This document shows, piece by piece, positions 1 through 46,457 of a stretch of 46,457 nucleotides of DNA; positions within the stretch are counted from its first letter, which is position 1; each line of letters begins with the position of its first letter. The translations under genes were made by a program, and so were the position numbers. Origin of the DNA: a virus (lineage: Duplodnaviria > Heunggongvirae > Uroviricota > Caudoviricetes). Under the pieces are notes generated by a model. The model worked only from the letters and a program-made list of their open reading frames with translations. It made no database searches and was not told the origin of the DNA. Location of the stretch: the IMG/VR virus record IMGVR_UViG_2563366799_000009. One strand, written 5' to 3'.

Positions 1-19539: not shown

Positions 19540-20406
19540 TCAGGCTCCTGTTTTTTCAAGTAAGTTTTTGAACGCAGCGTCAGGAGGACACACCTCATCA
19601 GCCAGTCCAATTTCAACGCCATCAGCAGCCATAAAACAGGCGGCCTGGGTACTTTTTATAACCTTTGCGCTAATCCCCCGGTTTCTGGCAACAGTGTTCA
19701 CAAACAATTCGCCCATGGTGTTAATGTCCTGCTGGATGGCGGCCAGCGCTTCATCTGACAACTCTCTCAGCGGCGAACCTTCAGCCTTGCGGGATCCATA
19801 GGTGATGATCGTAACTTTAAGACCGTCATCTTTAATCCGCTGCGTCCAGTCAAGGTGCATGGTGATCACACCCACAGAACCCACTCCGCCGGTGCGCGGA
19901 ACAGAAATCCGGTCCGCTGCACTGGCAATGGCATACGCAGCGGAATAAGCGCTTTCCGTCAGAATGGCATGGATAGGCTTTTTCCCCCGGGAGCCGTAAA
20001 TGACATCAACCAGATCGAAGCATCCAGCGACCTCGCCGCCGGGTGAGTCGATATCCAGGCAAATGCCCGAAATGTCGGGATCTTCCATCGCAGTAAGAAA
20101 CGCCTGACGAATGCCGTCATACCCTGTCATTCCACTGTACGGACGCAGACTGCCCAGTTTTTGCACCAGCGTTCCGCATATCGGGATGACGGCGACACCC
20201 AGCACATTGTCATAACCCGGATCACTACGGGATTCACGTCCCCGGTTATCGTCATATCCGTACCAGTCATCCTCCATGGCAAGAGAAGATTCGATTTTAC
20301 TGATACCAAATCGGTCCATTACGGATGCCATGATGACTTCGGCTTTACTCGGGTGCAGCGCCAGCGGGGTGTTAAATAATCGCTGGGCCAGATGGGGTAG
20401 ATTCAC
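19540..20406 (-). CDS. Prohead protease, S49 (SppA/ClpP-like, lambda gpC-like)
   Basis: 288 aa; position after the portal gene. Confidence 0.7.
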   Translation of the reverse strand: MNLPHLAQRLFNTPLALHPSKAEVIMASVMDRFGISKIESSLAMEDDWYGYDDNRGRESRSDPGYDNVLGVAVIPICGTLVQKLGSLRPYSGMTGYDGIRQAFLTAMEDPDISGICLDIDSPGGEVAGCFDLVDVIYGSRGKKPIHAILTESAYSAAYAIASAADRISVPRTGGVGSVGVITMHLDWTQRIKDDGLKVTIITYGSRKAEGSPLRELSDEALAAIQQDINTMGELFVNTVARNRGISAKVIKSTQAACFMAADGVEIGLADEVCPPDAAFKNLLEKTGA

Positions 20407-22040
20407 TTTTCCTCCGGATCGGTAATGGTCTGGCTCGCAAACTGGTCAGCCTGTGCCCAGCTCGGAAGCGGTAATCCGCGTTTAAGACATGACTCAATTT
20501 CTCTCTGGCGCTGATCAAGCACTTCTTCCCAGTCTTCACCGACGTTTTCACCCACCTCAATCTCGAGGGTGGAAAGTCCGGCATCCAGACCAAGAATGGC
20601 GCCTTTTTTCTCTGCAACTGGATCCACCCAGCCGCGCCCTGGCCCCATCCAGCGCGCGCGAGAATACGCGGCTCTGGCGTCAACAAAATCAGGTGCGCCT
20701 GCGGGCAGGGGTAAATCCTCATTGTCGTGAACTTCTTCAACAAAGGCGGTGAGAATGGGCTGAGCGAAGCCGGTAGAAAAATCGTCCCGGCGGCGAGTCA
20801 GTGTTTTCCATGCCTCCAGCAACGAGGAGCGTGCAGAACTGTAGTTAACGTCAGACCAGTCCTGGGTGACCTGCTGTGGGGACAACCCTGTTCCTGAAGA
20901 AAAATTACGGAGAACAGCAGATTCGAAGACTTCAAAATTGCTGTAGGGCCGCGCCGCGTTAACCGTCGTGATTTTCTCACCAGGATAAAGAATGGGCATT
21001 CGGGCACCATTCTGAAGTGTCAGACGCCGATCGTTATGGAACTCAACACGCCCGTCCTGATAAGTGCCTAACTCCGACTCGTCATAGGTCTCGCCCAGGG
21101 CAGACTGAACCATCGCAGGGTCATAGGGTGACTCAATGTAAGCGGCGAATATGGCATTAAGAATTGCTGCCTCAAGCTCACTCTGGTCATACTTCACCAG
21201 CATTTTCAGACGCTGAATAACCGGAGTCAGGATGCCGTTACCGCGGTGCTGCGCGCCACGCTCATGATCAAAATCGTGAACCACATGCGGGCGGCCCCAG
21301 TCAGTTTCACGCGGGATACGCTGCCACGTCATGGTTTTAGCCCCGCTCCACCAGTCACCGATATGGGCCTCCCTGATGTGGTAAGCAACCGGCGCACCGT
21401 CCGCATCAATTTCAACGCCACCACGGACATTTGGCATATCGAAATTCTGCTGAGGATTACTGAGGCGGTCAGGATCGACAATCTGCACCGTGGTGGCGTA
21501 ACGCCCTCTTCCGGGACCAAGCCTGTCAGTTCTGTACTGGAGAATGGCCAGAGCATCCCCGTCAATAAGCTTGTGACGAAATCCCAGGCGCAACATCTGC
21601 GACACGGTGAGTTTTCGTTCAACATCACAATACCGGCCAGGATCGTTACTCCAGGTCCGCCAGTGCCCGTCCAGTGCTTTTCCGTACTCTTCCGCCCAGG
21701 ACGCATCAAACGCCTTGTTTCCGGTGATCATTCTGAGAACACGGTAATCGGGTTTCATGATGGGGCGGAAGTTGGCACCAACCGCATTATCCAGCAGACG
21801 TGTGACCGCACCGTTTGCCCAGCCGTCATTACGGACCAGATCGCGTGCGCGGGACACGATGCGATCCCGGTAAATGTTAATTTCATTGTCCGGGGACCAC
21901 AGCGCGGGTTGCCAGTTCGCCAGTTGATCGCTGAAAGAGTCAGCTGCGTCATAAGGTACGCGGCTCCCCCCCACCAGCATAGAGGGACGCTGCTGTCGCA
22001 ACGGCTGCCCATCAGAGCCCAGTATCTGTACTTTATTCAT
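20403..22040 (-). CDS. Portal protein (lambda gpB-like)
   Basis: 545 aa between gpW-like and protease. Confidence 0.8.
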   Translation of the reverse strand: MNKVQILGSDGQPLRQQRPSMLVGGSRVPYDAADSFSDQLANWQPALWSPDNEINIYRDRIVSRARDLVRNDGWANGAVTRLLDNAVGANFRPIMKPDYRVLRMITGNKAFDASWAEEYGKALDGHWRTWSNDPGRYCDVERKLTVSQMLRLGFRHKLIDGDALAILQYRTDRLGPGRGRYATTVQIVDPDRLSNPQQNFDMPNVRGGVEIDADGAPVAYHIREAHIGDWWSGAKTMTWQRIPRETDWGRPHVVHDFDHERGAQHRGNGILTPVIQRLKMLVKYDQSELEAAILNAIFAAYIESPYDPAMVQSALGETYDESELGTYQDGRVEFHNDRRLTLQNGARMPILYPGEKITTVNAARPYSNFEVFESAVLRNFSSGTGLSPQQVTQDWSDVNYSSARSSLLEAWKTLTRRRDDFSTGFAQPILTAFVEEVHDNEDLPLPAGAPDFVDARAAYSRARWMGPGRGWVDPVAEKKGAILGLDAGLSTLEIEVGENVGEDWEEVLDQRQREIESCLKRGLPLPSWAQADQFASQTITDPEEK

Positions 22041-22303
22041 CAGAATCTAAACCTCGCTGGTTTCCGGGGACGAGAGATAATCCCCAGTTGCGCCTGCAGA
22101 AGTTGAATCAGGGCCAGCAGATCAGCCAGGGTGCTTTGCTGATAGGACACTGATCGCGTCCCGTCTCCCTGCGTATAGGAAAACGAAACACCGTGGCTCC
22201 CGGTTGCTAAATCAATGTACGCCTGCTGAGCTTTCGCAAGCGCATCCCTGAGCTGATCGTCAGTCATTGCGCCGGCAAGCAGGCTGGTGTTCCGGTTGAA
22301 CAT
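22040..22303 (-). CDS. Head-tail joining protein gpW-like
   Basis: 87 aa between terminase and portal. Confidence 0.6.
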   Translation of the reverse strand: MFNRNTSLLAGAMTDDQLRDALAKAQQAYIDLATGSHGVSFSYTQGDGTRSVSYQQSTLADLLALIQLLQAQLGIISRPRKPARFRF

Positions 22304-22311
22304 GATTTTCC

Positions 22312-24441
22312 TTATTTCGGCAGGAGTTGCGATATTCGCTTACGTTTGACCGGCGCTGGTTCTTCAATAACCGCACCCGGCAGCTCGTAATTGATTTTTT
22401 CTTCCTGTCCAACTGGCGCTGGCAGGAACTTATCCGGATCGGCTTCGAGGTTGGCGGCCCGGACGTTGAGTTTTAACCCCATATGTTTGAGACCGCACAG
22501 CGCGGCATAGCTGTAAACGAGGCAGTCAAGCGCTTCGTTAGCTCGTCCTGGTATTGCTTCCCAGATACTGTACCGCTGCCCGGAAATGACTTTGTAAACC
22601 AGTCGCTCCGCCAGCAGCTGATTGAAGTACCCGAGATCGCGATCGTCAGGAAAATGCATATAACCCGCAGCGGCGGCGCCAGGTTTGGGTGGCTCAAGAT
22701 GCAGGCGACCGCGTATCACGTCTTTCGCTGAGTTAACCCCCAGAATGACAGGGCGGAAACTGGCTTTGCTTTTCGATGATGGTCGTTTGGTCGGCCAGAC
22801 AGGATTGCGTTTGCCTCCCTGTGCAGACTCCCCCTTAATTGCCCAGACACGACGGCCAAGACGCTCTTTGGCGAATTCGTATACCTTCTGCGTATGGTGG
22901 CCGCCGGAGTCCATGCACGTTGCCATGATATTCAGGCCGCGCCCGTCACCACGTCGCCAGATCTGTTTCAGGTATGCATCCAGTCGCTTCCAGGGTTCTT
23001 CCGTCTCAAGGTCACCATAAATAACGTCATGCGCGACCGACCACGATTCTTCATCTCTCCCCCAGCCGGTGATCGTAATTTCGAAGCGATCGTCCTGGGT
23101 ATCAACTCCAGCTGTTAACAATGCCACCCCGTCCGGAACGACGGCCGGAAATATTTCCCGGCGCGCCAGCAGAACATCAACAGGGAGCTGTTTCCCATGA
23201 TTAGGTCGGTGCGGAAGCCCCATCTGGGTATTCCACCACGCCTGTTCCTTATCCGGATCGCCCTTCGCATCGATATATTTTTTCGCAATATCCGACGGCT
23301 TATCTTTTTGCCAGGGGCTGAAAAGCTTGGATGCCTGGTACCCCGCGTGGTGGTTATCGACTGCCTCCTTTCCACAGGAGGGGCAGATTGCGCGATAGAC
23401 CGCATGCCGTTCCGACTCTGACCATTGCCAGACCTTTTCAACGCTGCCCTCGTCTGCCGCCCGCCAGGCAAGGTCATAATCCATCAGCGGTGAGTGCCGC
23501 TCCCCGCAGCACTCAAATGGGCGCGTCTGATGCCATCGAATAGTGTGCAGAGCTCTGAGGCGCTGTCCTTCGGACCAGCCACTACCACAGCATTCGCAAT
23601 AGAGCATCGCCGATTTAGTCAGGTGTTTATCTCCCTCTTTCGGCCACTGAACGTGTTTGAAAAAGTCGGGGAACTGGCGGTGGCCACAGTGCGGGCAAAC
23701 CACAGATGCCCGGCGCTGATCGGAGTCGGCGTAGCTGTCAGCAATGCGGCTCTCATCCTCCACCGTCGGCGAACAGGCGCGTACAGACAGCCAGGTCAGG
23801 CCAAATGTCGCTGTACGCTCTTCGGCCAGCGCAATTGGATCGCCTTCGCGGGTTATCGGGTACTTGTCCACTTCATCCGCCAGCAGGACACGAATCGGAC
23901 GACGCGCAAGGTTATCAGGGCTACCAGCACCCGCCAGCGCCAGAAATCCGCCAGTGAATGCCTTGTAAAGAATGGTTTCTTTCGAGCTTTTCTGTTTCGA
24001 ATCACCGATGATTTTACGCAGTACCGGCGTCACCCTTACCAGCGGGCTAATACGCTCTTTCGAAAACTGTTCAGCGGCTTCTTCTTTCGGCTGCAGCAGC
24101 AGTATCGGACAAGGATCGAGGTGGGCAAAATAGCCAAAAAGGTTTTCCAGCAGTGCTGTCTTCATCAACTGGGTACAGCACATTACAGTGATGATATGAA
24201 CCCCGGACTCCGTCGCGGCAAGCATCGGTCCGCGGGCAATTTCTACCGTCGATGTTTCCCAGTTTCCCGAAGTGCTCCCAGCCTCTTTTGCCAGCTTACG
24301 ATAGTCATCTGCCCACTGCGGCACACTGATACGCGGCGGGGGTGTCCAGCCTTTGCGGACGCTTAATTCAAGACGCTCAATCTTCTGCCGGGTTAAACTC
24401 TGGCTCTCCGAGGACTGAGATGTGTTTGTGGACATGTTCAA
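22312..24441 (-). CDS. Terminase large subunit (lambda gpA-like)
   Basis: 709 aa; start overlaps the 3' end of the small subunit gene. Confidence 0.85.
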   Translation of the reverse strand: MNMSTNTSQSSESQSLTRQKIERLELSVRKGWTPPPRISVPQWADDYRKLAKEAGSTSGNWETSTVEIARGPMLAATESGVHIITVMCCTQLMKTALLENLFGYFAHLDPCPILLLQPKEEAAEQFSKERISPLVRVTPVLRKIIGDSKQKSSKETILYKAFTGGFLALAGAGSPDNLARRPIRVLLADEVDKYPITREGDPIALAEERTATFGLTWLSVRACSPTVEDESRIADSYADSDQRRASVVCPHCGHRQFPDFFKHVQWPKEGDKHLTKSAMLYCECCGSGWSEGQRLRALHTIRWHQTRPFECCGERHSPLMDYDLAWRAADEGSVEKVWQWSESERHAVYRAICPSCGKEAVDNHHAGYQASKLFSPWQKDKPSDIAKKYIDAKGDPDKEQAWWNTQMGLPHRPNHGKQLPVDVLLARREIFPAVVPDGVALLTAGVDTQDDRFEITITGWGRDEESWSVAHDVIYGDLETEEPWKRLDAYLKQIWRRGDGRGLNIMATCMDSGGHHTQKVYEFAKERLGRRVWAIKGESAQGGKRNPVWPTKRPSSKSKASFRPVILGVNSAKDVIRGRLHLEPPKPGAAAAGYMHFPDDRDLGYFNQLLAERLVYKVISGQRYSIWEAIPGRANEALDCLVYSYAALCGLKHMGLKLNVRAANLEADPDKFLPAPVGQEEKINYELPGAVIEEPAPVKRKRISQLLPK

Positions 24442-24946
24442 TCAGCACCTCTGTCATCCTGTCCGCCGGTACATCCAGATCAGCAGCCATTAGCGGCGCC
24501 ACCCTGGACGGCCAGTTAAGCCAGGCATCACGCTGTTGGCGAAAGGCGTTGAATAAAACCTCCTCGGCTGCTGTCAGCTCAATAAGCTGGCCGCTGTCTT
24601 TTTCATACTGCAGCTTTGCCTGCAGGGCCATGTAATTCTCGCGGATACGTCCCGCTTCCTCTCTCGAAAGATCTGCCCCTTCAGTGAGCATTATCTGGCG
24701 GACAGTTTTATTGATTTCATCACCGTCATCATCGTTATCGCTAACGACGGGAGTTTTCTTTTTCTTCGCGTTCGAGGCGCGCGGGTCTTTGCCATCGCGG
24801 TTTTTCTTCAATGCCGCATCGCTGGCCTCTACGTCAATCAGGTCTCCGTCCATCACAATGAAGCGCCCGGCTTTAATCCACCGGCCAATTGTTTTGCGAT
24901 CCACACCTGAATGTTGTGCGTACTGACTCTGGTTCATCGTGGTCAT
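24377..24946 (-). CDS. Terminase small subunit (Nu1-like, N-terminal HTH)
   Basis: 189 aa; N-terminus SQYAQHSGVDRKTIGRWIKAG resembles the Nu1 wHTH. Confidence 0.65.
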   Translation of the reverse strand: MTTMNQSQYAQHSGVDRKTIGRWIKAGRFIVMDGDLIDVEASDAALKKNRDGKDPRASNAKKKKTPVVSDNDDDGDEINKTVRQIMLTEGADLSREEAGRIRENYMALQAKLQYEKDSGQLIELTAAEEVLFNAFRQQRDAWLNWPSRVAPLMAADLDVPADRMTEVLIEHVHKHISVLGEPEFNPAED

Positions 24947-25094
24947 GGGACATCACCTGGGACATTTTCTGGGGTGGGACATTCGCCTGGGACATTTTTG
25001 CCATGTCCCACCAGAATGTCCCACTGGAATAAACTGGAATAGCCAGAGCTGGCGAGGTGTCCGTAATGATCGCCAGAGGTGGGACATGGGACAC
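24947..25094. repeat. cos/pac-like terminase recognition array: GGGACAT x5 direct, ATGTCCC x2 inverted, plus GGGACAC and ACTGGAAT x2
   Basis: GGGACAT at 24947, 24959, 24976, 24989 and 25081; ATGTCCC at 25003 and 25016; begins at the terS start codon. Confidence 0.6.
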
Positions 25095-25184
25095 AAATCT
25101 GAAAGTTGTAGCTAGGAAAACACCGCGGCGCGCAATGCCCGTGCCTTACAAAAGGCTCAGGAAGGACCCAAAACCCCTGGGGGG

Positions 25185-25826
25185 CTATCTGGCCGAGCTG
25201 ATCGCCTCAGCAATCGCCTGGTGCAGCGCTGAGGGTAACAATGCGTTGGCCATGGTGTTTGCCCTGTCCATATAGCCGAGCGTTGGTTTGACTGGAAGCG
25301 CGTCTCCAAACCGAATGAGCAATTTTGGTGCAGGTTGCTTAATCTTGTCTCTGCGCGTGCCGTTCGGAGAACGTTTTGCCCGTTTCTTCCCTTTTTTGGT
25401 TTTCGGCTTTTTTCTCTGCCACACGGCATTCACGCCACCAACGTCACCAATAAATACGTTTGGCTTTGCTTTGAGCTGAGAGAGCTTATTACGCGGCAGG
25501 TTGCCGTATTTATTAAGCTTTATGTCTTTCGGGTTAAGCAAAGCACTACCATTAAGCTTGTGCTCTCCGCCGAACTCGAAGGGTTCAAGGTAACCAGCAG
25601 CAGTATCACGAACAAACACCTTCGCACGAAGGCTGTTTTTCCTGGCACCAACTGACCCTACCGATTTAACTGTAAAAGGTGTTGGATTATCCAGATGCCG
25701 CTCAAATGCTGTTTTTTGGGCCGCTTCTATCTGGCGAACCACTATGGTCATCGCCTGCGCCGTCGCAAACGGTATCTGCTTCTGCAGCTGTCTTAACTGA
25801 CCAGAAAGGTCTTTAAGCGTTGCCAT
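25185..25826 (-). CDS. Hypothetical protein with lysine/arginine-rich cluster
   Basis: 213 aa from ATG at 25826 (AGGTGA RBS); KKPKTKKGKKRAKRSPNGTRRDK cluster; no family recognised. Confidence 0.5.
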   Translation of the reverse strand: MATLKDLSGQLRQLQKQIPFATAQAMTIVVRQIEAAQKTAFERHLDNPTPFTVKSVGSVGARKNSLRAKVFVRDTAAGYLEPFEFGGEHKLNGSALLNPKDIKLNKYGNLPRNKLSQLKAKPNVFIGDVGGVNAVWQRKKPKTKKGKKRAKRSPNGTRRDKIKQPAPKLLIRFGDALPVKPTLGYMDRANTMANALLPSALHQAIAEAISSAR

Positions 25827-25880
25827 ATCATTGATCACCTAATTACAGGAATTAAGATCGGTTTGCTCATAAAGATGACA

Positions 25881-25906
25881 ATAAAAAACCGCCCGGAGGC
25901 GGTTTG
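25881..25906 (-). terminator. Intrinsic terminator AACCGCC-TCCG-GGCGGTT plus TTTTTTAT, directly after the phosphatase stop
   Basis: 7-bp stem, 4-nt loop, U-run; stop codon at 25910-25912. Confidence 0.7.
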
Positions 25907-25909
25907 TTA

Positions 25910-26650
25910 CTACTTAGATGTTTGGAAAGATACCGCGACCAGTGTGTAATCATCTATAGGACCGGACCGTTCTATCCTTCTCAGCAAGCTTGCTGCAAAT
26001 TTTGGTGCTTTAGAAATTGTTTCAAGGGAAAGCCGTGGTCTCTGTTCCCAGAAGTGATGAGCTCCATCAGACATGATGTAAACAGTAATGAGCCCATTTT
26101 CATCAACCAGTTCCGACAAGGGCAACTTGACGCTTTGGAAGCGTAAAGCAACGTTTCTGGATATCGCCGAAGTGAGAGTGTTTTTACCTGGAAGATCACG
26201 TAACTCTTTCTTTGTGTATATCCCATCATCAAAAAGTTCTTGGTGTTGAGTGTGATCTTTGGTTATCAACTGAAGCTTTGCGCCTTTTTTTATATAGACA
26301 CGTGTATCACCAACATGTCCAACATACAAAGCTTCATGGTCAATGAAACAGAATGAAAGCGTGGTCGCTGCATTGATCCATTCAGATTTAGCATCTACAA
26401 CCGCGTCAACCTTTTCTTTGAGATCCAGAAATGTTTTTTGGATGTTCGTGATGCTCTCGTTATTGAAAGACCTAAGAGCAGAAGTAGCAGTATCGGCTAT
26501 CTCTTTAGCGCCCTCGTATGAACCGACGCCATCAGCGACAGCAAATACAAACCCATTTCCTGTCGGAGTTGGCAATACATATGAGTCCTGATTGCCGCGG
26601 TCGGCATCTTTAGGGCATGAGAAAAAGCCGCAACTCAGAAGATTAATCAT
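25910..26650 (-). CDS. PP2C/PPM-family Ser/Thr protein phosphatase
   Basis: 246 aa; FAVADGVGS, GDTRVY and SDG motifs; start overlaps the kinase stop as ATGA. Confidence 0.8.
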   Translation of the reverse strand: MINLLSCGFFSCPKDADRGNQDSYVLPTPTGNGFVFAVADGVGSYEGAKEIADTATSALRSFNNESITNIQKTFLDLKEKVDAVVDAKSEWINAATTLSFCFIDHEALYVGHVGDTRVYIKKGAKLQLITKDHTQHQELFDDGIYTKKELRDLPGKNTLTSAISRNVALRFQSVKLPLSELVDENGLITVYIMSDGAHHFWEQRPRLSLETISKAPKFAASLLRRIERSGPIDDYTLVAVSFQTSK

Positions 26651-27414
26651 GCCTGCCTCCCTTCAATTATGGCGTTAAGATCGGCAAGCATCTCACTGAC
26701 TGAATCATATCTCGCAGTCGGTTTGTATGCTGTCGCCTTACCTATTAAAGCATCGATACCATCCACATGGCTCAAATTTAAAATATTCACTATGGCACCC
26801 GCTGCATAGATGTCAGTTTTTGGACTATACAGACCACTATTGACCTCTGGAGCTTTATACCCATCAGTTCCCATGCTGACAGCTATATTGGTTAAAACTG
26901 CTGAGGCCGCGTTAGGATCATCATGCCTCACCAAACCAAAGTCAGACACCTTGTATTGCCCATCATCGAATTTAAGGATGTTTTCTGGTTTAAGGTCCCG
27001 ATGAAGATACCCGCGACTGTGAATATATTCGACGCCGAGCAACATCATTCTAATCGCTGATAGTTTCTCATCATCGCTTAGCACGTTACCTTCAATCTCC
27101 TTCATGAGATCCGTATTAGCCAGAGGCATTACAAACCATGGATGCTCAGCATTGAGATTATGTATCAAGACAGGGACAACATTTGAATGCCGACAGCGAG
27201 ATTGGTAAGTCACCTCTCGTTCAAATCGTCTTCTCCAGTCATCGGGGCTGAAGATTGAACCAACAATATCATGATTAACTGCGAGACTTTTGCGGGCGTA
27301 ATAGCCGCAAAAATGCTCACTAGAATTGTAGAGTTCGATTTTCTCTACACGTCCAAAAGTCCCGCTTCCAAGGTTTGAAATTGGCCTTAAACGATAATTC
27401 CCTCTAGCTTCCAT
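26647..27414 (-). CDS. Hanks-type (eukaryotic-like) Ser/Thr protein kinase, kinase domain only
   Basis: 255 aa; GSGTFGRV, ARK, HRDLKPENIL, DFG and APE motifs all present. Confidence 0.85.
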   Translation of the reverse strand: MEARGNYRLRPISNLGSGTFGRVEKIELYNSSEHFCGYYARKSLAVNHDIVGSIFSPDDWRRRFEREVTYQSRCRHSNVVPVLIHNLNAEHPWFVMPLANTDLMKEIEGNVLSDDEKLSAIRMMLLGVEYIHSRGYLHRDLKPENILKFDDGQYKVSDFGLVRHDDPNAASAVLTNIAVSMGTDGYKAPEVNSGLYSPKTDIYAAGAIVNILNLSHVDGIDALIGKATAYKPTARYDSVSEMLADLNAIIEGRQA

Positions 27415-27528
27415 TTCGGCTCTCTTTCATACAAGTCAATGCAAAATAAATTACTACCAATTAAGAAAGTAAGCTATTGACTTTTGCTCTAGAAAACCGA
27501 TTGATTTCTACTCAATTGCGGCTAATGG

Positions 27529-28059
27529 TTACCGGTTTTGCTCAATCTGCCTAATCCCAGCAAAGTTGTTGTTACCCTTTTCAATGACGGACAGCAGCGG
27601 CTTTATCCACAATACAGCCTGGCAATACGTCATTGAGCTGGAGGCAGCGGAACGATCATCGGCTGCGTCAGGTCTGTCGGTATCGGTGTGCATGGCGCTG
27701 GAACGTAAACGGTACGCGTATTCGAGCAACCCACCAGCAATGTCAGCAGGAACAGGCAGATCACAGGTTTTTTCACGGCGGAGTATCTCCCGATATTCGA
27801 TTACGGTTTCTTCGGTGGTGGTATCGATCAAGGAGTTAAGCCTGTTGGCATGTTCTGCAACCCGATTGAACCGATTGAAGTTGAAAGCCTGATTGGCGAT
27901 CACCTGCCCCTGTAAAGAGTTATCACTTCGCAGAACGTCGTTATCGCTCTGTAGGCTACTGGCGTCTGAGCAACTTTTAACAAGGGCGACTGACAGACCT
28001 GCAATTACTATAACTAGAATAGGGAAGATATTAAATTTCACCGTTCTATCCCCCAGCAC
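27529..28059 (-). CDS. Spanin-like lysis protein (Rz position; alternative GTG start at 28041 gives MKFNIF… signal-like N-terminus)
   Basis: Hydrophobic N-terminus ending …LVKSC, then polar coiled-coil-like region; overlaps the endolysin 3' end; no ATG start. Confidence 0.45.
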   Translation of the reverse strand: MLGDRTVKFNIFPILVIVIAGLSVALVKSCSDASSLQSDNDVLRSDNSLQGQVIANQAFNFNRFNRVAEHANRLNSLIDTTTEETVIEYREILRREKTCDLPVPADIAGGLLEYAYRLRSSAMHTDTDRPDAADDRSAASSSMTYCQAVLWIKPLLSVIEKGNNNFAGIRQIEQNR

Positions 28060-28574
28060 GCCAGCGCGCTCTCCTGGTCCCGTCGCTCAACCTGCCCAAA
28101 GCAGCCATTCTTCTGGCCTTTGGTTAATCGACAATCACGGCCACCATCTTTGATCCACCAGCGGATTGCTTCACACGCCCCTTTACGATCACCGGCGTTG
28201 ATGCGTTTATAAAAGGTCGAAGGGAAGCATTTACCAGGACCAATGTTGTACGGGCAGAATGAGGCAATCCCCGCTTTCTGCGGTTCGGTCAGTGGTACAT
28301 GGATATTGCGGTCGACCCAAGCCAGCGCCTTGTTCAGCTCGCTGGCGTTCACCTGATTACATTTCTCTGGCGATAGCCTCATACCTGGGGTAACAGGCTT
28401 GCCGTCAACCGTGGTAGCTCCCCGGCAAATCGTCCAGATGCCGCTGCCATCTTTGTACGCTGTAAGGCTGTTTCCCTCTTTCTCATTCAGAAACTGATCG
28501 AGAATGACGGATGCTGGCGCACCAGCAAGTACCAGCCCCAGAACAGCAGCACTTAATTTTGCTCTGGATCCCAT
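28038..28574 (-). CDS. SAR endolysin (T4-lysozyme fold, GH24)
   Basis: Gly/Ala-rich weakly hydrophobic N-terminus AKLSAAVLGLVLAGAPASV; E…D…T catalytic pattern; ATG overlaps the holin stop. Confidence 0.75.
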   Translation of the reverse strand: MGSRAKLSAAVLGLVLAGAPASVILDQFLNEKEGNSLTAYKDGSGIWTICRGATTVDGKPVTPGMRLSPEKCNQVNASELNKALAWVDRNIHVPLTEPQKAGIASFCPYNIGPGKCFPSTFYKRINAGDRKGACEAIRWWIKDGGRDCRLTKGQKNGCFGQVERRDQESALACWGIER

Positions 28575-28876
28575 CACTCACCTTCCTTTTGTAATGCCTC
28601 AACGACCACGCTTGCAGCCGCAGGACGTTCGTGAAGGGGTTTATCACCAACGCCTTTCAGGTAGTCATTAACCATTTTTGTTCGCTTTTCGTCCTCTCTA
28701 CGCCTGCGGTGGGCATCCACGCGACCATTGACATAGGAGGCAAACGAGATAAGCAGACCAGCGGCGCCAAAGAACATGAACACCATATCCTGAGTGGTAA
28801 AACCAATGGCTGACGCCAGAGCTGCTACCCACGCGAAGAACTGCGTGAAAATGTTCCCTGAATCATTCATTTTCAT
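28574..28876 (-). CDS. Holin (two TMDs) with Met1-Lys2-Met3 dual-start motif
   Basis: 100 aa MKMNDSG…, two hydrophobic helices, charged C-terminus; first gene of the lysis cassette. Confidence 0.7.
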   Translation of the reverse strand: MKMNDSGNIFTQFFAWVAALASAIGFTTQDMVFMFFGAAGLLISFASYVNGRVDAHRRRREDEKRTKMVNDYLKGVGDKPLHERPAAASVVVEALQKEGE

Positions 28877-28944
28877 GGTCTCTCACCTCGCTGTGTGCGG
28901 GTGTTATTGAGGTAATAAAAAAGGCCGCTTGAGCGACCTCACGT

Positions 28945-29997
28945 TTATTCCCCTGTTAACGCCCTTATTTCCTCCACCGTCTGGCTAAACCTGTCCTCCT
29001 CGAGTTCAACGCCGATAGCCTGGCGGCCAAGTTCCAGCGCGATTTTCACGGTCGAACCGGACCCCATAAAGAAATCAGCCACCACATCACCAGGCTTACT
29101 GCTGGCGTTGATGATCTGCCGCAACATGTCAGCGGGTTTTTCGCATGGGTGTTTACCTGGGTAAAACTGAACGGGTTTATGTGTCCAGACGTCGGTATAA
29201 GGAACGGATACGGAAACAGAGAAATGCCGCCGAAGCGATTTGTACTCTTCGAGCAGCTCTGAATACTTGCGATTTAACGAATGCCACATAGCCACCAGCT
29301 GGTGGTGTGGTGTTGCCAGTTCGCCGTTCTGGTGCTTTTCGATGGCTACCTGCGTGAAAAGGGACTGAAGATTCCGGTAGTCTGATTCATTCGGTAATTG
29401 CCACTGGCTACCGCTGAACCAGTGAGACACCATGTTCTTCTTTCCAGTCGCATCGGCTATTTGTTTTGAGGTTATGCCAAGCGCTTCACGTGCATCCCGG
29501 AAATAAGAAATTAGGGGAGTCATTACATGCTGCTTCAGCTCGCTTCCCTTCTCAGCGTACCCGTCGCTCTTTGGTTTATACGGCCCCTGGTAATGCTCAG
29601 CGAACAGGATGCGCTCTGTTGCAGGGAAGTAAGAGCGCAGGCTCTCTTTATTACAGCCATTCCAGCGGCCCGACGGTTTAGCCCAGATGATGTGGTTCAG
29701 GACGTTGAACCGCTCACGCATCATGATCTCAATGTCTGCCGCCAGACGGTGACCTGAGAAAAGATAAAGACTGCCGGCAGGTTTAAGCACTCGCCAGAAT
29801 TGTGCGAGGCACATATCAAGCCAGCGAAGATAATCCTCATCCCCTTTCCATTGATTGTCCCAGCCGTTGGGTTTCACTTTGAAGTACGGTGGATCCGTGA
29901 CTATCAGGTCAATGGAGTTATCAGGGAGAGTTGCGATGTATTGCAGGCTATCAGCGTTGACTAACTCAACACTGTTTATAATTACAGTATTTTTCAT
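28945..29997 (-). CDS. DNA methyltransferase (N6A/N4C type, DPPY motif)
   Basis: 350 aa; DLIVTDPPY near the N-terminus and FFMGSGST near the C-terminus. Confidence 0.75.
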   Translation of the reverse strand: MKNTVIINSVELVNADSLQYIATLPDNSIDLIVTDPPYFKVKPNGWDNQWKGDEDYLRWLDMCLAQFWRVLKPAGSLYLFSGHRLAADIEIMMRERFNVLNHIIWAKPSGRWNGCNKESLRSYFPATERILFAEHYQGPYKPKSDGYAEKGSELKQHVMTPLISYFRDAREALGITSKQIADATGKKNMVSHWFSGSQWQLPNESDYRNLQSLFTQVAIEKHQNGELATPHHQLVAMWHSLNRKYSELLEEYKSLRRHFSVSVSVPYTDVWTHKPVQFYPGKHPCEKPADMLRQIINASSKPGDVVADFFMGSGSTVKIALELGRQAIGVELEEDRFSQTVEEIRALTGE

Positions 29998-30210
29998 AGA
30001 TCAGTAAGCGTAACTCTGATAGGCTCACTATGCTTTTGCGCTAAAGCGGTGGGCCTTGGTTAGCTTGTGACCTGAAAGCATGAGCTGATGGCTGGTGGGT
30101 GCTCCAACATCCACCAGCCGCCCATTTTCACAGCAGAAAGCCTCCGGATCTGGAGGCGCTCAATTATCCGAATGGAAAATCCGACATCCCGAGAAGACCG
30201 GGAGATAGCC

Positions 30211-30238
30211 ATAAAAAAAACCGCTCAGTGGCGGGTTT
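30211..30238 (-). terminator. tR'-like terminator hairpin followed by T8, downstream of the Q-like gene
   Basis: CCGC-CACTGA-GCGG then TTTTTTTT; lies between the Q-like gene and the late genes. Confidence 0.45.
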
Positions 30239-30330
30239 ATATACTTTTGGCAACATATCAAATTAGCTTCAAATATCGCTTATTTTGTTGCATTTTGCAA
30301 GCCTGATTGAAGACGTTAGTGAAATTTACT

Positions 30331-31023
30331 TCACATTTCTACCACTTTAACTTCTTCGTACTCTTCGTACCGCGCCAGGCTTTCACGTAACGCCAGGCTG
30401 TCCATTTCCACGAAAGCTGCTTTAAATGCTGCCCAGTGAGCAGCGTATACCCTGAGCCAGGTTGAACGCTCCACGCTCACCATGCGGGCCAGTGCCGCCC
30501 CCGCATATTCCTGGTACGTATCGTTATTGCGTGATGCTGCAACTTCCTGGGCCGCGAGCCAGACAAGCCCCACTAATTTTTTTGTGACTCTGTCCTGGAG
30601 CTTCTTACTCCCCTGCTGATGCTGAAACTGTGCCCAAACGTACTGGCACATTAATGTCTGGTACCGGAAAGACAGATCATATCCATAGCAATACCGAACC
30701 CACGCCTGCAGATGCTCTCCAAGGCCATTTACCGAGCGGCGCCACGCAGAACTCGCAAACTCGGCATCCTTCATAGGGGGTAATGGGCGTCGACGGCTTC
30801 TTGTCTCCAGAACATAAAGCGGAGTGGCCAGAGTTTTTACAACCTTCGATCCACAACCTTCCCCACCCTCCATGACGATTTCTGGATGGTGCCGGGGATA
30901 CTTATTTTTATCTGCTGGTGGATGCTCACTGAACGCCTGTAGCTGTCCCTTCGTCGATCCTGAGAAATCGGCCAGCGCGCGGCGCAATTCAATACGGGTA
31001 TATTCGAGTTCTTGTAAATTCAT
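30331..31023 (-). CDS. Putative late-gene antiterminator (Q-like)
   Basis: 230 aa from ATG at 31023; assignment is mainly positional (immediately upstream of terminator plus late genes). Confidence 0.4.
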   Translation of the reverse strand: MNLQELEYTRIELRRALADFSGSTKGQLQAFSEHPPADKNKYPRHHPEIVMEGGEGCGSKVVKTLATPLYVLETRSRRRPLPPMKDAEFASSAWRRSVNGLGEHLQAWVRYCYGYDLSFRYQTLMCQYVWAQFQHQQGSKKLQDRVTKKLVGLVWLAAQEVAASRNNDTYQEYAGAALARMVSVERSTWLRVYAAHWAAFKAAFVEMDSLALRESLARYEEYEEVKVVEM

Positions 31024-31044
31024 AATGCTCAGCGCTCCATACAA

Positions 31045-32106
31045 TTACGCTTTCGTTATTACGCCGATCGCCAGCGCACGATTCATAAACCGGAACAGCA
31101 GCTCCAGCTGAGTACCGTGTTTTTTCTCAAACGCTGCTAAATCGGCATGTAGTTTGTCGTGACACTCTCTGCACAGAGGGAACACGAACAAATCGTGGGC
31201 TTTAGTGGCGGTACCGCCCATGCCGTGACCAATGACATGGTGTGGATCATCCGCTGGCCGCCGGCAAGCTTCACAGGGCTGGGTTTTAACCCACCGGGTA
31301 TAGTCTTCATTCACCCACCTGCGGTGTTTTGGGCGCAACATGAATGATTCAGGGGATTCAGGATCCGCATGCAGAGCCAGAACCTTTGGCTGGTCATAGG
31401 CCACATCCTGATTTGCTCCATGCTTTAATTTCGCAGCCGTGACCGCAGGGGTGACCTTCTTCTGCAAAATGCTTTTTGCGGGGGGCATCGGCACAATGTC
31501 ACTTTCTCGATATACGGATAAAAACGGCTCATCCGGTAATCGAAGCGCAAGCTGGGCCATCCTTTCCGTGACTGCATCAGCAATGCCTGAATAAACAGCC
31601 CACCAGCACAATTCACCGAGGGATAGTTCACGCTCGTTGTTGTAGCCAAGCGAAGACAGGATGGAACTGATCAGCCAGTTAATGAGATTACGCCGGGCCA
31701 GTTCTGCCAGCGCCGCGGTGGTTTGATCGCGCAGCTGGTTATCGCAATGCCAACAGAGCAACATTGATCCAGGGGGATGTCGCATCGTTACCAGCTCATG
31801 ATGGTGATAATCAGTATGCGGGTACTGGCATTCCTTCACGTTACGCTCTAACCAGGATTCCAACGCGTTCAAACCACCTGCTGCACGGATAACTCTCTCA
31901 TCTGTGAAGAATCCCTCGAGGGACTCATCTTCTGCCAGCGGCTGCCTGGCATCAGGGACGAGCCCCGACGGAAGTCCAGCCATGCTTTTTGGCTGAGGCT
32001 CCACCAGCACACGCCCCTGTTGAAACAGAGACATCAGTTCGCTACCCGGCTTTAACACCACAAGCCCCAGGCGCGGAACAGTCTCGGCTGTAAACAGTCC
32101 TCTCAC
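31045..32106 (-). CDS. DUF968 domain protein
   Basis: 353 aa; C-terminal Cys/His cluster CEACRRP…HHVIGHG…CRECHDKLH. Confidence 0.55.
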   Translation of the reverse strand: MRGLFTAETVPRLGLVVLKPGSELMSLFQQGRVLVEPQPKSMAGLPSGLVPDARQPLAEDESLEGFFTDERVIRAAGGLNALESWLERNVKECQYPHTDYHHHELVTMRHPPGSMLLCWHCDNQLRDQTTAALAELARRNLINWLISSILSSLGYNNERELSLGELCWWAVYSGIADAVTERMAQLALRLPDEPFLSVYRESDIVPMPPAKSILQKKVTPAVTAAKLKHGANQDVAYDQPKVLALHADPESPESFMLRPKHRRWVNEDYTRWVKTQPCEACRRPADDPHHVIGHGMGGTATKAHDLFVFPLCRECHDKLHADLAAFEKKHGTQLELLFRFMNRALAIGVITKA

Positions 32107-32795
32107 GCGGCATGCCCCTTAGCGATGTGTGCCGTCCACAGGCCGCCGATCCACTCGATGCCTTTGGGTGTAAAACGTGCCTGGCTAAAGGCGTAGTTTG
32201 TTTCACTCGTGGTGCCAGTTTTCACTTCAAACCGCCCGGCAGCAATGTGCTGGTGCCGCGGTGTCAGCACTCCACTGAGCCGGTACAAAATGCCGCTCTC
32301 AATGAGGAACAAGCGGAAATCGGTCTCTTTGGCCTGCAACAGCTTTGCCACCTGGCGGAAAGACATTGAACCTTTAGCAGTACAATACCGATCGACAAAC
32401 TCAACTTTCGGCGCGGCAGCGGCTAACTGCTGGGCCAGTTGTTCTTTCTGCTCGGCCAGATCCGCGGCGAGACGTAATGCCTCCGGCAATGTTTGCGGGA
32501 CACTTACGGCCTGACTGTTCTCCAGCTCTTGCCAGCGATCGACAACAGCGGCGGTAAATTCTGGCGACAGCCTGGCGACGATCACCAGAGAATCACGTTT
32601 GTTGAACCAATACTCCTCGTAGGTTTGCCCGTTTTGCGGGTGTGTGTAGGGGGTGTGCGCCAACGGCGCGGTTAAAATACCAGCAGATGCAAGGCGCTCA
32701 GCCGAGCGCTTCACATCACCATGTTTGCTCTGTACCAGCCTGGCAATTTCACGGCTGGACATTGTCACAACACCCTTTGCGGTTAACTGATTCAT
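32103..32795 (-). CDS. Phage antirepressor / regulatory protein (Rha N-terminal, KilA-C/AntA-like C-terminal)
   Basis: 230 aa; N-terminal SSREIARLVQSKHGDVKR pattern. Confidence 0.55.
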   Translation of the reverse strand: MNQLTAKGVVTMSSREIARLVQSKHGDVKRSAERLASAGILTAPLAHTPYTHPQNGQTYEEYWFNKRDSLVIVARLSPEFTAAVVDRWQELENSQAVSVPQTLPEALRLAADLAEQKEQLAQQLAAAAPKVEFVDRYCTAKGSMSFRQVAKLLQAKETDFRLFLIESGILYRLSGVLTPRHQHIAAGRFEVKTGTTSETNYAFSQARFTPKGIEWIGGLWTAHIAKGHAA

Positions 32796-32809
32796 GCTAT
32801 TTCTCCATA

Positions 32810-33196
32810 TCAGGCGGCTGCACCCGCCGGTTCGTAAATGCTGATCGTTATTTCAACCTTTCCTTTCGGCACCACTGGCCCCCACTCCACCAGCATGCGC
32901 TTTACCTGGCTGTCGTCCTCCCACACGCCAGCATGTGTCAGCGCGTCAAACAGCGCGTTGTTGTAATTGTCCAGATCCCGACGGCGCATATCCGGAGGGA
33001 ACAGGGTGATTTCTACCGCGGCTGGTGCGGTAGTTGGTTTCGGTAAACGGCGCAGCTGCTCAATGATTGCGGCGCATGCGGCACTTTGATATTTGCGGCC
33101 TTCAGCACTGATTAAGTGGCGACCGGCCAGCGGCCCCTTATTAGGGGCTCGCCAGTAGGTGTTCACACTCGGAGGGAAAGGAAGCACCAGTTTCAC
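32810..33196 (-). CDS. rusA: RusA Holliday junction resolvase
   Basis: 128 aa; PPSVNTYWR…RRRDLDNY…FDALT…W.DD motifs match RusA. Confidence 0.8.
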   Translation of the reverse strand: MKLVLPFPPSVNTYWRAPNKGPLAGRHLISAEGRKYQSAACAAIIEQLRRLPKPTTAPAAVEITLFPPDMRRRDLDNYNNALFDALTHAGVWEDDSQVKRMLVEWGPVVPKGKVEITISIYEPAGAAA

Positions 33197-35127
33197 GCCA
33201 CCTCCTGCTGGTTGTCAGAACAGAACTCAGGAAGATTTGCCTCAACCAGCGCACGAGCGAACGGCGGCGGTACTGCGTTACCACAGCGCGCTACCTGCTT
33301 GTCTTTGGCGTAACGATTGCCGCGATAGTCCTGATCGATAACGTAGCCGTCAGGGAAGCCCTGCGCCTTATAAAGCTCATGCGGTTGCAGCATGCGCATT
33401 CCGATATCGACGATCTGGTACTTAACCCCCTCGATCGTCACCAGCCATTCATCCTCGCTATCACCGCAGTAGGTTTCGAGGAATGTCCGGACCTCGCCAA
33501 CGTGCTGGCCACCAGCGGTAATAGTCGGCATAGGTGTATCCATGGTCTGACCGTCGCGGCAGGTTCCGCGTAGCTTCACCAGGTGCGACGCAACTACCGC
33601 GTGGTGATCAACAGTAGTGACTGAGTGGGCAGGCTCATCCATACCAACACCCGGCCCCGTGTAATTCCCACCATAGTGCTTCGCCAGGAACGCGCTCACC
33701 GTTGCAAACTTATTACCACCAGCAGTGACCGTGCCGAGCGGGTTATTCAGTTGAATAACACGCGGTTCTTGCCCTGGGCGTTCGCCGTACCCCATCTGGA
33801 TCAGTGTTGGAGTTACCAGCTGCGACTTACCGCCACCACCAGCAGTAATCGTCGCGCTCGGTTCGTCAGCCCTGTGCCCAACACTGGCGCCAAACTGGCG
33901 GGCGATGACCGGAGCAACAACGCACGCGCGGGACTGCTTGAGGATTGTATGAGCGGGTTTATCCAGCGGGCGCGGCTTTGCCTGGTACTCACTGCCGCCA
34001 TTGCCAGCCAGGAACGGTGTCAGGGCGGCCTCAACTACGCCAAGCGCATGCCCATTCCCGCCTGGGCGCGCCGACGTACCAGCGGTGACAGTTGGAACCG
34101 GCTCGGTCACTGGCTGCCCGGTGGCCCCGGTGCGGAATTTAGTAAGATGCGGTACCGCCAGCGCGTAGCCATGCTTTTTAGTGATGGTCTGCAATGGCTC
34201 TAACAACGATTGCCCGCGGAAACAGTCATAACCTCCTTTCGTCGTGGTGTGGTTACACTTCACGATGAAAGGTGATGCACTTTCGATAACAAAGCGCTGG
34301 ATGCCGCGCGCGATACGTTTGAGCGTATTTTCCGCCAGCGGCTTTTTGCGGTCGAAGATGGAACGGGCCGGGATGTTCCAGTCAATGCACTCCGCCGCGG
34401 TACGCCATGGCGCCAGCTTGCCGCTTTGTACTTCCAGTGATTTTGGATCCCCATGAGTCGCTTCAGGCCAATGAATCTTGCGGCCGTCACAACGCATGAC
34501 CATGAAGAAACGCTTTCTGATCGTCGGCGCGCCGTAGTCACAAGCGCGCAGCTCACGATAATCGACCTCATAGCCAAGCCCGGCGATCAGCTGTTGCGCC
34601 TGCTGGCCGTGCGGCTCAATGGCAAGAAATTCACAAACCTCAGCCAGTGCTGGGTGATTCGCCGCGATACCAGTCGACAGCATGCCGACAAATGCCTCAA
34701 ATGTTTCACCAGCACGCTCAGGATCCGGGCGTAATTCTTCATCCAGCAGCGGGCCCCATGTCTTAAATTCTTCGACGTTCTCCAGCATCATGACGCGGGG
34801 ACATACTGACAGCGCCCAGCGCAGGACAATCCACGCCAGCCCGCGAATCTCTTTCTTAACCGGCTTAGCGCCCTTCGCTTTGGAAAAGTGGCGGCAGTCA
34901 GGGCTAAACCAGGCCAGACCGACAGGTTTACCGCTGGTGGCTGCACTTGGGTCAACGTCAAACACCGACTCGCAATAATGCAGCGTGTCCGGGTGATTCG
35001 TCTTATGCATCGCAATAGCGTTTTCGTCGTGGTTGATAGCGATATCCACGCTACGCCCGATCGCCAGTTCAATGCCGGTACTCGCGCCACCACCACCAGC
35101 AAAGTTATCAACGATAATTTCACGCAT
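33193..35127 (-). CDS. DNA (cytosine-5)-methyltransferase with four repeated TxTAGG modules (possibly multispecific)
   Basis: Start at ATG 35127 (MREIIVDNFAGGGG, motif I), SPDCRHFS, ENV; TVTAG/TITAGG/TVTAGG/TITAGG repeats in the variable region. Confidence 0.75.
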   Translation of the reverse strand: MREIIVDNFAGGGGASTGIELAIGRSVDIAINHDENAIAMHKTNHPDTLHYCESVFDVDPSAATSGKPVGLAWFSPDCRHFSKAKGAKPVKKEIRGLAWIVLRWALSVCPRVMMLENVEEFKTWGPLLDEELRPDPERAGETFEAFVGMLSTGIAANHPALAEVCEFLAIEPHGQQAQQLIAGLGYEVDYRELRACDYGAPTIRKRFFMVMRCDGRKIHWPEATHGDPKSLEVQSGKLAPWRTAAECIDWNIPARSIFDRKKPLAENTLKRIARGIQRFVIESASPFIVKCNHTTTKGGYDCFRGQSLLEPLQTITKKHGYALAVPHLTKFRTGATGQPVTEPVPTVTAGTSARPGGNGHALGVVEAALTPFLAGNGGSEYQAKPRPLDKPAHTILKQSRACVVAPVIARQFGASVGHRADEPSATITAGGGGKSQLVTPTLIQMGYGERPGQEPRVIQLNNPLGTVTAGGNKFATVSAFLAKHYGGNYTGPGVGMDEPAHSVTTVDHHAVVASHLVKLRGTCRDGQTMDTPMPTITAGGQHVGEVRTFLETYCGDSEDEWLVTIEGVKYQIVDIGMRMLQPHELYKAQGFPDGYVIDQDYRGNRYAKDKQVARCGNAVPPPFARALVEANLPEFCSDNQQEVA

Positions 35128-36454
35128 TGACGGCCCCCTGCATGCTGTTGAAGAGACCACCAGCGGTCGTGATAATTTCACTCGTCGGCATACGTTCGAG
35201 CCACAGCTGGTTGATATTGGCTTTCAGCTTGTTCTGTTGTGAAACAGGTAGAGCGTCAGCACCTTCAATCTGGTTAAACACCAGGCCAACCTCAAGAGGC
35301 CAAACGCGCGATTCGTTTAACGCCTTGTCCTTTGATTCCTGCGTCTCACGTACATGAGCGCGGATCCCCCGAATATTTGACCATTTGGCTTTATCCAGGC
35401 TTTCCATGGTCGCGATGAATTCACTGTAGTTGATGCCGTATTCTTTCGCAGATTCAACGGCAACCGTGCGAAGCCGCTCTGACATGTCTTGTTTCACGTC
35501 ATCGCTATCAAAGGGCAATGTTTCCAGCCATGCATTAACACCCACCAGGATGCTCTCGCTGATCAGCTTTTTCGCTCTATCGATCGTCAGCGGTGAAACA
35601 TTGGTAAATTCAGGGTTTTCCAGAGAGTCGGCAGCCCAGGTATGACCAAACTTTGACTCGCTGAAGGTGTACTCATCTTTCTCGCCGAACGCCGCGACAA
35701 CACAGGCCCAAGCTTCTACACCACTGGTTTCCAGAATGGCTTTTTGGGTTAATGGCAGTTCTGCCTCTGATTTCTCCGGCACTACCTCAGCGTCCAGCTC
35801 CGGCGCCGCATCAGTTTGCGTTCTTCCCACGGCAAACTGGGCCAGCGACATCGAAGCACGGCCTTTGGCCTCCAGGTCGGTGCGGTTGATGTAACTGAAA
35901 CGTTCACCCCGCCATGTTTTGTCGAAGACCACGATAGCGCCAGCAAAAAATGCGCTGGTTGGCTGCTGCTTTTCGTCTTTCGGCACGAACCATGTAGGAA
36001 GATCGAAACCAATTCGGCCACGGATGAATGTGACGTGATCTGCTTCTTCCGGCCACCACGTCTCACTCGTCGCAGACTTAATGAGAAAAACGTACCGCCC
36101 CCCCTTTTCTCGCATTGCCATAGCGTGGTTAATGATGTGGGTCATTCCGGTAATGGCCTGCTTGTCGTGATACTGAGAGCGGCTGTAAGGCGGGTTGCCA
36201 AACCCGGCACCACCGAGTTCTGCCAGACGCTCAGACCAATCCTGTGTCAGGGCATTATCTTCAGCCGTGTACCATGCTGGGCACTTCGCGTTGCTGTCGT
36301 CGGCAAAAAGGTCCAACACCAGAGGGCCGAACATCGCATTGATACCCCAAAACAACAGATCCGGAGTGCGCCATTGATCGCCGACCTCTTTCAACTCGTG
36401 GGCTGGTCTTGAACGCAGTTCAACCAGCGCGCGGCAGTATTTGCTTTCAATCAT
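35120..36454 (-). CDS. Phage Dam-like N6-adenine DNA methyltransferase (NPPY motif) with C-terminal extension
   Basis: 444 aa; WRTPDLLFW…FGNPPYS…; C-terminal ~200 aa of unknown function. Confidence 0.7.
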   Translation of the reverse strand: MIESKYCRALVELRSRPAHELKEVGDQWRTPDLLFWGINAMFGPLVLDLFADDSNAKCPAWYTAEDNALTQDWSERLAELGGAGFGNPPYSRSQYHDKQAITGMTHIINHAMAMREKGGRYVFLIKSATSETWWPEEADHVTFIRGRIGFDLPTWFVPKDEKQQPTSAFFAGAIVVFDKTWRGERFSYINRTDLEAKGRASMSLAQFAVGRTQTDAAPELDAEVVPEKSEAELPLTQKAILETSGVEAWACVVAAFGEKDEYTFSESKFGHTWAADSLENPEFTNVSPLTIDRAKKLISESILVGVNAWLETLPFDSDDVKQDMSERLRTVAVESAKEYGINYSEFIATMESLDKAKWSNIRGIRAHVRETQESKDKALNESRVWPLEVGLVFNQIEGADALPVSQQNKLKANINQLWLERMPTSEIITTAGGLFNSMQGAVNA

Positions 36455-37383
36455 CCTCTGAACCCCTCTGGAATTTTGGTATCTACCGGGCCGAACTTCA
36501 TCGGGTCATGTTTCTTCTCGCCCCAGCTTTCACGCGGGGGACGGCCTTTTTTATCCCAGCGGATCCCGCTTTGCAGATAACCCTCAAATTTTTTCGGCCC
36601 AAAGAGAGTTTCAGGCCGCATGTACTGATACTGCGCATCGTTGCCGTTCCAGTGTTCATGCTTGAGGTCAATCACCAGCGTCAAGTCGCTGACGGTATAA
36701 CCTTCACGCAGACGCGCACGTATGTTTTCCAAAGAGGTTTTAGATTTCTGGTACCGGGAGCCGCTAACCTGGTTCAAATGAGTTAAAACCAGGATGGCGT
36801 TATCAGTGATCAACACTTCAGGGTCTGGTTGCGGCGCAACCGGACAAGAGGGGTTAATGATCTGTTTGTGATGATCTGAGTAATGATCTGTATAGAGAAT
36901 AGGTTCCGCGACTTCGCGGTTAGGGTTCTGCGGTTCTGCGTTTTCGGTTCCGTGATTTTGCGGAATAGGTTCCGCGACTTCGCATTTCCCGTTCCGCGAT
37001 TCTGCGGAATCCAGTGTTACAGGGAATAAAACGTTAATTAGCGCTTCGCCGTTAATGCGGTAATGCGTTTTTTTTGTACCATTTACCTGGCGCTGGGTCT
37101 TTTGAACTACGTCAGGAAGCCAACGAGTGCAAATCTTGTTTACCAGGCGCTGTACCTGATCTTCACTTACCCCTCGAATCTCAGCGGCAAGCTCACTGTG
37201 TTCTTTGTAGAACCAGCCATCATTCAAGTCGGATTTACCCGACCAGAACACAAGTTGGTTTAGAACAGCACCTAAGGCATGCGCCTGCTGGTCACCTGAG
37301 AAAAAATCGAGGTAAGGCACCGGAATGGTGATGCAGTTCCGTTGTCCCGATAGCGATTGAACGATTTCAAATATCTGGCTCAT
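36451..37383 (-). CDS. Replication initiator / replisome organiser (O-like N-domain, DnaT-like conserved phage C-terminus)
   Basis: 310 aa; iterons inside the coding region encode an EVAEPI repeat. Confidence 0.65.
   Translation of the reverse strand: MSQIFEIVQSLSGQRNCITIPVPYLDFFSGDQQAHALGAVLNQLVFWSGKSDLNDGWFYKEHSELAAEIRGVSEDQVQRLVNKICTRWLPDVVQKTQRQVNGTKKTHYRINGEALINVLFPVTLDSAESRNGKCEVAEPIPQNHGTENAEPQNPNREVAEPILYTDHYSDHHKQIINPSCPVAPQPDPEVLITDNAILVLTHLNQVSGSRYQKSKTSLENIRARLREGYTVSDLTLVIDLKHEHWNGNDAQYQYMRPETLFGPKKFEGYLQSGIRWDKKGRPPRESWGEKKHDPMKFGPVDTKIPEGFRG
36855..37015. repeat. Candidate origin: iterons AATAGGTTCCGCGACTTCGC x2 with related half-repeats, flanked by TGATCTG x3 (three GATC sites)
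   Basis: Identical 20-mers at 36898 and 36964 (66-bp period); GGTTCTGCG x2; TTCCGYGATTYTGCGGAAT x2. Confidence 0.55.
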
Positions 37384-37552
37384 GTTCGTTCGTTATCTCC
37401 CTGAATTTCTGCCTGAATAACTCAAGCGGGCTGAAGCATTCGTGCTCATACCCTGCTCGCAGGTAGATAACACGCCGCGTTTCAGGCTCCCACCGGATAA
37501 CCCGAACGGGGATACCTCTGTGGTCTTTGAACCTTCGGTTAACTTCGCGCAT
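37367..37552 (-). CDS. Small hypothetical protein (61 aa)
   Basis: ATG with GGAAGG about 11 nt upstream; overlaps the replication gene start; may be spurious. Confidence 0.3.
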   Translation of the reverse strand: MREVNRRFKDHRGIPVRVIRWEPETRRVIYLRAGYEHECFSPLELFRQKFREITNEHEPDI

Positions 37553-37724
37553 AAGCGTTTCGCCTTCCTGTAGTAAACCCCCACAATTGCGACCGCCCGA
37601 CTGTGGTTACATGGCACCCAGCGGTTTGCTATTCTGCGTTCATACCGAAACAACGGAGCGCCCGGTACCGGGATCATCCTGAGTTGCGGTAAACGGTTAA
37701 AAGCCGTTAAACTGGTCATGCGGA

Positions 37725-38357
37725 TTACTTCTCCATACAAGATTTGTCTGCCACGACGCCCGGAGCTGCACACTCGCGGGCGTCACCTTTTTCCGGCGCA
37801 CAAAACACACGGAAAAGCAGCGTCAAATGTTCCTGCCACTTAGCCATCACCTGATAGCTGTTCTCTTCGATCTGGGCGCGTTCCTGAGCATCAATAACGC
37901 CGTCAGCGGTAGCTTTACGAACGTATTGCGAATGCCTGCCGATCCACTCAACTGACTCCATGAGACGCTGGTTGATATCGCCGTTCTCAATATCTTCAAC
38001 ATCAGCCAATGGCACAAACACACCGTTCGAGTGACGTGCAATAGCATTCGCTATGTGGTTTGAACCACCAGCACGCTGAAGCACCATCGCCCAACCGAGC
38101 GGGAAGATCTGATCACCATCGGTACGCAGCCGGTTAAACAGCGCGTTCTCGGTCACACCCAACCACTCAGCAGCTTCGGAATACCCGCCAGGAAGCTCGG
38201 TGATCGTTTTTTTGATTGCGGCCACCAGCCAGGCTGGCTGCTTATCTACTTTCCATTCAGGTTCTATACCCACGGCTAGGTCCTCCCTTCTGTGGTTATT
38301 TCTGATCGTTAGGCGCTGTATTCTTGCCATAACGTTCTGGGTTGAATTCCAGTTCAC
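37725..38357 (-). CDS. CII-like / YdaT-like early regulatory protein
   Basis: 210 aa; position directly after the cro-like gene; weak family recollection only. Confidence 0.4.
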   Translation of the reverse strand: MNWNSTQNVMARIQRLTIRNNHRREDLAVGIEPEWKVDKQPAWLVAAIKKTITELPGGYSEAAEWLGVTENALFNRLRTDGDQIFPLGWAMVLQRAGGSNHIANAIARHSNGVFVPLADVEDIENGDINQRLMESVEWIGRHSQYVRKATADGVIDAQERAQIEENSYQVMAKWQEHLTLLFRVFCAPEKGDARECAAPGVVADKSCMEK

Positions 38358-38511
38358 CAGCAGTTCGATACGCAGCTTCAGCAGCTCGTCCTTTAGGGAT
38401 TAAGCGTCCGGGGCGATTACGCCACTGGTAAACGGCCTCACTGGTGATGCCAAAAAATTCGGCAACTTTCTCAGTGCTGCCGAAATGTTGTTCAATCTCG
38501 TCGGTTGTCAT
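38296..38511 (-). CDS. cro: Cro-like HTH regulator (YdaS/Cro family)
   Basis: 71 aa; FGITSEAVYQWRNRPGRLIP pattern; divergent from cI. Confidence 0.65.
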   Translation of the reverse strand: MTTDEIEQHFGSTEKVAEFFGITSEAVYQWRNRPGRLIPKGRAAEAAYRTAGELEFNPERYGKNTAPNDQK

Positions 38512-38610
38512 GAAGCCTCCTTAGCTAAGTTTGGTTAGATATTAATAACCAATCTAACTTTGGTCAATAAAAACTAAGATTACTTAGTCTTTTTTAAATT
38601 TGGTGCTTTC
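38512..38610. promoter_or_regulatory. OR-like operator/promoter region between cro and cI with CTAAG-type sites; cI has no Shine-Dalgarno
   Basis: CTAAGTTTGGTTAG (38525-38538), CTAACTTTGGTCA (38554-38566), ACTAAG-ATTA-CTTAGT (38573-38588). Confidence 0.6.
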
Positions 38611-39237
38611 ATGGAAACGGTTGGTCAGCGCATTAAAGCCCTACGCAGGGTTACAAAAACCTCTCAAAAAGAACTGGGTAAGTTCTGCGGAGTGAGTGAC
38701 GTAGCAGTGGGTTATTGGGAAAAGGATGTGAATATCCCAAACGGAGAATCGCTGGTTAAGCTGGCTAAATTCTTCAATACATCAATAGATTACATTCTTT
38801 ACGGCACTGAATTTGAAGGGACCCTCATAACTAAAATGAGGCGTGTGCCCGTGATTTCTTGGGTTCAAGCTGGGCAGTTTACGGAATGTAAGGCCGCTGA
38901 TTTATTCAGTGATGTCGATAAATGGGTTGAAACCTCACTACGCATTGGGGATAGCTCGTTCGCTTTAGAGGTCAAAGGGGATTCAATGACCAATCCAAAT
39001 GGCCTCCCAACAATTCCTGAAGGGGCAACCGTTATTGTCGATCCAGATGCCGAACCCCTTCATGGCAAGATTGTTGTTGCGCGTATTGATGGCACTAACG
39101 AAGCGACTGTTAAAAAACTGGTCATTGATGGCCCACAAAAATTTTTAGTCCCACTAAATCCTCGCTACCCCAACATCCCGATCAATGGTAACTGCCTCAT
39201 TATTGGAGTAGTTAAAGGCGTTCAGTACGAACTCTAA
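38611..39237 (+). CDS. cI: CI-type repressor (HTH plus S24 LexA-like autopeptidase domain)
   Basis: 208 aa; N-terminal HTH; C-terminal GDSM and …VKKL… Ser/Lys dyad region. Confidence 0.8.
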   Translation: METVGQRIKALRRVTKTSQKELGKFCGVSDVAVGYWEKDVNIPNGESLVKLAKFFNTSIDYILYGTEFEGTLITKMRRVPVISWVQAGQFTECKAADLFSDVDKWVETSLRIGDSSFALEVKGDSMTNPNGLPTIPEGATVIVDPDAEPLHGKIVVARIDGTNEATVKKLVIDGPQKFLVPLNPRYPNIPINGNCLIIGVVKGVQYEL

Positions 39238-39261
39238 TCCCCTTCCGCTCTTCCTCTAAGC

Positions 39262-39320
39262 ATCAAGCTAAGTTTAGTTTGATGTTTTCGCTTGACCAAT
39301 AAACTAAGTTAAGTTAGATT
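39262..39320 (+). promoter_or_regulatory. OL/PL-like operator-promoter: CTAAGTTTAGTTTGA and ACTAAGTTAAGTTAG sites overlapping TTGACC-17-TAGATT
   Basis: Same CTAAG half-sites as OR; -35/-10 spacing read by eye. Confidence 0.5.
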
Positions 39321-39449
39321 TTTTTCTGTCGACACCAAACCACCGCGCCTGATGTGGTTAAAAGCAGGCCAAAGCAATATGAAGTGATCCCTGTTCTGGC
39401 TGTTCACTTTCCCCTGAGGGTGACAGCCAGCTTTTTAAGGGCACAACGT

Positions 39450-39514
39450 GAAAGCGCACTCCATCAACTATCGGTTGTGGATGACAGGTAAGTAAACAGG
39501 CGGAGTGCGCTTCC
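39450..39514 (+). promoter_or_regulatory. Structured element A: 11-12-bp stem (GAAAGCGCACTCC / GGAGTGCGCTTCC) with 39-nt loop
   Basis: Inverted repeat read directly; copy of element B. Confidence 0.4.
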
Positions 39515-39734
39515 AGTTGTGATGAATTGCAGCCCTTTGAGGCAACCAGAAGATAAGCACCTGGCGTCACAGCACTATTGAACATGGCGAAAGCCGAAAG
39601 ACTTGAAGGCGGTTTTCTCAGGTTGCGCGCTAAAGAATAGCGGGGAGAACCTGGGGCGGAGAGCAAACCCCGCGATGCAGGACTTGAAATACCTCACAGA
39701 CCAATAAGCCGTCTGGCAGCGTAACTGCCCTTTA

Positions 39735-39776
39735 CATCAGCCCCGGCGAGGTGGCGCCGACGGACCGGGGCTGATG
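39735..39776 (+). promoter_or_regulatory. Perfect 12-bp inverted repeat CATCAGCCCCGG-N18-CCGGGGCTGATG
   Basis: Read directly; no U-run on either strand. Confidence 0.4.
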
Positions 39777-39792
39777 AATCGCAACACAACAT

Positions 39793-39853
39793 GAAAGCGC
39801 ATTCCTCTTTTCACTGATGGGGATCGGTTTGTTACCTGGCGGAGTGCGCTTCC
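39793..39853 (+). promoter_or_regulatory. Structured element B: same stem as A with one C-to-T change (G-U wobble on the + transcript), 35-nt loop
   Basis: Flanking CACAAC(R)TG and AGTTGTG also conserved with element A. Confidence 0.4.
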
Positions 39854-40202
39854 AGTTGTGGTAATGCGGCTCTGCGCACGTGACGAGGCCAATAAGTTTA
39901 TTTCAACTTTGAAATGAATACGTTTCTTAAGGTGTAGCGTCGTCGGTTCTGGCCGGTCCGGCAGGTGGAGGCACCACCGCCACAACAACATCATTGCTGT
40001 GTGTAGTCTTTGCCCATCACATCGGTGGGCACCTTTTTTACACAAGAGACAAGGGCATCACCGGGCGACGGGCTCATTCCCCAATCCACCCGGGCGCTAT
40101 GGAAATGGACCTCCTACCCATAGCCGAAGCGCAGGTGCCCTTTTCTGTTGTGTATGGAGAAGTTCCACTGGCGGTGGCAGCCGCCTCACAGAGGGTTAAA
40201 CC

Positions 40203-40574
40203 ATGAGTAATGACCGCATGACCGTAGTGCCCGATTTCCTGGGCGAACTGGATGCCGGCGTGTTCATGAACAAGATCGCGGCAGCTTTAAACACTACCGC
40301 GCTTGGCGTTCTGAACAACGGTACCAAAGGCAAAGTAGTCCTCACCTTTGATATTGAGCGTATGGGTAACTCCGTCGAAGAGAAGCGCGTCAAGATCAAG
40401 CACAAGCTGAACTACGTCACCCCCACCCCGCGCGGTAAAGCCTCCGAAGAAGACACCACCGAAACACCAATGTGGGTTAACAAAGGCGGCAAGCTGACCA
40501 TACTGCAGGAAGATCAGGGGCAGCTGTTCGGGATCAACGGCGGCGTTGACGGAAAGCTTAAAGCGGCACAGTGA
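40203..40574 (+). CDS. Hypothetical early protein (possibly YfdP-like)
   Basis: 123 aa, first gene of the early-left operon; no N-like Arg-rich motif. Confidence 0.4.
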   Translation: MSNDRMTVVPDFLGELDAGVFMNKIAAALNTTALGVLNNGTKGKVVLTFDIERMGNSVEEKRVKIKHKLNYVTPTPRGKASEEDTTETPMWVNKGGKLTILQEDQGQLFGINGGVDGKLKAAQ

Positions 40575-40627
40575 TCCGCAGCAGACAAATCACTGACACC
40601 CATTTGATCACATATTAAGGAAATTTT

Positions 40628-41458
40628 ATGTCCCAGATTTTAGACGGCAACGCCCTGCAGCAGGTGAAAGACCTGGTTCTTTCCGGTTACCACCTGGATG
40701 CAGCAAAAGTTACGGCATGCCCGACTGCCCTGCTTCCTGAAGGGGTTCACGTAGAAAGCCTCGAGCGTTTCGAGTTTGAGCGTTTTCGTTTCCGCGGTGC
40801 CATGACTACAACCAGCATTCCTGACTTTGTGCGTTACGCAGCAGGCTACGCCAACGAAGCTGAACCAGCGCGATGCTTTATCGATGCTGACAACATGACC
40901 GCACGCTCCGTGTTCAATATCGGTACTCTGGCTAACCCTGGCCATGCTGATAACGTCGCATCTATCACCCTCAAAAAGACAGCGCCATTCCGAGCCCTAC
41001 TTCAGGTAAATGGCGATCGACTGGGCCAGAAGGAAATTGCTGAATGGCTGGAGGACTGGGCCGACTTCCTGAGCGCATTTGATGCCGACGGGAATGTGTT
41101 GTCCATCGCGCAGGCAGCTGGTGCCGTTCGTCGCGTCAATATCAAACAAGTCTCGGAAGCAGCTCATGAAGACGAAGATTTTGGCGGCAGAAAGTCCCTG
41201 ATGCAGAGCGTTGAAGCCAGCAGTAAAGACGTGATGCCTGTCGCCTTCGAGTTCAAATGCGTGCCATATGAAGGCCTGGGCGAACGCCGCTTTAGCCTGC
41301 GTAACAGCCTGCTAAAAAGCGGGGAACCGGTGTTTGTACTCCGCATCGTTCAACTGGAAGCCCAGGAAGAAGCTATCGCCAACGAGTTCCGTGACCTGCT
41401 GATCGAGAAGTTCACCGACAAGCCGGTTGAAACCTTTATCGGTAACTTTAAAGCGTAA
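40628..41458 (+). CDS. DUF2303 / YfdQ-family protein
   Basis: 276 aa; size and neighbourhood (followed by a YfdR-like gene). Confidence 0.5.
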   Translation: MSQILDGNALQQVKDLVLSGYHLDAAKVTACPTALLPEGVHVESLERFEFERFRFRGAMTTTSIPDFVRYAAGYANEAEPARCFIDADNMTARSVFNIGTLANPGHADNVASITLKKTAPFRALLQVNGDRLGQKEIAEWLEDWADFLSAFDADGNVLSIAQAAGAVRRVNIKQVSEAAHEDEDFGGRKSLMQSVEASSKDVMPVAFEFKCVPYEGLGERRFSLRNSLLKSGEPVFVLRIVQLEAQEEAIANEFRDLLIEKFTDKPVETFIGNFKA

Positions 41459-41593
41459 TTTCTCTGCATTAAATCCCCGGCGCCGCGGGGATTTATTGAA
41501 GCGTAATTCCCTTTATTAATCGCCAATGGCGAGGGATTCGTACAACCAAAAACTGGCGCAGGTGCAGCTGCCAAATATGGAGAAGAAAATACG

Positions 41594-42133
41594 ATGAGTT
41601 ATATCCAGACACTTTCAGGTAAGAAATTCGATTACCTCAATTCAACCACTGACGACGTAGAGATCGAGGATATTGCGACCGCACTTTCCCACATCTGCCG
41701 CTTCAGCGGTCATCTGCCGGAATTTTACAGCGTGGCCCAGCACTCGGTACTGTGCAGCCAAATTGTGCCGCCAGAGTTTGCCTTTGAAGCCCTGATGCAT
41801 GACGCAGCTGAAGCCTATTGCCAGGACATCCCTGCCCCCCTGAAAGCATTGCTTCCAGATTACCGTCGCATTGAAGAGCGGGTAGAACAGCTGATCCGGG
41901 CCAAATTCAGCATCACCCCTGATATGTCAGCGGTAGTGAAATACGCCGATCTGGTGATGCTTGCCACGGAACGCCGCGATCTGGATATCGACGACGGCTC
42001 ACTCTGGCCTTGCCTCGAAGGTATTCCGGCCAGCGACATTATCCAGATTGTTCCTCTTCGCCCAGGCCAGGCATATGGCTTGTTCATTAACCGTTTCAAT
42101 GAGCTTACGGAATCACGCGCATGCCTCGCATGA
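41594..42133 (+). CDS. HD-domain phosphohydrolase (YfdR-like 5'-deoxynucleotidase)
   Basis: 179 aa; H…HD…D pattern (SHICRF, ALMHDAAEAYCQD, ATERRDL). Confidence 0.65.
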   Translation: MSYIQTLSGKKFDYLNSTTDDVEIEDIATALSHICRFSGHLPEFYSVAQHSVLCSQIVPPEFAFEALMHDAAEAYCQDIPAPLKALLPDYRRIEERVEQLIRAKFSITPDMSAVVKYADLVMLATERRDLDIDDGSLWPCLEGIPASDIIQIVPLRPGQAYGLFINRFNELTESRACLA

Positions 42134-42318
42134 AGATAAAAGAACTGGTAGCCGCAGCCCATGCTGCGGCGGGGAAACTGCCACCAGCAGAAGCCTCTCT
42201 GATGCGTGAGGTAGCCACTCGCCTGGACGTTACATTTGCCGCCTTGACGGAATCGATGGACCAGCGAATGAGCCTTGACGCCGAAATTAACCATCTTCGT
42301 CAGGAGTCCGTCCAATGA
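42121..42318 (+). CDS. Hypothetical protein
   Basis: 65 aa, overlaps neighbours on both sides. Confidence 0.35.
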   Translation: MPRMKIKELVAAAHAAAGKLPPAEASLMREVATRLDVTFAALTESMDQRMSLDAEINHLRQESVQ

Positions 42319-42818
42319 CCACCAACAAATACGCGACTCTGCGCGGCACAATCGCCAGAGCTAAACGCAACGACTGCCAGAAGGTAGTGATGCGTGTGAC
42401 GTTAGTTGAAGAACTCCTCCTTCAACTGTCAAACGCTGAGAAGCAGGTAAATGCGCTAGCTGCGGAAGTTCAGGCGGTGCGATGGGCTGCCGGGCAGGTT
42501 TATTCAGCTGGGTATAATCATGGGCACCTTAATACTGCTGATGAACTCCCCTATGCATCTGATGAAGAACTTCTTCAGAGAGGAAATGAAGTCCTTATCG
42601 AGTTCACCGACCCAGACCATTCAGGCAATGTGACCGACGCTGTACTGGATGAAGTGCGTGCCCACGCTATCAAATCTGCCCTCAACGATTGCTCGGAGTG
42701 CCTCGATAGGGACTGCATCATGGATTCGAACGGCATCAGTTATGAAGATGCAGCACTCCGTGAAGCGGGTGCTATGGCATTGCATGATGCGTTACTTCGC
42801 CAGGAGCGTGCCGTATGA
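42315..42818 (+). CDS. Hypothetical protein
   Basis: 167 aa, translationally coupled to neighbours. Confidence 0.45.
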   Translation: MTTNKYATLRGTIARAKRNDCQKVVMRVTLVEELLLQLSNAEKQVNALAAEVQAVRWAAGQVYSAGYNHGHLNTADELPYASDEELLQRGNEVLIEFTDPDHSGNVTDAVLDEVRAHAIKSALNDCSECLDRDCIMDSNGISYEDAALREAGAMALHDALLRQERAV

Positions 42819-43036
42819 GTTCAGACATCATCGATCAGGCAAACGAGCTGGTAGAGCACCGCCTGCAGCTGGCCATACAAAAACACCGTATTGATCAGAA
42901 TGCAGTCTCTGCAGAGCACTGTTCAGAATGCGAAGAGGACATTCCTGAGGCGCGCCGGGTTGCAATGCCTGGCTGCAAAACATGCGCCAGTTGCCAGGAA
43001 GTTTTAGAGCTCATGATAAAGCAGCGTAAGGGGTAA
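42815..43036 (+). CDS. TraR/DksA-family C4 zinc-finger protein
   Basis: 73 aa; CSEC…(N17)…CKTCASC four-Cys pattern. Confidence 0.6.
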   Translation: MSSDIIDQANELVEHRLQLAIQKHRIDQNAVSAEHCSECEEDIPEARRVAMPGCKTCASCQEVLELMIKQRKG

Positions 43037-43042
43037 TCGACA

Positions 43043-43255
43043 ATGGCAATAAACCAGAAAATTAAAACCCATACCGGAACCATCATCACCAAAGATGGCG
43101 AGAAAACCGTGCAGTTGCGCGAGACTCCAACGACCTGGTGTGTTGGTCGCACTGAAACTTACCGGAAAGAAGATGGCCGCCGTAGCGGCGCACCGCTGAC
43201 ATCACGCCGTCTGATTCTGAGCAGCATAAAGCCGATCGAAGGTGGTGCAGCATGA
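43043..43255 (+). CDS. Hypothetical protein
   Basis: 70 aa. Confidence 0.4.
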   Translation: MAINQKIKTHTGTIITKDGEKTVQLRETPTTWCVGRTETYRKEDGRRSGAPLTSRRLILSSIKPIEGGAA

Positions 43256-43608
43256 GCAAATCATTAAATGCACGCTGTATCCGCCGCTGGGAAGTTGAGT
43301 TCAAAGGCCTTTGTGATTCGAAGGTGAGTCCGTGGTGGAATAAGCGCGATCTCCGCGGCTATATCCGTGAATGCGCCCTGACAACTGCTGAATGCATGGT
43401 AGAGAGCCTGGCCTATAACAACGCAATGCATGATTTTTTTGCTGAAAACGGCGATGACCGTGGCTGGTCTCCAGAATTCACAGTTTGGTACGACAGCAGC
43501 CGTCATGAGCAGTACAGGAAAGAAGCACTGAGCTACCTCAATGAAGAGGCCAGCAACGACGAAATAGACGAAGAGATTCAGAACGAGCTGGAGGCCTGGA
43601 ATGACTAA
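43252..43608 (+). CDS. Hypothetical protein
   Basis: 118 aa, acidic C-terminus. Confidence 0.45.
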   Translation: MSKSLNARCIRRWEVEFKGLCDSKVSPWWNKRDLRGYIRECALTTAECMVESLAYNNAMHDFFAENGDDRGWSPEFTVWYDSSRHEQYRKEALSYLNEEASNDEIDEEIQNELEAWND

Positions 43609-44239
43609 CTGCCCATCAACACCTAAACCTTTTCGCGCTGACGGCGGCGATATAAGCACTGGCCGCCTCAAAGAAATAGCGGACAATCCATACGGTGACG
43701 AAGAGAAATGCTGGCTGGCTAAGCGTGTGCTGGCGTCACTTGACCTGGAGCCTGTGGCGTGGACTGATACGGATGAATTGCGTGATGTAAAAAATGGAGG
43801 CAACGGCTATCTGTTTGCTATAGGTGGTGAGGCCAATAAATTTGCTGATCCGCGCCGCCAAGTGATGCTTTACACCACCCCGCCAGCTCCGACAGTGCCG
43901 AATGAATGCCCGGCAGAAATTCGCGAGCTGATGGCGTCGTATTCTGATGCCCTCTTCGACGATGAAGACGCGCAGGTGATATGGAACGCCTGCCGCGCCG
44001 CATTGCTTAAAGGTACCTATGGCAACTCCCCTGCTGTTCCGGATGGGTGGGTGATGGTGCCGGTTGAGCCGACAGAAGACATGATCGTCAATGGTTTTGA
44101 ATCAGAGCCAAATGAGAGCTTTAGCGATGAGAAGGAATGGGAAGCATACGAAGCCATGAGTGGATGCCAGCAAGCGGCGCACCGGGCAAAACTATGCTGG
44201 TCGGCAATGCTCACAGCAGCCCCCAAGCCGGAGGCCTGA
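43601..44239 (+). CDS. Hypothetical protein
   Basis: 212 aa. Confidence 0.45.
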   Translation: MTNCPSTPKPFRADGGDISTGRLKEIADNPYGDEEKCWLAKRVLASLDLEPVAWTDTDELRDVKNGGNGYLFAIGGEANKFADPRRQVMLYTTPPAPTVPNECPAEIRELMASYSDALFDDEDAQVIWNACRAALLKGTYGNSPAVPDGWVMVPVEPTEDMIVNGFESEPNESFSDEKEWEAYEAMSGCQQAAHRAKLCWSAMLTAAPKPEA

Positions 44240-44460
44240 TGCCCAGCAAACTCAAACAGCGGCGCCTGCGCCGCCTTAAGGCCGACCTGGCCTGGTGGCG
44301 AGAAGAGGCAGAGGATTGCCGCTCCCGCCTGCTGGAGCTGGCAGGGGAAATCGATAGAGTACGAGCCCAAATAGTCAGAGTACCAATGCCGGTGGTTGTC
44401 CCCTCGGCTTTAATCGCAGAATTAGCAATGGAGAAAGCAGTTGAACGACTTAATGATTGA
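44240..44460 (+). CDS. Hypothetical protein (73 aa)
   Basis: ATG overlaps the upstream stop; GGAGG RBS; Arg-rich coiled-coil-like. Confidence 0.4.
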
Positions 44461-45013
44461 CCTCGAATCAATGGGGAAAAAGCCAAACGCGCCGATCGTC
44501 TCAATTGGTGCCGTCTTTTTTAACCCTCAAACAGGTGAACTTGGCCAAGAGTTCTACACGGCCGTCTCGCTTGAAAGCGCAATGGCTCAAGGCGCGGTAC
44601 CGGATGGAGATACAATTCTTTGGTGGCTAAAACAAAGCCCGGAAGCACGCTCAGCTATTTGTGTTGATGACGCGATGCCTATCACTGATGCACTGTCGGA
44701 ACTCAGCCATTTCATCCACCGTCATGCATATAATCTCAAATACATGAAGGTCTGGGGTAACGGGGCCACCTTTGACAATGTGATTCTGCGCGGAGCTTAC
44801 GAACGCGCCGGACGCATTTGCCCGTGGGAATTTTGGAACGATCACGATGTACGCACGATTGTTACCCTCGGTCGCAGTGTTGGTTTCGATCCGAAGCGAG
44901 ACATGCCTTTCATTGGCGATGTCCATAATGCCTTGGCTGATGCGCGCCATCAGGCAAAATATGTGTCAGCAATTTGGCAGAAAATTATCCCTGCCACCAG
45001 CACCAACGTGTAA
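44453..45013 (+). CDS. DnaQ-like (DEDDh) 3'-5' exonuclease
   Basis: IDLESMG…SIGAV (Exo I-like) and HNALADA (Exo III-like) motifs. Confidence 0.55.
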   Translation: MIDLESMGKKPNAPIVSIGAVFFNPQTGELGQEFYTAVSLESAMAQGAVPDGDTILWWLKQSPEARSAICVDDAMPITDALSELSHFIHRHAYNLKYMKVWGNGATFDNVILRGAYERAGRICPWEFWNDHDVRTIVTLGRSVGFDPKRDMPFIGDVHNALADARHQAKYVSAIWQKIIPATSTNV

Positions 45014-45057
45014 ACCACACAGCCCGGGTGCAGCCGGGCTTTATGGAGAAGGAAACC

Positions 45058-45267
45058 ATGGCAAAGCTAATGAAAGCGAGTCTCTGGAGTAAACGCGAAT
45101 TTACCAAAGACTCCATTCCTGACAACCGTACAATTAAACGTTGGGTCGAAAACGGATTACTCATGGGAAGGATCGTAGACGGTTCAGTATTTGTCTATGA
45201 AACCGAAAAATGGGGAGTCGACTCAATTGTTAATCAGGCGGTACGTCAGTTAATAATTGAGGGTTGA
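45058..45267 (+). CDS. xis: Excisionase
   Basis: 69 aa from MAKLMKASLW; immediately upstream of and overlapping int. Confidence 0.55.
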   Translation: MAKLMKASLWSKREFTKDSIPDNRTIKRWVENGLLMGRIVDGSVFVYETEKWGVDSIVNQAVRQLIIEG

Positions 45268-46457
45268 CCATGGCAGCAAGGCCACGAAAAAAAGAATACC
45301 GCCACCTTCCTGATTATCTTTTTTTTGATAAAGATCGTGGCGTGTATAAGTTCACGCTTATAACTGGGAAAAAGAAAACTCTCGGTTCGGATCGAGTAAT
45401 GGCTATCGCCATCGCCCGAGAATATAACCTGAGGATGCGCCCTGAAAATACACCATCGATAGATTCATTAATTCGGGAGTCGGGAGGGCAGAATGGTGAA
45501 GCCCACCCGTTTTCTGAACATGTTGATCGCATTATGGAGAGAGCGATCAAAGATGAGCAGCCGTCTAAAAGCACACTTGACGATTGGAATAATGATGCCA
45601 TCAGGGTTAAAGAATTTTTTAATAACATACCCGCATGCGACATTGAGCTTGAGCACGTAAATGCCTACATACGAAATTACCATTCTGAATCGTCGGCCAA
45701 TGTTCAGAACCGAAAAGTTAGCTTCCTGAAAAAGCTATTCTCTTATGCTGTGGATGAATCGCTGATGATGGATAACCCTGCAACACGGAAAAAAATGCGG
45801 CGCGTCGATAAAAAGGTCCGCCGGCGACTTACTTTGGAACAGTTCCTGGCCATACATGCAGCTGCTGAACCTTGGCTGAAGACTGCAATGGACCTTGCAA
45901 TACAAACTACGCAAGCGCGCTTGGAAGTTTCCCGGATCCGGTACTCGATCAAGGAACCTAAAGAAGGGGTTTGCGGATGTGTATGGTTCGATCAGGAAGA
46001 GGCTGGCATATTCGGAACGCTTTACATTCATCGGCAAAAAGTGCAGCACAAAGAGGCCTCACACGTTGCCATTCCGATCGGCAGGACCCTGAAAGAGATC
46101 ATCGACAACAGCAGAGACAATGTGGCCAGTCCCTATGTTGTTCACCGGCTTCTGGAAAAGAGAAGCAATCCTATAAGCAAGGAAGTTAACCACCCTACAC
46201 AGGTGGCCCCTGATTATTTGAGCAGGGCATTTTCAGAGCTGCGGGACCGGATAGGTGTAGCGGCAGAATTACCTATCAAAGAAAGGCCAACTTTCCACGA
46301 GATTAGAGCGCTGGCGGCTCATATTTTCGAAAGACAAGGTATCGATCCGCAGGCAAGGATGGCCCATAGTGATGCAAAATCGACAAAAATTTATACCCAG
46401 AACCATGTTGAATGGGTAGAAGTTCCTCATGCTGAAATTGTCTTTAAAGCCGGGTGA
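45264..46457 (+). CDS. int: Tyrosine integrase (lambda-family site-specific recombinase)
   Basis: 397 aa; C-terminal …HEIRALAAHIFERQG…AHSDAKSTKIYTQ catalytic region; stop is the last codon of the window. Confidence 0.85.
   Translation: MTMAARPRKKEYRHLPDYLFFDKDRGVYKFTLITGKKKTLGSDRVMAIAIAREYNLRMRPENTPSIDSLIRESGGQNGEAHPFSEHVDRIMERAIKDEQPSKSTLDDWNNDAIRVKEFFNNIPACDIELEHVNAYIRNYHSESSANVQNRKVSFLKKLFSYAVDESLMMDNPATRKKMRRVDKKVRRRLTLEQFLAIHAAAEPWLKTAMDLAIQTTQARLEVSRIRYSIKEPKEGVCGCVWFDQEEAGIFGTLYIHRQKVQHKEASHVAIPIGRTLKEIIDNSRDNVASPYVVHRLLEKRSNPISKEVNHPTQVAPDYLSRAFSELRDRIGVAAELPIKERPTFHEIRALAAHIFERQGIDPQARMAHSDAKSTKIYTQNHVEWVEVPHAEIVFKAG

Follow-up and report, generated by a model that had tools for sequence, protein, structure and literature searches.

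The window analysed here, the whole 46,457-nt stretch of IMG/VR record IMGVR_UViG_2563366799_000009, is an E. coli prophage, of which a 99.9% identical copy is carried by strain NCTC9040. In the NCTC9040 prophage, the neighbouring genes encode lambda-like head functions (gpW, portal, S49 protease, decoration and major capsid proteins), a Mu-like contractile tail, lysis functions, and the antiterminator Q. All genes relevant to the array of GGGACAT repeats studied in this work lie on the minus strand, and the array is situated inside a long co-directional late operon which extends from the lysis genes to those of the terminase. Since it follows the lysis region and directly precedes the terminase genes, its position is that of cos in lambda. 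The adjacent genes are the following:

22312-24441, minus strand: terL, GpA-type large terminase (ATPase and endonuclease); Pfam GpA_ATPase 2.8e-64, GpA_nuclease 2.2e-78
24377-24946, minus strand: terS, small terminase, 189 aa; PHROG phrog_57 "terminase small subunit", E 4.6e-36
25185-25838, minus strand: ORF directly upstream of the putative cos; PHROG 1924 "minor tail protein", E 2.5e-61

The terL gene overlaps the 3' end of terS, and its RefSeq start in the identical prophage (L001) corresponds to window position 24435. By its Pfam matches, the large subunit belongs to the GpA family, as expected for a lambda-type terminase. The ORF matching PHROG 1924 stops 15 bp short of the non-coding region and stands apart from the tail genes; the authors describing Serratia phage vB_SspM_BZS1 found its homologue at this conserved place too and questioned a structural role (PMC7556043). 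Farther upstream (25910-27414, minus strand), between the lysis genes and cos, there is an overlapping pair of genes, one for a Ser/Thr protein kinase (Pfam Pkinase, 1e-30) and the other for a PP2C phosphatase (6e-12). The pair has the look of moron or defence-type cargo, and in NCTC9040, whose prophage is otherwise near-identical, its place is taken by a DUF2513 gene. The 73-aa ORF at 24873-25094 and the other small ORFs over the array are not regarded as genes: they translate the repeats only, and they are also ruled out by indels and by the turnover of sites among relatives.

The array was first noticed by its dense heptamers. Reading the sequence directly, we found GGGACAT five times on the plus strand (starting at 24947, 24959, 24976, 24989, and 25081) and twice inverted, on the minus strand (25003-25009 and 25016-25022), with the spacings of 12, 17, and 13 bp, the GGGACAC variant (25088-25094), and the two additional short repeats, ACTGGAATA at 25023-25031 and 25033-25041, all in agreement with the first-pass annotation. 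The array adjoins the start codon of terS (complement CAT at 24944-24946), as had also been stated, and lies upstream of this gene because the genes are on the minus strand. The conserved core comprises 8 bp, TGGGACAT on the plus strand or ATGTCCCA on the gene strand. Its exact form occurs eight times in the window, seven times in the array and once at 40628, and the eighth array site (25087-25094) is the variant TGGGACAC. Seven of the ten GGGACAT copies present in the 46.5-kb window are inside the array. For the eight TGGGACAY sites in 24946-25094, about 0.016 would be expected per 148 bp if GGGACAY were as frequent there as in the remainder of the window (Poisson P(>=8) ~1e-19).

The extent proposed earlier, 24947-25094, holds for the array, but the functional unit reaches further, to a predicted cosN (25127-25138) and a cosQ-like sequence (25163-25169). 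Positions are counted below from the first base of the predicted cohesive end, bp n being window position 25139 minus n. In the direction of the genes, the unit contains:

25163-25169, minus strand: cosQ-like GGGTCCT, bp -25 to -31 (lambda, -24 to -30)
25127-25138, minus strand: cosN, GCATTGCGCGCC, predicted 12-nt 5' cohesive end; bp 1 is 25138
25107-25126, minus strand: flank between cosN and cosB, GCGGTGTTTTCCTAGCTACA, resembling lambda CGCGGGTTTTCGCTA in alignment
25087-25094, plus strand: site 1, TGGGACAC, bp 45-52; distal half of the tandem pair, at the position of lambda R3
25080-25087, plus strand: site 2, TGGGACAT, bp 52-59; second half of the tandem pair
25023-25041, plus strand: two copies of ACTGGAATA, 10 bp apart, directly distal to the inverted sites
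25016-25023, minus strand: site 3, TGGGACAT, bp 116-123; inverted relative to the other sites, compare lambda R2
25003-25010, minus strand: site 4, TGGGACAT, bp 129-136; inverted
24988-24995, plus strand: site 5, TGGGACAT, bp 144-151; direct
24975-24982, plus strand: site 6, TGGGACAT, bp 157-164; direct, near the position of lambda R1
24958-24965, plus strand: site 7, TGGGACAT, bp 174-181; direct, just upstream of a Shine-Dalgarno-like AGGTGA
24946-24953, plus strand: site 8, TGGGACAT, bp 186-193; direct, sharing one base with the terS start codon

The cosN 12-mer exactly matches the annotated cosL (1..12) of phage BZS1, for which PhageTerm analysis of virion reads gave 5' cohesive ends with the overhang GCATTGCGCGCC; as a check, the authors also sequenced across the prophage cos (PMC7556043). 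Identity with this overhang predicts for the window a fixed cut with 12-nt 5' ends. The 12-mer has a conservation of 9/9 across the 51 loci of the class to which the window belongs (class A, see below); by eye, it displays little two-fold symmetry, and the BZS1 nick position is 1 nt off from that given by the alignment with lambda. The cosQ-like GGGTCCT is separated from cosN by 24 bp, which falls within the expected range of about 24-30 bp, and it is also found at the right end of BZS1 virion DNA and in Citrobacter phage phiNP. The right end of BZS1 reads ...GGGTCCTTCCCTGCACTTTTGTAAAGCACGG, and the window has GGGTCCTTCCTGAGCCTTTTGTAAGGCACGG just before the 12-mer. The sequence that follows cosN, CGCGGTGTTTTCCTAGCTA, is similar to lambda CGCGGGTTTTCGCTA, and this flank is kept in loci with GGGACAT as well as in those with a different motif, GGTAACA. 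In many E. coli genomes, homology to the prophage stops at window position 25170 or 25182, just past cosQ, so the cos region travels together with the terminase genes; where it ends at 25170, the gene region 25185-25838 is absent from the shared part. A run of C residues just past cosQ (25175-25180) has six C in the window and seven in NCTC9040 (L001).

The arrangement of the sites was compared with that of lambda, in which R3 lies at bp 50-65 and the order is R3-I1-R2-R1, R2 being opposite to R3 and R1 (PMC9026076). In the window, repeats likewise fill the interval between cosN and terS: a tandem pair starts at bp 45/52, inverted sites at 117/130, and direct sites at 144/157/174/186, and the terS ATG is at bp 193, while the lambda cores are placed at bp 53 (R3), 114 (R2, inverted), and 155 (R1), with the Nu1 ATG at bp 191. 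Both systems thus share the order cosQ-cosN-cosB, GGGTCCT 24-25 bp before a 12-nt 5' cohesive end, a similar sequence to the right of cosN, a first TerS site about 45-55 bp from the end, and an inverted site followed by direct ones. They also share a GpA-type TerL and a TerS with a C-terminal part that is conserved along with its TerL partner, and the N-terminal winged helix-turn-helix (HTH) of lambda TerS may have a counterpart in the one predicted here. The differences concern the sites themselves, which are eight 8-bp cores in four pairs here and three R sequences of about 16 bp in lambda; the additional pair overlapping the ribosome-binding region; the motif, ATGTCCCA in place of CGTTTCC(G/T)TTCT; the sequence of the cohesive end; and the TerS, which unlike Nu1 does not match the Pfam Nu1 model.

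A further difference is that the IHF consensus was not found here between the tandem and inverted sites. In the scan of bp 59-125, the best matches to WATCAANNNNTTR were no better than those in shuffled sequence, the lambda control having one mismatch, and the A+T content of this spacer is lower than in lambda. Because no outstanding IHF consensus is present, a cosB bent by IHF as in lambda is not established for this array. The pair of ACTGGAATA copies may be a bend or a host-factor site, although the scan pointed to no particular host factor; within class A, its conservation is no more than moderate. A TATTCC word occupies a similar place in E. coli loci of the GGTAACA type. The spacer also contains a CCAGAG(C/G)TGG repeat with 30-bp spacing (25049-25082), which is not conserved, and two further candidates in it, the inverted repeat CTGGCGA/TCGCCAG and a degenerate inverted GGACAC at about bp 77-83, were dismissed for lack of conservation.

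The TerS protein consists of a predicted N-terminal winged HTH, a K-rich linker, and a conserved C-terminal domain; in the alignment of 25 homologues, the N-terminal domain is variable and the C-terminal half near-invariant. The predicted recognition helix occupies about residues 17-25 (DRKTIGRWI). In the AlphaFold model, residues 1-50 form a beta-H-H-wing-H arrangement with pLDDT of about 75, for which Foldseek returned Xis (probability 0.98), RacA, BldC, and a chain of 6hn7, the entry for the RppC/lambda TerS complex, every E-value being above 0.1. The DNA-binding domain of gpNu1 (1j9i) superposes on this model with TM 0.51 (target-normalised) and rmsd 2.9, likewise at E >0.1. Similarity to Nu1 in sequence is marginal: no Pfam match was obtained at E<0.01, BLASTP against lambda Nu1 gave E 0.043 over 31 residues, and hhalign a probability of 7.8%, values too weak for a claim of homology or for membership of the Nu1 sequence family. 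This is why we suggest that TerS works like Nu1 and do not file it in the Nu1 family. A sequence search of PDB returned spurious matches to RecA repeats only, and tblastn against 50,697 phage records found relatives below 34% identity only. The family (24377-24946 and homologues P0002-P0120) is widespread in Enterobacterales, and nearly everywhere it is annotated as "hypothetical protein" with no Pfam domain recorded, which represents an annotation gap.

To relate the repeats to the protein, two public collections were scanned with the pattern GGGTCCT-N22-26-GCATTGCGCRCC, by whose construction cosQ is present in all real loci. The scan returned 240 loci, and 136 of them, having a TerS-type N-terminal domain downstream (HMM), were kept. 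With the motif of each locus defined as the commonest 7-mer between cosN and the start codon, the following pairings were obtained:

Helix V[DN]RKT[IV]xRW: motif GGGACA, 51 of 51 non-redundant loci (class A)
Helix [VT]S[RK]KT[VI]TxW: motif GGTAAC(A), 37 non-redundant loci, plus a few with no repeat
Helix MSRQALYxW or VTRQTIYDW: motif GTGTCAA, 3 non-redundant loci
Helix MSRR[AS]FYNW: motif GTGTGAA, 2 non-redundant loci

Wherever a repeat is present in these 136 loci, all sharing cosQ-cosN, the motif tracks the recognition helix of TerS without exception. The general plan is common to the classes: the first copy is at bp 46-48 in nearly all loci of every specificity class, inverted copies lie at about bp 117-150, direct copies extend up to the ATG, and the last site is within a few bases of it. 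The array of the window itself recurs in 47 E. coli genomes and in many other genera, and class A extends over several genera of Enterobacterales, among them Kluyvera, Morganella, Hafnia, Photorhabdus, Xenorhabdus, and Arsenophonus. On a 0-9 scale, the motif columns of class A have a mean conservation of 8.4 and the spacers of 4.6, and the number and positions of the sites vary between genera.

Two sizes of cosB occur on the same cosN, as seen from L011 1-77, L010 2395-2503, and about 20 further loci. The short form, present in BZS1, phiNP, and about 20 loci, has three GGTAACA copies at bp 48, 55, and 67 and the ATG at bp 74-75. In the long form there are 7-8 copies, an inverted pair among them, and the ATG follows at bp 198-211. 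These forms recall the simple cosB of N15 and the complex cosB of lambda and Monarch. In a few loci with the helix VSKPAVTKW, any repeat is lacking and the ATG is at bp 55.

The nearest isolated phages, BZS1 and phiNP, have TerL proteins about 48% identical to that of the window. A comparison with homologous phages, proposed in the first-pass annotation, revealed in both of them the same layout of cosQ, cosN, repeats, and terS; their cosN GCATTGCGCGCC and cosQ are identical to those of the window, and their repeats also include a tandem pair, at bp 48/55. They differ from the window in the motif (GGTAACA), in its number (three copies only, ATG at bp 75), and in the TerS, which has another helix and another C-terminal domain. 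The published description of BZS1 covers the 12-bp cos and not the repeats (PMC7556043), and packaging is not mentioned in the phiNP paper.

An exchange within E. coli is seen in the prophages L006-L008, where GGTAACA goes together with its matching helix. In a windowed comparison of L006 and the window, terL and the 3' third of terS are 82-95% identical; identity is 25-60% between about 24600 and 25092, and beyond 25092, across cosN, cosQ, and the gene upstream, it amounts to 85-100%. By this profile, what is exchanged is the array together with the first 115 or so residues of TerS, and no other gene. GGTAACA is found on two terminase backbones, with TerS C-termini and TerL of the BZS1 type and of the window type. 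A comparable relationship was described by Feiss and colleagues for lambda and 21, which have cosQ and cosN in common and differ in cosB and the recognition helix (PMC4669245). Here, as between lambda and 21 (and N15/Monarch), cosB and the TerS helix are swapped jointly as a cassette, and complex and simple cosB both occur (the 7-8-site and 3-site forms). The present case differs in that at least four motif/helix classes, putative specificity classes, exist on one cosN, in many genera. Since the array and the TerS N-terminus are adjacent, linkage could explain a part of their co-variation; the motif-specific conservation, the turnover of sites, and the occurrence of one cassette on different backbones argue for a functional coupling of the motif with TerS.

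These data suggest that the GGGACAT array is the cosB, the set of docking sites for TerS, of a lambda-type cos site which occupies 24946-25169 on the minus strand; we would put the probability of this reading at about 0.85. The first-pass annotation had proposed a terminase recognition site resembling the R sites of lambda cosB, and this proposal is now supported by comparative evidence. The support includes the placement of the array between terS and a 12-mer equal to the determined cohesive end of BZS1, a lambda-type cosQ at the lambda distance, site positions and orientations that mirror R3, R2, and R1, the co-variation of the motif with the TerS helix over 136 loci, and the joint swapping of the array and the TerS N-domain against constant cosN, cosQ, TerS C-terminus, and TerL. 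The sequence anatomy, the identity of cosN with a relative's determined end, and the motif-helix co-variation are observed directly. The kind of element is already known; in the literature that we could search, we came upon neither its motif, nor the arrangement in eight sites, nor the set of specificity classes. The motif had been noted as unfamiliar from any described phage, in accordance with which megablast of the array region gave no match, near or exact, in the 50,697 phage records, and no paper pairing the motif with "terminase" was found.

By analogy with lambda, from which we infer TerS binding, the nick positions in the prophage, and the direction and termination of packaging, the site may operate as follows. 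On the minus strand, the order would be cosQ (GGGTCCT), 24 bp, cosN (GCATTGCGCGCC), cosB, and terS. The N-terminal winged HTH of TerS would bind the eight 8-bp ATGTCCCA sites, and TerS placed on the tandem pair, some 45-58 bp away from the cut, and on the inverted and direct sites would anchor the GpA-type TerL on cosN, where it would introduce nicks staggered by 12 bp. Packaging would then run from cosN through cosB to terS, toward lower window coordinates, and would stop at the next cos, where cosQ would be required.

Several other explanations of the array were considered. Clusters of short direct and inverted repeats beside a start codon are a usual feature of operators, the last site here reaches into the region from the Shine-Dalgarno sequence to the ATG, and the HTH modelled for TerS is of the MerR/Xis type, a fold common to regulators. 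The repeats could therefore be imagined as operators for a transcription factor of terS and the late genes, perhaps TerS itself as an autoregulator, with no role in packaging. However, neither a sigma-70-like promoter nor a terminator was found within 24700-25500, the array is enclosed in a long co-directional late operon, and the distance of the first sites from cosN is constant throughout the classes, a constraint for which an operator would have no use; we therefore find this explanation very unlikely, although binding of TerS may have a regulatory effect in addition to packaging. We hold it to be very unlikely that the array is a pac-type headful region, or that some other protein binds it as iterons or as a centromere, the cos-like 12-mer being coincidental. 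Multi-copy short repeats do look like pac regions and plasmid iterons, and TerS is outside the Pfam Nu1 family, but TerL is of the GpA type, the family of cos phages, and does not indicate headful packaging; the 43-bp cosQ-cosN pattern is common to a phage with determined 12-nt cohesive ends, no replication or partition gene is nearby, and no coding sequence other than the TerS N-terminus co-varies with the motif.

In the late mRNA, the inverted copies could form a hairpin controlling terS translation or transcript stability: two arms of 22 nt (24974-24995 and 25003-25024) have 86% complementarity, and the RNA fold has z = -2.67. Such pairing is, however, an automatic consequence of inverted DNA sites. 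It has no counterpart in the relatives with the short cosB (BZS1, phiNP, about 20 loci), whose three copies are direct and form no hairpin; conservation concerns the 8-bp word, whichever its orientation, and not the pairing, and the Rfam search gave no family, its sole match being a miRNA far below threshold. The probability of an RNA element thus appears to be very low indeed. A chance cluster or a low-complexity artefact, which could appeal to the window-wide count of GGGACAT (10 found, 5.5 expected, not significant), is already refuted by the seven exact copies and one variant in 148 bp, with the P value given above, and by the recurrence of the array across E. coli and many other genera.

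Returning to the array as a cosB, we observed that the loci with GTGTCAA or GTGTGAA encode a protein in which a TerS-like N-terminal HTH is joined to an unrelated C-terminal domain, with no TerL nearby. In E. coli 2022CK-00450, such a gene and its cos lie on a satellite-like island of about 16 kb (L255 14700-30700) between yicC and dinD, which carries an integrase, a toprim primase, and Icd-like and PerC-family genes and has no capsid, TerL, or tail genes. Strain 2022CK-00450 also carries a prophage of the GGGACAT type, and three E. coli strains (2022CK-00450, 1368KP, and EC09) have both the island and the prophage. Similar loci are L009 1700-2600, L141 4800-5700, L060, L190, and L193; some of these loci are not clearly satellites, as the gene upstream in the Raoultella locus L141 is tape-measure-like. 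The islands have the cosQ-cosN of the window and repeats of their own, AAGTGTGAA or AAGTGTCAA.

This composition is similar to that of E. coli PICIs (EcCICFT073), which possess helper-like cosQ and cosN, a different cosB, and the winged-HTH protein Rpp (PMC6739421). The islands found here likewise pair the cosQ-cosN of the phage family with their own repeats and a TerS-N-like protein, and differ in that this protein resembles, in sequence, none of the solved chains of Rpp or TerS; the likeness concerns the islands and not the array of the window. By analogy with Rpp, the islands may redirect packaging. A broader and rather doubtful possibility is that the array is one allele of a portable cassette of cosB and TerS winged HTH, with at least four codes on an invariant cosQ-cosN, some of which reside on satellites of about 16 kb. 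If this were true, the islands would redirect the terminase of the phage family to their own DNA by means of a protein with no sequence relationship to Rpp.

These results leave the present understanding of cos packaging as it is. For the family, a group of proteins listed in RefSeq as "hypothetical protein" would gain a function, that of the small terminase of prophages, widespread in Enterobacterales, which combine a lambda-like head with a Mu-like tail, and a packaging site and a cohesive end are predicted for the same prophages. The four pairings of a helix with a motif of 7-8 bp on a constant cosN provide a data set on how the winged HTH of terminases reads DNA, and could help in designing cos plasmids or transducing particles whose packaging specificities are orthogonal, as well as in spotting satellites that borrow the terminase.

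Follow-up and report, generated by a model that had tools for sequence, protein, structure and literature searches.

The stretch of DNA analysed here, referred to below as the window (46,457 nt), is a complete lambdoid prophage with the integrase gene (45264..46457) at its right end. The early genes lie on the minus strand between a cI-like repressor gene (38611..39237) and Q (30331..31044), an N6/N4 methyltransferase gene stands between Q and the lysis genes, and the latter, encoding the holin, the endolysin and the Rz spanin (28876..27529), are located directly upstream of the two genes considered in this work. The first of these (26647..27414, minus strand) encodes a Hanks-type Ser/Thr kinase of 255 amino acids and the second (25910..26650, minus strand) a PP2C/PPM phosphatase of 246 amino acids, each protein consisting of the catalytic domain only. 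The kinase stop codon and the phosphatase start codon overlap as ATGA (26647..26650, minus strand). A spacer of 114 bp with a GC content of 34% (27415..27528, minus strand) separates the Rz spanin stop from the kinase start, an intrinsic terminator follows the pair, and the GC content of the two genes is 43–44% against 50–54% in the flanks. Downstream of the cassette a 217-aa ORF of the packaging module (25185..25838) is followed by TerS, TerL and then the head and tail genes. An initial sequence-only reading of the window had described both ORFs, their overlap, the AT-rich spacer, the terminator, the low GC content and the position between lysis and packaging genes, and all of these features were found again in our analysis. 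The 217-aa ORF was considered as a third component of the cassette and rejected, since it belongs to a packaging module common to phiNP and BZS1 and is absent at all the other loci. The gtrABC operon, located far to the left in the prophage, represents further lysogenic-conversion cargo of the same element.

The kinase matches the Pfam Pkinase profile (E=1e-30), and the motifs already recognized by eye (GSGTFG, HRDLKPEN, DFG and APE), together with K42, are intact. The protein thus carries the full set of Hanks features: the Gly-rich loop, the VAIK lysine, the alphaC glutamate, HRDxKxxN, DFG, APE and the subdomain XI arginine. Among 35 sequences, residues G16/G18/G21, K42, E67, H138-R139-D140-K142-N145, D158-F159-G160, E190 and R235 are invariant. 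The combination of HRDLKPEN with the GT..Y.APE P+1 loop indicates, by comparison with the established kinase motifs, a probable specificity for Ser/Thr. Pkinase was the only domain detected, and 255 amino acids are too few to accommodate another one. The checks by profile search and structure prediction that had been proposed along with the sequence-only reading yielded the expected Pkinase and PP2C domains and confident canonical folds for both proteins; the kinase was modelled as a bilobal kinase fold (AF2 pLDDT 88, pTM 0.87), the nearest solved structures found by Foldseek being IRAK4, PknB and Stk1 (TM 0.70–0.77). In similarity searches the kinase falls into a discrete family from Enterobacterales, whose members consist of the kinase domain only and measure ~244–293 aa; the scores show a gap from E=1e-49 to 1e-23, after which only generic kinases follow. 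After clustering at 50%, an exhaustive profile search gave ~25–30 full-length representatives with a single domain. A profile scan of genome contigs with the kinase alignment was discarded, because its matches (L002–L079) were irrelevant generic Hanks kinases in which HRDLKPxN and SDFGL are universal.

The phosphatase contains the AVADGVGS, GDTRVY and SDG motifs and matches Pfam PP2C_2 (E=6e-12) and NCBIfam Stp1/PP2C (E=1e-23). The metal-coordinating aspartates of PPM/PP2C motifs I, II, VIII and XI are all kept, D22, D40-G41, D195-G196 and D233-D234 being invariant or at least 97% conserved. The model shows the PP2C beta-sandwich fold (AF2 pLDDT 92.5) with TM values of 0.73–0.82 to PstP, tPphA and Stp1, the nearest solved structures. 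The phosphatase family is larger than that of the kinase and extends to Aeromonas, Pseudomonas and Gilliamella.

The two genes behave as a single unit. The cognate phosphatase gene directly follows the kinase gene on the same strand in 80 of 80 related IMG/VR loci and also in phage Flotzy, and the pairing holds down to 37% kinase identity, so it is obligate. The same 4-nt stop/start overlap is present in most of these 80 loci, which suggests that the translation of the kinase and the phosphatase may be coupled. No conserved third gene flanks the pair on either side in the 80 loci. Over 55 unique pairs the pairwise identities of the kinases and of the phosphatases are correlated (r = 0.88), and the dN/dS values of ~0.05–0.1 (33 pairs; medians 0.07 and 0.09) indicate strong purifying selection on both genes. 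Taken together with the conserved catalytic residues and the confident AlphaFold models, the low dN/dS leads us to predict that both enzymes are active. A few copies have decayed: the kinase is broken and the phosphatase intact in three of them (L103, L131 and L151), while in L158 the phosphatase is frameshifted and the adjoining kinase is intact. The latter case argues against a strong constitutive toxicity of the kinase. The 565-position profile of PHROG 5650 had hinted at a kinase–phosphatase fusion; this was not upheld, as the kinase does not match PHROG 5650 and there are no fusion proteins among the close relatives of either the kinase or the phosphatase in the matches listed.

The proximal ~70 nt of the spacer (27415..27484, minus strand) form a conserved leader, which accompanies the cassette from locus to locus. 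Its invariant blocks, GTCAAT.G and GTAA.TT, are kept despite a different upstream gene and saturated synonymous sites, and its divergence (JC 0.18–0.24) is lower than the kinase dS (0.50–0.61), so the leader evolves more slowly. Because it is conserved beyond the synonymous rate of the kinase, we read it as a probable regulatory element acting at the DNA level. A consensus scan of the 114-bp spacer found no sigma-70 consensus promoter, the best assignment being a weak, position-locked candidate, TAGCTT-17-TAATTT (putative −35 at 27471..27476, 17-nt spacer, putative −10 at 27448..27453, minus strand), which ends 33 nt before the ATG; a ribosome-binding site, GAGAG, lies at 27420..27424 on the same strand. 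In an unbiased count over 30 non-redundant leaders the 6-mer occupancy did not rise above the shuffle null, and only the positions were locked. There was likewise no RNA-structure signal in the leader (fold z-score of 0.87), and an Rfam search of the leader as a structured RNA gave only sub-threshold matches, located at the terminator hairpin. A conserved stem formed by the inverted repeat AAGTCAAT/ATTGACTT was also considered and rejected, as its right arm moves and, in two loci (L087 and L130), is absent. The same inverted repeat changes concertedly in some lineages.

At the other end of the cassette the terminator (25879..25905, minus strand) consists of the hairpin AAACCGCCTCCGGGCGGTTT, whose stem spans 25905..25886, and a T-run behind it. 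A hairpin and T-run are found after the cassette in 36 of 55 related loci, and in the window the terminator site is the endpoint of the homology with phage Flotzy. The cassette is thus composed of the conserved leader, the kinase gene, the PP2C phosphatase gene and the terminator. The suggestion that it forms an autonomous operon holds for termination; for initiation there is only the weak promoter candidate, the scan having detected no sigma-70 consensus promoter in the spacer, and the expression of the cassette in the Rz–TerS slot may consequently be limited to the late operon.

The pair had been taken for a moron from its position, and the comparison with other phages strongly supports this view. 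Phage Eeyore, which shares 94.5% identity with the window over the regulatory and lysis genes, does not carry the cassette, and its Rz-to-TerS slot measures ~280 bp and contains only a 39-aa ORF; in 933W the slot between Rz and the terminase is occupied by bor, which is expressed in the lysogen. The slot is therefore variable among related phages, and the possibility that the two genes are constant core components of this phage type is ruled out. As assigned from the PHROG annotation of the neighbour clusters, the cassette is located between the lysis genes and TerS in 12 loci plus L109 and L111, and in the Stx slot, immediately behind Q and ahead of the lysis genes, in 12 loci plus L089, as well as in phiES15. 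It directly follows a cI-type repressor gene, with cro/cII/O divergent, in 9 of 55 unique loci and an N-like antiterminator gene in two, and the remaining loci present various other contexts. At least four lambdoid slots are thus occupied: Rz to TerS, Q to lysis, cI-downstream and N-downstream. The lysis-to-terminase and Q-to-lysis slots place the cassette in the Q-dependent late unit in at least 24 of the 55 unique loci, and about half of the classifiable loci are inside late or early lytic operons. Outside phages the pair occurs beside an integrase gene in an ICE-like region with Tra genes in Pseudomonas and at the edge of an integrase island in Aeromonas. In each of the 55 loci its GC content is below that of the flanks, the mean difference being 10 points. 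The empty slot in a close relative, the several slots used, the non-phage carriers and the AT-richness relative to the flanks identify the pair as cargo and not core, and there is strong support for considering it self-contained, horizontally mobile and non-essential cargo of temperate phages and other mobile elements. The host prophages belong to Enterobacter, Klebsiella, Citrobacter, Yersinia, Cronobacter and Serratia. Among 50,697 phage records only two, Flotzy and Cronobacter phage phiES15, contain the pair; no DNA match was found in complete E. coli genomes and no relevant match in a plasmid search.

The closest characterised analogue of the pair is the KKP system (PfkA/PfkB/PfpC; Guo et al. 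2024), a prophage-borne module in which two toxic kinases are kept in check by PfpC, a PP2C antitoxin, and in which inhibition of this phosphatase by Gp59 of phage T4 triggers the defence (PMC11341870). KKP has a second role in the regulation of Pf lysogeny, which involves the nucleoid-associated silencer MvaU (PMC11341870). Both KKP and our pair are carried as cargo by prophages or other mobile elements of Gram-negative bacteria and combine a Hanks Ser/Thr kinase with a PP2C phosphatase (PF13672) in one operon. The gene order, however, is PP2C, kinase, kinase in KKP, while here a single kinase gene lies upstream of the phosphatase gene and the neighbours are Rz and a packaging ORF. The KKP kinases also possess C-terminal domains, CSD in the PfkA-like and FHA in the PfkB-like proteins, which are needed for toxicity (PMC11341870), in contrast to the bare Pkinase domain of the prophage protein. 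Since the published KKP census kept triplets only (PMC11341870), pairs of the kind described here fall outside it.

Stk of phage 933W, which was described as a tyrosine kinase, is reported to be activated by HK97 infection, with exclusion of the infecting phage as the result (PMC3681748). Both kinases belong to PHROG 2361 (E=7.5e-69 for the prophage kinase and E=3e-142 for Stk) and have the C-terminal motif RY.SV..L.DL.AI in common. Their identity, however, is only 24% over 215 aa, and Stk, at 348 aa, is extended at its C-terminus and has HFD in place of HRD, whereas the prophage kinase has 255 aa and HRD. The stk gene has no phosphatase neighbour and is part of the cI (pM) operon; the kinase studied here has a PP2C partner and occupies the Rz–TerS slot, although the cI position is used in 9 of the 55 loci of its family. 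The anti-phage TerY-P triad of a VWA protein, a PP2C phosphatase and a kinase (Anantharaman 2012; Gao 2020; PMC11090510) resembles our pair in the association of a PP2C phosphatase with a Ser/Thr kinase, but it requires a TerY-like VWA gene, of which no match was found among the prophage neighbours, and in its kinase the catalytic domain is joined to a zinc ribbon or an OB fold, whereas ours is domain-only.

In PADLOC the kinase matches the HMMs of PD-T4-6, Stk2 and MAD6 (E between 1e-24 and 6e-36), and the phosphatase gives only a marginal match to PDC-M21C (7e-4). Membership of the pair in these defence systems was rejected, because the kinase matches are generic and the phosphatase match marginal: the alignments do not extend beyond the kinase core of these longer profiles (positions 161–357 of 500 in Stk2 and 51–245 of 659 in mad6), and the PD-T4-6 models also match housekeeping PASTA kinases. 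Moreover, the PD-T4-6, Stk2 and MAD6 systems have no PP2C partner, unlike the pair described here. The housekeeping Stk1/Stp1 (PknB/PstP) enzymes are likewise encoded by adjacent kinase and PP2C genes, and among solved structures they come nearest to both proteins. Housekeeping kinases of the PknB type are chromosomal core gene products of Gram-positive bacteria that possess transmembrane and PASTA sensor domains, whereas the proteins studied here are soluble minimal domains carried by mobile elements of Gammaproteobacteria.

The pairs that belong to the very same two-gene family are gp21/gp22 of Cronobacter phage phiES15 (52% identity) and CDS0008/0009 of Escherichia phage Flotzy (94–98% identity), both with the same overlap, the former being located in the Q-to-lysis slot as opposed to the Rz-to-TerS slot here. 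A functional study of these genes in phiES15 or Flotzy was not found in open-access papers and preprints. The sequence-only reading knew of no defence system of this composition; the exact two-gene, domain-only form was indeed not found in PADLOC or in open-access papers and preprints, but the association of a kinase with a PP2C phosphatase as such is known from KKP and TerY-P. By its predicted domain architecture the pair is a minimal two-gene kinase/PP2C module that lies outside the architectural definitions of KKP, TerY-P and 933W Stk.

The KKP logic, in which the phosphatase is both the restraint and the sensor, and the Stk logic of an exclusion kinase activated by infection may be combined into a proposal for the function of the pair. 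Both enzymes would be translated together from one message, and in the undisturbed cell the phosphatase would cancel the autophosphorylation of the kinase and the phosphorylation of its substrates. A superinfecting phage may upset this balance through inhibition of the phosphatase, like that of PfpC by T4 Gp59, or alternatively through activation of the kinase, like that of Stk by HK97. Host or phage proteins would then be phosphorylated on Ser/Thr with no counteracting activity, leading to growth arrest or to a block of phage development, and the lysogen population would be protected. Expression in the lysogen, the toxicity of the kinase, the trigger and the targets are the parts of this scheme that we infer. 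The demonstration in KKP that a prophage PP2C phosphatase can act as the antitoxin of defence kinases (PMC11341870) supports the defence reading, and some further support comes from the membership in PHROG 2361 together with 933W Stk and from the 9 of 55 loci in which the cassette lies in the cI operon. On the other hand, this reading is weakened by the negative promoter scan for this slot, by a domain search that found no recognisable sensor domain on either protein, by the generic character of the PADLOC kinase matches, by the many copies located in lytic operons and by the intact kinase without a functional phosphatase in L158. On balance, the placement of some members in the cI operon and the distribution over mobile elements favour a function in the lysogen, and we give a phosphatase-restrained kinase switch for phage exclusion a chance somewhat short of even.

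The main competitor is a role in regulating lysogeny or host physiology, in which the pair would adjust the phosphorylation state of a host regulator, such as a silencer (MvaU in the case of KKP), and so control induction or host traits, with defence being absent or secondary. KKP has exactly such a second role (PMC11341870), a reversible kinase/phosphatase pair is well suited to regulation, the cassette adjoins regulatory genes (cI, Q, N) at many loci, and the prophage in the window also carries gtrABC for lysogenic conversion. Nevertheless, prophage regulation is irrelevant for the copies on the ICE-like region and the integrative island, no target can be deduced, and the regulatory mode of KKP is driven by differential expression, for which overlapping co-translated genes leave little room. 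We therefore rate this explanation as unlikely, but as one to be taken seriously.

The frequent location in lytic operons raises another question, namely whether the pair could act during the lytic cycle itself, as a host-takeover or counter-defence factor produced from a late or early operon. Phage T7 provides a precedent in gp0.7, which remodels host proteins during infection. Here the kinase would remodel host proteins and the phosphatase would either limit the damage or erase the signalling of defence kinases. Such a role agrees with the Q-dependent late position in this prophage and in at least 24 of the 55 unique loci, with the two loci after N and with the lack of a detectable consensus promoter in the spacer of this prophage; yet the close relative Eeyore grows normally without the cassette, the cassette has its own terminator and conserved leader, nine loci are in the cI operon, others are in non-phage elements, and cargo expressed in the lysogen, such as bor, is known from the same slots. 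A takeover function thus appears improbable to us. So, and rather strongly, does a pure addiction (toxin–antitoxin) module that would stabilise the mobile element and have no anti-phage role. The opposing activities of the tightly coupled enzymes, the several kinds of mobile element that carry them and the skew of decay towards loss of the kinase (three copies with a broken kinase against one with a broken phosphatase) are in line with addiction, but the classical scheme needs an unstable antitoxin, and there is no hint of a differential stability here; L158, with its broken phosphatase and intact kinase, also speaks against it, and prophage toxin–antitoxin modules frequently double as defence, as KKP does.

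The phosphatase-restrained exclusion switch can be taken one step further. The pair may represent the smallest kinase-based immune switch known, in which two bare co-translated catalytic domains, lacking any sensor domain, would maintain a futile phosphorylation cycle, the trigger would be a direct action of the invading phage on the phosphatase or on the balance of the two enzymes, and the module, equipped with its conserved leader and terminator, would spread in a plug-in manner via all lambdoid cargo slots, ICEs and genomic islands across Gammaproteobacteria. We put this forward tentatively, as a possible but rather doubtful extension. Few kinase-based anti-phage systems are known (Stk2, 933W Stk, PD-T4-6, TerY-P and KKP), and their mechanisms are poorly understood. 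[quoted passage not shown] Should the pair be a regulator instead, phosphorylation-based crosstalk between prophage and host would be extended from the Pf phages of Pseudomonas to lambdoid phages. In either case the family is discrete and is present in prophages of clinically relevant Enterobacterales as well as in two cultured phages, Flotzy and phiES15, which makes these ideas directly testable. In the records of these two phages the genes of the pair are annotated as kinase and PP2C or as hypothetical.

The gtr operon of the prophage, made up of gtrA, gtrB (GT2) and a gene for a GtrII-type glucosyltransferase (1908..4709, (+)), adjoins the tail-fibre assembly gene at the far end of the prophage and has a low GC content of 33–43%. 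This operon is O-antigen serotype-conversion cargo, and it constitutes a second lysogenic-conversion module of the window prophage. This one prophage also seems to carry three genes of the DNA methyltransferase type (28945..29997, 33193..35181 and 35120..36454, all (-)), which are likely to represent anti-restriction cargo. An N6/N4 methyltransferase gene is located between Q and the holin gene, while the early region contains a putative C5 methyltransferase gene and a putative Dam-like gene, both assigned only by the match of their size and order to the Pfam calls on the related locus L161.

The interval separating Q from the N6/N4 methyltransferase gene (29998..30330, 333 bp) contains no long ORF in the window. 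In the prophages L161–L163, the kinase of which is 98% identical to that of the window, the corresponding gap (about 6400..7500) is occupied by a 201-aa ORF in L161 and by HicA/HicB in L162 and L163. This gap is a further variable cargo slot.

The kinase–phosphatase cassette is also found outside phages. In Pseudomonas (L164–L166) it adjoins an integrase within an ICE-like region of Tra genes, and in Aeromonas (L167–L169) it lies at the border of a small integrase island that encodes Bro-N, DUF3825, DUF2787 and WYL proteins; the 4-nt overlap of the two genes is kept in both settings. Decayed copies of the cassette are present in four loci. The kinase is broken by a nonsense mutation or a frameshift in L103, L131 and L151, where the phosphatase is 100% intact, and in L158 two frameshifts affect the phosphatase while the kinase is intact. 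It is possible that sequencing errors produced these apparent breaks.

In the cassette leader, the inverted repeat AAGTCAAT ... ATTGACTT (27433..27484, (-)) flanks the candidate promoter on both sides. In the leader comparison both arms are altered in concert in L098 (AATGTCAAT/ATTGACATT) and in L085 (CATGTCA/TGACATG); the position of the right arm is not constant among the loci, and this arm is absent from L087 and L130. The repeat may represent an operator pair.

At the other end of the cassette, Rfam matches to STnc130 (24.9 bits, threshold 55) and P9 (18.7 bits, threshold 43) at 25827..25914 (+) are both sub-threshold and overlap the terminator hairpin, which is most likely all that they reflect. 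The 217-aa ORF directly upstream of TerS (25185..25838, (-)) has no Pfam match and is rich in Lys/Arg in its central part. Its PHROG 1924 label, 'minor tail protein', looks doubtful; homologues are found near one end of the record in Dinoroseobacter phage vB_DshS-R4C, Rhodobacter phages and Serratia phage BZS1.

What the first reader, a model, noticed from the sequence alone, without database searches (positions are those of the whole stretch)
33193..36454. Adjacent Dam-like N6A methyltransferase and C5 methyltransferase with four repeated TxTAGG modules (a third DPPY methyltransferase sits at 28945..29997)
Seen: 35120..36454 has the phage Dam-type NPPY motif plus a ~200-aa C-terminal extension; 33193..35127 has C5 motifs (FAGGGG, PDC, ENV) and, in the variable region, four spaced copies of P-x-x-T-[VI]-T-A-G-G; a third enzyme (DPPY, FFMGSGST) lies next to the late promoter. 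Established: multispecific C5 methyltransferases of Bacillus phages carry several target-recognition domains in tandem; phage orphan methyltransferases protect against host restriction. Inference: the C5 enzyme may be multispecific, giving the phage a broad anti-restriction methylation repertoire.
Basis: partly seen in the sequence, partly recalled or inferred. Interest (0 to 1): 0.6.

Follow-up and report, generated by a model that had tools for sequence, protein, structure and literature searches.

The report
Phage methylase trio, seven-module cytosine enzyme
A lambda-like prophage carries three DNA methylases, one of which has seven tandem recognition-type modules that relatives gain and lose whole, so it probably marks several DNA motifs to escape bacterial restriction enzymes, though this is untested.

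Summary
On the minus strand lie a phage Dam-family N6A methylase (35120-36454), a C5 methylase (33193-35127) and a beta-class methylase (28945-29997).

The C5 enzyme has seven tandem 32-48 aa modules built on P-x-x-T-[VI]-[TL], not four. Chance expects about 0.05.

- Close homologues differ by clean whole-module gains and losses: 14 architectures among 168 proteins.
- Each module is as conserved as the catalytic core.
- The wider family carries 1-12 modules.
- The layout matches the tandem target-recognising domains of Bacillus phage multispecific methylases. Module homology to them is unproven (hhalign probability 39%).
- AlphaFold could not model the array.
- Multispecificity is therefore the best-supported but untested reading.

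- The third enzyme is 78% identical to M.EcoGII, the non-specific adenine methylase.
- The Dam "extension" ends in a conserved ~60 aa domain. In 65 of 80 related loci this domain sits directly against the C5 start codon, either free-standing or fused to unrelated adenine-methylase domains. Its function is unknown.

This is a new variant of a known kind. Interest is moderate.

The parts
33193..35127 (-). C5 cytosine DNA methyltransferase, 644 aa. The catalytic core is aa 1-300 and 567-636. The module array is aa 308-566.
   Evidence: PF00145 E 9.7e-20. All six diagnostic motifs are located. The AF2 catalytic domain has pLDDT 80-98 and matches 3G7U, DNMT1 and M.HhaI by Foldseek.
34111..34206 (-). 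Module 1 (aa 308-339), LLEPLQTITKKHGYALAVPHLTKFRTGATGQP. It holds a fixed first position in the enterobacterial clade.
   Evidence: HMM domain E 7e-11. This class always comes first in the array.
33967..34110 (-). Module 2 (aa 340-387), PVPTVTAGTSARPGGNGHALG..., with a long loop.
   Evidence: Domain E 9e-6. 93% identity across 168 homologues.
33871..33966 (-). Module 3 (aa 388-419), PAHTILKQSRACVVAPVIARQFG.
   Evidence: Domain E 5e-9. Cleanly absent from P0023 and P0068.
33751..33870 (-). Module 4 (aa 420-459), PSATITAGGGGKSQLVTPTLIQMGYGER.
   Evidence: Domain E 2e-11. Absent from P0095. In P0036, P0057 and P0066 its N-terminal half is joined in register to the C-terminal half of module 5.
33643..33750 (-). 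Module 5 (aa 460-495), PLGTVTAGGNKFATVSAFLAKHYGGNY.
   Evidence: Domain E 5e-14.
33544..33642 (-). Module 6 (aa 496-528), PAHSVTTVDHHAVVASHLVKLRG.
   Evidence: Domain E 1.5e-14. It gives the best local BLAST match to the last TRD of rho11s and H2: 46% over 24 aa, E 0.006 in a three-sequence database. Relatives carry extra modules inserted just after it.
33430..33543 (-). Module 7 (aa 529-566), PMPTITAGGQHVGEVRTFLETYCG. This is the conserved penultimate class of the family. The usual last module (PLHTxTTKDRFGLV) is missing here.
   Evidence: Domain E 2e-10. This class is always near the end of the array.
35120..36454 (-). Phage Dam-family N6-adenine methyltransferase, 444 aa. Its stop codon overlaps the C5 start by 8 nt (ATGCGTGA).
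   Evidence: PF05869 E 2e-43. TIGR01712 203.7 bits. Junction read directly from the sequence.
35321..35842 (-). Rare ~175 aa insert (aa 205-378) between the Dam domain and the tail. Function unknown.
   Evidence: No Pfam hit. Found only in phages Flotzy, Eeyore and Phi06_2987, and at 40% identity in Pantoea phage AH07. Absent from the 299-aa version in Enterobacter wuhouensis, L005.
35123..35314 (-). Conserved ~60 aa tail domain (aa 381-444, WPxEV...HINxxWLE...). It is genetically coupled to the C5 gene.
   Evidence: Found in 65 of 80 related genome loci, ending -13 to +11 nt from the C5 start. Thirty copies are free-standing and the rest are fused to Dam, MT-A70 or DPPH-type domains. In 79 of 80 viral contigs the free-standing form is followed by the C5 gene. 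Matches phrog_16025.
28945..29997 (-). M.EcoGII-type beta-class adenine methyltransferase, 350 aa, lying between the Q gene and the lysis genes.
   Evidence: 78% identity over 348 aa to M.EcoGII (sequence from PMC11551740 Table S1). PF01555 E 9.4e-43, plus a weak HTH_3 hit at aa 167-197.
30140..30157 (-). Terminator-like hairpin between Q and the M.EcoGII-type gene. By position it is a candidate for the terminator that Q reads through.
   Evidence: Its role is inferred from position only.
28921..28940 (-). Terminator-like hairpin directly after the M.EcoGII-type gene.
30331..31044 (-). Q antiterminator gene (context).
   Evidence: PF06323 E 7e-40.
32810..33196 (-). RusA resolvase gene (context). 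Its start overlaps the C5 stop by 4 nt (GTGA).
   Evidence: PF05866 E 4.5e-15. Junction read from the sequence.

Best explanation
This is the anti-restriction methylation set of a lambda-like temperate phage of Enterobacteriaceae.

The early operon runs replication gene, Dam-type gene, C5 gene, RusA, with overlapping stop and start codons. It encodes an orphan C5 methyltransferase. Between catalytic motifs VIII and IX this enzyme carries an array of seven plug-in modules. Each module has the P-x-x-T-[VI]-[TL] signature of a C5 target-recognising domain (TRD), followed by a variable loop and a beta-strand scaffold.

The most likely mechanism is the one shown for Bacillus phage multispecific methylases. 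One catalytic core uses several independent TRDs in turn, so the enzyme methylates several unrelated short motifs. Fresh phage DNA is then protected from many Type II enzymes at once.

The late-expressed M.EcoGII-type enzyme would methylate adenines in any context. The C5 enzyme would cover G+C-only sites that adenine methylation cannot protect.

Shown here: the gene identities, the module array, its modular evolution and its conservation.
Inferred: that several modules are active TRDs, the number of targets, the expression timing and the protective role.
For: - Seven modules lie far above chance.
- Among 168 homologues with at least 70% identity in the N-terminal domain there are 14 architectures built from about 19 module types. 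The differences are clean in-register indels of 32-39 aa.
- Middle module classes occur in either order across the family, while the first and last classes are fixed.
- Natural short relatives (434-517 aa) consist of a constant terminal pair plus 0-2 different plug-in modules.
- Across 150 representatives clustered at 50% identity there are 1-12 modules, about 29 aa per module on a core of about 443 aa.
- Modules 1-6 are 89-93.5% identical across close homologues, against 86.5-90% for the catalytic parts.
- Non-synonymous divergence is 0.08-0.155 in those modules and 0.087-0.126 in the core, with synonymous sites saturated, over 62 orthologues.
- In SPR, rho11s and H2, every T-[LIV]-[TSN] motif in the variable region is spaced 30-48 aa from the next. 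This is taken as one per TRD.
- No restriction gene lies nearby.
- M.EcoGII identity is 78%. M.EcoGII is non-specific, and silent in the lysogen (PMC5778455).
- Tandem TRDs in Bacillus temperate phages are an accepted anti-restriction device (PMC12707154).
Against: - No methylome or biochemical data exist for any member of this family in the literature searched.
- The module HMM does not significantly hit the Bacillus TRDs.
- hhalign gives only 39% probability (P 3e-4), although the alignment is in register.
- Both AlphaFold runs left the array below pLDDT 50, so nothing is known about how a module would reach the active site.
- Most family members have 6-8 modules. That is many more than the 2-3 active TRDs known per Bacillus enzyme, and the Bacillus enzymes also carry inactive pseudo-domains.
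- In-register gain and loss is also typical of purely structural repeats.
Confidence: 0.6

Rival explanations
1. The modules are a structural repeat. Together they build one extended DNA-binding domain, so the enzyme has one target, possibly long or degenerate. Module number would tune affinity or footprint rather than add targets.
For: - First and last module classes keep fixed positions.
- Nearly all family members have at least 4 modules.
- In-register hybrids such as P0036 are typical of repeat proteins.
- There is no significant homology to proven TRDs.
Against: - Close relatives tolerate loss or gain of any one of several middle modules.
- Middle classes occur in both orders.
- AlphaFold, which in general experience often models solenoid-type repeats well, found no packed repeat structure. 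This is weak evidence.
- From established knowledge of M.HhaI, every module keeps the Thr-hydrophobic pair that in solved C5 methylases sits at the flipped base. Only one such pair can be there at a time.
Confidence: 0.2
2. Only one or two modules are active TRDs. The rest are inactive pseudo-domains or spacers, as described for some Bacillus phage enzymes, so the enzyme is mono- or bispecific.
For: - From my own knowledge, pseudo-domains exist in rho11s and phi3T-type enzymes (Lange et al. 1991).
- rho11s and H2 show four motif-bearing modules here, against what I recall as two to three known targets.
Against: Modules 1-6 are each as conserved as the catalytic core across 62-168 homologues from many genera. 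Decaying relics would not be expected to behave this way.
Confidence: 0.15
3. The methylases serve the phage's own biology, for example replication, packaging or gene timing, rather than anti-restriction.
For: - P1 needs Dam methylation for packaging (PMC12707154).
- The genes sit among replication and recombination genes.
Against: - An M.EcoGII-type non-specific enzyme and a variable, shuffled module array fit an arms race better than a fixed regulatory site.
- Only 13 of 5,426 complete E. coli genomes carry this DNA segment at megablast level, which argues against an essential role.
Confidence: 0.05

Closest known systems
Multispecific C5 methyltransferases of Bacillus temperate phages (M.SPRI, M.Phi3TI, M.Rho11sI, M.H2I)
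   Same: - Orphan phage enzyme with one C5 catalytic core.
- Several tandem modules of about 30-50 aa between motifs VIII and IX, each with a (S/E)P-x-x-T-[LIV]-[TS] signature.
- Module content differs between related phages (PMC12707154).
   Different: - No tblastn match between the families at E 1e-5 among the organisms and rows listed.
- Module homology is not demonstrable.
- Motif IV reads PDC rather than PCQ.
- Seven modules here and up to 12 in relatives, against 3-4.
- The hosts are Gram-negative.
- A coupled upstream tail domain is present.
- Activity is untested.
M.(phi)BssHII of a Bacillus stearothermophilus prophage (five targets)
   Same: A prophage C5 enzyme with many TRDs. It is cited in PMC8936443. 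Firmicute (Paenibacillus) members of the present family are 47-49% identical to the window enzyme.
   Different: I could not obtain its sequence, so any relationship to this family is an untested lead.
M.EcoGII / M.EcoGI (non-specific adenine methyltransferase of E. coli O104:H4 prophages)
   Same: - The third enzyme is 78% identical over its full length.
- 350 aa against 349 aa.
- DPPY near the N-terminus and FxGxG near the C-terminus, with a central helix-turn-helix region.
- Located in a prophage.
   Different: Non-specificity has not been tested for this orthologue.
Phage P1 Dmt (bifunctional N6A plus C5 methyltransferase)
   Same: A temperate phage that pairs adenine and cytosine methylation in one expression unit.
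   Different: P1 fuses the two activities in the order C5 then Dam. It uses the classical Dam family and has no module array. BLAST to the window proteins finds only motif IX, and the module HMM gives no hits.
Two-polypeptide C5 methyltransferases (M.AquI, M.EcoHK31I)
   Same: A small co-encoded polypeptide works with the C5 enzyme (my own knowledge). This is a possible analogy for the coupled tail domain.
   Different: In those enzymes the second polypeptide supplies missing catalytic motifs. Here all motifs are already in the large protein. The tail has no recognisable fold or family.

Membership tests
C5 cytosine DNA methyltransferases (PF00145) | Conserved motifs I (FxGxG), IV (PC with catalytic Cys), VI (ENV), VIII (QxRxR-like), IX and X, in the canonical order | tested here: met
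   FAGGGG aa 9-14, SPDCRHFS aa 75-82 (Cys78), ENV aa 116-118, TIRKR aa 202-206, RMLQPHELYKAQGFP aa 578-592, GNAVPP aa 616-621. Pfam scores 71.7 bits against a cut-off of 22.
C5 cytosine DNA methyltransferases (PF00145) | Rossmann-type catalytic fold shared with M.HhaI and DNMT1 | tested here: met
   AF2 gives pLDDT 80-98 for aa 1-277 and 572-638. Foldseek probability is 1.00 to 3G7U, DNMT1 and M.HhaI.
Multispecific phage C5 methyltransferases (SPR class) | Several tandem TRD-sized modules, each with a Thr-[LIV] motif, between motifs VIII and IX | tested here: met
   Seven modules of 32-48 aa. The motif and spacing match those read from SPR, rho11s and H2.
Multispecific phage C5 methyltransferases (SPR class) | Modules are separable: they can be added, removed or reordered without destroying the enzyme | tested here: inconclusive
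   Natural variants show clean whole-module indels, and some module classes occur in either order. The activity of those variants is unknown.
Multispecific phage C5 methyltransferases (SPR class) | Sequence homology to the Bacillus phage enzymes | tested here: not met
   No Bacillus phage hit appears among the organisms and rows listed by tblastn. The module HMM scores 1-4 bits on the Bacillus enzymes. hhalign probability is 39%. The window enzyme therefore works like this class at the level of architecture but is not filed as a member.
Multispecific phage C5 methyltransferases (SPR class) | Methylation of several unrelated target sequences by one polypeptide | not testable with these tools
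   Needs 5mC mapping of DNA modified by the expressed enzyme.
M.EcoGII family (non-specific beta-class adenine methyltransferase) | Full-length similarity, DPPY-TRD-FxGxG order, central helix-turn-helix TRD | tested here: met
   78% identity over 348 aa. PF01555 with a weak HTH_3 hit at aa 167-197. PMC11551740 places the TRD of M.EcoGII at residues 160-237.
M.EcoGII family (non-specific beta-class adenine methyltransferase) | Methylates adenine in any sequence context | not testable with these tools
   Inferred from orthology only.
Phage N6-adenine methyltransferase (PF05869 / TIGR01712) | Family model above the curated cut-off, with the NPPY catalytic motif | tested here: met
   148.4 bits against 28.1. 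203.7 bits against 97.05, equivalog model. NPPY at aa 87. Target sequence not tested.

The most novel reading that the evidence does not exclude
This very large and uncharacterised family has 2,563 clusters at E below 1e-30 and spans Proteobacteria and Firmicutes. It may be a combinatorial TRD-cassette system in which most of the 4-12 modules per enzyme are active. The window enzyme would then methylate four or more unrelated motifs. The conserved ~60 aa tail domain, encoded against the C5 start codon, may be a dedicated adaptor or accessory subunit that docks an adenine methylase, or acts alone, on the C5 enzyme.
Probability: 0.3. Interest if true: 0.75.

Novelty: new variant of a known kind. 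Interest (0 to 1): 0.55.

Why it matters
If the modules are active TRDs, this family would extend multispecific cytosine methylation in two ways. It would move from a handful of Bacillus phages to a widespread class of prophage enzymes in Enterobacteriaceae and beyond. It would also show far larger arrays than any studied so far.

That has three consequences.
- It bears on how temperate phages cross restriction barriers between clinical Enterobacter, Klebsiella, Salmonella and E. coli strains.
- The natural module-deletion series gives a ready-made map for assigning a target to each module.
- It offers a scaffold for engineering methylases with chosen sets of targets.

The pairing with an M.EcoGII-type enzyme suggests a division of labour: any adenine, plus G+C-only sites.

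The tail domain is a separate small open question. It concerns how adenine and cytosine methylases are coupled.

Tried and rejected
- **Structure prediction.** AlphaFold2 on the window enzyme used 68 sequences. A second run used a natural 435-aa minimal relative with 73 sequences. Both modelled the catalytic domain well and left the whole module region below pLDDT 50. No structural reading of the modules is offered.
- **Solved structures.** Searches with the array and with a 52-module profile found nothing meaningful.
- **Homology to Bacillus TRDs.** The module HMM against SPR, rho11s, H2 and a remembered M.HhaI sequence scored near zero. hhalign of the modules against Bacillus TRDs gave 39% probability. 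Homology is not claimed.
- **Module clustering.** Single-linkage clustering chained nearly all modules into one type. It was replaced by average linkage.
- **Literature.** Seven searches found no study of this family. The classic Trautner papers, the phi-BssHII paper and the Murphy 2013 review are not held.
- **P1 Dmt.** Tested as a possible fused version of this gene pair. It is unrelated in both halves and has the opposite domain order.
- **Defence-system models.** PADLOC gave only generic methylase hits and no sign of a defence system.
- **Database names.** Names for the exact proteins are all generic.
- **Recent duplication.** Rejected as the origin of the repeat, because DNA repeats are limited to about 19-27 nt.
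- **dS estimates.** Synonymous sites are saturated (pS about 0.7), so the dN/dS values are rough.


Full report
**Setting.** The region from 27.5 to 38.5 kb is the early-right and late-control region of a lambda-like prophage, read on the minus strand. The gene order is as follows:

| Coordinates | Gene |
|---|---|
| 36451-37383 | replication protein (Phg_2220_C) |
| 35120-36454 | Dam-family methylase |
| 33193-35127 | C5 methylase |
| 32810-33196 | RusA |
| 32103-32795 | Rha/KilAC antirepressor |
| 31045-32106 | DUF968 protein |
| 30331-31044 | Q antiterminator |
| 28945-29997 | beta-class methylase |
| downstream | ORFs read as holin and lysozyme from their sequence and position (no family scan) |

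- The 3.3-kb segment is 97-98% identical to Escherichia phages Flotzy, Eeyore and Phi06_2987.
- It occurs in only 13 of 5,426 complete E. coli genomes.
- The best genome match for the C5 gene is Enterobacter wuhouensis, at 98%.
- The exact proteins are already in public databases under generic names.

**Check of the observation.** All three genes and all quoted motifs are present.

- The C5 start is the ATG at 35127, as in all homologues.
- The repeat is real. T[VI]TAG occurs four times, against 0.004 expected. P..T[VI][TL] occurs six times, against 0.047 expected.
A module HMM finds seven modules at aa 308-566, spaced 32-48 aa, each with a significant domain score.
- The HMM consensus is LDEPLPTVTAGDHHALVAAFLAKYYGGSR. 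It reads as an acidic residue, Pro, two residues, Thr-[VI]-Thr, a variable loop of 5-14 residues, a hydrophobic strand, and a Gly-rich linker.
- Only about 19-27 nt around the motif repeat at the DNA level, so the modules are old.

**What the family shows.** The enzyme belongs to a very large family, with 2,563 clusters at E below 1e-30 in a 50%-identity library. Hosts run from Enterobacteriaceae to Paenibacillus, Burkholderia and Vibrio, and the family occurs in many phages.

- Lengths track module number. There are 1-12 modules, most often 6-8, at about 29 aa each on a core of about 443 aa.
- Among 168 proteins at least 70% identical to the window enzyme in the N-terminal domain, there are 14 architectures drawn from about 19 module types.
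- The differences are clean in-register indels of one module:
  - module 3 is missing in P0023 and P0068;
  - module 4 is missing in P0095;
  - a 4/5 hybrid replaces both in P0036, P0057 and P0066;
  - an extra module follows module 6 in P0002, P0010, P0012, P0035 and P0050.
- A Shewanella/Vibrio series of 434-517 aa shows a constant terminal pair plus zero, one or two different plug-in modules.
- Across the family the first classes and the last two classes keep their places. Middle classes occur in either order.
- Modules 1-6 are as conserved as the catalytic core: 89-93.5% against 86.5-90% identity. Non-synonymous divergence is 0.08-0.155 against 0.087-0.126, with saturated synonymous sites, over 62 orthologues. 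They are not decaying relics.

**Comparison with the known multispecific enzymes.** I fetched the SPR, rho11s and H2 genes.

- In their variable regions these enzymes carry three to four T-[LIV]-[TSN] motifs, mostly preceded by (S/E)-P, spaced 30-48 aa apart. I take these as one per TRD. This is the same plan as here.
- The best local match between the two families is module to module. Window aa 497-520 matches the last TRD of rho11s and H2 at 46% identity, E 0.006 in a three-sequence database.
- Homology is not established beyond that. The module HMM does not hit the Bacillus enzymes. Profile-profile comparison aligns them in register at only 39% probability.
- From established knowledge of M.HhaI, the Thr-Leu pair of the TRD sits next to the flipped cytosine and is the one feature shared by C5 TRDs. 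Seven such pairs therefore mean seven candidate TRDs. I did not test this here.

**Structure.** Two AlphaFold2 runs, one on the window enzyme and one on a natural 435-aa relative, gave confident catalytic domains. Both left the whole variable region below pLDDT 50.

- Foldseek places the catalytic domain with 3G7U, DNMT1 and M.HhaI.
- Neither the array nor a module profile matches any solved chain by sequence.
- How a module reaches the active site is unknown.

**The other two enzymes.**

- The third enzyme is 78% identical over its full length to M.EcoGII (sequence from PMC11551740 Table S1).
- M.EcoGII methylates adenine in any context, is prophage-borne, and is silent in the lysogen and harmful when expressed constitutively (PMC5778455).
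- The third enzyme is about 81% identical to the methylase found between Q and the lysis genes in phages cdtI, SfV, mEp460 and Stx2c phages.
- Terminator-like hairpins lie just upstream (30157-30140) and just downstream (28940-28921) of its gene. This fits Q-dependent late expression, which is inferred.
- The Dam-type enzyme meets the equivalog model for phage N6A methylases. GATC specificity is likely from characterised relatives, by my own knowledge, but was not tested.

**An unexpected feature.** The Dam "extension" has two parts.

- Residues 205-378 are a rare insert. It is found only in the three near-identical E. coli phages and, at 40% identity, in Pantoea phage AH07.
- Residues 381-444 are a conserved domain with no Pfam or PDB match. 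It corresponds to phrog_16025.
- In 65 of 80 related genome loci a homologue of this tail ends -13 to +11 nt from the C5 start, usually with a 4- or 8-nt overlap.
- Its carriers differ:

| Form of the tail | Loci |
|---|---|
| free-standing, about 85 aa | 30 |
| fused to a Dam domain | 26 |
| fused to an unclassified DPPH-motif domain | 6 |
| fused to an MT-A70 domain | 1 |
| other | 2 |

- In 79 of 80 viral contigs the free-standing form is followed at once by the C5 gene.
- One counter-example is Salmonella phage ST64B. There, Dam plus tail is followed by RusA with no C5 gene.
- The simplest reading is an accessory or docking domain linking an adenine methylase to the C5 enzyme. This is a guess.

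**Mechanism and rivals.** I rate a multispecific, several-TRD enzyme at about 0.6.

- The main rival is a structural repeat forming one DNA-binding domain, at about 0.2.
- Next is a mostly inactive array with one or two live TRDs, at about 0.15. The conservation data argue against it.
- A purely phage-internal role is unlikely, at about 0.05.
- The inferred division of labour is that non-specific adenine methylation cannot protect sites made only of G and C, which are the classic targets of C5 enzymes.
- A cost is that 5mC exposes DNA to Type IV enzymes such as McrBC (established knowledge).

**Novelty and verdict.** The principle has been known from Bacillus phages since the 1980s. I found no study of this family. 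It differs from the Bacillus class in sequence, in array size and in the coupled tail domain. It is best called a new variant of a known kind, of moderate interest, and it is directly testable with current 5mC mapping.

Noticed in passing
window 35123-35314 (- strand); L005-L084, L087-L166: The last ~60 aa of the Dam-type protein form a separate conserved domain. In 65 of 80 related genome loci this domain abuts the C5 methylase start codon. It is free-standing (about 85 aa) or fused to Dam, MT-A70 or an unclassified DPPH-motif domain. It has no Pfam or PDB match. Phage ST64B has it on Dam without a C5 gene.
   Followed up: partly
window 35321-35842 (- strand): A ~175 aa insert between the Dam domain and the tail has no family match. 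It is found only in phages Flotzy, Eeyore and Phi06_2987 and, at 40% identity, inside a 'chromosome partitioning protein' gene of Pantoea phage AH07.
   Followed up: partly
L017, L025, L038, L039, L040, L051 (ORFs ending at the C5 start): A ~165 aa domain (ILDMCCGSRMFW...VFDPPH...) looks like a small SAM-dependent methylase but has no Pfam hit. It carries the same tail and sits upstream of the C5 gene in Atlantibacter, Franconibacter and related genomes.
   Followed up: no
window 34582-34743 (C5 aa 129-182): The segment between motifs VI and VIII is the least conserved part of the catalytic region (68.5% identity). In some homologues (P0006, P0057, P0066, P0068) it holds an extra ~24 aa insertion.
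   Followed up: no
protein cluster: The 444-aa Dam-type protein and the 644-aa C5 protein fall in the same 90%-identity cluster of the protein collection. Some database member may therefore be a read-through or fused Dam-C5 product.
   Followed up: no
window 31045-32106 (- strand): The DUF968 protein has a weak HNH-nuclease match (HNHc_6, E 0.0037). It recurs downstream of the C5 gene in 26 of 80 related loci.
   Followed up: no
window 28921-28940 and 30140-30157 (- strand): Terminator-like hairpins bracket the M.EcoGII-type gene. Eight terminator-like sites were found in 1.7 kb, against 1.8 expected from shuffles.
   Followed up: no

Follow-up and report, generated by a model that had tools for sequence, protein, structure and literature searches.

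A candidate replication origin on the lambda plan, with its own specificity family, inside the initiator gene of an enterobacterial prophage

The replication origin of phage lambda lies in the middle of gene O and is made up of four 18-bp iterons spaced 20–24 bp, an AT-rich stretch without GATC and the palindrome tcgtcagagaattctggcgaatcctctgac; its sequence and GenBank annotation were fetched for comparison. Our study revealed the same parts, in the same order and at the same place within the initiator gene, in the window, by which we mean the whole stretch of 46,457 nt of viral DNA that was analysed. In ori-lambda and the origins of Stx phages (PMC7466680), as in the window, four to six dyad-symmetric direct repeats are placed about two helical turns apart, iteron specificity goes with the N-terminal domain of the initiator, the C-terminal domain is exchangeable and the number of iterons varies naturally. 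Ori-lambda and the window also agree in having the AT-rich element promoter-distal to the iterons, with the palindrome after it. They differ in that the window has five iterons with a strict 22-bp period and the core CGC-N6-GCG, an initiator whose C-terminal domain is Phg_2220_C, and three conserved ACAGATC repeats in its AT-rich element, whereas that of lambda holds no GATC. A lambda-plan origin within the initiator gene is known; the specificity family is previously undescribed, and extends the lambda paradigm rather than overturning it.

The origins oriC and P1 oriR share with the window short GATC-bearing repeats in an AT-rich melting region beside the initiator sites, a comparison based on work reported by Abeles and Austin in 1987 and by Abeles and colleagues in 1993, and P1 encodes its own Dam. 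The window differs from both in having no DnaA boxes near the array (the nearest TTWTNCACA matches lie at 27603 and 40036), in its weak match to the oriC 13-mer and in that GATC is dispensable in a sister clade. In the absence of a nearby DnaA box, a DnaA-assisted origin was rejected. The repeats were rejected as oriC-like 13-mers, as the first shows three mismatches to GATCTnTTnTTTT and the other two have no match to it within three. The DnaD-like initiators of Gram-positive phages, like the predicted product of the window's initiator gene, combine a winged-helix N-terminal domain with a helical C-terminal domain. PHROG families named 'DnaD-like helicase loader' match both halves of this product, and the DnaD-like initiators of Staphylococcus phages are ~30 % identical to its N-terminal domain. 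It is set apart from them by its enterobacterial host, by an origin inside the gene in the lambda layout and by the distance of the homology. For lambda O, HHpred gives an HTH_36 N-terminal domain and a '_2220_C' C-terminal domain (PMC5509034), so that the overall architecture of the window's initiator is O-like.

The initiator gene, rep, occupies positions 36451–37383 on the minus strand and encodes 310 aa, as determined from the list of open reading frames, PHROG and Pfam. Its product matched PHROG families 428 ('replication initiation protein', E 3e-51) and 9773 ('replication initiation O-like', E 4e-33), in agreement with the preliminary description, which had placed the repeats inside a replication gene, and residues 199–271 were assigned to Pfam Phg_2220_C by domain scan. 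Rep is O-like in having two domains, with the origin parts embedded in the linker-coding middle of the gene. Similarity to lambda O itself was not detectable by BLASTP with the window rep (E 0.52), and PF04492 (Phage_rep_O), which lambda O matches at 6e-36, was not matched by it. Before rep lie a divergent cI-like repressor gene (38611–39237), cro (P22_Cro), a cII-like gene (Phage_CP76) and DUF4222, and the position after cro, cII and DUF4222 is likewise that of O in lambda. A pR-like promoter was placed upstream of cro (38539–38567, minus strand) by consensus match alone, at 9 of 12 positions; a transcript from it would cross cII, DUF4222 and rep, and hence the origin. An Rfam scan of the whole window matched no RNA family.

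Downstream of rep are a Dam-domain methylase fusion, a C5 methylase and RusA. A tblastn search for a homologue of lambda P found none in the window and was negative in all related loci but one, and domain scans of the flanking open reading frames made no DnaB-like, DnaC-like or other loader gene evident. In the isolated lambdoid E. coli phage mEp390, which possesses a rep of this kind, the annotation likewise shows no loader gene downstream of it. Since neither a P homologue nor a DnaB- or DnaC-like gene follows rep, the module looks like one of the 'initiator-solo' phage replication modules that Weigel and Seitz reportedly defined in 2006.

The fold of Rep was predicted with AlphaFold2 from a 24-sequence alignment. 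Residues 19–122 of the N-terminal part (aa 1–122, encoded at 37018–37383, minus strand) were folded with a pLDDT of 73–93, residues 123–192 fell below 50 and were predicted to be disordered between two folded domains, and residues 193–290 (36514–36807, minus strand) formed the helical C-terminal domain, which the domain scan identifies as Phg_2220_C. Foldseek matches to the N-terminal domain were exclusively winged-helix regulators and were weak (E-values of 8e-3 or higher), and we predict on this model that it is a winged-helix DNA-binding domain. No Pfam or NCBIfam model matched the N-terminal ~120 residues, a sequence search of solved structures gave no useful match, and literature searches yielded no publication on the N-domain family or on the origin that goes with it. 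The locus offers a concrete candidate origin for a widespread, uncharacterised initiator family of enterobacterial prophages, which includes phage mEp390, lacks a Pfam model of the DNA-binding domain and consists of genes annotated merely as 'conserved phage C-terminal domain protein'. Gp15 of phi80 was considered as a relative, as one homologue is named 'replication protein 15', and rejected, as phi80 was absent from the tblastn list obtained with the N-terminal domain against the phage collection; the part that homologues of this name have in common is the lambda O-type C-terminal domain.

Within rep, five 22-bp iterons extend over 36897–37006. In gene orientation (minus strand) these are CGCAGAATCGCGGAACGGGAAA (iteron 1, 36985–37006, frame offset 2), TGCGAAGTCGCGGAACCTATTC (iteron 2, 36963–36984, frame offset 0), CGCAAAATCACGGAACCGAAAA (iteron 3, 36941–36962, frame offset 1), CGCAGAACCGCAGAACCCTAAC (iteron 4, 36919–36940, frame offset 2, the most degenerate) and CGCGAAGTCGCGGAACCTATTC (iteron 5, 36897–36918, frame offset 0), the last of which adjoins the AT-rich segment. 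Two identical 20-mers 66 bp apart, with related half-repeats, had been described previously. The pair was found and is in fact an identical 21-mer, GAATAGGTTCCGCGACTTCGC, at 36897 and 36963, one copy being that of iteron 2, and the half-repeats proved to be three further units, which complete the five. By chance, ~0.001 exact 20-mer repeat pairs would be expected in the window. The motif CGCRAARTCGCGGAAC, with up to three mismatches allowed, matched six times in the window, five of these matches being the array, compared to a mean of 1.66 in shuffled sequence. The array is the sole tandem repeat in the window with a period that is not a multiple of three, and each iteron, taken with the last bases of the preceding unit, forms an imperfect dyad, TTCCGC-N6-GCGGAA. 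The EVAEPI peptide repeat noted earlier is present at aa 135–140 and 157–162 of Rep and is encoded by iterons 2 and 5 only. Together, iterons, AT-rich element and palindrome correspond to aa 126–187, and the stretch that they encode coincides with the predicted disordered linker (aa 123–192).

The sequence TATACAGATCATTACTCAGATCATCACAAACAGATCATTAAC, which directly follows the array in gene orientation, contains the three TGATCTG repeats that had been reported ahead of the 20-mers, with GATC at 36859, 36873 and 36885. It belongs to an AT-rich, presumed unwinding element (36852–36896, no strand assigned) with three ATGATCTG repeats, which reads TATACAGATC..TCAGATC..ACAGATC in gene orientation. 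With a GC content of 0.30–0.325 compared to 0.51 for the window, the element is moderately AT-rich; the least stable 45-bp window of rep begins at 36855, and the segment 36852–36896 falls within the least stable 1.5 % of the whole window. The GATC cluster was dropped as a statistical outlier, because an equally tight cluster of three in 26 bp was obtained in 76 % of random placements of the 222 GATC sites of the whole window (P = 0.76). The non-random part is the longer ATGATCTG repeat in three copies, its place beside the iterons and its conservation in relatives, and the ACAGATC motif is kept even in relatives whose iterons have diverged. The AT-rich segment is flanked by a palindrome with 11-bp arms, GTCTGGTTGCG-c-CGCAACCGGAC (36823–36845, no strand assigned), which corresponds to the palindrome in the right arm of ori-lambda. 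Most of 26 relatives likewise possess a dyad here, its arms taking six or more different sequences among them, and the mean dyad score there was 5.96 compared to 3.9 in control windows, although the sequences are related and the significance of the test overstates their independence.

Comparison with relatives revealed how these parts are inherited. A rep gene 98.5 % identical to that of the window is present in E. coli 2015-01-2097 (NZ_LR881940). DNA similarity to the E. coli phages LLS, Eeyore and Flotzy, and to several E. coli prophages, is limited to the C-terminal 405 nt of rep and ends at 36855, which separates the palindrome from the AT-rich element; the DNA of the C-terminal domain is 88 % identical in phages with a different N-terminal domain and different iterons. 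In initiators of the LLS, Eeyore and Flotzy type the N-terminal domain is HTH_36, and the same spot holds iterons of the sequence GTCAGAATCTGAC with a 15-bp period and a different AT-rich element. Among 80 viral contigs with the C-terminal domain in common, three types of N-terminal domain were found, each with its own iterons and its own AT-rich repeat: three copies of ACAGATC in the window's type, GGATCCGTCAG and GATCCATCAG in another, and two copies of CAGGAGATTACACAG in the remaining one. A change of N-terminal domain thus brings a change of iterons, with the C-terminal domain remaining common, and these comparisons show the N-terminal domain, iterons and melting element as one unit of exchange and the palindrome and C-terminal domain as another. 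The family is a clean display of how origin modules recombine.

Within the window's own N-domain family, the 22-bp period is kept and the count of five is kept in most lineages. The cores of the dyads vary symmetrically (CGC-GAAGTC-GCG, GGC-AATATT-GCC, GGC-ACAAAC-GCC, GGC-TCTTAA-GCC and GTC-GAAAGT-GAG), as would be expected of a symmetric dimer co-evolving with its site. The connection to lambda, judged from these sequences, goes beyond analogy. In natural chimeras, a window-type N-terminal domain with its origin is fused to a C-terminal domain of the lambda O type (protein P0051 compared to lambda O, E 4e-26), and a near copy of the palindrome of the lambda right arm is present in relatives such as L009 and L018–L024.

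Selection on the DNA, as distinct from the encoded peptide, was examined in homologous loci. Twenty-seven of these were gathered from Escherichia, Citrobacter, Serratia, Proteus, Morganella, Providencia, Erwinia and others, and 25 were aligned by codon with the window (26 sequences). Third-position entropy fell from 1.45 bits in the N-terminal domain to 0.85 across the iterons and 0.67 across the AT-rich element, and stood at 1.29 beyond both. The ratio of third- to first/second-position variability, usually 2.5, was ~1.05 in the origin segment (Mann–Whitney p = 3e-13, a generous value given that the sequences are related). The four-fold degenerate codon of Thr165 is invariably ACA; Gly102 and Thr103 are saturated. 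Synonymous positions are therefore constrained as much as non-synonymous ones, which indicates selection on the DNA and not the peptide. Furthermore, as 22 is not a multiple of three, the five iterons stand in reading frames 2, 0, 1, 2 and 0. Taken together, the ori-lambda anatomy, the constraint at nucleotide level and the co-variation of iterons with the N-terminal domain support the earlier proposal of a phage origin, and the iteron, AT-rich and palindrome segment is, on the strength of this sequence evidence, very probably the replication origin of the prophage.

We propose that bidirectional (theta) replication would start at this origin, within the linker-coding middle of rep. Dimers of the winged-helix N-terminal domain would bind the five iterons, whose spacing of two helical turns places the sites on one face of the DNA. 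Binding of Rep would wrap the DNA into an O-some-like complex, and the stress of wrapping would melt the adjoining AT-rich element, possibly aided by transcription from the pR-like promoter, after which the C-terminal Phg_2220_C domain would recruit the host helicase system. Host or phage Dam would methylate the GATC sites in the melting element and may thereby tune melting or the binding of SeqA.

A stronger role for methylation was considered, in which Dam and SeqA, acting at the three GATC sites, control melting or re-initiation, and the coupled phage Dam keeps the origin methylated. The phage enzyme is an N6-adenine methyltransferase with a PF05869 Dam domain and a 245-aa extension (35120–36454, minus strand), and its ATG overlaps the stop codon of rep (ATGA), a coupling of the two genes that fits such a role. 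The GATC of repeats 1 and 3 is kept in every GATC-type relative, and the residue after Asp is H, Q, L or P, all with codons that start with C; first-position entropy is 0.48 bits, that of the amino acid 1.85 bits. Two GATC sites also occur in 22 of 22 distinct AT-rich-element sequences of another initiator type, unrelated to that of the window (among the 80 loci sharing the C-terminal domain), and the number of GATC sites per origin is bimodal, being either 0 or mostly 2–3. The origins oriC and P1 oriR offer precedents, in papers whose titles are cited in PMC2865523. As stated above, a bare cluster of three GATC sites is not significant window-wide.

The preliminary description had argued for methylation-sensitive initiation from the neighbouring Dam-like gene. 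The conservation of GATC within the lineage is in keeping with this proposal; the argument from the neighbouring gene did not hold. The co-variation of phage Dam with origin GATC first looked strong, as 41 of 58 dereplicated GATC-type loci, compared to 0 of 39 GATC-less loci, have a PF05869 Dam after rep. These 39 dereplicated loci, which include mEp390, form a sister clade that shares this architecture and reads GACT instead of GATC at each of the three repeats, and the Dam/GATC association is confounded by shared descent. Moreover, 29 of the 39 carry an MT-A70 methylase, 78 % identical to the enzyme of phiES15, which is included among the homologues of an MT-A70 enzyme specific for GATC (PMC7556043). 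In a third initiator type the AT-rich element is free of GATC, and nevertheless rep is followed at 470 bp by a D12-class methylase resembling E. coli Dam. The MT-A70 and D12-class methylases in lineages without GATC undid the co-variation. Three unrelated adenine-methyltransferase families (PF05869 Dam, MT-A70 and D12-class Dam) occupy the slot after rep, with origin GATC or without, so that an adenine methylase is a general feature of that genome slot. All of the hosts are Dam-positive Enterobacterales, in which the sites can be methylated without a phage Dam.

Origin GATC is present in the 58 dereplicated GATC-type loci and the second initiator type and absent from the 39 loci of the sister clade and the third type; on this distribution, the origin family as a whole does not depend on GATC. 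Its retention against codon degeneracy and its recurrence in a second initiator type leave room for a methylation-related role, although we regard a methylation-gated origin as unlikely. A broader and slightly more doubtful proposal is that the melting element of 'solo' origins exists in two interchangeable states, one methylatable, with 2–3 GATC repeats that arose in at least two unrelated initiator types, and one non-methylatable, with GACT or another sequence. In the former, Dam and SeqA would gate melting or re-firing, and the methylase coupled to rep would belong to the replication module instead of serving as an anti-restriction accessory. As a further part of this proposal, the distinct melting-element repeat of each initiator type hints that the initiator may recognise the sequence of the melted single strand, in the manner of plasmid Rep proteins. 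The sister clades with GATC and GACT represent a natural experiment on adenine methylation at a phage origin.

The array could instead bind Rep mainly for autoregulation, copy control or the exclusion of related phages, with replication beginning elsewhere. Functions of this kind are described for the iterons of plasmids, which also serve copy control and handcuffing (PMC4980987), and for cloned copies of the lambda origin, which inhibit related phages (PMC3349717, PMC4488673). In the window, however, the array is tied to a conserved element of low stability and a palindrome in the lambda order, it is distant from the pR-like promoter of rep (38539–38567), and the 46 kb revealed neither another iteron cluster nor a further candidate origin, all of which makes a purely regulatory array improbable. 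That the array is merely a low-complexity peptide repeat (EVAEPI and similar) without DNA function is more improbable still; the region does encode a disordered linker and two units do yield an in-frame peptide repeat, but the period spreads the units over all three frames, synonymous sites are constrained like non-synonymous ones, each unit has dyad symmetry and the repeats switch wholesale with the type of N-terminal domain.

A shorter form of the very probable origin was found among the relatives. In one instance that was read (L051), 66 bp have been lost between the identical 21-mers, so that two iterons remain together with the AT-rich element and the palindrome, an arrangement that echoes the minimal origin of lambda (PMC7466680). 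The protein of this deletion variant, P0004, is encoded on 12 contigs.

The initiator gene (rep) is followed directly by a gene for a Dam-type adenine methylase of 444 aa (35120-36454, minus strand), with the stop codon of rep and the start codon of the methylase overlapping in the sequence ATGA. The Dam domain itself (PF05869, TIGR01712) occupies only aa 19-199 of this protein, and no Pfam match was found for the other ~245 residues. On the upstream side, a DUF4222 gene encoding 61 aa (37367-37552, minus strand) overlaps the start of rep by 17 nt, and most of the related loci keep this gene immediately upstream of rep.

Comparison with related rep loci revealed that neither GATC nor the PF05869 methylase is a constant feature of this group. 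Within this origin family, one sister clade, comprising L008, L026, L033, L035, L058-L060 and L075-L110 and including phage mEp390 (L087), has GACT in place of GATC in each of the three repeats of its AT-rich element, which lies after the LYTD codons. The gene downstream of rep in these loci is usually an MT-A70 methylase, which takes the place of the PF05869 Dam. A third initiator type, which has its C-domain in common with the rep of the window, was found at L192 (928-1902), where the iterons are ~22 bp long and based on CCGCAAAC, and the AT-rich element contains two copies of CAGGAGATTACACAG and no GATC. The methylase downstream of this initiator (2369-3244) is similar to the Dam of Escherichia coli, as seen in its FLKWAGGKY...DPPY motifs.

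The N-domain and origin of the window type were also found joined to a different C-terminal domain, of the lambda O type, in chimeric initiators (L007 and L061-L070, with rep from 2501 or 3001 onward). The gene directly next to these chimeras is Dam and not a P homologue, and tblastn searches for lambda P at the same loci were negative. A natural deletion variant of the origin was represented by initiator protein P0004, which occurs on 12 contigs, one instance being L051 (3001-3864). In this variant 66 bp have been lost between the identical 21-mers, so that two iterons remain. One further contig, of 44.6 kb (L004, DAINBV010000046.1), has a 99 % identical rep locus and is assigned to a metagenome-assembled genome labelled 'Geobacteraceae'; all other hosts in the set are Enterobacterales, and this assignment is probably a binning error.

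Within the first 100 nt of dam, at a point that follows the iterons by ~500 bp in gene orientation, the minus strand matches the oriC 13-mer consensus GATCTnTTnTTTT exactly (GATCTGTTGTTTT, 36349-36361). This was the sole match without a mismatch in the window, compared to a chance expectation that we estimated at ~0.02.

Elsewhere in the window, the gene of the cI-like repressor is followed by a stretch of ~1 kb (39240-40200) that holds only short, overlapping and spurious-looking ORFs; it gave no Rfam match and includes a promoter-like site on the plus strand (39292-39320). The only tandem repeat besides the iteron array (19342-19435) is probably a coding repeat, as its period of 27 bp is a multiple of three.

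Follow-up and report, generated by a model that had tools for sequence, protein, structure and literature searches.

What does a long hairpin do when it is repeated in the untranslated leader of an early phage transcript? The question arises in a 46,457-nt stretch of viral DNA (hereafter the window; Caudoviricetes, IMG/VR record IMGVR_UViG_2563366799_000009), in which the promoter PL (39292-39320) is separated from the first early-left gene (40203) by a leader that holds two copies of one structured element. The original prediction, made from the letters of the window, took these copies for cis-acting structures on the PL transcript, for example nut- or put-like antitermination elements, or for a small RNA. 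Here we describe the leader and its element, place the element in a family, and weigh what the family might do.

Organization of the early-left leader

The leader follows a gene encoding an S24/HTH CI-type repressor (38611-39237). Operator-like direct and inverted repeats (39262-39324; D2/I4) and a sigma70-like promoter identified by promoter scan (TTGACC-17-TAGATT, 39292-39320) lie directly after this gene, in agreement with the operator/promoter predicted at 39262..39320. The first early-left gene is yfdP-like, starts with ATG at 40203 and belongs to phrog_204. Folding indicates that the whole leader is densely structured, and besides the repeated element it contains two terminator-like hairpins and an RprA-like small RNA (sRNA) (Table 1). 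Prophages of E. coli Nissle 1917 and others have the 5'-proximal hairpin region at 92% identity; no other segment lies 5' of the element as often, and in many relatives the two are directly adjacent. The terminator-like hairpin that follows it was missed by the consensus terminator scan because its loop is longer than 8 nt; an identical sequence in a related locus (L012) gave -21.4 kcal/mol in the terminator test, and the order of terminator-like hairpin, then element, is the same in the Nissle prophage and ST64B. At the other end of the leader, the segment immediately before the first gene is kept in relatives.

The ~860 bp originally described as lacking a credible ORF correspond to an ORF-poor leader of ~875 nt, and its non-coding status is supported. 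The leader ORFs have no Pfam match and are broken by indels of 1-2 nt in a prophage whose leader is 95% identical (E. coli GCF_057815175.1), and the only recurrent start codon is destroyed in family variants, where ATG is changed to CTG or TTG, deleted, or followed directly by TAA. A conserved small protein-coding gene, which the original prediction had named as the finding that could explain the repeats away, was not found, neither start nor frame being conserved. Two specific coding candidates were rejected: a small peptide read from CACAAC-ATG, whose start and frame are not conserved and whose length varies from 8 to >23 codons, and 102-aa ORFs on the minus strand, which have no Pfam match and are broken by indels.

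Table 1. Features of the early-left leader, in order along the window
Feature	Position	Strand	Evidence
Operators and PL-type early-left promoter	39262..39327	+	Repeats D2/I4, promoter scan, CI-type repressor upstream
5'-proximal hairpin region of the PL transcript (ACCACCGCGCCUGAUGUGGUUAAAAGCAGGC)	39340..39376	+	Fold, conservation
Terminator-like hairpin (CUGGCUGUUCAC...GUGACAGCCAG) and U5	39395..39440	+	Fold; ends 6 nt before copy 1
Element copy 1 (E1)	39442..39521	+	Repeats, covariance model (93 bits), pairing, fold
Cargo between the copies	39522..39784	+	Indel relative to phage LLS; hairpin fold
Element copy 2 (E2)	39785..39860	+	Repeats, covariance model (90 bits), fold
RprA-like small RNA	39892..40040	+	Rfam RprA score, alignment to K-12 rprA, terminator scan
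Third, divergent, larger stem (E')	40039..40154	+	Inverted repeat I2; fold -56.4 kcal/mol, z -6.0
Short hairpin GGCGG UGGCA GCCGCC (40170-40185) and Shine-Dalgarno GAGGG (40191-40195)	40155..40202	+	Read from sequence

Two copies of one RNA hairpin

Repeats, folds and a covariance model bear out the presence of two repeat copies in the leader, and across the 46-kb window the model matched only these two, with the scores given in Table 1. Their 5' arms span 39442-39462 and 39785-39805 and their 3' parts 39487-39521 and 39826-39860 (D1/D4), with stems at 39449-62/39502-15 (I5) and 39792-805/39841-54 (I7). Each copy forms an irregular stem of ~20 bp consisting of CACAAC...GUUGUG plus GAAAGCGCAYUCC/GGAGUGCGCUUCC. 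In E1, the order is P1 (CACAAC/GUUGUG), a 1-nt bulge, a 2-bp step, an A.C mismatch, P2 (AAGCGCACUCC/GGAGUGCGCUU) and an apical domain made up of a small hairpin and a G/U-rich motif. The element helix is quasi-continuous over ~23 positions (P1 of 6 bp, 1-nt bulge, 2 bp, conserved mismatch, P2 of 11 bp) and carries a variable apical top. The fold has an energy of -32.8 kcal/mol in copy 1 (z -3.9) and -32.9 kcal/mol in copy 2 (z -5.1), and 0/200 shuffles were as good; for copy 1 taken alone, the minus strand folds slightly better than the plus strand (-36.1 versus -32.8 kcal/mol).

These structures refine the element first described. Its unit is ~80 nt rather than ~95 bp, and the 11-12-bp stem stands, but the conserved flanks assigned to either side of it (CACAAC and GUUGUG) in fact pair, giving ~20 bp with one bulge and one A.C mismatch, and the loop of 35-39 nt contains conserved sequence and the small hairpin. 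The C-to-T difference reported at 39802 is present, with T there and C at 39459, and makes a G-U pair on the plus strand. Rfam 15 returned no match at the gathering threshold in the window, nothing for the repeats at E up to 10, and nothing for five related loci at E up to 1.

A widespread family at the boundaries of RNA units

The repeats are true copies of a widespread, unannotated family of RNA hairpins in temperate-phage early leaders. Using exact-arm patterns to collect loci, we found 228 copies in 171 phage or prophage loci, all on the sense strand of the early operon. Phage P1, ST64B and many prophages of Klebsiella, Enterobacter and Citrobacter carry related copies, and 4083 of 5426 complete E. 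coli genomes contain a copy of the type found in the E. coli Qin region, at up to seven places per genome; among the records listed, no annotation underlies the Qin-type copies. Folding and covariation analysis had been proposed as a check of the element, and across the family pairing is kept by compensatory changes: in an alignment fitted to the model and containing 60 distinct arm sets, 96.1% of cells are paired and 12/19 pairs show double changes (59 cells), a level reached by 0/500 shuffles, with slid controls giving at most 11 cells. Three subfamilies are set apart by compensatory blocks, namely GCGCACUCC/GGAGUGCGC, GCGCGUUC/GAACGCGC and AAGAGCAYUG/CAGUGCUCUU. The strand count of G-U versus A-C pairs is 53:24, a ratio biased by the way in which the loci were collected.

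Copies lie at the boundaries of RNA units and share their strand with downstream tRNAs, sRNAs, terminators and early genes. Thirty-nine of the 44 distinct second copies start 0-3 nt after the U-tract of a strong terminator; tRNA-Arg(UCU) begins within the last 3 nt of helix P1 in 15 loci, and the copy in phage P1 begins at the last base of tRNA-Thr. Many first copies are at the predicted transcription start, and six distinct first copies, window copy 1 included, come after a terminator-like hairpin; a hairpin of this kind is also found between the first element and the first gene in 82/146 distinct leaders. The carriers vary in repressor type and downstream genes, which points to a host factor rather than phage proteins as the partner of the element.

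A homologue at the RNase III site upstream of DicF

The covariance model R1, which was built from window-type copies only and gives the 93 and 90 bits of the two window copies, matches the Qin region of E. coli K-12 (locus L195, 1372-1459, plus strand; 36 bits, E 4e-9). This copy lies between ydfC and dicF, has arms near-identical to those of the window (GAAAGCGCA.../...UGCGCUUCC.GUUGUG) and adopts the same fold, which is more stable on the sense than on the antisense strand (-35.6 versus -27.8 kcal/mol). Together, compensatory pairing, uniform strand and this sense-strand fold support the original view of the repeats as cis-acting structures on the PL (sense) transcript. According to a recent study (bioRxiv 10.1101/2023.04.14.536235, citing Faubladier 1990), the 190-nt DicF species of K-12 has a 5' end that is made by RNase III, disappears in an rnc mutant and has no internal promoter; the study uses the numbering 813/814 for the cut. 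Calculated from the '190 nt' size given there and the annotated dicF 3' end, and accurate to a few nucleotides, the cut falls 190 nt before L195 1635, at 1446, within the 3' arm of the element (1439-1458); on NC_000913.3 the element spans 1649171-1649258 and the expected cut is at 1649244/1649245. About 11 stacked positions lie on each side of L195 1446, which fits an RNase III dimer, expected on a helix of ~22 bp (PMC6212723).

The likeness extends to the surroundings. Both elements are on the sense strand of a repressor-controlled operon of early-left type, are homologous in sequence and structure, and end at a similar distance from the end of the sRNA (179 nt in the window, 176 nt in Qin), and the window order of repressor, promoter, element, ~125-nt spacer, seed and terminator is the same layout as in Qin. 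Qin differs in having one copy after three small ORFs, whereas the window has two close copies and a divergent third stem in an ORF-free leader, and the sRNA is DicF in Qin but RprA-like in the window. Rfam, sequence-string and literature searches gave no description of the K-12 site as a member of a conserved family.

Proposed processing by RNase III

Since the K-12 relative is at the mapped RNase III cut that releases DicF, the window repeats most likely serve to cut the PL leader, splitting it into small RNAs, one of them an RprA look-alike, rather than acting as antiterminators. We regard the repeats as probably RNase III processing or punctuation hairpins. Host RNase III would bind the helix and cut near its centre in the 3' arm, at GUGCG|CUUCC; transferred from the Qin copy, the predicted cuts are at ~39509/10 (copy 1) and ~39848/9 (copy 2), and would divide the long untranslated leader into separate RNAs. 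In copy 2, cleavage would release a ~191-nt precursor of the RprA-like sRNA that starts at the cut and ends at the terminator U-tract at 40039; RNase E could shorten this precursor further, as for DicF. The third stem, placed after the sRNA terminator, may split read-through transcripts into sRNA and early-gene mRNA and set the 5' end of the latter.

Hairpins of the lambda N-leader and T7 R1.1 type are cut by the host enzyme, so that RNAs are separated and stabilised. Like the window element, they are irregular helices of ~20 bp with internal loops, repeated along an early polycistronic transcript, and the third stem lies just upstream of the ribosome-binding site of the first gene, as does the lambda N leader site. 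Unlike them, the units here are small RNAs or tRNAs and the basal helix is unusually conserved, and we saw no sequence relationship. The sequence specificity of RNase III is weak, which leaves the near-invariance of CACAAC/GUUGUG, bulge and mismatch unexplained by processing; nor does processing account for the conserved G/U-rich apical motif, and where a copy opens a transcript there is no upstream RNA to split off.

Through the family, an RNA element that is very common yet unannotated acquires a name and a model, and a single observation from 1990, the RNase III cut upstream of DicF, is tied to conserved structures. The family also predicts cut positions in the early-left leaders of temperate phages and marks 'non-coding' leaders as arrays of host-directed small RNAs. 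In the window these include an sRNA that has 26 nt in common with RprA, a regulator of the host, and phage manipulation of the sRNA networks of the host at induction becomes directly testable.

Alternative functions

The antitermination reading holds that the folded element binds the transcribing RNA polymerase, which then reads through the leader terminators, replacing an N protein as the put RNAs of phage HK022 do. These are likewise cis-acting structured RNAs of 70-85 nt near the PL transcript start of a lambdoid phage without N, and they work without phage proteins. The stretch from PL to the leader terminators contains no N-like gene or ORF, and Pfam and PHROG scans of the early-left proteins found no N-like family, as had been predicted; moreover, terminator-like hairpins lie between the first element and the first gene in over half of the distinct leaders, many first copies are at the transcription start, as is putL (PMC9378689), and a basal helix conserved in sequence and independent of phage proteins would suit an RNA that binds polymerase. 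However, putL and putR each consist of two stem-loops, whereas the element is one long stem, and blastn of the leader against the HK022 immunity region showed no similarity to putL. HK022 has a putR, but in the window neither the PR operon nor any other region outside the leader contains a copy. Window copy 1 and the other five first copies of its kind come after a terminator-like hairpin, nearly all second copies come just after a terminator, and further copies flank tRNAs or occur in the P1 ban operon. A lambda-type nut site is poorly matched: no boxA-like sequence (YGCTCTTW) is found near PL or PR, searches for nut, boxA and ops gave no matches near the promoters, and a boxA-like UGCUCUU in the 3' arm of one subfamily was rejected because it is base-paired and not conserved across subfamilies. 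In Qin, dicB is annotated downstream of the DicF terminator, so by precedent no antiterminator is required; Qin is not known to have an N-type antiterminator, or any other. Given also that the K-12 homologue is cleaved by RNase III, the nut- or put-like function originally suggested is unlikely.

The boundary positions invite a purely structural reading, in which a stable stem without a specific RNase III role insulates modules so that they fold apart, blocks Rho loading on the long untranslated leader, limits cutting by RNase E or RNase P to the short unpaired junctions and protects new 5' ends. Only 0-6 nt of single strand separate terminator or tRNA from element, many copies are at the transcript 5' terminus, and the leader is densely structured throughout; conserved sequence, bulge, mismatch and fixed helix length would be unexplained, though, and the K-12 homologue is cut by RNase III, making such an insulator or 5'-end protector quite improbable. 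We consider it very unlikely that the element is instead a DNA-level site or linker for swapping small-RNA cassettes between phages, by homologous or attC-like recombination. Integron attC sites form imperfect hairpins (57-141 nt) that have AAC...GTT termini, are unpaired in an internal region and vary at the tip; the element resembles them in its AAC...GTT termini, internal bubble and variable tip, and likewise delimits cassettes that share one orientation behind a single promoter. The element bounds the modules of which the mosaic leaders are composed, exactly one cassette is missing from phage LLS, which has a hybrid element, and copies within one phage are usually of different subfamilies, an arrangement that would curb recombinational deletion and implies that recombination among copies is of consequence. 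Yet there is no integron integrase or other integrase partner, the cargo is made up of small RNAs and not of ORFs, only 6/7 positions of the termini agree with the attC consensus on each side, the LLS crossover is inside the element and not at the G|TT core, orientation strictly follows the direction of transcription, wobble pairs favour the sense strand, and there is evidence for a role at the RNA level, with which recombination as a side effect is compatible. Another candidate role is that of a decoy, the abundant leader RNA titrating the host sRNA GcvB through the 5' arm CACAACA(U), especially once cleavage had exposed it. The sRNA AgvB of EHEC prophages (RF02702) acts in this way; its active part is CACAACA, which is also the stated target consensus of GcvB R1 (PMC4104026). 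CACAAC(A) is retained in all three subfamilies, 3/9 CACAAC and 4/6 GTTGTG on the plus strand of the window are inside the 875-nt leader, and a further CACAACAACA precedes the sRNA seed. AgvB, however, is an sRNA of 51-60 nt at a PR' moron site with a single-stranded motif, whereas the motif in the PL leader is one strand of a helix, paired in P1 with an equally conserved GUUGUG, so that the helix and not a free seed is conserved; the Rfam AgvB model scores 14.9 bits against a gathering score of 56, on the neighbouring sRNA and not on the repeats, and a decoy function is highly unlikely. A broader reading, also improbable, makes the hairpins standard connectors of exchangeable small-RNA cassettes (element, cargo sRNA or tRNA, terminator, repeated), their conserved ends serving both swapping and processing, and the RNase III products themselves acting in trans on host partners such as GcvB. 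Such products would be an excised apical hairpin of ~55 nt with the conserved G/U-rich motif and freed CACAACA and GUUGUG arms, and a put-like effect on polymerase at many leader terminators would be an addition.

Other identities were examined and rejected. A MITE- or REP-like repeat is dismissed because the copies are all in one context and one orientation. The apical loops have no complementary 9-mer in the early-left transcript region. For tRNA-like or Y-RNA-like structures, ARAGORN found nothing in the elements and Rfam gave no YrlA match. Canonical T-loops are seen in some variants only. Nothing relevant turned up in the literature for the sequence strings, for RprA homologues in phages, for sRNAs of ST64B or for the ban leader of P1.

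The RprA-like sRNA and other parts of the leader

The original suggestion of a small RNA holds for the leader, which contains the RprA-like sRNA, and fails for the repeats themselves, which are a separate module; they look like processing signals of this sRNA and not the sRNA itself. The sRNA opens with a stem-loop at its 5' end, continues with CACAACAACA and with 26 nt that match E. coli RprA exactly (AUUGCUGUGUGUAGUCUUUGCCCAUC), and closes with an intrinsic terminator (40011-40031 and U6). Against the Rfam RprA model (RF00034) it scores 44.1 bits (E 6e-4; gathering score 70), and compared with K-12 RprA it has a 41-nt insertion upstream of the identical block. The same RprA-like seed is found within 1.2 kb of the element in 82/171 loci.

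The third stem (E') begins at the end of the sRNA terminator U-tract and makes the 5' untranslated region of the first early-left gene. Its outer stem is ACACAAG...GUUGUGU, AAGGGCA/UGCCCUU comes next, and the branched apical domain includes a T-arm-like hairpin. E' is a putative family member by its shared layout, and R1 did not detect it in the window; in locus L016 the stem that directly follows the sRNA terminator, as E' does, has a score of 28 bits against R1. SfV, SfII, ST64B, Stx2c phages and the Nissle prophage conserve the 5' half of E', and in SfV, SfII, Stx2c phages and the Nissle 1917 prophage a stem with the E' layout, likewise a putative member, lies at the corresponding place in the leader.

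The cargo between the copies, together with one element copy-length, makes up a 343-bp stretch that is absent from phage LLS, whose single element is the hybrid noted above. The perfect 12-bp inverted repeat originally reported between the copies is confirmed within this cargo (39735-46/39765-76; I9), where it folds at -28.2 kcal/mol (z -4.2) as a hairpin at 39735-39776 with no U run after it. The first ~55 nt of the cargo are common to the ban leader of phage P1.

Conserved hairpin elements in the early-left leader

The window is a lambdoid-type temperate phage most closely related to Escherichia phages LLS, Flotzy and Eeyore, and the two hairpin repeats in its PL leader belong to a large, unannotated element family recognized here for the first time. 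Leader ORFs have no Pfam hit and are broken by 1-2-nt indels in an E. coli prophage of 95% identity, and no N-type antiterminator is detected among the early-left genes, bearing out the gene-free leader and absence of an N-like gene in the original prediction. After the first early-left gene come DUF2303/yfdQ, a nucleotidase resembling yfdR, a DksA-like zinc-finger protein, an exonuclease and an integrase.

All sequence features listed in that prediction are found at the coordinates it gave, but the repeat unit is ~80 nt, not ~95 bp, and the 'flanks' it set apart from the stem are a continuation of it. CACAAC pairs with GUUGUG, so that the stem comprises an outer 6-bp helix (helix P1), a 1-nt bulge, 2 bp, an A.C mismatch and an inner 11-bp helix (P2), a helix of ~23 positions in all, beneath an apical domain of 35-39 nt. 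Predicted folding energies are -32.8 kcal/mol for copy 1 (z -3.9) and -32.9 kcal/mol for copy 2 (z -5.1). These two are the only matches in the 46-kb window to R1, a covariance model built from window-type copies. Copy 1 lies after a terminator-like hairpin (39395-39440) and copy 2 ~30 nt 5' of an RprA-like small RNA.

Features of the immunity region and early-left leader (window coordinates unless a fetched locus is named)
Feature	Coordinates	Strand	Remarks
CII/CP76-type gene	37725-38357	minus	
P22-Cro-type gene	38296-38511	minus	
CI-type repressor gene	38611-39237	plus	HTH and S24 peptidase domains; faces Cro-type and CII/CP76-type genes
Operator-like repeats			3' of repressor gene
PL equivalent	39292-39320	plus	sigma70-like promoter TTGACC-17-TAGATT
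Element copy 1	39442-39521	plus	
Element copy 2	39785-39860	plus	
RprA-like small RNA	39892-40040	plus	
Third stem	40039-40154	plus	inverted repeat, same design as element, larger, divergent; fold -56.4 kcal/mol, z -6.0
First early-left gene	40203-40574		yfdP-like, phrog_204
~150-nt module	L002 ~2140-2300, L004 ~2845-2995, L005 ~3100-3255, L006 ~3093-3245		outside window

The element is more than a chance repeat, and the finding is real. Each exact-arm pattern matched at least 120 IMG/VR contigs, and nhmmer recovered 228 copies from 171 fetched loci, 57 of which hold two copies, on one strand in every case. Carriers have hosts in the Enterobacteriaceae (Kosakonia, Enterobacter, Kluyvera, Raoultella, Citrobacter, Klebsiella and Escherichia). 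Pairing, whose conservation the original prediction had named as a check, holds in 96.1% of cells over 60 distinct arm sets. With the alignment fitted to the model, both-sided changes occur in 12/19 pairs (59 cells); none of 500 shuffles matched this level, and shifted registers gave at most 11 double-change cells. Compensatory blocks in P2 distinguish three subfamilies, across which helix P1, the bulge and the mismatched position are near-constant; copies sharing one phage are usually of different subfamilies. A search of Rfam 15 returned no family for the element. A peptide gene was rejected as an explanation, the ATG being changed to CTG or TTG, deleted or followed directly by TAA.

Every copy shares its strand with the adjoining tRNA, small RNA, terminators and early genes. 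G-U pairs outnumber A-C pairs on this sense strand (53 versus 24), a count given little weight because loci were gathered by fixing one arm, which biases it. For the E. coli K-12 copy, whose discovery is free of that bias, the folding energy is -35.6 kcal/mol in the sense and -27.8 kcal/mol in the antisense orientation; for the window copies alone, folding energy does not settle the strand.

A 343-bp stretch (cargo 39522-39784 plus one element copy-length) is present in the window and three E. coli prophages and absent from phage LLS, whose sole element is a hybrid with the 5' arm of copy 1 and a copy 2-like apical part and 3' flank.

Elements mark RNA-unit boundaries

The element marks RNA-unit boundaries, and its strict placement beside terminators and tRNAs is new here. 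Many first copies start within a few nucleotides of a predicted transcription start and others directly 3' of a small 5' hairpin also conserved in E. coli Nissle 1917. Distinct second copies begin 0-3 nt past the U-tract of a strong terminator hairpin in 39/44 cases. The start of tRNA-Arg(UCU) falls within the last 3 nt of helix P1 in 15 loci, and in the C1-controlled ban operon of phage P1 the last base of tRNA-Thr is also the first of one copy, with at least one further copy present.

In locus L035 (7987-8063) and 14 others, this early-left leader tRNA-Arg(UCU) is fused to the element 3' end with a 3-nt overlap and is followed by a strong terminator and a second element. The phage P1 ban leader (AF234173) holds two to four copies on the ban sense strand (994-1078, 1433-1523, 1659-1756 and 1935-2017 of the fetched locus, L172); on the opposite strand they overlap the annotated genes plp and upl, and whether these are real genes may merit rechecking. 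The tip of copy 1433-1523 contains a canonical T-arm (AGGGUUCGAAUCCCU). In Klebsiella phage Kp4866-6 (L005, ~3255-3385) the apical domain has grown to ~100 nt with two hairpins bearing canonical T-loops (UUCGAUU); ARAGORN called no tRNA there. Directly 3' of PL in the window, 39340-39440 (plus strand; L173 1795-1905) comprises a conserved 5' hairpin followed by a terminator-like one with a U5 run, and the pair is predicted to yield a ~110-nt RNA from PL. Prophages in Nissle 1917 and some 40 further E. coli genomes match the 5' part of this region at 92% identity.

Against the Rfam RprA model, the small RNA 3' of copy 2 scores 44.1 bits (E 6e-4), short of the gathering score of 70. It shares with E. 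coli K-12 RprA an identical 26-nt block (AUUGCUGUGUGUAGUCUUUGCCCAUC) that includes the conserved 3' region. Its 5' stem-loop is also similar to that of RprA, and it has a 41-nt insertion and a terminator of its own. The small-RNA option of the original prediction thus survives in part, as the leader does hold one, but it is distinct from the repeats. The seed GCUGUGUGUAGUC occurs within 1.2 kb downstream in 82/171 loci, usually 0-50 or ~125-150 nt from the element; related phages keep it and differ in their terminators. RprA-like cargo next to the element is new here, and a literature search found no paper describing a phage RprA look-alike. The seed is also present in mEp390, BUCT708 and Kp4866-6 and, with one change, in ST64B.

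The third stem begins where the U-tract of the small-RNA terminator ends. R1 did not detect it in the window, and it is therefore assigned to the family by its layout alone; a stem in L016 that scores 28 bits to R1 is likened to it by leader position. It forms a large branched structure in the 5' UTR of the first early-left gene, seen also in L173 (~1905-2030), L193 (1505-1595) and L005 (~3590-3690), with a tRNA T-arm-like inner hairpin (GGGCUCAUWMCCC-AAUC). Conservation of the 5' half extends to SfV, SfII, SfIV, ST64B, Stx2c-converting phages, mEp460 and a Nissle 1917 prophage.

A homologue at the DicF processing site

R1 also matches E. coli K-12 prophage Qin (NC_000913.3 1649171-1649258; L195 1372-1459, plus strand, 36 bits, E 4e-9). 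The match falls between ydfC and dicF, within the dicBF operon, which DicA represses. The arms are near-identical to those of the window (CAUAAC-GC-GAAAGCGCAUGG ... CCGUGCGCUUCC-G-GUUGUGG), with the same fold. Qin-type copies occur in 4083/5426 complete E. coli genomes, with no annotated feature under them among the records listed. A preprint (bioRxiv 10.1101/2023.04.14.536235, citing Faubladier et al. 1990) shows that DicF comes from the dicBp transcript by processing, that RNase III makes the 5' end of a 190-nt form, which is lost in an rnc mutant, and that the 53-nt form is a later RNase E product; the RNase III dependence of the K-12 cut is taken from this literature. A 5' end 190 nt before the annotated dicF 3' end would fall at L195 1446, within the element 3' arm (1439-1458), between GUGCG and CUUCC. 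About 11 stacked positions flank this site on either side; ~11 each side are expected for an RNase III dimer on a ~22-bp helix (PMC6212723). The distance from element end to small-RNA end is 179 nt in the window and 176 nt in Qin. Just 3' of the dicF terminator, GUGGUGAAUGCGGCUGAGCGCACGCGG (L195 1636-1690) matches the conserved 3' flank of the element in the window (39858-39885), ST64B and phage P1, and looks like the remnant of a second element.

Proposed function and alternatives

The elements are most likely RNase III processing signals of a DicF-type small-RNA cassette, a known kind. Transferred by homology, the predicted RNase III cuts in the window copies lie near 39509/10 and 39848/9; cleavage of copy 2 would leave a ~191-nt precursor ending at the 40039 U-tract, mirroring the 190-nt DicF form, and RNase E may trim this precursor further. 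The third stem occupies the same position as the RNase III hairpin in the lambda N leader, and could let read-through transcripts give both the small RNA and an early-gene mRNA whose 5' end it would set. RNase III by itself does not explain why CACAAC/GUUGUG is near-invariant, why the bulge, the mismatch and the G/U-rich apical motif are conserved, or why some copies lie at the extreme transcript 5' end.

Antitermination by put- or nut-like elements, as originally proposed, fails every test run: there is no similarity to HK022 putL, boxA was not found near PL or PR, R1 finds no copy in the PR operon of the window, copies sit 3' of terminators, and the sole studied homologue is a cleavage site. 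The window leader does have terminators without an N gene upstream. Qin dicB also lies beyond the DicF terminator and Qin is not known to have an antiterminator, so partial read-through of leader terminators may suffice. Two roles added to processing have low probability. A sponge role would rest on CACAACA, the GcvB R1 target consensus that AgvB, a prophage small RNA, uses (PMC4104026), but in the element this motif forms one strand of a helix. A recombination linker would fit elements that bound mosaic modules, and the hybrid element of LLS.

Other leader modules

A further conserved leader module (UAUGGCACAUG ... GGAAUGUGCAAG ... GGUGUGAC plus a small GAAGAG-loop hairpin) has an internal hairpin that varies in sequence and keeps its pairing; it looks like another unannotated structured RNA, over which mEp390 gene 036 is annotated. 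Phage vB_SmeS_BUCT708 (L004, 2780-3470) carries many repeated small boxB-like hairpins with GC stems and purine-rich loops (for example, GCCGG GAAAGA CCGGC and CCCGG GAAGAGU CCGGG), one directly 5' of its element; its recorded host is Stenotrophomonas, and its leader is enterobacterial in type.
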